A stretch of DNA of 64,000 nt from Octopus sinensis (Eukaryota): NCBI RefSeq assembly GCF_006345805.1, contig NC_043010.1, forward strand, positions 9,858,001 through 9,922,000, in the 5' to 3' direction. The translations under genes were made by a program, and so were the position numbers. Below, piece after piece: positions 1 through 64,000 of this stretch (positions are counted from its first letter, which is position 1; each line of letters begins with the position of its first letter). The notes under the pieces are model-generated. The model did no database searches, was not told the origin of the DNA, and was given only the letters and a program-made list of their open reading frames with translations.

Positions 1-437
1 TAAATAAATTTCCTCTATTTACATAATATTGAGGTCTCTTTCTTTCTTTTGTTATCTTACCATTTTATCAATATATATATATATATATATATATAAATAT
101 ATATGTACACGATGGGCTCCTTTTAGTTTCCTTCATCCAAATCCACTCACAAGGCCTTGTGAGTGGTTCCTGCCTGTGGGACTGAACCCAGAACCCTGTT
201 GTTGCGAATCAAGCTTCTTACTACACAGCTCTCTTAGCAGGGTACAAGAAATTTTGGTGCCACTGATTTGGCGTCGCTGATTCAACACTAACTTATTTGA
301 CTCCATATACCTTGTGTTCCTCGCTTTAATGCTTGTTTTGTTCTCTCCTTCCCCACTCGGTCTCTCTGTTTTGGTGAGTAAGCAGCTACTAATGTTTGCA
401 TGTACAATGTCTTTCCCTCTCTGTCTTAATTCTGCAC

Positions 438-1575
438 ACGTGTGTGTGTACATGTGTGCATGTGTGTGTGGTGTGTGTGTGTGTACGTGTGTACATGTGT
501 GCATGTGTGTGTGTGTGTGTGTACGTGTGTACATGTGTGCATGTGTGTGTGTGGTGTGTACGTGTGTACATGTGTGCATGTGTGTGTATGTGTGTACGTG
601 TGTATATGTGTGCATGTGTGTGGTGTGTGTGTGTGTACGTGTGTACATGTGTGCATGTGTGTGTGTGTGGTGTGTACGTGTGTACATGTGTGCATGTGTG
701 TGTGTGTGTGTGTGTACGTGTGTACATGTGTGCATGTGTGTGTGTGTGTGTGTGTACGTGTGTACATGTGTGCATGTGTGTGTGTGTGTGTGCGTACGTG
801 TGTACATGTGTGCATGTGTGTGTGTGTGTGTGTGTACGTGTGTACATGTGTGCATGTGTGTGTGTGTGTGTGTGTACGTGTGTACATGTGTGCATGTGAG
901 TATGTGTTTGCATATGTATATGTGTATACATGTGTATGTGTGTGCATTTGTAAATGTGTGTATGCATATGTGCATGTGTGCATGTGTGTATGTGTGCTTA
1001 TGTTTGTGCGTGCACGTACATTTGTGTATGTGTGCCTGTTGTATGTGTATGTGTGTGTGCATGTATATGTGTGTATGTGCATTTGCATATGTATGTATGT
1101 GTGTGCATATGTGTATGTTTGCATGTTTGCATGTGTGTGTGCATGTGTGTATGTGTGCATAAGTGTGTGTGCATAAGTGTGTGTGCATGCATTTATGTAT
1201 GTGTGTGCATATGTGTATGTTTGCATGTTCGTATGTGTGTGTGCATGTGTGTATGTGTGCATAAGTGTGTGTGCATGCATTTATGTATGTGTGCTTGTTG
1301 TATGTGTGTATGTGCATGTGTGTATGTGTACTTATGTTTGTATGTGCACATACATTTGTGTATGTGTGCCTGTTGTATGTGTATGTGTATGTGTGTGTGC
1401 ATGTGTATGTGTGTGTGTGCATTTGCATGTGTATGTATGTGTGTGTACACTTGTGCATGTTCGTATGTGTGTGTGTATGTGTGCATGTGTGTGTGCATGC
1501 ATTTATGTATGTGTGCTTGTTGTATGTGTGTGTGCATGTGTGTATGTGTGCATATGTGTGTATGTGTGTGCACGC
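438..1575. repeat. TG-rich minisatellite/compound microsatellite
   Basis: About 12 tandem ~35-40 bp units of tgtacgtgtgtacatgtgtgcatg(tg)n at 438-900, then degenerate higher-order TG/TATG units. Explains the HT/CV-rich ORFs. Confidence 0.95.
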
Positions 1576-1591
1576 ATGCTTGACTCTAATA

Positions 1592-2343
1592 GTGAAGGTG
1601 CATGGCTTAGTGGTTAGGGGTATTCAGCTCATGATTGTAAGGTCAGGAGTTCAATTCCTAGTAGTGCATTGTGTCCTTGAATAAGACACAATTTATTTCA
1701 CATTGTTCCACTCCACACAGCTAACAAAAATTCATAGTACCTGTAACTGAAAGGGTCAACCTTAATACATTCTGTGTCATGCTGAATCTCCCTGAGAAAT
1801 ACATTAAGGGTATGCTTGTCTAAGGCGGCGATGGCAGAAACGTTAGCACGCCGGGCGTAATGCGTAGCCGTATTTCGTCTGCCGTTACGTTCTGAGTTCA
1901 AATTCCGCCGAGGTCGACTTTGCCTTTCATCCTCTCGGGGTCGATAAATTAAGTACCAGTTACGCACTGAGGTCAATGTAATCGACTTAATCCGTTTGTC
2001 TGTCCTTGTTTGTCCCCTCTGTGTTTAGCCCCTTGTGGGTAGTAAAGAAATAGGTATTTCACTTGCTGTTACGTTCTGAGTTCAAATTCCGCCGAGGTCG
2101 ACTTTGCCTTTCATTATTTCGGGGTCAATAAATTAAGTACCAGTTATGCACTGTTGTCGATGTAATTGACTTAATCCGTGTGTCTTTCCTTGTTTGTCCC
2201 CTCTGTGTCTAGCCCCTTGTGGGTAGTAAAGAAATAGGTATGCTTGTCTGCAGAGTGCTCAACTACGCTCTTTAATTTCATGAGCGGGCTGTTCCAATGA
2301 TCAAATCAATTGGAAGCCTTATTGTTGTAACCAGCAGAGTGCA
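1592..2343 (+). mobile_element. SINE family C (tRNA-like head, gtgtccttga..agacac central motif), split by a family B insertion
   Basis: A-box-like tggcttagtgg and B-box-like gagttcaattcc. The tail continues after 2249 and matches the tail of family D copies at 42187 and 50826. Confidence 0.75.
1822..2236 (+). mobile_element. SINE family B, one full unit plus one headless tandem unit
   Basis: Family B consensus; 13-bp target-site duplication ggtatgcttgtct at 1809-1821 and 2237-2249. Confidence 0.9.
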
Positions 2344-2489
2344 AGTTTGCATCAAGTGATAAAACATACTGTTGCCAAATGTCAAATAACACTATGTAAC
2401 CTGATTTTTGTCCTTGGGAAGCAGCTTTTATTTGCTAATTGCTTACCCCTAGAAAGTATCAAAAATAGCTAATATTTCCTTCAAAGTTT

Positions 2490-2690
2490 GCTTTTGTTAC
2501 ATTTATTCGAACCCCGCCAAAAATCTTCTCAACACATCACCTTGATTGTTCCCCACTACTCCTGCTCGTGACCTGAGATGCACATATCGTCAGTCACTAA
2601 AGGACATGCTCAAGTGGTTAAGGCGAAGCAACTGGAAAGCAAAACTGACAAGCAAATTTGCTATAACGATATTTCTGCTTCAGCAACTCC
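2490..2690. repeat. Degenerate fragment of interspersed repeat F
   Basis: Similar to 59900-60080 (ccccactac..ctgctcgtga..gagatgcacatat.gtcag.cactaa.ggacat). Confidence 0.7.
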
Positions 2691-2870
2691 ATGCTGAATC
2701 TGTTTGAAATGTAATGGAAACTAGGTCAGTTTCAAAACACTGATGTCCAGATCACGAAAGCAAAGTCTTAAGGGAACAGTAGTCATTCCCTTTGATTTTT
2801 AGATAGAAGCAAATAGGAAATAACATTTACTGACCAAAGACTAAAACAAAATAAAATTTTTACTACCAGA

Positions 2871-3480
2871 TGGATTCTTAGAACTTTTAGAACAAGAGAC
2901 CAGGAAACCATGATGGTCCTCTGGAGGACACTTGTCCTAAGCCATTTTGACTATTGCTTTCACCTATGATCACCAACCAGTGTCAAATTCATCTCAGAAC
3001 TTGAGGCAATCTAACGAAGCTATACGTAGAAGATAGCCTCAATGCAGCATATAAGCTATTGGGAAAGACTCGAGAGATAAAGACTCTATTCCTTAGAGTG
3101 TAGGCGAGAAAGATATGCCATAATATACATCTGAAAGAGCCTGGAAGGACTTGTCCCAAACTTTGGCATTGAGAGTTACACAAATACTAGAACTGGGCGC
3201 CACTGCATAGTGCCAAGGACTCCAAATTTGCCATCAAGATGTAGGGCAAGATACTGCAATAGCCTGGGCTTCAGAGGTCCACAGCTCTTCAATATCCTCC
3301 CGAAGGACCTGAGAGACCTGCATGGGGTGGATGTAGGTGTCTTCAAAATAAAGCTGGACCTCTTTCTGTCAAGTGTCCCAGATGAACCAACTTCGCAACA
3401 GGAGGTGCAGATGAGTGCAGCTGCATCAAACTCTCTCATGCACCAAATGGTGGTGATTACACAAACAGTTGAAAGTATAC
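2871..3480 (+). pseudogene. 5'-truncated CR1-group LINE ORF2 C-terminus (dead)
   Basis: A single frame reads WILRTFRTRD..TLVLSHFDYC..YWERLE..RLYSLECRRERY..GLVPN..NSLGFRGPQLFNILP..FKIKLDLFLSSVPDEP, with five in-frame stops. Confidence 0.85.
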
Positions 3481-3559
3481 AAAAATCTGTAGTTTAGAAT
3501 ATAGACTCCAACAGAGAGAAAGACAAAGAGAAAGAGAGAGAGAAAGCCAGCAAAAGAGA

Positions 3560-3634
3560 AAATGCATGTATGTGTGCATGTGTGTATGTCGATGTGTCTG
3601 TGTGTGTATATGTATATATGTGTGTATATATATA

Positions 3635-3673
<39 letters not shown>

Positions 3674-3731
3674 GATAGATAGATAGATATAGATACATAT
3701 ATATATGTTTATAAATATGGTATATATATAT

Positions 3732-3796
<65 letters not shown>

Positions 3797-3904
3797 ATAT
3801 GTGTGTATATAATATATGTATATGTATATATGTATTTATACATATATACATGTATATAATATATATATATATATATATACTATGTATATATAATATATAT
3901 AACA

Positions 3905-3939
<35 letters not shown>

Positions 3940-3940
3940 C
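3560..3940. repeat. (TA)n/(TG)n compound microsatellite
   Basis: Directly visible. Confidence 0.95.
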
Positions 3941-5201
3941 TTTTTCATTCTTGAAAGAAAAAAAAAGCGATAATTTTGTGTGTACTCAGGTTTTAGCATT
4001 GACATTTAATGAACTCTAAAATGAAATTTAAAGATAATCATGTCTGCACACTGCATTATAAAGGTTATTGGCGTAAAATGTTGTTTGTGAAGGGCCGAAG
4101 GAGTATTTGTTTTACAATGATACTTAATTCAATTAGAATATTTAACTGGGTATATTGAGCTTTGAGAATTGTTTCAACAAACAATTCAGTCAGAGGCTGC
4201 TTTGTAAATATAGCTGTTCTGAGTAAGTGGGTAAAAAGATTAATTAAATCTTATAAATGGTGAATGAGTCAAGTGAAAAACATTGCATAATGTGCAGTAA
4301 ATGGTGCGTGACGTTATATTGTACTGCCAGATAAAAATTCTTGTTATTGCATTTATGTATATATTTTCATTTATTCTTTTGTTGTTGTTGTTGTTGTTTT
4401 TTTTTTACTTCCTTTTATTCAATTATTATTATTATTTCTGTTTTTTTTTTCCTTTTGCCAAGCTTTATTAAATTATCCTCATTGTCAATTTATCATATAT
4501 TTTCTGTGATTTCTTAAAATAAAAAAAATAATAAGACCAAAACAAAACCAAAATAAAAAAATAATGAAAAAAAAAAAAATAAAAATAAACTCACAAAAAT
4601 GTTGCTAGATTTATTGGAGCAAAAATAATTTATATTACTAACTGACCATCCCAAGGTCAAACATAACATTAACAAGCGTAACATTAGAAAATTATCGCTA
4701 CTAATAAGTAGAACACAACTAACAACCAGCAAATGATCTTCCGGTTCCACATATTCTTGAGATTAGCAAACAGTTTCTCTTTTATATTTACATATCCAGA
4801 ATTCAACCCCTCTATACACCCATCATAATATAAACATATATATATATATATAATGCATTTTATTTTTTGTCACTTTATCTATTTTTTTCTATCTACTTCT
4901 CTCTTCGTCTCTATCATTCTCTCTTGTATTTATTTGATTTATATGAAAATTTATGTGTGTTCATGTGCAAAAAAACATCAAGGATGTGGCTTCTGGATAG
5001 ACGAGTTAATCAGTGGTTACTCAGTCTAAAAAAAACCATAAATAGTAACTTACCCTGAAGGCTCAAGCTCTGTTTCACTTTGTGACACTTTGGGCAACTT
5101 TTTTGTTTCTCCTATTGTAGCCTCAAGTTGGCAAATAATTTGTGAGTAGATTCAGAAGATAGAAACTGTATAGATGCTCTTCACACACACAGACACACAT
5201 G

Positions 5202-5246
<45 letters not shown>

Positions 5247-5307
5247 GCAACAACACATACACGAAAATGTATGTATACAAAACAATGTGTATACACACAC
5301 ATATATA

Positions 5308-5725
5308 TACTCTTTACTCTTTTTTACTCTTTTACTTGTTTCAGTCATTTGACTGCGGCCATGCTGGAGCACCGCCTTTAGTCGAGCAAATCGACCCCAG
5401 GACTTATTCTTTGTAAGCCCAGTACTTATTCTATCGGTCTCTTTTGCCGAACCGCTAAGTGACAGGGACGTCAACACACCAGCATCGGTTGCCAAGCAAT
5501 GCTAGGGGGACAAACACAGACACACAAACACACACATACTTATACATATATATACATATATACGACAGGCTTCTTTCAGTTTCTGTCTACCAAATCCACT
5601 CACAAGGCATTGGTTGGTCCGGGGCTATAGCAGAAGACACTTGCCCAAGATGCCACGCAGTAGGACTGAACCCGGAACCATGTGGTTGGTTAGCAAGCTA
5701 CTTACCACACAGCCACTCCTGCGCC
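5308..5725 (-). mobile_element. SINE family A, full length
   Basis: tRNA-like head (tggctgtgtgg, ggttcagtcc), ccttgggcaagtg central motif, internal (TA)(TG) tract, (AAAAGAGT)n tail. Confidence 0.9.
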
Positions 5726-5737
5726 TATATATATATA

Positions 5738-5932
5738 CTTTATTTGTGGGTTAACATGGCCACTATTGGTTTCATGCTGAGAGGATATTTCTCAGCAATT
5801 ATAAGGCCTACCACATAGGATGCTGGTACTACTCATCTCCATTTTGAATGAGAATATGTGTGGCAGGCTTTATCATTGCTAAGAAATATTCTCTCGGCAT
5901 GAAACCTATGGTAGCCTTATTAACCAATAAAG
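5738..5932. repeat. Diverged fold-back (imperfect inverted repeat, ~75-80 bp arms)
   Basis: ggtttcatgctgagaggatatttctcagcaat pairs with attgctaagaaatattctctcggcatgaaacc; most mismatches are transitions. Confidence 0.85.
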
Positions 5933-5996
5933 AAAGAAAATTTATTCACCAATACAGTGTTGAGCATTCATTCTCACTGTTCATTAATAGCACTTG

Positions 5997-6038
<42 letters not shown>

Positions 6039-6120
6039 TATATATACATACATAATATATATATGCACATATATACATAAATATATATAGATATACATAT
6101 ATACATATATACACACACAT

Positions 6121-6153
<33 letters not shown>

Positions 6154-6465
6154 CCACATATATATATATATATACATCTTTTAGCTTTTATTTGTTTCAG
6201 TAATTGGACTGCAGCCCTGATGCTGGAACATTGCCTTGAAGTGTTTCAGTAGAACACTTACAGGGATGTAAACAAACCAACAATAGTTGTCAAGCAGTTG
6301 AGGGGGGGGGACAAACACAAACACACACACACACATGACATACATCTTTCAGCTTTTGTTTACCAAATCCACTCACAAGGATGTAACTGGTCCAGTGCCC
6401 AAGGTGCCATACAGTGGGACTGAACCTGGAATATATATATATATCACATGGTTCCGGGTTCAGTA

Positions 6466-6846
6466 GGCACAGGAGTGGCTGTGTGGTAAGTAGCTTGCTA
6501 ACCAGCCACATGGTTCCGGGTTCAGTCCCACTGTGTGGCATCTTGGGCAAGCGTCTTCTACTATAGCCTTGGGCTGACGAAAGCCTTGTGAGTGGATTTG
6601 GTAGACGGAAACTGAAAGAAGCCCATGTGTGTGTTTGTGTGTCTGTGTTTGCCCCCCTAGCATTGCTTGACAACTGATGCTGGTGTGTTTATGTCCCCGT
6701 TACTTAGCGGTTCGGCAAAAGAGGCCGATAGAATAAGCACTGGGCTTACAAAAGAATAAGTCCCGGGGTCGAGTTGCTCGACTAAAGGCAGTGCTCCAGC
6801 ATGGCCACAGTCAAATGACTGAAACAAGTAAAAGAGTAAAAGAGTA
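6466..6846 (+). mobile_element. SINE family A, full length
   Basis: Matches the family A consensus including the tail. Confidence 0.9.
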
Positions 6847-7256
6847 TATATATGTATATATATACAATTTTGAAGTTTCAGGCTTCTTAAGAAATCAACT
6901 AGTTAACACGGAATGGTATATGAATATTCTATAATTTGGTTCTCTGCAATTTACATGTGGGACATCGGAATGAGAACACAAGTAAAAGAGGAGAAATGAA
7001 GGCGGGGCATTTACTAGCATGAGTGAAGAACCAGACTAAGGGAGCTGGCAAAAGTGTGTGAAAAACTGTACAAGGGAAATAAATGTCGAAAGAAGAATCC
7101 TTGAAAAGGACAAAACCCATTAAAAGAGATGAGAAACAAAAGAGAAACAACCATTGATTGGATAGCTTCTTAGTAATAGTGTTATTAACGATACTAAATA
7201 AAATTATATATATGAGAAGACGTATAGGCACCGAGTAGCTGGTATGTGAGTGAAAT

Positions 7257-7488
7257 AAGGGGCGAATTGGCAGAAACGTTAGCACGCCAGGCAAAATGCT
7301 TAGCAGCATTTCATCTGCCACTATGCTCTGAGCTCAAATTCCGCCAAGGTCAACTTTGCCTTTCATCCTTTCGGGATCGATTAAATAAGTACCAGTTACA
7401 CACTGGGATCAATATAATCAACTTAATCCGTTTGTCTGTCCTTGTTTGTCCCCTCTGTGTTTAGCCCCTTGTGGGTAGTAAAGAAATA
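7257..7488 (+). mobile_element. SINE family B
   Basis: 16-bp TSD ggtatgtgagtgaaat at 7241-7256 and 7489-7504. Confidence 0.9.
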
Positions 7489-7531
7489 GGTATGTGAGTG
7501 AAATTTTGTTAATTTTACAGCATGAGAGAGA

Positions 7532-7570
<39 letters not shown>

Positions 7571-8000
7571 TATTCTTACAATCATGCACACATATATGGG
7601 TATATTTATCTATGTATGCAGGTATGTAAATATGTGTGTGTGTATACATATATGCGTGTGTGTATGTGTGTGAGCATGAGTTGGGAGGAAGAGAGAGTGA
7701 GAGATGGAGAAGCTGGTTGGTAAAGAGAATGAATAGCGAATCGTTTTCTCAATCCAAAAAAAAAAAATAATAAATGGAAAAGAAAATAATTATGCAAGGT
7801 TTCTTTGAAGTAAATGACATAACAGAGAAACAAGGGGATGGGGAAATTTTGACAAAGAAAGATGCATTGATGTAGATGGATTTGTTTAATGGTCCTTATC
7901 ATAAGATTTAACATCTCCATGGCTTGATGAATTGACAACTTAAGTTCACTGTGTTCTTGTCAAACAATTTCAGTCATTTAAACTACAATGTCACAATTAT

Positions 8001-8775
8001 CTGGCAGAACCGTTAGCACGCCGGGCGAAATGCATAGCTGTATTTCGTCTGCCGTTACTTTCTGAGTTCAAATTCCACCGAGGTCGACTTTGCCTATCGT
8101 CCTTTCGGGGTTGATAAATTAAGTACCAGTTATTCACTGGGGTCTATGTAATCGACTTAATCCGTTTGTCTGTCCTTGTTTGTCCCCTCTGTGTTTAGCC
8201 CCTTGTGGGTAGTAAAGAAATAGGTATTTTGTTTGTTTTTACGTTCAGAGTTCAAATTCTGCCAAAGTCGACTTTGCCTTTCATCCTTTCGGGGTCGATT
8301 AAATAAGTACCAGTTACACACTGGGATCAATATAATCAACTTAATCCGTTTGTCTGTCCTTGTTTGTCCTCTCTGTGTTTAGCCCCTTGTGGGTAGTAAA
8401 GAAATAGGTATTTCGTTTGTTTTTACGTTCAGAGTTCAAATTCTGCCAAAGTCGACTTTGCTTTTCATCCTTTTGGGGTTGATAAATTAAATACCAGTTA
8501 AACACTGAGGATGTAGTTGACTTTGTCCGTTTGTCTGTCCTTGTTTGTCCCCTCTGTGTTTAGCCCCTTGTGGGTAGTAAAGAAATAGGTATTTCATTTG
8601 TCTTTACATTCTGAGTTCAAATTTTGCCGAAGTCGACTTTGCTTTTCATCCTTTCCGGGTCGATAAATTGAGTATCAGTTATGCACTGGGGTCGATGTAA
8701 TCGACTTTGTCGTCCGGTTGTCTGTCCTTGTTTGTCCCCTCTGTGTTTAGCCCCTTGTGTTTAGTAAAGAAATAG
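8001..8775 (+). mobile_element. Head-to-tail array of four SINE B units
   Basis: The first unit has the head; units 2-4 (~180-190 bp) restart at the internal ggtatttc. Confidence 0.9.
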
Positions 8776-8979
8776 ATTATACATAGTTCAGTTTTGTTAT
8801 CATTTTTCATGCAGTCGGCTCCCCGCTCACCTTACTTTTCCCCCTTCACATCACTCTCGGTTCTACTTGCTGCTTCTCATTCTATTCCTCTTCTCTTCTA
8901 CCTCTTTCTCATCCAATTTCTCTTTCAAACCACTTCCTGTTAATGTATGCTTAGTTTGCTTCCTACTTAGTATATAGTA

Positions 8980-9436
8980 TACTCTTTACTCTTTTACTTG
9001 CTTCAGTCATTTGACTGTGACCATACTGGAGCACCGCCTTTAGTCGAGCATATCGACCCCAGGACTTATTCTTTGTAAGCCTAGTACTTATTCTATCGGT
9101 CTCTTTTTGCTGAACTGCTAAGTTACGGGGGACGTAAACACACCAGCATCGGTTGTCAAGTAATGTTGAGGGGGACAAACACAGACACACAAACATATAC
9201 ACACACACCGTCCTCACGTTGTTGTGTTTTTTTGTGCTTTCTTGTTTGGATTAACTATATATATATATATATACATACGATGGGCTTCTTTCAGTTTCCG
9301 TCTACCAAATCCACTCACAGGCTTTGGTTGGCCTGAGGCTATTATAGAAAACACTTACCCAAGGAGCTACACAGTAGGACTGAACCTGGAACCATGTAGT
9401 TCATAAGCAAGCTACTTACCACACAGCCACCCCTAC
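8980..9436 (-). mobile_element. SINE family A
   Basis: Family A consensus. Confidence 0.85.
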
Positions 9437-9570
9437 GCAAAGTGACTGGCATTAGGAAGGGTATCCAGCTGTAGAAACCAAGCCAAATCAGACGTTAAAT
9501 GATGATGATGATGATGATGGTTATATATATATATATTTATATATATATACAAGCATATATATATATATAT

Positions 9571-9971
9571 ACTCTTTTACTCTTTTACTTGTTTCAGTCA
9601 TTTGACTGCTGCCATACTGGAGCACCGCCTTTAGTCGAGCAAATCGACCCCGGGACTTATTCTTTGTAAGCCCAGTACTTATTCTATCAGTCTCTTTTGC
9701 CGAACCGCTAGGTGACGGGGACGTAAACACACCAGCATCGGTTGTCAAGCAATGCTAGGGGGACAAACACAGACACACAAACATATACACACACACTTAT
9801 ATATATATACATATATACGACAGGCTTCTTTCAGTTTCCATCTACCAAATCTACTCACAAGGCATTGGTCGGCCCAGGGCTATAGTAGAAGACACTTGCC
9901 CAAGATGCCATGCCATGGGACTGAACCCGGAACCATGTGGTTGGTTAGCAAGCTACTTACCACACAGCCAC
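9571..9971 (-). mobile_element. SINE family A
   Basis: Family A consensus. Confidence 0.9.
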
Positions 9972-10423
9972 GTATATATATAATCATTGTCATCATCACC
10001 ACCAGCTGCTTCACTATGGCAGTGGCTTCCCTGCCGACGTCCTCCCCCTCCTCCTCCTCCTCATCATCATCATCATCATCGTCATCATATTTACTTAAAG
10101 TCTATTTACCGAAGGCTGGCATGACTCAGACAGGTCTGAAACAATAGCATTTTTTTGTGATTCAGCTTGGTCTTTCACCCTTTTTTATTTGTAATGTCCA
10201 CCATTGTTAGATCTAACCTTGCCATTTCATGCATCGTCTCTATTATCTTCCCTCAGCCACATTGTCAATAGATGTTACTTTTTTCACTTAGCTAGCATCG
10301 TTCATTCATATCACATCCACATCTTAGGCAAGTTTCTCTTACCATACCCTCAGGTTGAACAACGTCCTATGAGCTTGTAAGTGGGAGTTCAATATATACA
10401 TACATATATATACACATACATAT

Positions 10424-10820
10424 GAGTGGCTGTGTGGTAAGTAGCTTGCTAAACAACCACATGGTTCTGGGTTCAGTCCCACTGCGTGGCATCTTGGGCA
10501 AGTGTCTTCTGCTATAGTCCCGGGCCGACCAATGCCTTGTGAGTGGATTTGGTAGACAGAAACTGAAAGAAGCCTGTCGTATATATGTATATATATGTAT
10601 GTTTATATATTTGTGTGTCTGTGTTTGTCCCCCTAGCATTGCTTGATGACCGATGCTGGTGTTTTTACATCCCCGTAAATTAGCGGTTTGACAAAAGAGA
10701 CCGATAAAATAAGCACTAGGCTTACAAAGAATAAGTCCTGGGGACGATTTGTTCAACTAAATGCGGTGCTCCAGTATGGCCACAGTCAAATTACTGAAAC
10801 AAGTAAAAGAGTAAAAAGAG
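10424..10820 (+). mobile_element. SINE family A
   Basis: Family A consensus. Confidence 0.9.
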
Positions 10821-11284
10821 AGTAGATATAAAGCAAAAAACATGACCTCAGTTGTAAAAATTTGGGGGCTGGATTTGCACCTCCTAAGCAAATTTCATTC
10901 CTGGATCAGTGTTAGTGGGTGCATATTTGTAGGCACGTGTGTTGATAAACTTGTGCTCGTGTACTGAGTGTACATGTTAAGTACACAAGTGTGTAATACT
11001 TTGTTATGACTTACGTATGTATGTGTGAATGTATTTGCATTCAATAAGCACATGTGATTGTGTTCATATGTATGAATATATGTATGAATGTATGAATGTA
11101 TTTATGCATGCATGTGTGTTTGTTTCACCTATGTAGAATAGCAAATGTGTTAAATATACACCATTAATAAAATAGATTTTAAAAAATATAAAAAAACATC
11201 TGCTGCACTTTGATTGAAGTCATTTGTGATATTTGTTCTACACTGAGTCACAATCACTCCCTTGTCATTCTTGTTATCATAAAC

Positions 11285-11770
11285 GCAATGAACCAATGAT
11301 TGGTCAGCTGCAAAATCCTGTAACCAATGATGCTAGCGCACACAAATTTAAAAATAAATAAAAATAGAAAATATATATATATATATATATAATGCAAGCT
11401 ACTAGTTTTCTGTAAAAGAGAAGAAATGTTCAGATGTTTGAAAGAACAGCATGTGATCTTATAAAAGAATATAAAAGTAAGATCTGAGACTCCAGCAATC
11501 GATGCTTGAATAAATATATGTGTTTACTGCACGAGAGATTCAGCTGTTTAGACTGGAAGGCTCGATGCAAAGACTAAATGCGTTTTTAGTTTGTTTGTTT
11601 TGTTTCACTGTGCTTTAACGGTTTTCATCAAAGGAGAAAGAGCAGTGCCCGTAACCCCCTTTTGAAGGATCTTTGGGATTGGTGAAGCAAAATAGTGGCT
11701 GGGGGGGGGGGCTGGGGAAGAGAGAGAGAGAGGAGTGGGTGTGGGTGTTATTTTCAGATTGGAGACTCAG
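11285..11770. promoter_or_regulatory. Candidate cis-regulatory island (CCAAT cluster, E-box, TCF/LEF-like site, G-tracts)
   Basis: CCAAT at 11293 and 11324; ATTGG at 11299, ~11677 and ~11759; CAGCTG at 11305; ATCAAAG at ~11627; G-runs at 11701-11745. All lie in non-repetitive DNA. Motif evidence only. Confidence 0.25.
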
Positions 11771-11909
11771 CTAAAATGCTTGCATGCAGATAGGAGGAAC
11801 TCCTCAAAAGGCACCCGGGTGTGACGGATTATATATCTCCTACCCATGATCAGGAACAGTTCGTCCGATGCCTCGTGAGAAACTTTGGTAGACAGAAACT
11901 GTGTGTCTA

Positions 11910-12066
11910 AACTGGCTGTGTGGTAAGGAGTTTGCTTTCCAACCACATGGTTCCAGGTTCAGTCCCATTGCGTGGTGGTGCCTTGGGCAAGTGTCTTCTA
12001 TTATAGCAACAGGTTGATAAAAACTGAAAGAAGCCTTCTGTACATATGTGTGTGTGTGTTTGTGAG

Positions 12067-12104
<38 letters not shown>

Positions 12105-12700
12105 CGTGTGTGTGTGTGTCTATCTGTCTGTCTTTGTGTCTGTTTGGTGTGTTTGTGTTTATTCCTTATCACTGCTTGACAACCAGTAGTGGTTTGTTTA
12201 TGTCCACTATAACTTAGCAGTTCGGCATAAGAAACTGATATTATATATAGTAAGCTTAAACAAGCTAAGTACTGGGTTTGATCTGCTTGATTAAACCTGT
12301 CAAGGGGGTATCACAGCATGGCCACAGTCGAATGCCTAAAGCAACTAAAAGGCAAGAGTTAAACGGTTTTAATCGTGTGTGTGTGTGTGCATGTCTGTCT
12401 GTCTGTGTATGTGTGTGTTTGTGTCTGTGTGTTCATGTGTTTGTGTCTGTGTGTGTGTGTATGTGCATTTATATAAGTGTTTGGTGTCGTTGTGTCCCTG
12501 TTTGGTGTCTTTGTGTCACCATTGCTTCACAACTGATGCGATTTGTCTACATCTCTGCGACTTAGCGGTTTGGCGAGAAGAGACTGATCGAATAAGTACC
12601 AGTCATATAAATAAGCACTGAGATTGATTTGTTCGACTAAACCCTTCAAGGTGGTGCCCCAGCATGGCCACAAACCAATGGCTGAAACACGTGAAAGCTA
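11910..12700 (+). mobile_element. Degenerate SINE A copies with expanded (TG)n
   Basis: Diverged family A head and two partial 3' halves. Confidence 0.7.
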
Positions 12701-13299
12701 ATTGACAAAGGCATCCATGTAATTTTCATCTATCAAATTTTGCTCACAAAAGCCGTAACTGACCCAAAGCAATAGCAGAAAATATTTATCCTACAGGCTG
12801 TGCCGAGAAATTGAACTTAAAATCATGTTGCTGCAAAGTAAACTCTTAAACAAAGCAATCATGTCTGCACCCATTGCTACAAATAAACAAGAAATTAAGT
12901 TTCAATTTGAGTTACTGGATCAAGATAATTGGTCTCTTCTGTTTGTGGTGAAAGGCAATTAATCTTCAATTTATATTATTTCATAAAATGTTCTACTTTC
13001 GGTCAGGATACGATGACTAATTTTAATTTCTTCTGAAGTTGAAGGAATGAATGAATATTGGTGAATAATAGGAGAGTGGGGGCAGCTCATGAATAGAGAG
13101 CTAAAGAAATTGGGGCTAAATGTATGGATCCCCAACATGTCTTGAAATGTAACCAACAGATTGGACTGTTATCATACCTGTTACTAAAAGAATTATATAA
13201 GCTGGTCGGGGTGAGGGGATATTTTATGAATCAAGAAAAAAAAAATATTACTCACTATAAAGACATTTATTAGCTGAAAAATGTGGAGTCTTACTGTCT

Positions 13300-13481
13300 T
13301 TAAAGTATTATTATCATTATCATTATTGTCATCATCATCATCATCATCATCACCTTCATTATTTTATTATTATTATTATCATTATTGTTGTTGATGTTGT
13401 TGTTATTTGTTGTTGTTATTATTATTATCGTTATTATTATCATTATTGTTGTTGTTGTTGTTATTATCATTATTGTTATTA

Positions 13482-13556
<75 letters not shown>
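13300..13556. repeat. (ATT)n/(GTT)n microsatellite
   Basis: Directly visible. Confidence 0.95.
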
Positions 13557-13557
<1 letters not shown>

Positions 13558-13735
13558 GGCAGCAAGCTGGCAGAACCATTAGCACACTGGGCAAAATGCT
13601 TAGTGGTATTTTTCGTCAGCTATTACGTTCTGAGTTCAAATTCCCCTGAGGTCGACTTTGCCTTTCATCCTTTCAGGGTTGATAAATTAAGTACCAGTGA
13701 AACACTAGGTTCGATGTAATTGACTGTTCCTCTCC
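13557..13735 (+). mobile_element. SINE family B (3'-truncated)
   Basis: Family B head and body. Confidence 0.85.
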
Positions 13736-13740
13736 CCTCC

Positions 13741-13941
13741 TGGGTACTCTATTCCAATTTCCTTTATATTCCTCTTGGTGCCTTCTAACACTGTTCTCAA
13801 GGACCCAATAATAATTGGCACTATCTTCACCTTCTTCATTTTCCATAGCTGGGCTTTTTTCATACATAAGAGGGTTGTATCTATCTTTGTGCTTTCCTTC
13901 TTGACTATTTGTGGGTCAAAGGGGTATGCAATGTCAACTAT
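13741..13941 (-). pseudogene. Restriction-like endonuclease (RLE) domain fragment of an R4/Dong-like non-LTR retrotransposon
   Basis: Open frame IVDIAYPFDPQIVKKESTKIDTTLLCMKKAQLWKMKKVKIVPIIIGSLRTV resembles the RLE consensus (D.A.P.D...KE..K..Y..L......LW....V.P.IIG.LG). Confidence 0.75.
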
Positions 13942-13969
13942 ACTATTTCAAAAACTACTGCCACCTACA

Positions 13970-14480
13970 CCATTCATCACCGCCTACCACAATGCTATCA
14001 CCTGTGAACTATTATCACAACCACTTCTACTAACAACCGCTATCACCACCACCACTACCACCACCACCACCACCACCACCACCACCACCACCACCACCAC
14101 CACACCACCACCACCACCACCATCATTACCACCACCATACTATTATGACAACTACTGCTACCTCCACCAGAATACTATTATCATAACAACTAGTATGACA
14201 AGGATGACCACCACTCAAGCACTACAACCACTGCTTACTGCACCACCACCACCACCACCAACATCATCATTACTGCTAGCACCTGCATCACTAGCGCCAC
14301 TCCACGATACTATTAACATAACCTCTACTACCACCCCACCCCACCCACCCCCATTTACTGCCAACCACTATGGCTACTGGCACTGACACTAGCACCAGCA
14401 CCAGCACCAGCATCAGCCCTCACCACCGCTAACACTACAACCGCTACCACTACAACCGCTACCACTACCGCAATGACAAT
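13970..14480. repeat. (CAC)n/(ACT)n low-complexity tract
   Basis: Directly visible; explains the poly-T/P ORF. Confidence 0.9.
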
Positions 14481-14813
14481 ATACTAATATAATAACTACG
14501 TCAGTGCTAAGGTCCTGTAAAAGTCCTGTTGAGAATCAAATATCCAATTCAGTAACAGCAACAACAACAATACTAGCTGCAACAACAACATCATCATCGG
14601 TAGCAGCAGCAGTATGTTGTGTATGAAATATTTAGTCAGTAGGAGAGAGAGAGAGACAATTTTCCTGCAGTGTTTTGAGCCACACTTTCTCCTCCTCCTC
14701 GTCGCTTTCCACTTATTGATCACAAACTTACTAGAAAACTATTGATAAAAAAATCAAATGGAATAAATGATCAAAAGGTTCACTTTTGATAGAATAACAT
14801 AAAAAAAAAAATA

Positions 14814-14844
<31 letters not shown>

Positions 14845-14939
14845 ATTCCTTCTGGAAAGATGAAAAAAAGAAAGAATTTTTTTTTCTTTCTTTTTCAATA
14901 ATTTGTGAATTTTTAAAGGTAAGTTTTGTTATGAAATTG

Positions 14940-14972
<33 letters not shown>

Positions 14973-14977
14973 TGATG

Positions 14978-15012
<35 letters not shown>

Positions 15013-15083
15013 AATAATAATATAATAATAATAATGATAATGATATAATAATAATAATAATAATAATAATGATAATAATAATA

Positions 15084-15115
<32 letters not shown>

Positions 15116-15273
15116 TAATAATGAATAATAATAATAATAATAAATAATATAATAATATAATAATAATAATAATATAATGATAATATAATATAATAATAAT
15201 AATAATGATAATGATAATAATAATATATAATAATAATAATAATAATGATGATAATGATAATAATAATATAATG

Positions 15274-15314
<41 letters not shown>

Positions 15315-15545
15315 AATAATAATAATATAATAATAATGATAATAATAATAATATAATAATAGTGATAATAATAATGATAATATAATAATAATATGATGAT
15401 AATGATAATAATGAAATAATAATAATAATAATGATGATGATAATATAATATAATGATAATAATAATAATAATAATGATGATAATATAATAATAATAATGA
15501 TATAATAATAATAATAATAATAATATAATAATAATAATAATAATG

Positions 15546-15576
<31 letters not shown>

Positions 15577-15596
15577 TGATGATGATGATGATGATA
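14940..15596. repeat. Long imperfect (AAT)n/(GAT)n microsatellite (~650 bp)
   Basis: Directly visible. Confidence 0.97.
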
Positions 15597-16001
15597 AGGA
15601 AAAATGTATGTAAAAAGAAAAGAAAGAATTGAATTTTTAAAAAATGGTATGGCTTTATCCAGTTCTTACACTAAGTGTGGGATCAGGAATACCTAAGGGA
15701 GAGTGAATAAACGTGATTGAATTAACCCCCAATAAATGTCTGGCATTTATTTTATAAAATCCCTCATGGCATGGCTACATGGTTACAGTGATGTAGCTAA
15801 AGTGTATGCTGTCCGGGGCAGCCAGTGAGATTTCCTGTCCTCAACCAGAAATACAGCTTATTCAGACTTGTACATTAGACCCCAAAATATTGCCTGCCAC
15901 CCCCCATAGAAACTGACCCATAAAAGTGTAACTTGTGGTTGATTGCCCCACGTTTATCCTAACTATGTAGCTGCATGGTTAAGTAGTTTGCTACTGCAAC
16001 T

Positions 16002-16378
16002 TTGTTTGTTTGTTTGTTGAGCGAAGCGGCCTTCGTCCCAGAGTGGGAGAAGTCTGAAATGTGGTCCTTTGCTATTCGCAAGACCCACAGAAGAGAAAGC
16101 AGGTCAACCCCCAACACCGAGAGCATCGACGGATGGATGAATGCACATCCAGGCTCAGCGGTTGCATAGGAAGTCGGGGACAAGAAACAGGAAGAAAGAG
16201 TGAGAGAAAGTTGGAGCAAAAGAGTACAACAGGGGTCGCCACTACCCCCTGTTGGAGCCTCGTGGAGCTTTAGCTGTTTTTGCTCAATAAACACACACAA
16301 CGCCTGGTCTGGGAATCGAAACCGCGATCCTTTGACTGCGAGTCCGCTGCCCTAACCACTGGGCCATTGCACCTCCAC
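16002..16378 (-). mobile_element. SINE family D, tail variant 3, (CAAA)n end
   Basis: Head gtggaggtgcaatggcccagtggttagggcagcggactcg; 13-bp TSD tgctactgcaact at 15989-16001 and 16379-16391. Confidence 0.9.
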
Positions 16379-16429
16379 TGCTACTGCAACTCCCTGGCTT
16401 TGGCTTCAATAATATTTTGGCCTATTTGG

Positions 16430-16830
16430 TAAATGTCTTTTATCATAACCTCGTGGGGTCAGTGGTGGAATACAACCTTGTCTCATCTCATCTTCTTCAC
16501 CTACTTAATGATGGGAGGGTCACTGGAGGCAGAGTCCTCAGTCACACCTTCTATCAGGTCCTAATCACCTGTGTCCAACAGATCTGGCTGGATCTCCAAG
16601 TGACGCCAACTGAACTCATGGATGTTATCCATCTTGCTTGTGGTCTGTTCCAGGATCTCCTATCGGTTGGTCATGCTTAAAAAACCTGTCCAGCAATTCT
16701 ATCTCAAGATATTCTTGCAACACATCAGTAGTATCAGAGCTGTAATCTCTCAATCTGGAGAACTAGTGGCTCTACCTGGAACACCTCTCTGACCTCCAAG
16801 CTACACACTCTATTGAATAACGTTCAATAT
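16430..16830 (-). pseudogene. Highly degraded RTE-like LINE 3' coding end
   Basis: The minus strand reads RRSWNRPQARWITSM..W....L.TLPP, resembling the RR.RGRP..RW.D.I C-terminal motif of RTE ORFs; many stops. Confidence 0.45.
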
Positions 16831-16959
16831 CTCTGTCAAGAAAGCATGATGATGAGGAGGAGGGGGAGGAGGAGGAGAAATAGAACAATGATGGTACTAT
16901 TGAAAGAAAATTTTCAAATACTCTCTCCCTGGCAACTGCCCTGAGAAAATCCGTGATGA

Positions 16960-17298
16960 CGATACAAAGGGTAAAGGACCCCCTCAGTCATGAATGACCA
17001 CGGAATGTTATCCTCCGTGGTGCATATCCAGGGAAGGTCGTTTGTGGAAGGCCAGCAGTCACCCATTCATACCAGCCGCCCCTCTCCACACCACTGATGT
17101 TGTCCGAGGGAAAGGCAAAGGGGCTGCTACTGCTTGGCACCACTGACGTCACAATTGATTTCTACATCTGAGTGAACTGAAGCAACGTGAAATAAAGTAT
17201 CTTACTCAAGAACATGACACACATCTTGGTCTGGGAATTGAACTCACTACCACATGATTGTGACCCCAATGCTCTAATCACTGAGCCTTGTGCCTTCA
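16960..17298 (-). mobile_element. SINE with a family C-type head and a different tail
   Basis: The reverse complement begins gtgaaggcac..ggctcagtg..gagttcaattccc..atgttcttgagtaagatactttatttcacgttgc. Confidence 0.7.
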
Positions 17299-17349
17299 CT
17301 GATGATAAACTGCACTAAATTTTCACAATTATCATTTAATCCACGCTAC

Positions 17350-17518
17350 ATCATCATCGTTTAGCGTCCGCTTTCCATGCTAGCATGGGTTGGACGGTTT
17401 GACCGGGTAACTGGGAAGCCAGAAGGCTGCACCAGGCTCCGGTCTTATCTGGCAATGTTTCTACAGCTGGATGCCCTTCCTAACGCCAACCACTCCGTGA
17501 GTGTAGTGGGTGCTTTTT
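17350..17518 (-). mobile_element. Repeat family E 3' end with (GAT)n tail
   Basis: ggcgttaggaagggcatccagctgtagaaac...gacgctaaacgatgatg on the minus strand. Confidence 0.85.
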
Positions 17519-17591
17519 GAGGAAGCCGTTGCTTTCTGACAATGATGCAAAGCTCCGTTGTTGGAATGTAAATAACGAAAACAATGTCACA

Positions 17592-17925
17592 TTTTTAAAC
17601 TTGAGAAAAGTCTTGTATATTTTTACTATTCCCCTTACAGATTCTGTTTGTAATGTGTTAGTTAGTTGGTTGATTTCTTTTTCTAAAAATCTTAACTGAT
17701 TCAGATTGTCACTCAGGCATTTACTCACAAGACCAAGAGCACCAATTATTATTATTGGTATAAATATGAATTTATAATCTGGGTTCAGAAGCTGGAGGTT
17801 TCAAAGCAGTTCTCCATAGTTACTTCCTTTCTCTTAGATTTGTCAAAGAGTTATTCACATCAGCAAGACAACTGACCCTCTATGACAGTCCATACCTTTT
17901 CTTGTCTGTCCCAAATTACAATATT
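17592..17925 (-). pseudogene. Second RLE-domain C-terminal fragment (R4/NeSL-type LINE)
   Basis: IVIWDRQEKVWTVIE/VSCLADVN..EKE../LQLLNPDYKFIFIPIIIIGALGLVSKCL..LQTESVRGIVKIYKTFLKF, with frameshifts. Confidence 0.75.
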
Positions 17926-17960
17926 ACTTGATAGATGTTGTGATATATATATTTATGTAT

Positions 17961-18378
17961 ACTCTTTTACTCTTTTACTTGTTTCAGTCATATGACTGCG
18001 GCCATGCTGGAGCACCGCCTTTAATCGAGCAAATCGACCCCGGGACTTATTCTTTTGTAAGCCCAGTACTTATTCTATCGGTCTCTTTTGCCGAACCGCT
18101 GAGTGACGGGGACGTAAACACACCAGCATCGGTTGTCAAGCAATGCTAGGGGGACAAACACAGACACACAAACACACACACGCATATATATATATATATA
18201 TATATACACATACACGACGGACTTCTTTTCAGTTTCCGTCTACCAAATCCACTCACAAGGCTTTGGTCGGCCAGAGGCTATAGTAGAAGACACTTGCCCA
18301 AGATGCCACGCAGTCGGACTGAACCCGGAACCGTGTGGTTGGTAAACAAGCTACTTACCACACAGCCACTCTTGCGCC
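17961..18378 (-). mobile_element. SINE family A, full length
   Basis: Family A consensus. Confidence 0.9.
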
Positions 18379-19849
18379 TATTGTATGTATATCATCATCA
18401 TCATCCAGTGTTTTAAATCCGGGTTTTGTTCCCGTTAACAGGTGTGGCTGGTTCTACCTCAATGCCATAACAACCGAGGTAAGCAGGTGCAGCCCACCTC
18501 AATCTTTGGGCTGGATAGTACCCATTCTCCTTTGCTATCATGAGGCTTTTTTGGAGCTGGATCTTCTATGGGGGAACATGCTCTTGCTTACCTCCAGCCT
18601 CAGTTTCTAGACATGAGTGGTCCTGAGACCAAGACCTCTACAATGATTTTTAAGAAATGTGATGGCAAACTAACTCAGGAAGGCAGGGACGCTACTCCCT
18701 GAGACCCTTTTAGAGCCACTCTACATATGTGAATTGCAAATTCCCCTTAATATCTAAGCCAGTAAATCCTGTAAACCACTGAATTTCTGATGAACCAGCA
18801 CTCACAATGAACCTGATCTAAATCTAATTAAATATAAGACAATAATGAACCCTAAACTTATATGTGCATCTATATATTTATATATACACACACACACATA
18901 CACATATGTGTATATGCACATGTATGTGGGTATATGTGCACCTCTGTCTGTATATAAATATATATATACGTGTGTGTATGTGTATACATATATGTGTGTT
19001 TTTATGAAATTTTATCTAGTTTCAGCTCACAAGCTGTGGCCATGCTGGGGCACTGCCATTGTATATATATATATATATTGTGTGTGTATATATATATATA
19101 TATATACACACACACATACACATATGTGTATATGCACATGTATGTGGGTATATGTGCACCTCTGTCTGTATATAAGTATATATATATATATATGTGCGTC
19201 TGTGTATATGTGTGTATATATATTTATATATATACACACACACATACATATGTATATGTGCACTCACATACACACACACACACACAAATACACACATACG
19301 TATATATTGTTTGCGGTGAAAATCCACTGGTGTGTTGCATCTCATGTCAAAAAAAAGAAAAAAGAAAAAAGTAAGAGATCAATAAAGTATTATATACACT
19401 AGACTGAAATGACCACTGAGGGCAATATGATTGATTGACTCTAGCCCTTAAAAGTAGTGTCCAGGCATGACCAAAATCTAATGACGGAAACCAGTCAAAG
19501 AATAAAAGCATAAAAGAAGAATCTGAGATAGCTAAATCATAATGTTTTCATGAAATATTGTTTGAGCTAACTTTCGCATATGGTTCAAATTTATTTCTGT
19601 TTATTGATTGTGTATGTGATAAGTGGTGCTACCATAGCGTTTCTATATATTGGGCTATTTACACAATAGGGTGTGGTCTACCAGAACATCGTAACTACAA
19701 CAACGTGCACTCTGTTAGGGATATTTATACAACAGGATGTTTAAATACTAAAAAAAAAACTAAAAAAACAATAAAAAACTAAAAAAAACAAAGGGATATA
19801 GAATTTATCAATGATCATGATATAAACAAAATGTATAATGATTCTGTCT

Positions 19850-20022
19850 GGATGATGATGGTGATGATGGTGGTAGTGGTGGTGATGGTGGTGTTGATGA
19901 TGATGGTGGTGATGGTGGTGGTGATGGTAGTGGTGGTGGTGGTGTTGATGATGGTGATGATGGTGGTGATGATGGTGATAATGACGATGACAATGATGAC
20001 GATGATGATGATGATGATAGTA
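19850..20022. repeat. (GAT/GGT)n microsatellite
   Basis: Directly visible. Confidence 0.95.
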
Positions 20023-20032
20023 ATGGGATTGT

Positions 20033-20425
20033 GTAATCGAACACCGTCGGCCGGATATTGTCATATTGAGTAAGAGAGACAAATACTGTCAGATTCATTG
20101 ATGTAGCCATACCAAATGACATGGATGTTGTGAGTAAGGAGGTTGAAAAAAATCACCAGTACTCCAAATTGAAAGTGGAAATGGCAAGACTGTATGGAAT
20201 GTGGGAGGGTAATGTGAAAGTGATACCAGTGGTGATCGGAGTGTTGGGCTCAATCCCATTAAAACTTTAAGACTTCTTAAGGCAACTGGAAAGCCCATGC
20301 AAAAAGCAGCCTTCTTGGGCACAGCGCACATCTTAAGGAAAGTATTATCTGTCTGAGGTCTTTGTTGTGACTTGACAGATGACTAAAGACTCCAGTGCAT
20401 TTTTTCCTACTCCGTGTTATGAAGG
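20033..20425 (+). pseudogene. 3' end of an R4/Dong-like RLE retrotransposon with short 3' UTR
   Basis: IEHRRPDIVILSKRDK/IDVAIPND..SKEVEK..YSKLKVEMARL..W..VKVIPVVIGVLGSIP/MQKAAFLGTAHILRKVLSV*; ~70 bp of 3' UTR abuts (TAA)n at 20426. Confidence 0.85.
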
Positions 20426-20438
20426 AATAATAATAATA

Positions 20439-20495
<57 letters not shown>

Positions 20496-20530
20496 TAATA
20501 ATGATGATGATGATGATGATGATGATAATA
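20426..20530. repeat. (TAA)n microsatellite
   Basis: Directly visible. Confidence 0.97.
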
Positions 20531-20687
20531 ACAAGAGCACTCAGAGAGAGCAAACCTCTGCCAAATCAACACCAACGTCCACTCAATGATTAGCTGGAGA
20601 GGATTTTTTAAAATGAAAATATCTGAAATAAACTCAATGGCTCTCACAAACAAGAATAGTAAAAATGAACCCAACTGCTCTCTAAAA

Positions 20688-20996
20688 CTAAGTAAAAAAA
20701 AACTGGAAAAATAACCCAGAATCCATGTCCGGTACCCGATTGATCCCACTGGTAGACATGGAATGTGAAGGTGGGTGTGCAGGCTGTATTTGTAATGCTG
20801 AGTGTGCGTCATCTGCACTGGGAACAGGGACAGTTTTCTCTATGGAGGCCTTTTTTAGTCTATCCACTGATATAGTGTCTTTACAACCATTAAGGTCTAT
20901 TGTGAAAAATTTATCTGTGTAGGAAAGAAAGCAGAAAGGACCTGCATACAGTGCTGTTAATGGAGTTTTAACAACATCATTGTGCACAAAAACGAG
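20688..20996 (-). pseudogene. Gypsy/Ty3 integrase C-terminal (GPY/F) fragment
   Basis: VFVHNDVVKTPLTALYAGPFCFLSYTDKFFTIDLNGCKDTISVDRLKKA resembles VFVR.D.V..PL...Y.GPF.V....K.F.I...G..D.VS.DRLK. Confidence 0.8.
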
Positions 20997-21865
20997 AATC
21001 CAAGAAGCAAAGCGTCCTTCAAGGCAGAGCTAGAAATGCAATTGTCAAGTAGGTAAGAGGTTTTAAACAGAAGCAATATATTCAAAATTGGTAAAACTAA
21101 AAATTGTCGAGGATTAATTAGATTTATAATTGTTACTGAATATGTCAGTATTATTTAATTTCTGAAAGGTTTTGCTGCCATTTGTTTATGTTGTTTGATT
21201 TCTTTATCCATCAGTTTCTAGTAAGATAGGGACATGAGTAAAATTAATAAGAGAAAACGAAAATAAAACTTTGGAAACAGCAATGCAGCCATAACTTATG
21301 TGGAAACCCTGAGTGTGCTTTAAAGGGAGATAATCAGAGAAAGATTTGAAAGTGACCTTAAGATTGTAATACTTAATGTGAATTAAAGTAAATATTACAA
21401 ATAATCCAGATTCCTTGTCCGGTACTGGATCAAATCCCTAAATCTAATCAGCCATATTCTGAGTTCAAATTTTGCTGAGGTCAAATTTAGCCATCCATAT
21501 TTGCAAAATTGACAAATTAAACGGTCGAATACAAGTAGGTATAATCAACTACACAATCTGTGGTCTTGTGTCAATATTAAACATATAATTCTTTATAATT
21601 TTAGCACAAGCCCAGCAATTTTGAGGGAAGGATAAAAGGCAGTCAAACTCAGCATCAATAGAACCTAGAACATAATGAGTCAGAAGAAATAGTGCTAAGC
21701 ATTTTTATTTGGTGAGGTACCAATTCTGCCAACTCAGCGTCTTATATTAAACATTTAATAAAAGAGATAGAAAAACAAAAATTCAATAAATGAAGGGAGA
21801 CAACAATATTAGGTTATAAAAAATCCTTCATTTTAGAAGGCAATGCAAATATATATGCATATATA

Positions 21866-21935
<70 letters not shown>

Positions 21936-21958
21936 TGTATGTATATATATATACATAC

Positions 21959-22011
<53 letters not shown>

Positions 22012-22014
22012 AAG

Positions 22015-22210
22015 TTAATTCAAACAAGAAAACAAAAACAACAATGCAAGGACGTGGAACAAATAAAGTATTATTGGACGCTCAGGAAAGAAGGGAAGAA
22101 AGAGGGTTTGACGTTTCGAGCGGAACTCTTCGACGGAAACATAGGAGAAGGAAAGATCCCGAGAAGGGAAGACAGGGGAAAAAAATCGCTAGTGATACAG
22201 ACGAGGTCAC
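22015..22210 (-). mobile_element. Hammerhead-bearing short repeat (probable Penelope pseudo-LTR remnant), copy 1
   Basis: Clearly similar to 29695-29895; both copies are flanked by (TA)n. Confidence 0.75.
22106..22140 (-). ncRNA. Minimal type I hammerhead-like motif, degenerate core
   Basis: GTTT-CCGTCGA-A-GAG-TTCCG-CTC-GAAA-CG-TC-AAAC: stem I 4 bp, stem II 3 bp, palindromic ACGU stem III, GUC site. The core deviates at U4 and A6. Confidence 0.55.
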
Positions 22211-22212
22211 AA

Positions 22213-22263
<51 letters not shown>

Positions 22264-22935
22264 GGGTTATTATATCTGAAGTAAAAATAGCAGGTAGGAC
22301 TATATATTTCATAAATGCACTTGGGTGCTTACCAGAACATGAAGACTTACAATACACTTTCGGTAGTATTCTTTTGTTTGTTTTGTGTCTGTGTCCATTA
22401 GATATAATATATGCAAATGTATTCTTAGTATGATAATACATTAAAAATCATTCATTGTGACACAAAAACTTGTAAACATTGACAGTTTGGGAGAGAGAGC
22501 TTGATTATTATTATTAATATACAAGTAGAGAATTATGCCCCACTTTGTCTCTATCTCTCTCTCTCTCTCTCTGAATATGCATACATATATTCGTTCATAC
22601 ATATGTACGTACGTACATGCATACATACATAAATACATACATACATACATATGTGCGTACATGCAAACACACATGCACACATACATGTATACACATATGC
22701 AAGTATATGTGTGAGTGTGTGTGAATATATATGTGCATTTACACACACACACACACACACATGCTATATACAGTATGTATTGAATGCCTCATCAAAATTG
22801 TTGAGATCCTAACCAAACTAAGCATAAATATATTTACATTATGGTGTGTGTGTGTGTGAACATACATGCTTTCATACATATATAAATGGATGAAACGATG
22901 TATGTGCGTGTGTATATATATATATATATGTGTGT

Positions 22936-23160
22936 TTCTTTACAACCCACAAGGGGCTAAACACAGAGGGGACAAACAAGGACTGACAAACGGATTAAGT
23001 CGATTATATCGACCCCAGTGTGTAACTGGTACTTAATTTATCGACCCCGAAAGGATGAAAGTCAAAGTCGACCTCGGCAGAATTTGAACTCAGAACGTAA
23101 CAGTAGCCGAAATACTGCTAGGCATTCTGGCCGGTGTGCTAACGATTCTGCCAGCTCGCC
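22936..23160 (-). mobile_element. SINE family B
   Basis: Reverse complement of the family B consensus. Confidence 0.9.
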
Positions 23161-23162
23161 GC

Positions 23163-23207
<45 letters not shown>

Positions 23208-23394
23208 AAAGCCAATGGTTCAGTTATTTGCTACTTAGGAGTTTCTTAATAATTGCGATCCTTTTGGCACTTGAATAATCACAAAATAATGAGAAACTCT
23301 GAGTACGAATCAAGTTCATTATTGACATAAATAAATGAACTCCACTAAATGGAATTATAACAGAAGTTGTATAGCGAACATTGTCTTTAATCTA

Positions 23395-23817
23395 TACTCT
23401 CTTTACTCTTTTACTCTTTTACTTGTTTCAGTCATTTGACTGCGGCCATGCTGGAGCACCGCCTTTAGTCAAGCAAATCGACCCCGGGACTTATTCTTTT
23501 GTAAGCCCAGTACTTATTCTATCGGTCTCTTTTGCTGAACTGCTAAGTGACGGGGACATAAACACACCAGCATCGGTTGTCAAGCAATGCTAGGGGGACA
23601 AACACAGACACACAAACACACACACACACACATACATATATATACATATATATACATATATACGACAGGCTTCTTTCAGTTTCTGTCTACCAAATCCACT
23701 CACAAGGCATTGGTCGGCGCGGGGCTATAGCAGAAGAGACTTGCCCAAGATGCCACGCAGTGGGACTGAACCAGGAACCATGTGGTTGATTAGCAAGCTA
23801 CTTACCACACAGCCACT
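23395..23817 (-). mobile_element. SINE family A, full length
   Basis: Family A consensus. Confidence 0.9.
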
Positions 23818-23839
23818 ACTTTAAACTTTTATAATATCG

Positions 23840-23914
23840 CTAGATAACTTCATCTAGAGATAATATTATCTCTAGATAAGATTATCTAGAGATATGTTAT
23901 CTATGGATAACATA
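23840..23914. repeat. Cluster of overlapping short palindromes rich in AGATAA/TTATCT
   Basis: Perfect 24-bp palindrome tctagagataatattatctctaga at 23853-23876, plus two 9-bp-arm hairpins. Confidence 0.8.
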
Positions 23915-24288
23915 CCCAGTGTTTTCTGTATATCATTTATAATATCACATGTTATCTTAACCCATTTGATCTTTACTTACTTAGACCTAGGTCGTTCAAG
24001 AGCCCTACACTCATAATGGTGGATTTTAATCTGGTTTCCATGGCATATAAGGGATTGGGGTTACAAAACCCCTGCCATGAAAGGGACATAGGTCCATTGT
24101 GGGGTCAACTTACCAGTTACTGCTAAAACTTATTTACTTTTGAAATGAAGCAAGTGTTTTACGCAAGAATGCAATGCACTGCCTAGTTCAGAAATTGAAA
24201 CAATGGTCTTATTATTGTGAGTACAACACCCTAAACCTCTAGGCTACATACCTTCACCATTTGCTCTTTGCCGGCTTAGTTATTAGAT

Positions 24289-24507
24289 CAGTGGTTTTCA
24301 ACCAGGGTTCCGCGGAACCTTAGGGTTCCACCAGTACAGTCCAGGGGTTCCGCAAGAAGTTACAAAACTGCTAAAATCGGCAGTAATTTTTAATTCTCCT
24401 GTGCAGATATGTGTGCATAAGACTATTAAATTATTGCACAGGGGTTCCTCGAGCCAGTGGAATGTTTCCTTGGGGTTCCGCTCCAGCAAAAAGTTTGAAA
24501 AGCACTG
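24289..24507. mobile_element. hAT-superfamily MITE (219 bp)
   Basis: TIRs CAGTGGTTTTCAA / TTGAAAAGCACTG (12/13 match); perfect 8-bp TSD tattagat at 24281-24288 and 24508-24515. Confidence 0.92.
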
Positions 24508-24932
24508 TATTAGATGCAAAAAATTGTCTGATGAAAATGATTGGCTTTCATAAACAGCAGGCTTTGACATAAAAATACCACTTACCACATGGTAATGACT
24601 TACAACCAAACATCAGTCAATCGCCCATCATGGTGCTTCAGAGAATGACATTTAAGCGAAAATACATCAAGAAAGTGACTGAAGCTCCTGGAGTGAGAGG
24701 AAAAGGAAGACACCAGTTCTCACAAAATTCTAATTAAAGCCCTGAAGCTTGGCCCAGGAAGATCATCAAGCTTCTTGTATCATTTAATGATAATTTGCTA
24801 ACAGAAGGTTTGCTAATCATGGAAAGATTTAACAATTGAATGAATGGTGGGAGTTGATGAAAGAATGGATTAGACAAGTCAGCATTTTTGATTCACCCCA
24901 CAGTATTTTTGGCATACAAGTCAATGTAGTAT

Positions 24933-25290
24933 AATCATCATCATCATCATCATCATCATTTAATGTCCGTTTTCCGCGCTAGCACGGGTTGGACGGTTCG
25001 ACCGGGTTCTGGGAAGCCAGAAGGCTGCACCAGGCTCCAGTCTGATCTGGCAGAGTTTCTACTGCTGGATGCCCTTCCTAACGCCAACCACTCCGAGAGT
25101 GTAGTGGGTGCTTTTTACGTGCCACCTGCACAGGTGCCAGGGGGGGGGTCCGGCATCGGCCACGATCGGTTGGAGCTTTTAACGTGCCACCGGCACGGAA
25201 GCCAGCCAAGGCGACGCTGGCAACGGCCACGTTCGGATGGTGCTTTTTATGTGCCACCGGCACAGGAGCCAGTCGGGGCGGCGCTGGCAT
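24933..25290 (-). mobile_element. Repeat family E with internal gtgccaccggca subrepeats
   Basis: Family E consensus with (GAT)n tail. Confidence 0.85.
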
Positions 25291-25541
25291 CGTAGTGTAA
25301 ATATGTATTGTAAGTATTCAAACATTATCACTGTCTTTCCAAATCCTTCAACATTTTACATGGAATCTTTGGTCTTTCAAAGTCATCTTGGTGTATAAGT
25401 TGACCTACCATTTTAAGTTCTAAAGTTTGGTCTAAAAAATCCAACTTGTATGCTGGAAATATGTTAAAAGTTTGAATCAGACATAACAGTCCAATAGAGA
25501 ATTACAGGAATGAAAATTCTATCTATTATATAGTGTGGCTT

Positions 25542-26075
25542 AAGGCGGCGAGCTGGCAGAAACGTTAGCGTGCCAGGCAAAATGCTTAGCGGTATTTCGT
25601 CTGTTGTTACGTTCTGAGTTCAAATTCCACTGAGGTCGACTTTGTCTTTCATTCTCTCGGGGTCAATAAATAAAGTACCAGTTTCGCACTGGGTCGATGT
25701 GATCGACTTAATACCTATGTCTGTCCTTGTTTGTCCCCTCTGTGTTTAGCCCCTTGTGGGTAATAAAGAAATAGGTATTTCATCTGTCGTTACGTTCTGA
25801 GTTCAAATTCTGCCGAGGTTGACTTTGTCTTTTATTCTCTCAGGGTCGATAAATAAAGTACCAGTTTTGCACTGGGTCGATGTAATCGACTTAATCCCTT
25901 TGTCTGTCCTTATTTGTCCCCTCTATGTTCTGAGTTCAAGTTCCGCTGAGGTTGACTTTGCCTTTCATCCTGTCGGGGTCGATAAATAAAGTACCAGTTT
26001 CGCACTGGGTCGATGTAATCGACTTAATACCTATGTCTGTCCTTGTTTGTCCCCTCTGTGTTTAGCCCCTTGTGG
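25542..26075 (+). mobile_element. Tandem SINE B array (three or more units) running into an assembly gap
   Basis: One full unit, then headless units. Confidence 0.9.
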
Positions 26076-26175
26076 NNNNNNNNNNNNNNNNNNNNNNNNN
26101 NNNNNNNNNNNNNNNNNNNNNNNNNNNNNNNNNNNNNNNNNNNNNNNNNNNNNNNNNNNNNNNNNNNNNNNNNNN
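26076..26175. other. Assembly gap (100 N)
   Basis: Run of N; true size unknown. Confidence 1.
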
Positions 26176-26234
26176 CTCTCTTATGTTATTTTAGTCATTG
26201 TATGTCAACTGGTAGTACTAATCAGTGGTATATT

Positions 26235-26468
26235 AAGGTGGCAAGCTGGCAGAATCGTTAGCAGGCCGAAATGTGTAGCCGTATTTAATCTGCCGTTATG
26301 TTCTGAGTTCAAACTCCGCGGAGGTCGACTTTGCCTTTTATCCTTTCGGGGTTAATAAATTAAGTACCAGTTATGCACTGGGGTCGATGTAATCGACTTG
26401 ATACCTATGTCTATCCTTTTTGTCCCTTCTGTGTTTGGCTCCTTGTGGGTAGTAAAGAAATAGGTATT
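26235..26468 (+). mobile_element. SINE family B
   Basis: Family B consensus. Confidence 0.9.
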
Positions 26469-26497
26469 GCTAGAGTCCAAGAAAATTTTTGTAGCAA

Positions 26498-26890
26498 GGC
26501 ACAGGAGTGGCTGTGTGGTAAGTAGCTTGTTTACCAACCACATGGTTCCGGGTTCAGTCCCACTGCGTGGCACCTTGGGCAAGTGTCTTCTACTATAGCC
26601 CCGGGCCGACCAAAGCCTTGTGAGTGGATTTGGTAGACGGAAACTGAAAAGAAGCCCGTCGTATATAAGTATATATATATATGCGTGTGTGTGTTTGTGC
26701 CCCTAGCATTGCTTGACCACCGATGCTGGTGTGTTTATGTCCCCGTTACTTAGCGGTTCGGCAAAAGAGACTGATAGAATAAGTACTGGGCTTACAAAAG
26801 AATAAGTCCCGGGGTTGAGTTGCTCGATTAAAGGCGGTGCTCCAGCATGGCCGCAGTCAAATGACTGAAACAAGTAAAAGAGTAAAAGAG
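26498..26890 (+). mobile_element. SINE family A, full length
   Basis: Family A consensus. Confidence 0.9.
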
Positions 26891-26895
26891 AGTAA

Positions 26896-27477
26896 GTGTG
26901 TTATGTGACAAAAATTTTGAACTCAAGACTCCATCACATTTTGAAGTGCTGCCATCGGAAAAGTTGCATTCCAAGAAGATTGAGACCAAAGAAGTGGAAT
27001 TTTGAGAACCAATACTTTGCAAGGTGTGTACAAGATGGACACTTTCTAATAAAGACTGTTTCGATTGATGAAGCTACATTTAGTTACATGACTCGGCATC
27101 AGGAAGGACATTGAGCTGTAGAAACCAAGCTAAAACAGGCCATGGAACCTGCTGTCCACTCCTGAACTTTCCAGCTGCGGCCAAACCGTCCAACCCATGC
27201 CAACATAGGAGACTTGAAAACGGATGTTAAATGATGATGATGATGGTGATGGTGATGATGGTGGTGAAGATGATGATGATGGTGGTGATGATGGTGGTGG
27301 TGGTGGTGATGATGATGGTGATGATGATGATGATGGTGATGGTGGTGATGATGGTGATGATGATGATGAGGATGATGATGATGAGGATGATGATGATGAT
27401 GATGATGATGATGTTGATGATGATGATGACGATGACGATGATGATGGTGATGGTGGTGATGATGATGGTGATGATGG

Positions 27478-27511
<34 letters not shown>

Positions 27512-27960
27512 TCAACCACCACAATAGCACCAACTGGGGAAGTAAGAACCCACATACCATGTTAATTTATCAGTTGTTATAGATAAGTTGTGACTTATCG
27601 CCAGAAGGATTAATTGGGCCGTTGCTTTTCGATGGTACAATGACAGATTCCATTTACTGGAAATTGCTCTGCCAATCTGTTGTGCCAAGCATTCAAGAGG
27701 ACTTTGAAGATGTGAAGTTTTATTTTCAGCAAGATGAGGCAGTCTCATACAACTGTTCTACAGTAAGGGCCTCTCTTGATCAGATTTTGGCAATCAGGTG
27801 AATTGAACTGAGGTTCAATGGAATATGCTTATTGTTCATCAGGCCAAGCACCAAAAACATTTTTTTTATGGAGATACTTAAAAGGTAAAGTTTGTTATAC
27901 AAAACTGACAATGGACAACAAACTGAGGGTAGTCATTGAATGAGAAAGAACACAAATACC
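26896..27960 (+). pseudogene. Tc1/mariner-type transposase pseudogene, split by a family E insertion
   Basis: First half ..HFLIKTVSIDEATF (WSDEATF-like); second half INHHN..W...[33 protein letters not shown]. Confidence 0.8.
27112..27510 (+). mobile_element. Family E 3' end with tail expanded to ~280 bp of (GAT/GGT)n
   Basis: ..ccgtccaacccatgcc..gatgttaaatgatgatg, followed by the long repeat. Confidence 0.85.
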
Positions 27961-28339
27961 AAATGTGATTCTAGTGTCACAAAACACCCAACAAGAACTC
28001 ACTACTTGAACAAAACTTGACTTAAACAAAACTTCCCTTAAACAGGATACGAATAATCCTATCAGGTGGTGCTATTAAGTTAGACATAGCCTGGACCAAT
28101 CTTTGGTCGAAACATATCTAAGTTTATCTAAGTACTTATTAGAGTTTGTAATGCGGTTGGTCTTATGAAAGGCATCCAACTGTAGAAGCCATGCCAAAGC
28201 AAATGATGAAGCTTGAATAAGTCTTTTGATTTGTTGGACTCTGTCAATTCATCGAGCGCATGTCCGCAAGGAAGACACATATTAAGTGATGTTGATGATG
28301 ATGATGATGGTGAGGAGGAGGATGAGCATGACACATATG

Positions 28340-28349
28340 CATATATATA

Positions 28350-28385
<36 letters not shown>

Positions 28386-28500
28386 CATATATATGCATGT
28401 ATATATATATCACACCCACATATAAATATATATTATATAATATATATATATCATTAATATAAATATATATTATTATTTATATATATATATATATATTATA

Positions 28501-28552
<52 letters not shown>

Positions 28553-29258
28553 CTGTAAGTATACATATACATATAGGTATACATATTTGTATATGTTTGT
28601 GTATATATATATGTACAGAGATACAGATAAATAGAGAGATATGTATATATGTATATAGATATATATATGTATACATGTATATAGATATATGTATGTATAT
28701 ATATATCAATATAAATATGAATATATATAGGTATATACATGTATGCGTGTATGCATGTGTATGTATGTGCGTGTGTGTGTGAAAGGAGGCTTCTACCTAA
28801 ATTCTATCTACCAAATACCTTTCATATTTTACTTGGTCAACTCGGGGTTATAGTAGTAGACACTTGGTACAGTGTGCTGCACGGCGGCATCGTACCACAT
28901 AACACGTGATTTCAAAGTAAACTTGCTCACCACACAGCCATGCAGTCACATGCTCGTGTTTGTGTGTCGATGCGTGTGCGCGTACGCATGTGTGTGAGTC
29001 TGTGTTTGCGAGTGTGTGAGTGAGTGCGTATGCGCACGAGTGCACGCGCACGCAAGTACAATCACGTGCTTGTGTTTGCGTGTATATGTGAGCGTATGTA
29101 TATATATGTATATATATATTTGTGTGAGTGTACATGTTTGTGTGTGTATATTATATACATACATATATATATATTTTATATATACGCATATATAATATAT
29201 ATACATATATTTATATACACGTATATATAATCTATATATATATTGTATATACATATAT

Positions 29259-29292
<34 letters not shown>

Positions 29293-29380
29293 CAATATAT
29301 ATACATATGCATATATATTTATATATATATATACATATACATACATATATATATGTATATGTATATATCTCTCTCTCTAT
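28340..29380. repeat. (TA)n/(TG)n tracts with a degenerate SINE A 5' half (28785-28945)
   Basis: Directly visible. Confidence 0.85.
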
Positions 29381-29694
29381 ATAATTTATCTCTTATCTGT
29401 TATTTTTTAGTTCTTTCGGTTCTTCTTGAGCTACAGCCATTCTGGAGCACTACCTTGAAAGGTTTAATTGAGCAAACTGATTTTAAACCTGGTGTTTACT
29501 CTGTTAGTCGCTTTTGTGTAAATTCTAAATTTACAGAGACATAAACAAACTAACTTCGGTCATCATACATTAGTTGAGGAGAAACACCAAAACAAACACA
29601 CATACACATTGATATATATATATATAAGTACATACATATATATATATATATTATATAGATAGATAAGTACATACACATATATATATATATAGTT

Positions 29695-29895
29695 AATCCA
29701 AACAAGAAAGCACAAAAAAACACAACAACATGAGGACGTGGAACAAATATAGTATTATTGGACGCTCAGGAAGGAAGGAAAGAAGGAGGGTTTAACGTTT
29801 CGAGTGGAGCTCTTCGTCGGAAACATAGAGAAGGAAAGATCCAGAGAAGGGAAGACAGAGGAAAAATAAAATCGCCAACGGTACAACGCGGTCAT
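29695..29895 (-). mobile_element. Hammerhead-bearing short repeat, copy 2
   Basis: Homologous to 22015-22210. Confidence 0.75.
29790..29824 (-). ncRNA. Minimal type I hammerhead-like motif (CCGACGA core)
   Basis: GTTT-CCGACGA-A-GAG-CTCCA-CTC-GAAA-CG-TT-AAAC; palindromic stem III, GUU site. Confidence 0.6.
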
Positions 29896-30137
29896 ATATA
29901 TATATTATATATAATATATATTATAATATTATTTCTGTGTGGTGTGTGTGTGTACTTATATATATACAAACATACCAACAAGCTTGTTTCAGTTTCTGTC
30001 TACAAAATCCATGCTTAAGGGTTTGGTTGGGTTGGGGGTAATAGTGTAAGGTATTTCAACAAGGTATTCCACAGTAAGAGGAAACCTGGGACCATGTGGT
30101 TGAGAAGCAATCTTCATACCCATACCACACAGCCATG

Positions 30138-30139
<2 letters not shown>

Positions 30140-30190
<51 letters not shown>

Positions 30191-31019
30191 CAGACACACA
30201 CTTATGTATATATATATACATATACAACACACCACACACATATATATTATACATATGTATATATATAAATATAATATATATATATACATACATATATACA
30301 TATATATATACAGGCATATATATATGCATATATTATATATATGCGTGTATATATATACATGTGTAAAAGTATATACATACATAGATACATATTCACATGC
30401 ATATGTATGCATGCACACTCACATAGACACACATATAGACACACTCACACACATATGTATGTATTACATGTGGAGGAAAATGTATTGAACTGCAATGAAA
30501 ATAAAACCCATTTAATACGGCAATGCACACACACATACACACACACTCACACACACACATGGATGTACACAAGCATAAGTATAGATGCAGGAATAATATG
30601 AACCTTCGTAAGAATCACATTCATAATTCTTTAAATATGAAATTATTGATAATTTTTCTAACATATTTCTGTGCAGTGTTTTTTTTTCTAAAGGCAGTTA
30701 GCGTTTTCACAGAAATAGTTTCCCTTGTAACCTCCCTTGATTTAATAGATCATCTTCTCTGACAGGTTTTTGATACTCCACCACCACCATCACCACCACC
30801 ATCACCACCACGACCACCACCACTACCATCTTCAATGACAACAGCAGCAGCAGCAGCAACAACAATAACAGAGGCAGCAAGGAAAACCCGAGAAAATATA
30901 AAAAAAATTTAATTGAATGAGGCTTTTATTTATGGATTCGTTGTCTCAAGTATACACATTTTTATAGACACTTTTACTTACATACAATAGATATATACAT
31001 ACATACATACATACATACA

Positions 31020-31052
<33 letters not shown>

Positions 31053-31720
31053 GTATGTATGTATTTATATATATATTTTTATATATATTATATTTATATA
31101 TATATATATACATATGTATTTATGTATATATATGTTTATATATATTTATATATATATACATATGTATTTATGTATATATGTTTGTATATATATTTATATA
31201 TATATATATATTTATGTATATATATATATATATAATATATATATATAGATATTATATATATACATATGTCTATGCAAATATATGCACTCACACACGTTTA
31301 ATTAAATAATACATCCATGCACTTATACAGGTGCATATCCTAAGTCGCAAACGCATGCATATCTTTATATGCATGCAACCACACACACACACACACACAT
31401 GAATGCATTGATAGAAATGTAGCCTTATGTGTGTGTGTGTGTGGAGAGGGGTATACACACATGTATATTCAGAAAACATATGTATATACATACATACATA
31501 CATACATACCAACAGACATATACATACACATATGTTTAATTTAAGTAATGCATGCACACACCCACACACACACACACACCCATTCAAACGCATACTTGCA
31601 GGTATGTGTTCAAATGTACAACAGATGCATATCTAGCATACATATACACACTCACACATGCACACACAAACACACACACACACACATGCACGCATGCACA
31701 CTCACATGCATATCCACACA
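30140..31720. repeat. Series of (TA)n, (TACA)n and (CA)n microsatellites
   Basis: Directly visible. Confidence 0.9.
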
Positions 31721-32379
31721 TACGCACACGTACGGGGGGAACCAACTGTGTATATACTGATTCGCAATTGATAAAAGTAAAGGTTTTTCAAATTTATTCA
31801 GATATATGTAGGTCAAGTACTTGTTAAAAAGGAATTCTGATTGAGCAAGAGGCTCTTTGCTCTCCTATAGTCCAGACTGGTTCATAGGGGTACTTCAAAA
31901 GACTATCTCTCCCTGCTCCCTTTTTGGTCCTCTCTCTCCCCCTTTCTTGTTCACTCTTTCACTTCACTCTCTCACACACTTTTTCTCTCACTCTCCCTTT
32001 CACTCGCTCCAGCTCTGTCTCTTCACACAAGCAATAAGGTGAAAAGTACAAAGGAGTGTCTGCTGCTTCAACCAGTAGTGTTTCTTCAAAAGCCTACTAT
32101 AGGGAAACGTTAACGTCTCTCCCTCTCTCCCTCTCTCTCTCTCTCCCTCTTTCTCTCCCTCGCTCTCTCTCTCTCTTAGGCAGCAGCATTTGATGGGAAA
32201 AGGAACTGAGGAATCTGTGTGCCATACAATGGGTGCAGTACAGTGCAATGTGGCTGCAACACCATGTGTACAGATCAACTACATATTCTCCCTCGAAACT
32301 GCTTGCATCATAGTCATGCAGGCATGCATGTATTTTTAAAACATTGTATATAAATATAAATGCAACTCCACATACCTAC

Positions 32380-32767
32380 ATATGTGTGTGTGTGTGTGTG
32401 TTGTGTGTGTGTGTGTGTATGTGTGTGTAATTATTTTTTTTTTTAAATGGGATTAAAGAAAGAATGTGTGTTGTATTTATAGACTCCAAAATAACAAAAT
32501 TATATTTAAACATTGCATAGGTGCAGAAATGGTTTCACACATGTGACATTTATACATGCACACACATGCACACTCTATATATATATGCATATATATATAT
32601 ATACATATATAACACACACACATATATATGTACATATTGGTATATATATATATATATGTACATATGTATGTGTATATATATATATGTATATATACACACA
32701 CATATATATGCATAAATACAGATATATATATATATATGCATATATATGTGTTGTATATATTTTATAC

Positions 32768-32804
<37 letters not shown>

Positions 32805-32857
32805 AATATATATACATAAACATATACATATAAATGCATATATGCTATATATATATG

Positions 32858-32902
<45 letters not shown>

Positions 32903-33075
32903 CATGCATATATGTGTGTATAAAAATGCTTATAAGCCGAATAAACGAATGTGTATCATAATTGACAGAAGTCAGGAATGAGTGATTGATAAGAAGGAAA
33001 ATCAAAGTGTGGGAAAGGAGAAAGAAGGAAACGAACGAATGAATGAATGAATGAATGAATGAATGAATGAATGAA
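32380..33075. repeat. (TG)n, (TA)n and (GAAT)n microsatellites
   Basis: Directly visible. Confidence 0.9.
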
Positions 33076-33296
33076 AAGTTGAAAGAATGAATGAAATGAA
33101 TGATACCTGATAGGGGTACATTTTGGCTTTTATTCCTTATTTCTTGCTATCGTAAGAGCTGAAACTGAAGATTGTACTGCTACTTGATTCTTTTAGAAGA
33201 CTCCAGATTATTTTTTCTTCAAAATAGCAAAAACCCGTTGGAGAAGACAAAATATTATAGTTTTAAGGGTCTTTAAATTTTTCGATATTGCTTCAC

Positions 33297-33425
33297 GACC
33301 GATAGAATAAGTACTGGGCTTACAAAGAATAAGTCCCGGGGTCGATTTGCTCGACTAAAGGCGGTGCTCCAGCATGGCCGCAGTCAAATGACTGAAACAA
33401 GTAAAAGAGTAAAGAGTAAAGAGTT
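33297..33425 (+). mobile_element. 5'-truncated SINE A
   Basis: Starts at gaccgatagaataag; tail intact. Confidence 0.9.
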
Positions 33426-35123
33426 TATTATGTAGGAAAAGATTTCTTGGGCATGGAATCTAAGGTGACCCCAGCTCTTATAGTTTCTTTATTTTGCTGC
33501 CAAAACCAAATTAGTTTTAATAAAGATCAGCAATGAAATTCTTTAAATATTTTTTTTTTTTGTTTGTGTCTGTAGATATCTATGCAAAAGATATTTTTTT
33601 TGTACAAATCTAGAAAAACGATTACATATACATACATATATATTTATGTCTATAAATATATATATAACCTAAATTAAGTGATATTCAGTCAAAGTAGTTG
33701 AAACAAATATTTTCAATTTAACACAATAACCGTTCTTTTTTTTTTTCTTAATGGGATGCCTGTAATTTTTGATAAGGTTATTATGATATTTCTTTAACGA
33801 GATTATGTATTTAGAAATCATATTTATTATTAAGAGTAAAAATAAATATTTATGTATATTTATATATCATTGCAGGCATTTGATAATAAATGTTTGTGGC
33901 TTTTGGTGCTTAGCCACATGTCGGAACCTATCTTGCAGACAATTTGATTAAAGGCATTCCAGCCATGGCCTTTCTGTTTATTTTTTTTCAGGCATAGTGT
34001 TTATAGCGCATGCTTTAATTCGCGGTATTTTATAATAAAAGATTGAGGTTGTAGTTGTTGTTGGTGTTTCACCTCAACTTGGCTCTGATCAAGAATAGGA
34101 AATGATCAAAGGTATTCCAGCCATGACCATTCCAGTTTCTGCTTTATAGGCATAGTGTACCCCAGATTATTGTATCCAATGTGTCCTCTATCCTTTTTTG
34201 TTTAAGATGGCAGCACGTGAGTTGAGAGGAGTTTGTCTGCTACATCTAGCAGTTGGAACAACCATACCGAAACTCCTTTTGTTTAGTGATCAGTCATAAC
34301 ATTGACTTTAGAGAGTGAAGGGGATAAAAAAAAAAAATGGAAGTTGAGACATATATGGCTTTTCAAAGAGGTACACATGACCTAAGTATGTGTGCGGTGT
34401 GTGTGTAGCAAGGCAGAAATGGCTACTACTGGTAATTGAACGCCAGGAGCTCACATTCTATCAACGGCTTTCGCCATTGGTTACGAAATAGGGCAAATAT
34501 GAATGATAAGTGCATGAAAAAAATGCATGAATCACCATTGATTCTAGTAAAAAAAAAAAAGAAAAAGACAAAAAGACACTCTCAAACTGATGTAAAAACA
34601 AAGAAGAGAAAATAAAACAAGAATTAAAAATTTTTCGAAGAATACAAAGAAAAAAAGCAATGATAGATATTCATTCGATAGTTAAAAACAAAGATTAAAT
34701 CAGTGAAAATAGTTTAATATCTTGGTAGGGCTTTTCTTTTATTTTACATATAAGAATACATCCATTTAAATAGGGGATAATATAATATCAAGAGAAAATG
34801 AGATGGGAACTGACAAGAAAATACATTATAAGCATTTCCAATATATATATATATATATATATATAATACACACACACATATATATATATATATATAAATA
34901 CAAACACACACACATAAATACTCAAACACAGACACACACACATATAAAGAGAATGATACATGTGAATGTATATAATTTATATATGTATATATATATATAT
35001 ATATATATACATATACATGTATATATGTATATCTATATTATATATATATACACACAATATATATATATACATATGTACATATCTATATATATATGCATAT
35101 CTATCTACCTATCTATCTATCTA

Positions 35124-35163
<40 letters not shown>

Positions 35164-35584
35164 ACTTTTACTCTTTTATTTGTTTCAGTCATTTGACTGT
35201 GGCCATGCTGGGGCACCGCGTTTAGAAAGACGTTCCCATACTAATAATAATAATAATAATAATAATACTAATATATATATATATTTTTTTTCTTATTTTT
35301 CTTATTTTATCTAGTTTCAGCTCACGAGCTGTGGCCATGCTGGGGCACCGCCACTATTTGCTAATATATTTTATTGGATCCTTTCCTTTTCATTTTCATA
35401 TTCGTTTTCATATTTATTTTATTCCCATTCACAATTATTTCCGTTCTAAACAAACCATTCCATAGACTTTATCCGTTCACTTCAGTTTGAAGAGGATTTA
35501 TTTGTAACGTCTATTTTGTAAATACAACTCAAAACAGAAAACAACTTATGGTTAGTAAGAGAAATATAATGGAAATAGGGCAGA

Positions 35585-35586
35585 GG

Positions 35587-35682
<96 letters not shown>

Positions 35683-35710
35683 TAATAACAATTACTACTA
35701 CTACTACTAC

Positions 35711-35775
<65 letters not shown>

Positions 35776-35836
35776 TGATAATAATAATAATAAAATATAA
35801 TAATGATAATAACAATACTACTACTACTACTACTAC

Positions 35837-35906
<70 letters not shown>

Positions 35907-35907
35907 G

Positions 35908-35959
<52 letters not shown>

Positions 35960-36187
35960 TGATAACAATAATAATAATAATTCTTTCTACTATAGGCACA
36001 TGGCCTGAAATATTTTTTGTGGGGGGGGGGCGGATTGGGGGCCAGTTGATTAGATCGACCCCAGTATGCAACTGGTACTTAGTTTATCAACCCTGAAAGG
36101 ATGAAAGTTCAAAGTTGACCTCGGTGGAATTTGAATTCAGAACCTAAGGACAGACAAAATATCGCTAAACATTTCACCCGTGCAGAC

Positions 36188-36222
<35 letters not shown>

Positions 36223-36550
36223 TAATAACAAGAACTATCATGAAGATGATGATGATGATGATGATGATGATCTTGATAACAATGGCAACAATGATGATGG
36301 GGATGATAGCAATGATACCAATAATAATAACGATAATAATAACAACAAAAACAACAACATTTATAGAATAATAATAATAACTGCCTGCATCTATGACAAT
36401 GAAGATAGTAATGATGATGGTGATAGTGATGATGGTGATGATAGTAATGATGATGGTGATAGTGATGATGGTGATGATGGTAATGATGATGGTGGTGATG
36501 AGAATGATGTTAATGATGATGACAATGATGATGACAATGATGACGTTGAT
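35585..36550. repeat. (AAT)n/(ACT)n/(GAT)n tracts surrounding a minus-strand SINE B fragment (36050-36183)
   Basis: Directly visible. Confidence 0.9.
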
Positions 36551-37311
36551 GTTATTGTTTAAGCCTGGGTCAACCTTGATCAAGCAGATCTATGATTAAC
36601 GGCAATCCTGCCATGGCAATCCTGAATTATTTTACTTGTTTTTTTTGTTTTTTTTTAATATTACAGAAGCTATATCTAGGACTCTATCATCTAATCCCCA
36701 CACCTTTCCGCCTGTCTTGAAAAGACAGTAGGGCTCGATTTTCGAGGGAGATTCCACCACTGTTTCTGGGATGTGGATCAATCACATACAGGCACAAAAA
36801 TGCTTGGTACATTGATGATTGAGGTAATGATACTGATGATGGTGTCGCTGATGCTGGGGATAATGATGGCAATGGTGGTGGCGGTGGTGGTGATGGCAGT
36901 ATTGCTATTGTTGTTGTTGTTGTTGGTGGTGGGGGCTGTTGTGCCTGTAGTGGTTAGAATAGGGTAGTAGCAGCATAGGTAACGGTAGAGCGCTAGAACA
37001 GTAGAGCAGTGGAGCGGAATCATGTGAAATGTGTCACTATAATCCAGAAGACAAAAACTGTGTCAACCAGCCAATATATTCAGTACATTGCATACATTCA
37101 GGATAAAATATTTGATACATCTTTATCCCTGACTATGTACATATTTTATATTACAGGTATAAACACACAAAGGAATATCCTTCACAATACATACATAGAT
37201 ACATACATAAATACATACATAAATACATACATACATACACATGCACACACATACCTTCTCTCACTCTTTCTCTCCCTCTCTTTCTCATATGCTATTTCTT
37301 ATTATGTCTCC

Positions 37312-37329
<18 letters not shown>

Positions 37330-37378
<49 letters not shown>

Positions 37379-37514
37379 TATTGATTTATCTATCTATCTG
37401 TTTATCCATCTATCTGTCTATCAATATATCTGTCTATCAATCTATCCATTTATCTATCTATCTATCCATCCATCCATCCAACCATCCATCCATCCATCCA
37501 TCCATCCACCTATA

Positions 37515-37570
<56 letters not shown>

Positions 37571-37809
37571 CATCTATCTAACTTAGACCTACAGATCCAT
37601 CTATATGTCAGTCTCCTTACCTGTCTATCTGTCTGTCTATTTATCTTCTTGTCTGCCTGTTTGTCTGTCCGTTGGTCTCTCTGTCTATATAAATATCGGC
37701 TTACCTGTCTATCTATCTATCTGTCTATCTATCTATCTGTCTGTCTATCTGTCTGTCAGTCTGTCTTTCTGTTTGGTTATCTATCCATCCATCTATCATC
37801 TATCTATCT

Positions 37810-37858
<49 letters not shown>

Positions 37859-37942
37859 ATATATATATATATCCATCTATCTGTCTATGTATGTATGAAT
37901 GTATGTATGTATGTATGTATGTATGTATCTATCCATCCATCC

Positions 37943-38022
<80 letters not shown>

Positions 38023-38038
38023 GTCTGTCTACCTATCC

Positions 38039-38089
<51 letters not shown>

Positions 38090-38321
38090 CATCCCTCCAT
38101 CTTTTTTTGGTATCTAGCAATGAAAACAGTCCCCTCCCACTTTCCATCTCATTTCTTCATATCTTTGCAATCATTATCACAAATAAGCTAAACTAGTTAG
38201 AAAATATGGCTTCAAGGATTGGCAAATGAACGTCTTAATTGTAAAGAAATTCTCCATTTTCAATTGGAGACAATTTTATTTATTTGTACATGTATATATA
38301 TATATCTACATATAGACATAA

Positions 38322-38366
<45 letters not shown>

Positions 38367-38640
38367 CGTATATATACATATATATAAATATATATGTATA
38401 TATACGTATATAAATATATATATATATAGGTATGATATATAAAAATATATATAGTGCATATATATATGTGTGTGTATATATATAGATATATATACATATA
38501 CATATATATATATATATATACACAAACACACATATATGCATACATACACACACATGCATACATACATATATATATATATTTATATATATGTATGTATGTA
38601 TGTATATATGTACGCATATATGTATATATCTGTATAATAT
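37330..38640. repeat. (CT)n, (TCTA)n, (TCCA)n and (TA)n microsatellite block
   Basis: Directly visible; explains the YLSI-repeat ORFs. Confidence 0.95.
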
Positions 38641-39274
38641 AATGAATCTAAACAGAAAAAGGATAATAAAATAACACCCCCTAAAAAAGACAAAAACAAA
38701 ATAAAACAACCCTGCCCTACCAACTACCCCCCCCCCCCCCGAAAAAATATCATGATTTCCTGTAACATCAATGGAAGCTATTGTCAAAGAAATTTCAGAT
38801 ATTATCATGTTCGGAATTTTAAGAATTTTCAATTTCTGCGAAAACCAGAGACACACAGAGAGGGAAGGAGAGAGAAAGACAGAAAGAAGATGAGAGAGAG
38901 AAAGAGAAAGAGAGAGAGAGAGAGAGAGAGCTAGCAGAAAAAAAAAAATAATAATAAAGCGTAAAGAACAGAAAAGTGGAAAAAAAACAGAAAGAAAAGA
39001 ATAAGCTATCTTTAATTTAATAATATGAGATGCAAAACTCCAGCTAATGTCTTGACTACTTATGTTTTTAAGAAAACTCATTGAGCTCAGGGTTATCAAT
39101 TCATCATTGCTTAAACCGTGCTGGAATTGTGAGTTTAGCGACTGAACACAGCATTAAAAGAAAAAAATCATCTATTGGTTATGTTTGGTGTATAATAGTT
39201 GGTACTGAATTTTCTTGGAAGAATATATATAAAAAAAAAATTTTTTACTTAATAATTTACTGGATCATATTATA

Positions 39275-39853
39275 TCATCATCATCGTTTAACGTCTGCTT
39301 TCCATGCTAGCATGGGTTGGACGATTTGACTGAGGGCTGGCGAACCAGATGGCTGCACCAATCTCCAATCTGATCTGGCAGAGTTTCTACAGCTGGATGC
39401 CCTTCCTAACGCCAACCACTCCGAGAGTGTAGTGGATTCTTTTACGTGCCACCGGCATGAGGGCCAGCCAGGTGGTACTGGCAGTGGCCATGCTCAATGG
39501 TGCTTTTTATGTGCCTCCTGCACAGGAGACCGTCTGGCGGCACTGGCAACGACATCGTTCGAATGGTGCTTTTCCATGTGCTATCGGCATGGAGGCCAGT
39601 TAGCCACTCTGGCAATGATCACGCTTGTATGGCAGAATCGATAGCGCGCCGGGCGAAATGCTCAGCGGTATTTCGTCTGTCGTTACATTCTGAGTTCAAA
39701 TTCCGCCGAGGTCGACTTTGCTTTTAATCCTTTCAGGGTCGATAAATAAAGTACCAATTTCGCATTGGGGTCGATGTAATCGACTTAATCCGTGTGTCTG
39801 TCCTTGTTTATCCTCTCTGTGTTTATCCCCTTGTGGGTAGTAAAGAAATAGGT
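39275..39853. mobile_element. Family E (minus, 39275-39625) abutting SINE B (plus, 39628-39853)
   Basis: Both consensus sequences are recognisable. Confidence 0.85.
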
Positions 39854-39979
39854 ACTCTTAGTGCTCCATAAGCACAGATGCCAGGTCTTTGCAAGCAATC
39901 TCTCTATCTGTTGATCTATCAATCTACCTATTTGTTTGTCTGTCTGTCAGTCTATCTATCTATCTATCTGTCTCATCAT

Positions 39980-40220
39980 CATCATCATCATCATTTAACG
40001 TCTGTTTTCCATGCTGGCATGGGGTGGATGGTTTTAGAGGAGCTGGCCAACTGAAGAGCTGCCCAGGCAGCATGTCCCTTTTGGCATGGTTTATATAGGT
40101 GGATGCCCTTCCTCATGCCAAACACTTTACAGAATGCACTGGGTGGTGTTATGCAGCACAGGCATGGGTGGATTTTTGTGGTGCCAGTATGGGTGCTTTT
40201 TATGTGACACCACCACCCAC
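39980..40220 (-). mobile_element. Degenerate family E copy
   Basis: tcatcatttaacgtctgttttccatgctggc..ggatgcccttcc. Confidence 0.7.
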
Positions 40221-40406
40221 GAACCCACAAGATTAGGAATGCTCAGCTGGAGAAGGATGCCCAACTGCCAGGAGACTCAGTCCTCTATCATCCCCCTCTG
40301 TTGATTGTGGCCTGTTGGATTGTGAGCCCAATGCTTTACTCAGCCATGTGCCTTCACATATACATATATACACATATACACACTGAAACTAATGCATATA
40401 TGTATA

Positions 40407-40451
<45 letters not shown>

Positions 40452-40492
40452 ATGTGTGTGTGGGTATGTGTATGCATATATATTTATACATA

Positions 40493-40524
<32 letters not shown>

Positions 40525-40531
<7 letters not shown>

Positions 40532-40833
40532 ATCATGTGGCCGACCAGGCCATCAGATGTTGCTACACATCGCTGGTCACAATGCGCTTCAGATTGTTTT
40601 AGCCTTCAAATGACGCCACCCCGCTGGCTAAGCGAGCAGGCCAACAGAAGAAGGAGTGAGAGAAAGTTGTGGTGAAAGAGTACAGCAGGGATCACCACCA
40701 CCCCCTGCTGGAGCCTCGTGGAGCTTTAGGTGTTTTCACTCAATAAACACTCACAGCGCCCGATCTGTGAATCAAAAAACCGCGATCCTGCGACCGCGAG
40801 TCCGCTGCCCTAACCACTGGGCCATTGCGCCGC

Positions 40834-40835
<2 letters not shown>
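40525..40835 (-). mobile_element. SINE family D, tail variant 2
   Basis: Same head as the 16002 copy; tail ..ccagcggggtggcgtcatttgaaggctaaaacaat..gatcacgtgat. Confidence 0.9.
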
Positions 40836-40880
<45 letters not shown>

Positions 40881-41420
40881 GTAGGTACATGAAGGACGGT
40901 ATATCAAGAAGTTTGCTTCCTATGCACATGGTTTCTAGGTTCAATTCTCCTGTGTGGAACCTTGCGCATATGTCTTATACTATATCATGGGGTAGACCAA
41001 TGCCTCATGAATGGATTTGCTTTGTAGGAACTGAAAGCCCTTTGATTATACATATATGTGTGTATGTGTGTGTATGTATAAATATATTTGTGTGTGTGTA
41101 TGTGTGTGCATGTGTGTGTACGTATATATATCCCGCCATAGGAACCAAGCTCAGAATTATATGTGCAATAAGGACATGGTCTTTCCACCCATCCAGGTTG
41201 CCAACACTTCTGAATAAGCAGTGATAGTAACTGGGATCATGACAACCAGTCCAACAAATATACCACCACTAAATGTGAACTTACATTGATGAGATACATG
41301 CAGACACACACATGTAAACATTTACTCATGAACATGTTCACATTGTAGGGGGAGTTAGAAGGAAAATCTGTGCCTATAACATTTGTAAGACATACCATTA
41401 ATGAGGTGGGAGCAAAGAGA

Positions 41421-41840
41421 GGCGCAGGAGTGGCTGTGTGGTAAGTAGCTTGTTTACCAACCACATGGTTCCGGGTTCAGTCCCACTGTGTGGCACCTTG
41501 GGCAAGTGTCTTCTGCTATATCCTCAGGCTGACCAAAGCCTTGTCAGTGGATTTGGTAGACGGAAACTGAAACGAAGCCCGTCGTATATATGTATATATA
41601 TATATATATGCATGTGTGTGTTTGTGTGTCTGTGTTTGTCCCCCTAGCATTGCTTGACAACCGATGCTGGTGTGTTTATGTCCCCGTTACTTAGCGGTTC
41701 GGCAAAAGAGACCAATAGAATAAGTACTGGGCTTACAAAAGAATAAGTCCCGGGGTCGAGTTGCTCGATTAAAGGCGGTGCTCCAGCATGGCCGCAGTCA
41801 AATGACTGAAACAAGTAAAAGAGTAAAAGAGTAAAGAGTA
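41421..41840 (+). mobile_element. SINE family A, full length
   Basis: Family A consensus. Confidence 0.9.
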
Positions 41841-42186
41841 AGAGAGAGAGTTATATTCTCATCAGTCAAGAGACCAGGTACTTATATTCTCATCACTGTT
41901 AAGAGCTTCCATGAAAATGTTGCTGCTTTCCTGTCACTAATCCTCTCTAATTTATTAATATGATACCCAGCCCTTACTGACTACATTGTCTCAGTAGGCA
42001 GCAAAGCTGATGGCAGTCCACTCTGGGTAACGCATTTATAATCAGGATGTGGGCAATTTTAGATTTGCTTTATAAACCTGTATAAGCTTGGTTGCCCTGG
42101 TGGAGAGCAGCAAACTCAAGGTCAGTCTCGGGCAGCACACACTGAAGCTATGCCACTGCTTTGTCTGCTGGCTGGTAGAGAACAGT

Positions 42187-42570
42187 GGAAGCACTCCGTC
42201 GGTTACGACAACGAGGGTTCCAGTTGATCCGAATCAATGGAACAGCCTGCTCGTGAAATTAACGTGTAAGTGGCTGAGCACTCCACAGACACGTGTACCC
42301 TTAACGTAGTTCTCAGGATATTCAGCGTGACACAGAGAGTGACAAGGCTGGCCTTGTGAAGTACAGGTACAACAGAAACAGGAAGTAAGAGTGAGAGAAA
42401 GTTGCGGTGAAAGAGTACAGCAGGGATCGCCACCATCCCCTGCCGGAGCCTCGTAGAGCTTTTAGGTGTTTTCGCTCAATAAACACTCACAACGCCCGGT
42501 CTGGGAATCGAAACCGCGATCCTATGACCGCGAGTCCGCTGCCCTAACCACTGGGCCATTGTGCCTCCAC
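42187..42570 (-). mobile_element. SINE family D, tail variant 1
   Basis: 11-bp TSD tagagaacagt at 42176-42186 and 42571-42581. Confidence 0.92.
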
Positions 42571-42655
42571 TAGAGAACAGTAGTACCTGACATTCAAGAT
42601 ACCAGATGCCCAATACTGGCCCTTGCTTGACCCATGGCTATAACTCTGTCTAAGA

Positions 42656-42800
42656 CAGTGGTTCTCAACTGAGGTTCACATGGCCCTTGAGGAGTCCACA
42701 TAAGATTTTATTGTTAAAACTTATCCGCAATAAATTGGTTGTACAATACACAAAAATATACAAAATATTTTAGCAGTTTTTTTTATATAATTCCTAACAA
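42656..42800 (+). mobile_element. Left end of a hAT-like MITE (truncated)
   Basis: Starts CAGTGGTTCTCAAC; no right TIR seen. Confidence 0.55.
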
Positions 42801-43046
42801 GTGCAGGCATGCCTGTATGGTAAAGGTGGTGAGCTGGCAGAAACATTAGCATGCCAGTCGAAATGCTTAGCGGTATTTCCACTCACAAAACTCTGGTCGG
42901 CCGGAGGCTATAGTAGAAGACACTTGCCCAAGGTGCCACACAGTGGGACCTGACCCGGAACCATGTGGTTGATAAGCAAGCTACTTACGACACAGCCATT
43001 CCTATCCCTATATATATACTTTATTTAAAGTAGCAGAAAATTCAAC

Positions 43047-43094
43047 AAAACCTGTTACTCTGAGTTTCACGTTGCCGTTCGTCGGACAGTTTTT
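43047..43094 (-). ncRNA. Small type I hammerhead-like motif (left arm of the palindrome)
   Basis: AAAAACTGT-CCGACGA-ACG-GCAA-CGT-GAAA-CTC-A-GAG-TA-ACAGGTTTT; stem I 8/9 bp, GNRA-capped stem II, GUA site; U4C in the core. Confidence 0.65.
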
Positions 43095-43103
43095 GCTAGA
43101 ATC

Positions 43104-43151
43104 AAAAACTGTCCGACGAACGGCAACGTGAAACTCAGAGTAATAGGTTTT
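43104..43151 (+). ncRNA. Small type I hammerhead-like motif (right arm of the palindrome)
   Basis: Mirror of the left-arm motif; predicted cleavage after A43142. Confidence 0.65.
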
Positions 43152-43280
43152 GTTGAATTTTCTGCTACTTTAAATAAAGCATATTACTCTAACACTGGTA
43201 TTTGAGTACTCTTTTTTTCCACCTTGTTTCACATTTATGTGTTTACTCCGGTATATACATATATATATATGTATATATAA

Positions 43281-43373
<93 letters not shown>

Positions 43374-44422
43374 GGGGTGGAGAGAGAAGGAGATGGGTAT
43401 GAAGATGAATATGCAGTAGTTATGCATGTGATGTATATACAAATCATATAAATGTTGACTTTTGGTCAGATAAAGAATAAAAATGTCACCATATAAAAGT
43501 ATATATTAGTTGTAAAATATTTGCTATTTAACAAATTAACTGCTTCCCTATTAACTATTTCTTGAGACAGATTTTGTAAAAGTTGACTTCAACAACTCCA
43601 CTGCCTCAGTTTTTACCACATTAAAGCCTATTCGATCTCATTCAATTTGTGCAAATTTATTAATATTAACTCTGCTAGCCCTCACATATTTAGCCCATAC
43701 TTTCCCAACTCTGCTATTTCTTTTTTATTGACTCAAATTCAAATATCTCATTTAATTAGTGCAAAATTCGTTGAGCTTAAACTCCATTAATGTTAACTCT
43801 GTTATACCTAATGTGTTTAGCTCATACTCTTCAAAACCATCGTGTGTCATCCACATATATCTTATTTTCCTAAACTATTGGCAATTGAATTTCACTACCA
43901 ATTTAGATTAACTAGCTGTCTCCAATTTTGTTTTTGTTTATTCTCCCTTTGCCTCGTCAACAGTCAGAATACATCAGTTCATCAAAATATCATCTGTATT
44001 TCTCTGAAGTGAAACCCTCTCTCTCTCTTTCGGAGAGGCACTGAGCAGCTATACGCACACATACACACACGGCAGTAACTTCCGCCTACCGAATTCAATC
44101 ACAAAGCTCCGGTCGGCTCAGGGCTATAGTAGAAGACACCTACCCAAAGTGCCACGCAGTGGGACTGAACCCAAAACCATGTAGTTAGGAAGCAAGCTCC
44201 CTAACCACATATATAAAAAATGAGAATCAGAAAATTTAGACACCACCCCCACATACACACACACACACACACATACACACACACACACACTTCTGTCTCT
44301 TGAATAGCTGTAAATATTTATCAAACATTAAACTAAGCAGATGAGCTTCTAAGTATAGGTTTGCTTTGATAAAGCTACATCATCTGGAAACCTGCTCCTC
44401 TATGTAATAAGACCCTGCTCTT

Positions 44423-44600
44423 GTGAAATTTGGCAAAAGCAATGATGCTGCACTCAAGATTAGCAAGGCATTTGACAATATCTGGCATTTGAACCATTTG
44501 GCAAAATCTCTCATCTTTTGGATTAGGGGTTTCCTGTCAAATCACACTAACATAGATTGTTCATATGGATCCCTTTTACAGTTACATTCATTTAAATCCT
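44423..44600 (+). pseudogene. Degraded LINE reverse-transcriptase fragment
   Basis: ALKISKAFDNIWH..LAK..WIRGFLSN resembles LD.SKAFD.VWH..LL.K...WI..FLS.R. Confidence 0.65.
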
Positions 44601-44702
44601 GCATGATCGAAGGTCTTCCCCTTCACCAAATGTCCTCCTTCAAATGCCTCAAAACATTGCAATAGAAGTCTCAATTGATGGTCTGACCATGGGGCATGAA
44701 TT

Positions 44703-44832
44703 CTTATTTCTTTATTGCCCACATGGGGCTAAACATAGAGGGGACAAACAAAGACAGACAAAGGGATTAAGTCAATTACATCAATCCTAGTGCGTAACTG
44801 GTACTTAATAAACATAGAGGGGACAAACAAGG
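44703..44832 (-). mobile_element. SINE B 3' fragment
   Basis: Reverse complement of the family B tail. Confidence 0.75.
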
Positions 44833-45129
44833 TCTTCCCCTCAAACACATGCATGCACACACATACACACACAAATGCTCCTTTATATTAATAACCTACT
44901 TGTCTTTGTTCTAACTAATTTTCACTCCTATTCACATTTTTCATTTGGGTTCCATGCCTAAATACCACCTGTGTACACCCTGGACATCTCGCATCAAATC
45001 TGTCGTAACTCAATGAACACAGACCTCACAACATCGTCCAATGTTGTCCTGCTATAATTTTGTTTCCTTTGACAGTAGAAAAATCATATCAAGAAAGCAT
45101 TATTGCACTTTCAACCTCTAAAAATGACT

Positions 45130-45509
45130 AGCGCACAGCTAAAACTCCTTTTCAAACTCCGCCCGTCTAACACCCGTGGACATATTTACAAAGTCAGAAA
45201 ACAGCACAGCTCCCATGACTTTAGGAAACATTTTTTCACGCTGAGAGTTGCTGAAGCATGGAACAAACTGCCGGCATCGGTTGTTAATTGTCGGAGCACT
45301 GCATCCTTCAAAACTTCCATGCTTTCTGAGATTAGCCAACACTACACCTGATTTTTTCGCCTCCATACACACACAAGCATGTATCTGACTCATACATTGT
45401 TCGCTTTCCAGACATTTGAACATTACAGCATATACTCTATACGCACTTTCTGACAAGTTGTGGTGCACCTGAGCACTGTATACAATAATTTCATTATTAT
45501 TATTATTAA

Positions 45510-45560
<51 letters not shown>
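45130..45560 (+). mobile_element. 3' end of a CR1/L2-group LINE with (ATT)n tail
   Basis: SNTRGHIYKVRK..FRKHFFTLRVAEAWNKLPASVV..SFK..*, then 3' UTR and (ATT)n at 45490-45558. Confidence 0.85.
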
Positions 45561-46072
45561 AATCCTTAATGGTCACTATAGAATCTTAAGCATTACCATT
45601 ACCAAGGATTTCTCTTTGTAAATGTACATTCTCAGTAAAGTGGCTGACTTCCTTCTCAAAAGTCACAAAATACTTTAGCCACAGCCACTACAATGCTTAG
45701 GTGAGACACACAACAAGTTCTCTTCCCACATCTAGAAGGGGGCTGCTGCTGTAACACATACAGACTTTCTTGACTGCATCCAATAAATGGCCATCTATCT
45801 GACTAGTATGATGTTGCACATGAACATACTGGCCAACAGATGCCCAGGCTCTTTCCCTAAATCAGTGCATCAAATATCTAGATGCTCCATGCATTTTCAA
45901 AAATGCCTTTAGATAATCCATATTAGTGTTTGAGCATTTTGAAAAACATTCAATATTTTTTTACACATAATGCAAATATGATTAACATGCATGTGTAGCT
46001 GTGTAGTTAAGAAGTTTGCTTTGCAATTGCATAGTTGTAGCTTCCATTCCAATGGTCAGGATTTGGGTGTGG

Positions 46073-46142
<70 letters not shown>

Positions 46143-46295
46143 GGTGAATGAATTATCCTATGTTTATCGTCAGCATGGAAAATTTGTTTAACCGAAACCT
46201 GGGTAGCAAATTCATGTCAGAAAACACGGTTGAAGCGACCTGTCCAAGGGTAGAAACTCCGGGTTCATGTGCAGAAATTTGTGTGTTGTATATGA

Positions 46296-46644
46296 ATAAA
46301 TGAAAGAATGGAGTCGAACGAAGATGTTAACAAAATTCCTTTACTCTCGACATATGTTTCGAAGACAACATGTTTTCATTCCAAAGGAATAAAGGGTGCA
46401 TTATGCAATCTTCTCATCAGGAAAGAAAGGGAGCCTCTCTCGACAACAAGACAAACAAAAATTTTGATGACTGCCTACATGGTAAATAAAACGATAATGA
46501 GTGTTTTTTAAAAAAAACGTTAGAAGAATTGACGTCAAATGCACCCTTTATTCCTTTGGAATGAAAACATGTTGTCTTCGAAACATATGTTGAGAGTAAA
46601 GGAATTTTGTTAACATCTTCGTTCGACTCCATTCTTTCATTTAT
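46296..46644. repeat. Inverted repeat, 107-bp arms, 135-bp spacer
   Basis: Arms 46296-46402 and 46538-46644 are identical except at 46349. Confidence 0.97.
46338..46430 (-). ncRNA. Type I hammerhead ribozyme, intact core (GUC)
   Basis: CCTTTCTTTC-CTGATGA-GAAGATTGCAT..ATGTTGTCTTC-GAAA-CATATG-TC-GAGAGTAAAGG. Stem I 10 bp with one bulge, stem II 10/11 bp, palindromic stem III ACATATGT; cleavage predicted at 46349/46348. Confidence 0.85.
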
Positions 46645-46852
46645 ATATATATATCTATATATATTATTATTATATTATTATTATTATTATTATTAATATC
46701 AGGAAATCAATATTAGAAAATTCTTCAGAAAGATATATACGTGTGTAAAATAATTGTTGTATTAAAAATATAGATATGTATAAAAATATTTATAAATATG
46801 TATAAGTATAAATATATAATGTATATGACAGTTTTGAATTAAGTTTTTAAAG

Positions 46853-46944
46853 CATCTTACGATCGTTTCACAGAAGTGCCGTCCCTATAATGAATTCCTA
46901 TATTGATAAGCATTTATAGACAACTCTTCTGCTCTTCAGAGATA
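46853..46944 (-). ncRNA. Type I hammerhead ribozyme, intact core (GUA)
   Basis: TATCT-CTGAAGA-GCAGAAG..CTTCTGT-GAAA-CGATCG-TA-AGATG. Stem II is 7 bp and extends further; palindromic stem III ACGATCGT; cleavage predicted at 46858/46857. Confidence 0.85.
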
Positions 46945-46989
46945 TAAAATTTGAATTTATACATATATATATATATAAGACAATCTTTC

Positions 46990-47390
46990 TGGTGGTGGAA
47001 AGCACTCATGACAGTTCCACTTAAAAGCACCTGAACAGTGACATGTAAAAGCACCTGTGCAGTGCCATGTAAAAGTGTCTATGTGGTGCCACATAAAAGT
47101 GCGTGTATGTAAAAGCATGTAAAAGCGACCATACGGCATCATGTAGAAGTTCCCATGTGGCATCATAATAAAAAAAACCATGTGGTGCCCCATAGAAGCA
47201 CCCATGCAGTATCAAATAAAAGCACCCAGCACACTCTGTAAAGTGGTTAGCACTAGGAAGAGAATCCAGCCATAGAAACCATGCCAAGCAGACTGAAGTC
47301 TGATGCAGCTCCCCTAGCTTGTCGGCTCTGGTCAAACCATCCAGCAAATGCCAGCATGGACAATGGATGTTAACTGATGATGATGATAAT
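46990..47390 (+). mobile_element. Diverged family E copy with gtaaaagc subrepeats and (GAT)n tail
   Basis: Family E consensus; lies between two hammerheads. Confidence 0.8.
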
Positions 47391-47417
47391 GATATATGTG
47401 CGTTTGTGTATGTGTGT

Positions 47418-47472
<55 letters not shown>

Positions 47473-47584
47473 TTAAGCAAAAATTTAGATTCAAATAAAT
47501 ATGGTACTTAATTTAGATGTACCAGAATTCTGTATGGTGTTATCCATAAAAATCTGTGGGGTGATTATAATCAAAATAAGCAAC

Positions 47585-47675
47585 AATTTGGTACGATCGT
47601 TTCGTACTACATCATTTTATTAAATGTTCTAAGTATTACAACAGATTTAAGATGCTGAGTACTCATCAGCCAATT
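47585..47675 (-). ncRNA. Type I hammerhead ribozyme, intact core (GUA)
   Basis: AATTGG-CTGATGA-GTACT..AGTAC-GAAA-CGATCG-TA-CCAAATT; palindromic stem III ACGATCGT; cleavage predicted at 47592/47591. Confidence 0.85.
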
Positions 47676-47792
47676 ATAGAGGTTTTCCATTAATATAAAA
47701 ATTTTCAAATCAAGTGGCAACATTATAGAGAAGGTAGATATACAGACAAAGATGTGGATTTATATATATATATATAACAAGAAGACAATGGA

Positions 47793-47899
47793 GGAAAAAT
47801 AACAAACAGAAGCGTATCTTTTGTACTAGTAAACCATTATTTGATTAGTAAATAAAGGCTTACTAGTGCAAAAGATACACTTCTGTTTGTTATTTTTCC
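47793..47899. repeat. 107-nt fold-back hairpin (~50-bp stem, 7-nt loop)
   Basis: Arms 47793-47832 and 47860-47899 differ at two positions; the spacer also pairs (ttattt/aaataa). Confidence 0.92.
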
Positions 47900-48157
47900 G
47901 CCCTTTCCCTCTCATCTATATAAATTAAACTACGGTTACCCACTAAATTACCTGCTGCCATATACCTTTTACCAAGAATATACCTACTGAGGTAATTTTC
48001 CAGAAGTATGTATATATGAATATATGCATGTATATATTTGCGTGTCTGTGTTTGTCCCCCACCATCGCTTGATTACTGATGTTGGTGTGTTTCCATCCCG
48101 ATAACTTAGTGGTTTGGCAAAAGAGACAGATAGAATAAGTACTAGGTTTACAAAAAA

Positions 48158-48570
48158 TATTACAGTTCTATATCTAAGAGATGAGGAATCATGTACATTA
48201 TTTACATTATTTACATTCAACAGATATTTGTCCTCATCTTGTTTGTTGTTAACACAACGTTTTGGCTGATATATCCTCCAGCTCATAACCACTACGCCAT
48301 ATGCCCAGGCATATGGCGTAGTGGTTAAGAGCGTGAGCTACTAACCCCAAGATTCCGAGTTCGATTCCAAGCAGTGACTTGAACAATAATAATAATAATA
48401 ATAATACTGATAATAATAACATCGAAAAATACCTTAGGAATGAGAACCCAGGTTCGAAATTTCCTCAAGACACCTGAAGAAGGCTGGAGGGTAATTCAGC
48501 CAAAATGTTGTGTCAACAACAAACAAGATGAGGACAAATATCCGTTGAATGTAAATAATGTAAATAATGT
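48158..48570 (+). mobile_element. Composite insertion: inverted partial copy + tRNA-like Pol III head + hammerhead-bearing tail
   Basis: A box TGGCGTAGTGG (48314) and B box GAGTTCGATTCC (48357), then (AAT)n and the tail; 48158-48282 is the reverse complement of the tail. Confidence 0.8.
48470..48513 (+). ncRNA. Degenerate minimal hammerhead motif
   Basis: ACAC-CTGAAGA-A-GGCTG..CAGCC-AAAA-TG-TT-GTGT; stems I and II are intact but GAAA is mutated to AAAA. Confidence 0.55.
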
Positions 48571-48738
48571 TACAAAGAATAAGTTATGGGGTTGATTTGT
48601 TTGACGAAAGGCAGTGCTGCAGCATGGCCACAATCAAATGACTGGAACAAATAAAAGAGTAAAACAGTAATATATATATAAATACATACATGCATATATC
48701 TATATATATATATGTATATATATATATGTGTGTGTGTG

Positions 48739-49050
48739 TGGAGGCGCAATGGCCCAGTGGTTAGGGCAGCGGTCTCGCGGTTGTAGGATTGTGGTATTGA
48801 TTCCCAGACCGGGCGTTGTGAGTGTTTATTGAGCGAAAACACCTAAAGCACCACGAAGCTCTGGCAGGGGGTGGTGGCAACCCCTGCTGTACTCTTTTGC
48901 CACAACTTTCTCTCACTCTTTCTTCTGTTGGCTTGCTCGCTTAGCCAGCAGGGTGGCGTCACTTGAAGGCTAAAACAATGCAAAGCGCATGGTGACCCGC
49001 GATGTGTAGCAACATCTGATAGCCTGGTCGGTCATGGTGATCACGGTGAT
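48739..49050 (+). mobile_element. SINE family D, tail variant 2
   Basis: Family D consensus. Confidence 0.9.
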
Positions 49051-49059
49051 ATATATATA

Positions 49060-49230
49060 TATCATCATCTTCATCATTATCGTTTAACGTCTGTTTTCCA
49101 TGCTGGCATGGGTTGGACAGTTCGACTGGGGTCTGGGAAGCCAAGAGACTGCACCAGGCTCCAGTCTGATCTGGCAGTGTTTCTACAGCTGGATGTCCTT
49201 CCTAACACCAACCACTCTGTGAGTGTAGTA
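49060..49230 (-). mobile_element. Family E 3' end
   Basis: Family E consensus. Confidence 0.85.
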
Positions 49231-49608
49231 AATATTTATATATTATAAAATATGCTATAGTATATATTGTATATATATTTTATAACAATATATGTTATAT
49301 AATATGTGTGTCTGTGTGTCTTTCTTTCTGTTTGTCATCATTACTGCTTGATGACTGGTGGTAGTTTGTTTTCCATCCCTATAACTTAAGTAGTTAAACA
49401 AATGAAACCAATTAAATAAGTTATTAAACAAGTCCCTTAACGCCTCGGGAGTTGTTGGGGGCACTGCAGCCATGCAGCCTATCTAGGGTATATTTGCTTG
49501 ACTAAAACACTTGTAGATGGTGCCCCAGCATGGCCTTAGTCCAATGACTGACAAGCAAAAGATAAAAATAATATAAACAAAAACAAAGCAAAAAAAAAAT
49601 GCTCTTAC

Positions 49609-49705
49609 CTGTAATGCTTTTTCATACTATGTAACTGAAGTGTTAAGTTGTAGGTGTCTTAAGTTGCTAGCAGACAACATGGAGCTATGGAAAACTATCG
49701 TTGTT
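49609..49705 (-). other. Candidate spliced exon (97 bp; non-coding or start-codon exon)
   Basis: Acceptor ttttttcttgtttttcatttacAG and donor CAG|GTAAGA in unique sequence. Stops in all three frames; ends with agtATGAAAAAGCATTACAG. Confidence 0.5.
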
Positions 49706-49854
49706 CTGTAAATGAAAAACAAGAAAAAACATTATATTTAGCAAAGTACTTGTAATTACATAATCGAACGTACAATATCTTTTCACATACATGTATAAAT
49801 TTGGAGTGATTGGGTTTTACGTATCTATCAGTCTGTCTATCTAGCTGTCTATCC

Positions 49855-50402
<548 letters not shown>

Positions 50403-50493
50403 TATATATGTAGATATTAGATCTTGCCACCCTTCTCATACAGAGAGAAATATACTATTCAACATGACAAGATCGATATGCTCAATAGTTACA

Positions 50494-51540
50494 GACACCA
50501 ACAGCTGAAGACAATCAGCGAATCTCAAGAGACTCCTAACAGAAGCAAGGTTCACATCAGGGAAGGAAATAATACAGGTAACAAACTGTGAAGACCCTTG
50601 TTGTGGGGGACATGTGAAATAATTGAACAAGAAACAACCAAATGGTTCAAGAATGGGAAAGATTTGAAAGTGAATATAAACACGAATTTCAAAGCAAAGT
50701 CTTGTCTACTGTATCATGTCCACTGTGCAATGAGAATTACATTGGAGAAACAGGGACTAAACTACAGGTTATACAGGTTACAAACTATGGAGACCCTTGC
50801 TGTTGAATATGCGATACTATTGAACGTGGAGGCGCAATGGCCCAGTGGTTAGGGCAGCGGACTCGCGGTCGTAGGATCGCGGTCGTAGGATCGCGGTTTC
50901 GATTCCTAGACCGGGCGTTGTGAGTGTTTATTGAGCGAAAACACCTAAAGCTCTACGAGGCTCCGGCAGGGGATGGTGGTGATCCCTGCTGTACTCTTTC
51001 ACCACAACTTTCTCTCACTCTTACTTCCTGTTTCTGTTGTACCTGTATTTCAAAGGGCCAGCCTTGTCACTCTCTGTGTCACACTGAATTTTCCCGAAAA
51101 CTACGTTAAGGGTAGTTCCATTGATCGGATCAACCGGAACCCTCATCGTCGTAACCGACGGAGTGCTTCTTCTTCACTATTGAACAAAGTACAACCAAAA
51201 GATTCAACAATGTGAAAGAATTGAAAGTAAATGTACACATAAATTACAAAGTAAAATATGTTGTCTTCTACGTCATATGCCCACAATGCAATGAGAATTA
51301 CATTGGAGAAACACGGACAAAACTAACCAATCTTGTAAACATGGATAAACAGAAAATTAAAGATTCCTCTCTTAGGAAAATGTTCCATGTGGTAATTCCA
51401 TGTGGTAAACATCTAGATGTTTGTGTAAGAGGAAAATTTAAAATATACCCCTTTAACAAAATAAATTATGAAAATGAACAACTATAAAAAAGGTAAAAGA
51501 ATACTGTATACGAATTCTAAATCCAAAACGAAACTGTTAA
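50494..51540 (+). pseudogene. Penelope-like element GIY-YIG endonuclease region, partially tandem-duplicated
   Basis: RQSANLKRLLTEARF..C.DPCCG/TCEIIE..FKNGK..CNENYIGETGTKL, then a second copy CD.IEQ..VVFYVICPQCNENYIGETRTKL..KHLDVC..FKIYPF..KEY.IR.LNP. Confidence 0.85.
50826..51175 (+). mobile_element. SINE family D, tail variant 1, inserted in the Penelope fragment
   Basis: 10-bp TSD actattgaac at 50816-50825 and 51176-51185. Confidence 0.92.
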
Positions 51541-52694
51541 ATAGTTGACACCATTAATAAAAACAACAATTTCTATATGCATTAGCCCAGAACACATGTG
51601 TTTGAAAAGTTGAATAACAAAAGCACTTGCACACAAAATACACACTAGACACAAAATATATGCTATGTGCAGACTTCTTCCACAAATGTTAGTGACATTC
51701 TGTTAAACAAAAAATTGTTCTAAATAGTTGCTAACTTTTTGAAAAGTCTTTTTAATATCATATATATACATATATATACACACACATACACACTCACATA
51801 TATAGATAGATAGATATAAATATTTATATATATACATACATATATATATATAAATATATATATACATATGTATATATATATATATACACACATATATATA
51901 TATGTATATACATACATATATATATGCAGTTTACACTTATGTTACTTTTGTGTGGAATTTTGTTTCCTCTCAGACATACCTTCTTTTTAACTGGCAGATT
52001 TTTTTTGAAATTTACACTTATAAGGTGACACTCCATAATAACATTTAATTGAACATTCCAGAAGGAATTGTAATTCATATTATATAAGAAGTGAACAATT
52101 CGTTTTTATGTCGGTTTCATAAATAAAATTCACAAGACTCTGAACCCTTGAGTCATTTTGTATCTTTCTGCTAATATGTATGCACACGCACGCACGTACA
52201 CACAGACACATAGATACACACACACTCACACGTGTATGAATGTGTGTGTGTGAGTTTATTCCTCCTTTTCTCTCTATGTACAAAGTAGAAAAACATATAA
52301 ATGATAACAAGTATAATAAATATATTTACATGTAAATTTGCATAGACAATTTACATAATGTTATGAAGTCCTCTCTTTACAGCTGTTTCGAATGATCAAA
52401 GGATTTTTGCCAACTGATCTACATCTGCTCTGGACTGTCTTACCCTGATGAAGAAGCTGGAGTATTGAATTCTGATCTTTCCGAGAATTTCGCGACTATT
52501 TATATAAGCATCTTATCTCTCATTAGTTTTATATATACATAGTGTATAGCAGAGCATTTATATTAATAAGCATTATTGTAACTGTAAGAGTAAATGATGT
52601 CTGTTTGCTAATCAATGCCTCAGAAAAAACTCAGGTTAGTGATGTATAGTAATAGCTGATGGTATTTTTAGTTATTACTTAGGATGATATTCTA

Positions 52695-53006
52695 TTGACT
52701 TTGAGAAAAAAATTATGTAACCACCTTTCTTCATTCCAAAATAAGGAAAAAATGAATTGTACAACTCTGAGTGGGTTCATCTGGACTTTTAATGATAATG
52801 CCACTAGTTATGATTATAAATGGGAATTTAATGATATTAGTAGGGCTTCACCATATACAATTGGAAACTCTAAGTGTAATCTATGCTGGGAAGAAATATT
52901 TCACATCTTTACCTCTAATTACAGGTTATTAATTCACAGAAATGAATTAGCTCTAAAATGGGCACATTCATTTAGAAAAGTATTAAAATACTTATCAAAT
53001 TTTTAA
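52695..53006 (+). pseudogene. C-terminus of a second, different Penelope-like endonuclease
   Basis: NHLSSF..NCTTLSGFIW..WE..ASPY..CNLCWEE..LL..RNEL..KWAH resembles H..SF..N.T.LS.YIW..W.I..A.PY..C.LC..EK..LLN.R.EL..KCRH. Confidence 0.65.
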
Positions 53007-53363
53007 TTGGATATCATGCAGGTAGAAGTGCATAGTCAAATAATCATAAATCTACTCTCTTTAGATGTTAACAATCTCACAATAAACATCTAAATTATAG
53101 GGTTTTTTGTGGATTGAGACTAAATAGGATTAGAATTTCAACATATCTTACTCATCCTAATCAATATTACACTTCTTATTTTCAAAAAAAGTATAAAACT
53201 TTATTTCTATGGACTAATTTTAATATCTTTTAAATTTTTCTATCTAGCTTATATGATATCATTTTATCCACATTTTGAGAGGCCAGTAATATGAATGCAT
53301 TCTGACCTAATTTAGGCTTCTTTCTACTATTTAGTATATATTATACTCTATTTATTCCCTTAA

Positions 53364-53582
53364 CCCTTTAGTGTTCAGATTATTCTATCAAACATAATGC
53401 TTATTGATTCCCATTGATTTGAATTAATCATGCATTATCTCATATCTTCAAGATCTTGATGGCGTAATTACTTAATGTAGAATAACATTGTAGGGTAGGT
53501 GTGAGAGCCTGGATCTGGTCAGTTTGAACATAAAACAGATTAGCTATTTTGGCCAGATATGGTCGGTTTAAATACTAAAGGG
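53364..53582. mobile_element. piggyBac-type MITE (219 bp)
   Basis: TTAA on both sides; TIRs CCCTTTAGTGTT / AATACTAAAGGG (11/12 match). Confidence 0.85.
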
Positions 53583-54099
53583 TTAAATTCAAAAAAGGTC
53601 ATTTTAAATTTAAATGATACCAGAACTATAGTCCTATCACATTTCCAAGCACTCTCTACTGATATGTACCCTAACGTTTTATGATGCATCTGCTAGATTA
53701 TCCCTTAAAGACTATCAAACACTTGAACCCTCAGTTCACTTCACCTAACCATGTAGGTAAATCCTTGAACAAAGCTGCATAGAAATTTCTACCTTGGATG
53801 AAAATGTACTGTAACTGGATTAACTAAATGCATATAAATGCTATATCAAAAGACATTGGGACACTTATCCAGCAGAAATACTTGTTGGATTGGAATTTAA
53901 TGAGTACAATAGTGTAATAAACAAGATGTATAATTCTCCCCTCTTCTTTATGATATCTTGACTTTGAAATTATATTTCCAATCACATATACTACCACAAA
54001 TATTATTTTAGCAAGTTAAGTTTAAAGTGATTTCTTTTGTGCTGTAGACCATTTACCATTTCTGTGATGCCCCCACTTCCTTCAATGCCCTAAGCAGAT

Positions 54100-54216
54100 G
54101 CTTATTTTGAGCCATGGTTAATCCAATGCCGGCTCTCCCTGTGCATGCAACAATGTGCTGCCATCTGTTGGTGCACTACAGAACAAGTCTGCCAACATTT
54201 TGATACCTCCCTCATA
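54100..54216 (-). mobile_element. Possible mariner-like element end
   Basis: The reverse complement starts TATGAGGGAGGTATCAAAATGTT..GCACCAACAGATGGCAGCAC, typical of mariner left ends; no partner end seen. Confidence 0.4.
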
Positions 54217-54804
54217 AATTATACAAAATGCTTTTATTCCCTCGTGGGTTTTAGTATTTGGACTATAATCATACCAAGATACCATTTCCAGATGTTTTAA
54301 TTTTAATGACCAAAATGACAATGGTTTTAGACTTAAAGACAGAACTGCACTGCCCTTGTTTCTTGAAATCATAAAATAGCAATAGTAACAACAACAAAAA
54401 TATAAATCTATGAATTTGAATCAGAGCTGGATTGAGTGCAGCTCCTTAGAGAGAGCAGATATTGCATATCAACTAAATACATTGAACTGATAGGCAAAAA
54501 TGTATATATTTTTTAAAAATCAAAGCAGGTAATTCTTTGTTCTATGGATTATTAATTAATTATTAATGGAGCTATTCTGTGTAACAACCGTTATTATTGT
54601 TCAGAACACAGAAAAGAGTGGTTAAGTAGAGACACACACACACATACACACACATGCAAATGTATATATTTTATATGCATATATACAGACAGAGAGGAGA
54701 GAAGAAATAGCATGAGGAAAAAAGACTATGCTCTCTTTCTGTCTCCCCTTCTCTCCTTATCTTTCTCATCCACTCACTCACTCACTCACTCACTTACTTA
54801 CTCT

Positions 54805-54807
54805 CTG

Positions 54808-54839
<32 letters not shown>

Positions 54840-54913
54840 CACACACAGACGCACAGACACATTGAGAGAGAGAGAAGGAGAGCTTTCTGTCTTTCTTCCT
54901 TTCTATCTTTCTT

Positions 54914-54980
<67 letters not shown>

Positions 54981-55045
54981 GACGCACAAACACATTGAGA
55001 GAGAGAGAGAGAAGGAGAGCTTTCTGTCTTTCTTCCTTTCTATCT

Positions 55046-55113
<68 letters not shown>

Positions 55114-55194
55114 CACACACATAGACGCACATTGAGAGAGAGAGAGAGAGAGAGACAGAGAAAGAGAAAGATAGAAAGGAAGAAAGACAGAAAG
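54805..55194. repeat. ~140-bp tandem unit built from (CT)(TA)(CA)(GA) runs, with a terminal inverted core
   Basis: About 2.5 tandem copies; ctttctgtctttcttcctttctatct reappears inverted at ~55167-55194. Confidence 0.85.
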
Positions 55195-55825
55195 AAAGAG
55201 CATGATTAATAATGGAAAGTAAAGAGAGAAGTTAGTCATCACCAGATTAGCAGATAGTCCAAATTTTAGTCAATGGAAACATAGAGTAAAAGGCAGAGAG
55301 AGAGAGAGAGAGGAGTGGGGGTGGGGGAAAGCTTACTTACTCCAGATTAAACATAATAGATGGTGGAAAACAGGAAACAAGATGGCTGATGTAAGCGTTG
55401 CAAACAAACTCTTTTCTTTCAGAAATGTATGTTTTTTTTCAACTAGATATACCACAGTTGAGTTATGGCAACTCTTTTATAGTACCTTCTATCTAAATAT
55501 CACACGGAATATTTCTCCTAAACTTTAGAAATTTCAAATTGTATATATTCTACCTGTATTTCTCTGAAGCTTATATACAAAGTAAAACAGCTAAAACACT
55601 TGTTTACCTTTGCTTGATTTCTCTCTATTCCACGTTTTATATAATCATTGTCATCACCATCGCCGTCCTCATCATCATCGTCATCATCATCACCAATACC
55701 GCTACCACCTTCCCCATCTTACATTCATTAACACACATGCACATACAAATGCATACAGGACAACTAGCCAGGTATATTAAAGTTCAATATAGTACATCAT
55801 GTTAAACTCTGAAAATTCCCATATA

Positions 55826-56239
55826 GGCTCAGGAGTGGCTGTGTGGTAAGTAGCTTGCTTACCAACCACATAGTTTCAGGTTCAGTTCCACTGCGTGGCA
55901 TCTTGGGCAAGTGTCTTCTGCTATAGCCCCGGGCCGACCAATGCTTTGTGAGTGGATTTGGTAGACAGAAACTGAAAGAAGCCTGTCGTATATATGTATA
56001 TATATATATATGTGTTTGTCTATATATTTGTGTGTCTGTGTTTGTCCCCCTAGCATTGCTTGACAACTGATGCTGGTGTGTTTATGTCCCCGTCACCTAG
56101 CGGTTCGGCAAAAAGAGACCGATAGAATAAGTACTGGGCTTACAAAGAATAAGTCCCGGGGTCGATTTGCTCGACTAAAAAGGCGGTGCTCCAGCATGGC
56201 CGCAGTTAAATGACTGAAACAAGTAAAAGAGTAAAAGAG
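55826..56239 (+). mobile_element. SINE family A, full length
   Basis: Family A consensus. Confidence 0.9.
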
Positions 56240-56512
56240 AATATACACAGTTGAAAATACTTTAGAAAAGGCTATAACGGTTGAATTGAGCAAAACACAA
56301 AAGTTCTTAGTGATGTGTTTCCTGCATGTCATATGATTATAACTATATAGTTATAATTGTTTCGTTTGGGGATTTGGTTTGCAAGATTCTTTATATGAGT
56401 TCGTGTGTTGAAGCATATTTTGTTGTGTCTGAGGAGAGTCATTTTCTTTTTGTGCCTTATAATTTAACACACTCACCGGTAAAATTTCCACTTATTTCTT
56501 ATTTTCATTTTC

Positions 56513-56550
56513 CTAAAATTTTCGTTGCGTCTTGCAACCTTTTCAATAGT
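56513..56550 (-). ncRNA. Highly degenerate minimal hammerhead-like motif
   Basis: CTA-TTGAAAA-G-GTTGC-AAGAC-GCAAC-GAAA-AT-TT-TAG; correct geometry but two core substitutions. Confidence 0.3.
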
Positions 56551-56576
56551 CTTGTTACTTTATAATAATGTTATGT

Positions 56577-56885
56577 GATCACGTGATCACATGACCGACC
56601 AGTCCATCAGATGTAGTTACACATCGCTGGTCACAATGCGTTCGCATTGTTTTAGCCTTCGAATGACGCCACCCCGCTGGCTAAGCGAGCAGGCCAACAG
56701 AAGAAAGAGTGAGAGAAAGTTGTGGTGAAAGAGTACAGCAGGGATCACCACCCCCTGCCGGAGCATCGTGGAGCTTTTAGGTGTTTTCGCTCAATAAACA
56801 CTCACAACGCCCGGTCTGGGAATTGAAACCGCAATCCTACGACCGCGAGTCCGCTGCCCTAACCACTGGGCCATTGTGCCTCCAC
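56577..56885 (-). mobile_element. SINE family D, tail variant 2
   Basis: 15-bp TSD ataataatgttatgt at 56562-56576 and 56886-56900. Confidence 0.92.
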
Positions 56886-57505
56886 ATAATAATGTTATGT
56901 AAAGCAGCAATTTGGCAGAATTGATAGTGTACTGCACAAAAATACTTAGCAGGATCGCTTCTGGCTTTATGTTCTCAATTCAAATGTTGCCAAGATTAAC
57001 TTTGCCTTTCATTCTTTCGGGGTCAAGAAAACAAGTACTAGTTGAACAGTGGGGTCTATATGATCCTCTTACCTCCTCTTCTGAAAATGTTGGTCTTATG
57101 CCAAAATTTGAAAGAGGTTATAATCTTATGTAACTGTTACTGAAACAGCTGTAGAAACGAAGATTTTGAAGCATCACTGGTTTTGTTTCCTGTTCTTTCA
57201 AATATGTCTATGTGTGCACAAATATAGGTGTGGTGTTGAGAAGTCTGCTGCTCAACTATATGGTTTCAACTTCTGCCCCCACAGCATGGCTCCTTATACA
57301 AGTACTCTTCTACTATAGCCATGGGCTGGACAATGCATGAAAACATAGGTGTGAAATGAAACAAATGAATACACATTCATATGTGTGTGTGTGTATGTAC
57401 ATATATATATATATGTATACATATATACATACATATATTATATATTTTATGTATTGATAAGTCTTTCCTTGTTTGTTTTGCAAAATAGTGGTTTTGTCTC
57501 AAATA

Positions 57506-57588
<83 letters not shown>

Positions 57589-58774
57589 GATGAGTTTCTT
57601 TTAGTTTCTGTCTACAAATCTACTCACAAGGCTTTGGTCGGCCCGAGGCTATAATAGAAGACACTTGCCCAAAGTGCCATGCAGTGGAAATGAACCCAGA
57701 ACCATGTGGTTGGTAAGTAAGCTACTTACCACACAGCCATATATATATATATATATATACATATTATTGGACACACATACACAATGTTTGTGCTTTACCA
57801 TTTTAACGTGGTGGAGGCAACCCACTCAAATCACTAAGTGTTAAAACACCTGAAAATCATAGTCATAGATAGGTGAGGCAACTCACCCCAAGTCCCATTC
57901 AGGAGTGATGGATATCAATATTTCACCATTTCTGTGGCATATCAACATCAAATACCTGAACCAAACTGGAGGTAAATTGAATAGCTTGTCCATGGCTATA
58001 TGAAAAATGATATAAAAACCACCTGCTGGTATGCCTGAAAAATGCTTACACAGGAATAAATTCAAATACGAATTAGAAGCTTTGTGCCTGTAGTAGAAAG
58101 GTTGTGAGCTGGCAGAATTGTCAACATGCCAAGGAAAATGCTTAGCAGTATTTTGTATATCGTTACATTCTGAGTTCAAATTCTGCTGAGATCAACTTTG
58201 CCTTTCATCCTTTTGGAGTTGTTAAACTAAGTACCAGTTGAGCACTAAGACTGATCATATAGACCCCACTGTTCAACTAGTACTTGTTTTCTTGACCCCG
58301 AAAGAATGAAAGGCAAAGTTAATCTTGGCAACATTTGAATTGAGAACATAAAGCCAGAAGCGATCCTGCTAAGTATTTTTGTGCAGTACACTATCAATTC
58401 TGCCAAATTGCTGCTTTACATAACATTATTATGTGGAGGCACAATGGCCCAGTGGTTAGGGCAGCGGACTCGCGGTCGTAGGATTGCGGTTTCAATTCCC
58501 AGACCGGGCGTTGTGAGTGTTTATTGAGCGAAAACACCTAAAAGCTCCACGATGCTCCGGCAGGGGGTGGTGATCCCTGCTGTACTCTTTCACCACAACT
58601 TTGTAACTGAATTATGGAAGTCCACCTGAAGATTGTCGATCAAGACAAGAAACGATTGTAGTGGCGGTTTTTTTGACTATTTATTAATTTTATGTATTGA
58701 TTAAGTTTCCTTGTTTGTTTTGCAAAATAGTGGTTTTGTCTCAAATAATATTTTATATATTATATAATATATAT

Positions 58775-58819
<45 letters not shown>

Positions 58820-59507
58820 ATATATATATATATATATACGATGAGTTTTTTTAGTTTCTGTCTACCAAATCTACTCACAAGGCTTTGGTCGGCCCGAGGC
58901 TATAATAGAAGACACTTGCCCAAAGTGCCATGCAGTGGAAATGAACCCAGAACCATGTGGTTGGTAAGTAAGCTACTTACCACACAGCCATATATATATA
59001 TATATATATATACATATTATTGGACACACATACACAATGTTTGTGCTTTACCATTTTAACGTGGTGGAGGCAACCCACTCAAATCACTAAGTGTTAAAAC
59101 ACCTGAAAATCATAGTCATAGATAGGTGAGGCAACTCACCCCAAGTCCCATTCAGGAGTGATGGATATCAATATTTCACCATTTCTGTGGCATATCAACA
59201 TCAAATACCTGAACCAAACTGGAGGTAAATTGAATAGCTTGTCCATGGCTATATGAAAAATGATATAAAAACCACCTGCTGGTATGCCTGAAAAATGCTT
59301 ACACAGGAATAAATTCAAATACGAATTAGAAGCTTGTGCCGTAGTAGAGAAAGGTTGTGAGCTGCAGAATTGTCAACATGCCAAGGAAAATGCTTAGCAG
59401 TATTTTGTATATCGTTACATTCTGAGTTCAAATTCTGCTGAGATCAACTTTGCCTTTCATCCTTTTGGAGTTGTTAAACTAAGTACCAGTTGAGCACTAA
59501 GACTGAT
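56716..59507. repeat. Complex local duplication: A ... B - inverted A - spacer - B'
   Basis: 58253-58602 is an apparently identical 350-bp reverse complement of 56716-57065; 58687-59507 is a near-identical direct copy of 57444-58255. Confidence 0.92.
58622..58664 (+). ncRNA. Minimal type I hammerhead ribozyme, intact core (GUA)
   Basis: CCAC-CTGAAGA-TTGTC-GATCAA-GACAA-GAAA-C-GATT-G-TA-GTGG; cleavage predicted after 58660. Confidence 0.8.
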
Positions 59508-59583
59508 GTAACTGATTTACCCCTTCCTCGAACGTGCTGGCCTTGTGTCAACATTTGAAAATGTGATAATTGTTAACATATAA

Positions 59584-59619
<36 letters not shown>

Positions 59620-60095
59620 CATTGAGTGAGAGAGCAGTGCATGCCATCAAAGTGACACTGGGGTAAAATATACGAAGCCCAATATACCCATCATGACTTC
59701 TCGTCTGATAAGGGTACACCAGGCACATGCATCACAACCATATGTGCGTGACATGGTGATCTCATATCAAGGTAAATAGCGCATGACCTTGCAGGTGGGG
59801 CCCAGTTAGAATTTTTCTTCAGGTCGAGTAGCCCATCCCGCTCAAAAGGGCCCTGAATAAGGGTTGTTTAAGGATGTTGAAAGAACCACCCATGTTTCCA
59901 GAGGTGAATTATTCAAATCCCAAAGAATCCCTCTCAACAAATTGGCTATGATGCTCCCCCACTACTTCTGCTCGTGATCAGAGATGCACATATTGTCAGC
60001 CACTAAGGGACATCCTCAACTGGTTAAAGTCAAACAACTGACTAGCAAATCTGTGGTATTGAGCAGAATATTTGCTGTAGCCCATCTTTTATACC
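59620..60095. mobile_element. Interspersed repeat F with adjacent (ATT)n
   Basis: A second partial copy lies at 2490-2690; flanked by (ATT)n on both sides. Confidence 0.7.
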
Positions 60096-60103
60096 AATCA
60101 TTA

Positions 60104-60140
<37 letters not shown>

Positions 60141-60985
60141 ATATAATATTTTTATTATTAACATATAAATATTATTATTGTTGTTGTCGCTGTTGTTATT
60201 TATAAATTTAATTTTTTTTAAAGAAAAAAATGTCCAACATATTACACACTTTACAGTGACGGTATGCTCCAGAGGAACAAAAATCTGTGACCCAATTTTG
60301 ATTACTGGTAATAATCATTTCATTTCTCTTATATATGTCATAAATGCCCTTGAGAAAAATATGGATGCCATACAATTTCATTTCCTTGTTCCATAAACCT
60401 TGCGATAATTTATTGAATCAATATATTCTTTTGAGGTATTAACGGCACAATTTATTTCTTATTTTATTTTTCTATCAGTTGCCAATGTGAAGTTATTTCA
60501 CTGTTTTCAGTATTTAGCTGTTTAGCTATTCCTTTGAGCTAGTCAACTTCTGCAACAAGCACATAAATTTCTTTTGGAGCAAGATTACAATAAATAAAGT
60601 CCCAATTGATTTGTAAACCACACCAAAGTTATGGTTAAGAATAACAAAAGTAATCTATACAAACAGCACACAAAAAAAAAAGAATCATATTTTATATTCT
60701 TTATTAATCATGCCATATTCTAATTTGCTGTTCTTGGATGAAGTGTATTAATGTGTTAGCCTCATGTTTTGTTATGTATAATTTATTTTATTTTATTTAT
60801 TTTTAATCAAAATGAAATCCATGGACTGAATATATTCACTGTTAGCAATATTTGTGATCTCATTGTTTAAATTCTGACAGCATTCAGCACAATGAAATTA
60901 GATATAAGGGAATAAAAATTAACACAGTTAACAAGCTGTTGTTGTGCTTTCATTTGAATAGGTCTGCTTGAGTGTTTATTTATCT

Positions 60986-61016
<31 letters not shown>

Positions 61017-61168
61017 TATATATATAAGGTCAAAGTTCAGACAGCTAATAAACTCTTAAAAAAGAAGCATCCCATCTTTGAATATGTCAGAACTAACTCC
61101 TTATATGTTACCTGATTATAGAAAGAACGAGTATCATAAAGAATGAAACATGTTATTTATATAATAAA

Positions 61169-61339
61169 GGCGCAGGAGTGGCTGTGTGGTAAGTAACTTG
61201 TTAACCAACCACATGGTTCCGGGTTCAGTCCCACTGCGTAGCATCTTGGGCAAGTGTCTTCTGCTATGGCCCCGGGCCGACCAATGCCTTGTGAGTGGAT
61301 TTGGTAGACGGAAACTAAAAGAAACCCGTCGTATATATG

Positions 61340-61372
<33 letters not shown>

Positions 61373-61576
61373 CTGTGTTTGTCCCCCCTAGCATTGCTTG
61401 ACAACCGATGCTGGTGTGTTTACGTCCCTGTCACTTAGTGGTTCGGCAAAAGAGACCGATAGAATAAGTACTGGGCTTACAAAGAATAAGTCCCGGGGTC
61501 GATTTGCTCGACTAAAGGCGGTGCTCCAGCATGGCCACAGTCAAATGACTGAAACAAGTAAAAGAGTAAAAGAGTA
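61169..61576 (+). mobile_element. SINE family A, full length
   Basis: Family A consensus. Confidence 0.92.
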
Positions 61577-61653
61577 ATATTCACCTTTCAGGTGATACTT
61601 TCTACTGACAAACTCGAAAAATTGCATGTAAAAACATTATTTTTTTTATTGTA

Positions 61654-62061
61654 TACTCTTTACTCTTTTACTTGTTTCAGTCATTTGACTGCAGCCATGC
61701 TGGAGCACAGCCTTTAGTCGACCAAATCGACCCCAGGACTTATTCTTTGTAAGCTCAGTACTTATTCTATCAGTTTCTTTTGCCGAACCGCTAAGATACG
61801 GTGACGTAAACACACCAACATCGGTTGTCAAGCGATGTTGGGGGGAACAAACACAGACACACAAACACACACACATACACATACATATATATACATATAT
61901 ACGACGGGCTATTTTCAGTTTCCGTCTACCAAATCCACTCACAAGGCTTTGGTCGGCCCGAGGCTATAGTAGAAGACACTTGCCCAAGGTGCCACGTAGT
62001 GAGCTGAACCTGGAACCATGTGGTTAGTAAACAAGCTACTCACCACACAGCCACTCCTGCA

Positions 62062-62105
<44 letters not shown>

Positions 62106-62510
62106 TACACATATATATACGATGGGCTTCTTTCAGTTTCCGTCTGCCAAATCCACTCACAAGTCTTTGGTCAACCCAAGGCTATAGTAGGAGACACTTG
62201 CCCAAAGTGCCATGCAGTGGGACTGAACCCGGAACCATGTGGTTGGTAAACAAGCTACTTACCACACAGCCACTCCTGCACCTTCATTATTTTATTTTTA
62301 TCTTTTACTTCATTTATTCATTTGACAGTGGCTATTCTGGAGCGCCACCTTGAATGATTTTAGCCAAACAATTTGACCCCAGTACTTGTGTTTTTTTGCA
62401 GTTGTTTTCTTTTTTTTTTAGGTTTGGCACCTATTGTACCAGTTCCTTTTGCCAAACTACTGAGTTGCTGGGATGTAAACAAACTAACACCAGTTATCAA
62501 GTATTGGAGG
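61654..62510 (-). mobile_element. SINE A full copy (61654-62063), tandem 5'-half copy (to 62283) and degenerate 3' half
   Basis: Family A consensus. Confidence 0.88.
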
Positions 62511-62600
62511 AAGAGGTTACATGCAGATGTTGAGGGCCTATATGCCCCAATATAAGACCATTTTCTTAGTCTTTGCACAGTGACTGCTTAGAAGCTTTAA

Positions 62601-62820
62601 CCCTTTCGTTACTGTATTTATTTTGAGATTCTCTGGGTTTCTTTCAATTACGTTAAATATGACAATGAATTTAGTAAAATAACTTAACTATCATTCAGCT
62701 AGTGTGAGGAACATGAATTGTGACTAAGATTTGGTGGAAGATTTTAATTCAAAACTTATGAAAACAAGACATTTGTACTCAGAGCCAGAGGCGGTTTCAG
62801 CCTGGTTGGTAACGAAAGGG
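62601..62820. mobile_element. piggyBac-type MITE (220 bp)
   Basis: TTAA on both sides; perfect 12-bp TIR CCCTTTCGTTAC / GTAACGAAAGGG. Confidence 0.9.
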
Positions 62821-63112
62821 TTAAGGTTATAAAATATGATGATGGTTAGAAAAAAGAGTAATTGATACTGCAATAGAGGTTGATAGTTTATTTTGGTTGA
62901 GTTAGTCTCTTCCTACCCTGAATTTCAATCGTGGGGGAATAGGATCTTCAGGCAAATTATGAGTTGAAATTTGCCTGAAAACCCAGTGCACCCACAGGTG
63001 AAATTCAGAACAGCAAGTGACTGATTGAATCAAAATAAATACATACTTCATATGTGTGTGTGTGTGTGCCTGTGTGCATGCATGTGTACATGGGTGTGCA
63101 TATGAACATATA

Positions 63113-63535
63113 GGTGCAGGAGTGGCTGTGTGGTAATATATAGGTGCAGGAGTGGCTTGTGGTAAGTACCAACCACATGCTTCCGGGTTCAGTCCCACTG
63201 CATGGCATCTTGGGCAAATGTCTTCTACTATAGCCTCGGGCTGACCAAAGCCTTGTGAGTGGATTTGGTAGACAGAAACTGAAAGAAGCCCGTCGTATAT
63301 ATGTATATATATATATGTATGTGCGTGTATGTTTCTGTGTCTGTGTTTGTCCCCCTAGCATTGCTTGACAACCGATGTTGGTGTGTTTATGTCCCCGTTA
63401 CTTAGCGGTTCAGCAAAAGAGACCGATAGAATAAGTACTGGGTTTACAAAGAATAAGTCCCGGGGTCGAGTTGCTCGATTAAAGGCGGTGCTCCAGCATG
63501 GCCACAGTCAAAATGACTGAAACAAGTAAATAGAA
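63113..63535 (+). mobile_element. SINE family A with a duplicated 5' end
   Basis: ataggtgcaggagtggct occurs twice at the head. Confidence 0.9.
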
Positions 63536-63896
63536 ATAAAAAGAAAAAAATATATATGCATATGAACACACAGTAGGCTTCCACATAGTTTCCATCAACC
63601 AAATTCACTCACAAGATGCCTTATAGAGGGACTGAACCTGAAACCACATGGTTGTAAAGGTAAAGTAAGCTTCTTAACCATACAGCTATGTCTGTGCCCA
63701 TATTTACAGTTCTTCACTTCAGTTCTTCATGCTTATCCAATATTTCTAATTTATTTCAAAAGAGGAAGAGAAACCTTTACTAAAATAACCTGTTAATAGT
63801 TTAAGGACTACATCTCCTTTGACTTTACTTAATTGTTAATTATGGAATATCAGAAGGTGAGCAAAGAAACAAATATTTTTATTATTATTGTTGTAA

Positions 63897-64000
63897 AGGC
63901 AGCAAGCTGGCTGAATGACTAACACACCGGGCAAAATGCTTAGCAGTATTTTACTTGTCTTTTTGTTCTGAGTTCAAATTCAGTCTAGGTCAACTTTGCC
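63897..64000 (+). mobile_element. SINE family B (cut by the window edge)
   Basis: Family B head. Confidence 0.8.

What the first reader, a model, noticed from the sequence alone, without database searches (positions are those of the whole stretch)
46338..47675. Three different intact hammerhead ribozymes in tandem on one strand within 1.35 kb
Seen: three type I hammerheads with complete CUGANGA and GAAA cores, valid stems and GUC/GUA sites, all on the minus strand. Their flanks are unrelated, so they are not copies of one satellite monomer. Known: Penelope-like elements and non-LTR retrozymes carry type I hammerheads, and the palindromic-stem-III forms can cleave as dimers. Inference: a minus-strand transcript would be cut at 47592, 46858 and 46349, releasing 734-nt and 509-nt RNAs that could be circularised like retrozyme RNAs. 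The two ACGAUCGU stems are mutually complementary, so these two non-identical ribozymes could activate each other as an intramolecular heterodimer.
Basis: partly seen in the sequence, partly recalled or inferred. Interest (0 to 1): 0.88.

Follow-up and report, generated by a model that had tools for sequence, protein, structure and literature searches.

The report
Clustered Penelope-type hammerhead ribozyme relics
Three well-formed self-cleaving hammerhead RNA motifs really do sit within 1.35 kb on one strand, but they look like leftovers of three unrelated Penelope-like retroelement fragments in a repeat-rich stretch of an animal genome, not a cooperating ribozyme unit.

Summary
My own descriptor scan finds exactly three complete type I hammerheads in the 64 kb window. 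All are on the minus strand, at the stated cut sites (47592, 46858, 46349). About 0.003 hits per window are expected by chance. Rfam models miss them, probably because helix II is 53-63 nt long.

They belong to the known Penelope-like element (PLE) / animal retrozyme class: a 2 bp helix III with a palindromic tetraloop, a short helix I, and low GC.

The proposed mechanism is mostly not supported:
- The three units share no sequence outside the core, so this is not a retrozyme tandem array.
- The 734-nt interval holds an unrelated SINE-like element and microsatellites.
- HH3 lies in a 114-nt, 97% identical inverted repeat, a head-to-head pair of copies as PLE insertions often form. On one transcript, that repeat would sequester HH3.
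- A double hammerhead needs helix I formed across the two partners. HH1 and HH2 share helix III but have 0 bp of cross helix I. The same failure removes hammerhead-assisted circularisation.

A 5'-truncated PLE ORF remnant lies 2.7 kb away on the other strand.

Verdict: real motifs of a known kind, in a transposon nest. The long helix II is the only unusual trait.

The parts
47588..47677 (-). HH1, a type I hammerhead. Helix I 5' strand 47677-47670, CUGAUGA 47669-47663, long helix II hairpin 47662-47604 (59 nt), GAAA 47603-47600, helix III ACGAUCGU 47600-47593, A17 at 47592 (cut 47592/47591), helix I 3' strand 47591-47588 and beyond.
   Evidence: This is the weakest of the three: helix II z-score -1.3, and helix I/II pair probabilities <=0.14.
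46853..46944 (-). HH2, a type I hammerhead. Helix I 5' strand 46944-46940, CUGAAGA 46939-46933, helix II 46932-46870 (63 nt, G.U at 10.1/11.1), GAAACGAUCGUA 46869-46858 (cut 46858/46857), helix I 3' strand 46857-46853.
   Evidence: helix II z-score -4.5, 0 of 200 shuffles fold as well; helix II pair probability 0.83-1.0, helix I <=0.07.
46338..46431 (-). HH3, a type I hammerhead. Helix I 5' strand 46431-46421, CUGAUGA 46420-46414, helix II 46413-46361 (53 nt), GAAACAUAUGUC 46360-46349 (cut 46349/46348), helix I 3' strand 46348-46338.
   Evidence: own helix I duplex -9.6 kcal/mol; helix II z-score -2.6.
46289..46402 (-). Arm A of the inverted repeat. It is the 3' part of the HH3-bearing element: distal and 3' helix II, GAAA, helix III, the cut site and 60 nt of downstream tail. 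The CUGAUGA box and the helix I 5' strand lie outside the arm, in the spacer.
   Evidence: (114 nt, 97%).
46538..46651 (+). Arm B, a second, shorter copy of the same element's 3' end, in inverted orientation. It has no CUGAUGA box and carries GUU where arm A has GUC (U at about 46591). The two copies lie head-to-head with their 3' ends outward.
   Evidence: This arrangement is described for PLE insertions (PMC8557442). It was also seen in comparator locus L005.
47014..47397 (-). Unrelated SINE-like element lying between HH1 and HH2: an (ATC)n head, a conserved body, and a tail of 24-nt repeats (GTGCTTTTAC...).
   Evidence: at least 6 other copies in the window at 72-75% identity; alignment of 7 copies; 24-nt repeats at 47014-47226.
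47419..47470 (.). (TC)n(TA)n microsatellite between HH1 and the SINE-like element. Further (TA)n tracts lie at 46073-46136, 46642-46699, 46958-46977 and 47761-47776.
   Evidence: These tracts are not specific to the cluster: the window holds 82 (TA)>=7 tracts.
50347..51517 (+). 5'-truncated remnant of a canonical PLE ORF (RT C-terminal region plus C-terminal GIY-YIG endonuclease). It lies 2.7 kb from the cluster on the opposite strand, and no hammerhead was found in its 3' UTR. It is context, not part of the three motifs.
   Evidence: 114 homologues; the long homologues carry RVT_1 plus a C-terminal GIY-YIG; tblastn maps matches only to 50347-50803 and 51155-51517.

Best explanation
The three motifs are genuine type I hammerhead ribozyme sequences of the PLE / animal-retrozyme class. 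Each sits in a different short fragment, roughly 260-360 nt between flanking simple repeats. Each fragment is most likely the truncated 3' end or pseudo-LTR of a PLE, or a PLE-mobilised non-autonomous element. At least two, and probably three, source families are represented.

The fragments accumulated side by side in a stretch rich in SINEs, MITEs and microsatellites. HH3 came in as a head-to-head pair of copies. That is what PLE insertion produces when both target strands prime reverse transcription.

The cores are intact because they were copied from source elements whose hammerheads are under selection, not because this locus is. In the source elements the ribozyme is thought to process multimeric element RNA. 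That role is inferred from the literature and is still debated.

At this locus the motifs do not form a cooperative unit:
- Helix III is too weak for robust monomer folding.
- No compatible dimer partner lies in cis.
- HH3 would be sequestered by its inverted repeat.

Shown here: the motifs, their non-randomness, their non-homology, the inverted copy, the SINE insertion, the PLE ORF remnant nearby, and the helix I incompatibility. Inferred: a PLE origin for each fragment, independent insertion, and low activity.
For: - The motifs are complete and far beyond chance.
- Helix III is A-U and C-G closing a palindromic tetraloop (GAUC or AUAU). describes exactly this as typical of metazoan type I hammerheads. 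describes 2 bp plus a tetraloop as the invertebrate retrozyme form.
- Helix I is 4-5 bp and proximal helix II is 5-7 bp, matching the PLE trend of 'short helix I, larger helix II'.
- There is no similarity between the units outside the core. Cervera and de la Pena report extreme sequence variability of PLE hammerheads within a genome.
- HH3 has an inverted, shorter second copy with 3' ends outward. Dual hammerheads 100-700 bp apart on opposite strands, adjacent inverted 5'-truncated copies and nicking and extension of both strands are all reported for PLEs.
- Comparator locus L005 shows a head-to-head PLE pair.
- A PLE RT/GIY-YIG remnant is in the window.
- Mollusc PLE loci carry CUGAAGA...GAAACGCGUA hammerheads 95-110 nt after the ORF stop. 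This is very close to HH2's CUGAAGA...GAAACGAUCGUA, apart from helix II length.
- The arms of the HH3 repeat are 97% identical, so that insertion is not ancient.
Against: - No PLE ORF or recognisable pseudo-LTR adjoins any of the three motifs. The only PLE ORF remnant is 2.7 kb away, on the other strand, and has no hammerhead of its own.
- No other copy of any of the three fragments could be found, so no family consensus exists. The window has none apart from the repeat, one metagenome scan found none, and one protein-space search found none.
- Helix II is 53-63 nt. The three sampled PLE hammerheads have 7-14 nt.
- Three motifs within 1.35 kb on one strand is not what uniform scattering of three hits over 64 kb predicts (about 3e-4 by simple arithmetic). 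Some coupling, such as a hot spot, homing or a composite element, is therefore needed but not demonstrated.
- (TA)n flanks do not discriminate, because (TA)n tracts occur every ~780 bp in this window.
Confidence: 0.62

Rival explanations
1. A minus-strand transcript is cut at all three sites, with HH1 and HH2 activating each other as an intramolecular heterodimer. The 734- and 509-nt products are then circularised like retrozyme RNAs.
For: - All three cores are intact and co-oriented.
- HH1 and HH2 share an identical palindrome, ACGAUCGU, whose duplex is -10 kcal/mol.
- Any RNA bounded by two hammerhead cuts carries ligatable ends. This rests on established hammerhead chemistry and the review read.
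Against: - Cross helix I is 0 bp in both combinations, so neither active site of a double hammerhead can close.
- The same incompatibility stops the termini of either product from rebuilding a hammerhead for ligation.
- The intervals are made of an unrelated SINE-like element and microsatellites or of the inverted-repeat hairpin (z-score -12), which drives the HH3 helix probabilities to 0.
- The units are not homologous, so the defining tandem repeat of a retrozyme is missing.
Confidence: 0.05
2. The cluster is the decayed remnant of one old tandem array, a single retrozyme or PLE pseudo-LTR family. The bodies have diverged beyond recognition and only the hammerheads have been kept by selection.
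For: - HH1 and HH2 share the identical 12-mer GAAACGAUCGUA.
- Their core-to-cut lengths are nearly the same, 78 and 82 nt.
- With the SINE-like element and microsatellites removed, they would lie roughly 260 nt apart, inside the 150-450 nt retrozyme range.
Against: - No residual similarity remains in helix II or in either flank (z-scores from -0.7 to 1.4).
- Keeping 12 of 12 core and helix III bases identical while everything else randomises would need strong purifying selection on a non-mobile genomic copy. There is no evidence for that.
- HH3 has a different helix III and its own inverted-copy structure.
Confidence: 0.1
3. The HH3 unit (46289-46651) is a foldback or MITE-type DNA transposon with 114-bp terminal inverted repeats that happens to carry a hammerhead. 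It is not a twin-primed PLE insertion.
For: - It has long, nearly perfect terminal inverted repeats in a 363-bp unit with TA-rich flanks.
- Other palindromic MITE-like units lie next door, at 47780-47912 and 48195-48570.
Against: - No second copy and no clear target-site duplication could be defined in the TA-rich flanks.
- The hammerhead straddles the arm/spacer boundary. That fits two unequal truncated copies of one oriented element better than symmetric terminal repeats.
- Inverted truncated copies are a documented PLE signature.
Confidence: 0.1
4. The motifs are chance matches to a loose hammerhead descriptor.
For: No Rfam hammerhead model scores them, even at E<=10. Thermodynamic folding gives low probability to some of the helices.
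Against: - Expected counts are 0.0025-0.004 per window, against 3 observed.
- Chance core matches in 596 Gb of prokaryotic DNA never carry the helices.
- Each helix I is specific to its own partner strand.
- Two of the three helix II hairpins are significantly stable.
- Rfam also misses the compact hammerhead-like motif at 58626, so the models do not appear to cover this class.
Confidence: 0.01

Closest known systems
Minimal and variant type I hammerheads in pseudo-LTRs of Penelope-like elements (Cervera and de la Pena 2014, PMC4209133; Lunse et al. 2017, cited but not read)
   Same: - Type I topology with a CUGANGA/GAAA core.
- Palindromic helix III that implies dimer-dependent activity.
- Short helix I (4-5 bp) and a proximal helix II longer than the canonical 4 bp.
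- Mostly dispersed solo copies with extreme sequence variability.
- Pairs on opposite strands 100-700 bp apart.
- Mollusc PLE loci sampled here carry CUGAAGA...GAAACGCGUA.
   Different: - Helix II is 53-63 nt here, against 7-14 nt in the sampled PLE loci.
- Helix III carries a 4-nt palindromic insert (ACG-AU-CGU / ACA-UA-UGU), not the loop-less ACGU/ACGCGU.
[quoted passage not shown]
- No adjoining RT/GIY-YIG ORF.
Animal non-LTR retrozymes (Cervera and de la Pena 2020, PMC7229834; Li et al. 2026 preprint, 10.64898/2026.07.22.740005)
   Same: - Type I hammerhead with a 2 bp helix III plus tetraloop.
- Low GC (32% here).
- Unit sizes of a few hundred nt.
- Linked to PLEs.
- Monomeric derivatives are dispersed in genomes.
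   Different: - Retrozymes are tandem repeats of one homologous unit, whose termini rebuild a single hammerhead. Here the three units are unrelated, and their helix I strands are not cross-compatible.
- The intervals contain foreign repeats.
Double-hammerhead (dimeric) cleavage in newt satellite and ASBVd RNAs (Forster et al. 1988, as reviewed in PMC6466107)
   Same: A weak monomeric helix III with a palindromic loop that can merge into an extended intermolecular helix III.
   Different: Known cases are homodimers of identical tandem copies, so helix I forms across the copies automatically. HH1 and HH2 cannot do this.
'HHR_half_core' cases in Naiad PLE 3' UTRs (Craig et al. 2021, PMC8557442)
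   Same: CUGANGA and GAAA boxes separated by an unusually long spacer (35-50 nt) in invertebrate PLEs. Naiads show (TA)n insertion bias and complex tandem/inverted insertions.
   Different: - Those cases were reported as not fitting any stem-loop descriptor. Here all three helices are present.
- The spacers here are longer, at 53-63 nt.
- No Naiad (N-terminal endonuclease) ORF was found in the window. The remnant present is of the C-terminal endonuclease type.

Membership tests
Hammerhead ribozyme, type I | Conserved core: C3 U4 G5 A6 N7 G8 A9, G12 A13 A14, the A15.1-U16.1 pair, and H17 (not G) at the cleavage site | tested here: met
   All three have zero core mismatches. The cleavage triplets are GUA, GUA and GUC.
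Hammerhead ribozyme, type I | Three helices around the core, with helix I open and helices II and III closed | tested here: met
   - Helix I is 4, 5 and 5 bp contiguous, and specific to its own partner strand.
- Helix II is closed by hairpins of 59, 63 and 53 nt.
- Helix III is 2 bp plus a palindromic tetraloop. It is thermodynamically negligible as a monomer.
Hammerhead ribozyme, type I | G10.1-C11.1 closing pair of helix II | tested here: inconclusive
   Present in HH1 and HH3. HH2 has G.U instead.
Hammerhead ribozyme, type I | Match to the curated covariance models (Rfam Hammerhead_1 and relatives) | tested here: not met
   No hammerhead hit at gathering score or at E<=10 with lax filters. 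The models also miss the compact hammerhead-like motif at 58626.
Hammerhead ribozyme, type I | Site-specific self-cleavage | not testable with these tools
   This needs in vitro transcription and cleavage assays.
PLE pseudo-LTR hammerhead | Located in the repeat flanking an RT plus GIY-YIG ORF | tested here: not met
   tblastn with 231 PLE proteins maps matches only to 50347-51517 on the plus strand. Nothing lies next to the cluster. Most PLE hammerheads are solo remnants in any case.
PLE pseudo-LTR hammerhead | Palindromic positions 15.2-16.2 and loop 3 (dimer-type helix III) | tested here: met
   ACGAUCGU occurs twice and ACAUAUGU once.
PLE pseudo-LTR hammerhead | [quoted passage not shown] | tested here: not met
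   Helix II starts directly after A9 in all three.
PLE pseudo-LTR hammerhead | Insertion architecture: 5' truncation with an adjacent inverted truncated copy | tested here: inconclusive
   Met for HH3. No second copy is available to define the ends of the HH1 and HH2 fragments.
Animal non-LTR retrozyme | Tandem repeats (two or more) of one homologous unit of 150-450 bp (up to ~970 bp), each with a type I hammerhead | tested here: not met
   No similarity between the units outside the core. The intervals of 734 and 509 nt hold a SINE-like element, microsatellites and an inverted arm.
Animal non-LTR retrozyme | The termini of the excised monomer rebuild one hammerhead (own helix I), which aids ligation to a circle | tested here: not met
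   Cross helix I between neighbouring motifs is 0-1 bp.
Animal non-LTR retrozyme | Expressed as small circular RNAs | not testable with these tools
   No expression data are available here.
Double-hammerhead heterodimer (HH1 x HH2) | Helix III strands mutually complementary | tested here: met
   The 8-bp duplex is -10 kcal/mol.
Double-hammerhead heterodimer (HH1 x HH2) | Helix I formed between the 5' strand of one partner and the 3' strand of the other | tested here: not met
   There are 0 contiguous pairs from the junction in both combinations. The best duplex anywhere is -0.9 or 0.0 kcal/mol. The topological requirement follows from strand continuity in the standard hammerhead numbering.

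The most novel reading that the evidence does not exclude
The three motifs may define an undescribed architectural class of type I hammerhead. It would have a 53-63 nt helix II, a 2 bp helix III with a palindromic tetraloop, and a 4-5 bp helix I. It would be carried by a lineage of PLEs or PLE-dependent short elements that standard descriptors and Rfam models miss.

If so, PLE clades now called 'hammerhead-less' or 'half-core' (for example Naiads, which have 35-50 nt between the two core boxes) may in fact carry functional long-helix-II hammerheads. The long helix II could then serve a second role, such as protein binding.
Probability: 0.2. Interest if true: 0.5.

Novelty: new member of a known kind. 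Interest (0 to 1): 0.25.

Why it matters
The value is modest.
- It adds three clean examples of PLE/retrozyme-class hammerheads that the curated covariance models do not report. Hammerhead censuses in invertebrate genomes may therefore undercount motifs with long helix II insertions.
- It supplies a simple rule for judging 'cooperating' hammerhead clusters: a shared palindromic helix III is not enough, because helix I must also be cross-compatible.
- If the long helix II proves to be a family trait tied to a PLE lineage, it would bear on the open question of which PLE clades really lack ribozymes and what the ribozyme does for the element.

Tried and rejected
- Rfam at gathering score over the whole window, and at E<=10 over 45800-48200 and 58300-59000, gave no hammerhead hit. 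The sub-threshold miRNA hits at 47780-47914 only reflect a palindromic hairpin.
- Local and global alignments looking for shared flanks found only microsatellites.
- I first thought the fragments were specifically bounded by (TA)n tracts, as a PLE target. I dropped this as evidence once I counted 82 (TA)>=7 tracts in 64 kb.
- Pfam on 30 ORFs gave nothing usable. The TRAP_alpha and RasGAP_C hits are low-complexity noise.
- The exact-protein look-up of a low-complexity ORF found nothing.
- The antisense ORF of the HH3 arm has no homologue in protein space.
- The word-indexed search with the endonuclease-like ORF found nothing. The exhaustive HMMER search then found 114 hits.
- A metagenome scan for the HH3 22-mer gave 0 matches. 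A metagenome scan for the closest full-length PLE protein gave 0 confirmed loci.
- The cluster look-up gave no organism names, so the host is not identified. My impression of a cephalopod-like genome is from memory only.
- The supplement of PMC8557442 is not held. Lunse 2017 and Arkhipova 2017 are not held.
- No hammerhead was found downstream of the window's PLE ORF remnant.
- There are no tRNA genes in the window.
Full report
**Observation**

Reading the minus strand and scanning both strands of the window with my own descriptor returns exactly three hits. The descriptor requires CUGANGA, helix II >=4 bp, GAAA within 90 nt, A15.1-U16.1 with helix III >=3 pairs, H17, and helix I >=4 bp. All have perfect cores (GUA, GUA, GUC). 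Helix I is 4, 5 and 5 bp contiguous, or 8 and 10 bp with one bulge in HH1 and HH3. Helix II closes in every case.

Several controls show this is not chance:
- 400 dinucleotide shuffles give 0.0025 hits per window.
- 3600 permuted decoy cores scanned on the real sequence give a mean of 0.004 hits.
- Allowing one core mismatch adds nothing.
- The bare core pattern occurs 73 times in 596 Gb of prokaryotic DNA, close to the ~50 I expect by chance. None of the 46 matches I re-examined has even 3 bp in both helix I and helix II.
- Each helix I strand pairs only with its own partner strand.

Rfam reports no hammerhead, either at gathering score or at E<=10. It also misses a compact hammerhead-like motif elsewhere in the window. 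I read this as a coverage gap for minimal-helix-III, long-helix-II forms, not as evidence against the motifs.

**Anatomy**

Helix III is the same design in all three: A15.1-U16.1 and C15.2-G16.2 closing a palindromic tetraloop. The sequence is ACGAUCGU in HH1 and HH2, and ACAUAUGU in HH3. Cervera and de la Pena describe this as the usual metazoan type I helix III. The retrozyme paper describes 2 bp plus a tetraloop as the invertebrate form.

The unusual trait is helix II, at 59, 63 and 53 nt. Each folds as a single imperfect hairpin with paired ends, with z-scores of -1.3, -4.5 and -2.6. HH2 has G.U at 10.1/11.1.

Outside the cores, the three units share no detectable similarity in helix II or in either flank.

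**Surroundings**

The window is 36% GC (32% around the cluster). It is full of microsatellites, with 82 (TA)>=7 tracts. It has no tRNA genes and no intact protein domains in its long ORFs.

Between HH1 and HH2 lies a 384-nt SINE-like element at 47014-47397, in minus sense. It has an (ATC)n head and a tail of 24-nt repeats. At least six other copies occur in the window. Next to it are (TC)n(TA)n tracts. The 734-nt interval is therefore a composite.

HH3 lies in an inverted repeat with arms at 46289-46402 and 46538-46651, 97% identical. The plus-strand arm is a second, shorter copy of the same element's 3' end. It lacks the CUGAUGA box and reads GUU at the cleavage triplet. The two copies lie head-to-head with their 3' ends outward.

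**Link to Penelope-like elements (PLEs)**

An ORF fragment at 51155-51484 (+) looked to me like a GIY-x-C-x2-C-YIG endonuclease. Pfam and the word-indexed search found nothing. The exhaustive HMMER search gave 114 homologues, and the long ones carry RVT_1 plus a C-terminal GIY-YIG. That is the canonical EN+ PLE architecture.

tblastn with 231 such proteins maps PLE coding remnants only to 50347-50803 and 51155-51517 on the plus strand. So a 5'-truncated PLE lies 2.7 kb from the cluster. It is on the other strand, and no hammerhead is visible in its 3' UTR.

In related mollusc PLE loci fetched for comparison, hammerheads lie 95-110 nt after the ORF stop in L004 and L005, and 1.4 kb after it in L001. 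They read CUGAAGA, a helix II of 7-14 nt, then GAAACGCGUA/U or GAAAACGUUU. This is the same core flavour and palindromic helix III as HH1 and HH2, but compact. L005 also shows a head-to-head PLE pair.

The literature adds further points:
- PLE insertions are strongly 5'-truncated, form partial tandems, and often have an adjacent inverted truncated copy.
- An anole PLE protein nicks AT-rich DNA and extends both strands. Reverse transcription starts about 85-90 nt downstream of the hammerhead cut.
- Dual hammerheads 100-700 bp apart on opposite strands are common.

HH3, with 60 nt from the cut to the shared 3' end and an inverted partner, fits this pattern well.

In a double hammerhead the merged helix III pairs the 15.x strand of copy A with the 16.x strand of copy B. 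By strand continuity, H17 and nucleotide 1.1 of B enter the junction built by A's core. Helix I must therefore form between A's 5' strand and B's 3' strand. Identical tandem copies satisfy this automatically.

For HH1 and HH2 the shared ACGAUCGU duplex is good, at -10 kcal/mol. Cross helix I is 0 bp from the junction in both combinations. The heterodimer is therefore not supported.

The same test bears on circularisation. A retrozyme monomer's two ends rebuild one hammerhead. Here the ends of the 734- and 509-nt pieces would come from different motifs with non-complementary helix I strands.

Folding gives further reasons for doubt:
- The 509-nt piece folds into the inverted-repeat hairpin: -134 kcal/mol against -78.9 +/- 4.6 for shuffles, z-score -12.
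- With >=100 nt of context, the probabilities of HH3's helices I and II fall from 0.95 and 0.5 to 0.
- HH1's helices are poorly populated even in isolation (<=0.14).
- HH2 has a solid helix II but a weak helix I.
- Helix III is about 0 as a monomer in all three.

These are nearest-neighbour predictions that ignore tertiary contacts, so monomer cleavage is not excluded. Invertebrate retrozyme hammerheads with the same helix III do cleave as monomers.

**What it most likely is**

The cluster is most likely three solo hammerhead-bearing fragments of PLEs, or of PLE-mobilised non-autonomous elements, from different families. They sit nested side by side in a transposon-rich stretch. Their cores are intact because they were copied from source elements that are under selection.

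The clustering itself is not explained by uniform scatter. Three hits within 1.32 kb of 64 kb, all on one strand, has a probability of roughly 3e-4 by simple arithmetic, and this estimate is post hoc. PLE endonuclease preference for AT-rich DNA and for PLE sequences themselves is a plausible cause but is not shown here. I first thought the (TA)n flanks supported a hot spot. I withdrew that, because (TA)n tracts are everywhere in this window.

**Comparison and novelty**

The motifs pass the sequence-level definition of a type I hammerhead and share the PLE/retrozyme helix III.

They fail the retrozyme definition:
- There is no homologous tandem unit.
- The termini are not compatible.

They fail two PLE-hammerhead traits:
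- No adjoining ORF or pseudo-LTR could be shown.

The long helix II is the one feature I could not match to anything I read. Craig et al. mention eight Naiad 3' UTRs with the two core boxes 35-50 nt apart that fitted no descriptor. I could not fetch those sequences.

I file the finding as new members of a known kind. There is a 0.2 chance that it marks an undescribed long-helix-II variant class.

**Limits**
- The host organism was not identified.
- No other genomic copy of any fragment could be retrieved.
- Neither transcription nor cleavage can be tested with these tools.

Noticed in passing
window 50347-50803 and 51155-51517 (+): 5'-truncated remnant of a canonical Penelope-like element ORF (RT C-terminal region plus C-terminal GIY-YIG endonuclease). 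Pfam and the word-indexed protein search both missed it. Only the exhaustive HMMER search found it (114 hits; the long ones carry RVT_1 plus GIY-YIG). Its 3' UTR (51486 to about 51750) has an AC-rich stretch and ends in a microsatellite, but no hammerhead.
   Followed up: yes
window 58626-58660 (+): Compact hammerhead-like motif: CUGAAGA, a 5-bp helix II with a 6-nt loop, GAAACGAUUGUA|G (one mismatch from the HH1/HH2 12-mer), and a 4-bp helix I. It has U10.1-A11.1 and a non-palindromic loop 3. It may be a decayed PLE hammerhead. Rfam does not report it.
   Followed up: partly
window 47014-47397 (-), with other copies near 17270-17770, 24860-25360, 27950-28450, 39200-39700, 39900-40400 and 48980-49480: Abundant SINE-like family with an (ATC)n head, a conserved ~180-nt body (...GGATGCCCTTCCTAACGCCAACCAC...) and a tail of 24-nt GTGCTTTTAC-type repeats. 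Copies are 72-75% identical. No paper in the library contains the consensus string.
   Followed up: partly
window 47780-47912: Near-perfect 133-nt palindromic hairpin (63-nt arms, 7-nt loop). It gives spurious sub-threshold hits to plant miRNA models (MIR860 at E=2.9e-12, below gathering score). It is probably a MITE or foldback unit.
   Followed up: no
window 48195-48282 / 48483-48570: Second long inverted repeat (88-nt arms, 93% identical, 200 nt apart). By eye, the spacer holds a pair of inverted tRNA-like SINE heads. ARAGORN finds no tRNA.
   Followed up: no
window 52683-53003 (+): ORF fragment (...TTLSGFIW...SKCNLCWEE...LIHRNELALKW...) that, from memory only, resembles a family of stand-alone GIY-YIG proteins common in invertebrate genomes. 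Pfam gives no hit.
   Followed up: no
window 44411-44662 and 45079-45348 (+): ORF fragments that by eye look like the RT and the C-terminal tail of a CR1/jockey-like LINE, about 700 nt from HH3. Pfam gives no hit.
   Followed up: no
window 26076-26175: Run of 100 N, an assembly gap.
   Followed up: no
whole window: Extreme microsatellite load: 82 (TA)>=7 tracts in 64 kb, about one per 780 bp. Many long 'ORFs' are translated simple repeats, for example 133-1458 and 54556-55209.
   Followed up: yes
L005 1145-3277 (-) and 3501-5672 (+); L004 5451-5474; L005 5767-5797; L001 7245-7271: In mollusc-type PLE loci fetched as comparators, two full ORFs lie head-to-head 224 nt apart. Compact CUGAAGA...GAAACGCGU(A/U) hammerheads sit 95-110 nt after the ORF stop in L004 and L005. 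In L001 a compact CUGAAGA...GAAAACGUUU hammerhead lies 1.4 kb after the stop.
   Followed up: partly
Protein hits P0121, P0134, P0137, P0191, P0195, P0203, P0230: PLE RT/GIY-YIG proteins that are deposited under bacterial symbiont names (Solemya velum gill symbiont, Candidatus Thiodiazotropha). They are most likely bivalve host DNA binned into symbiont assemblies.
   Followed up: no
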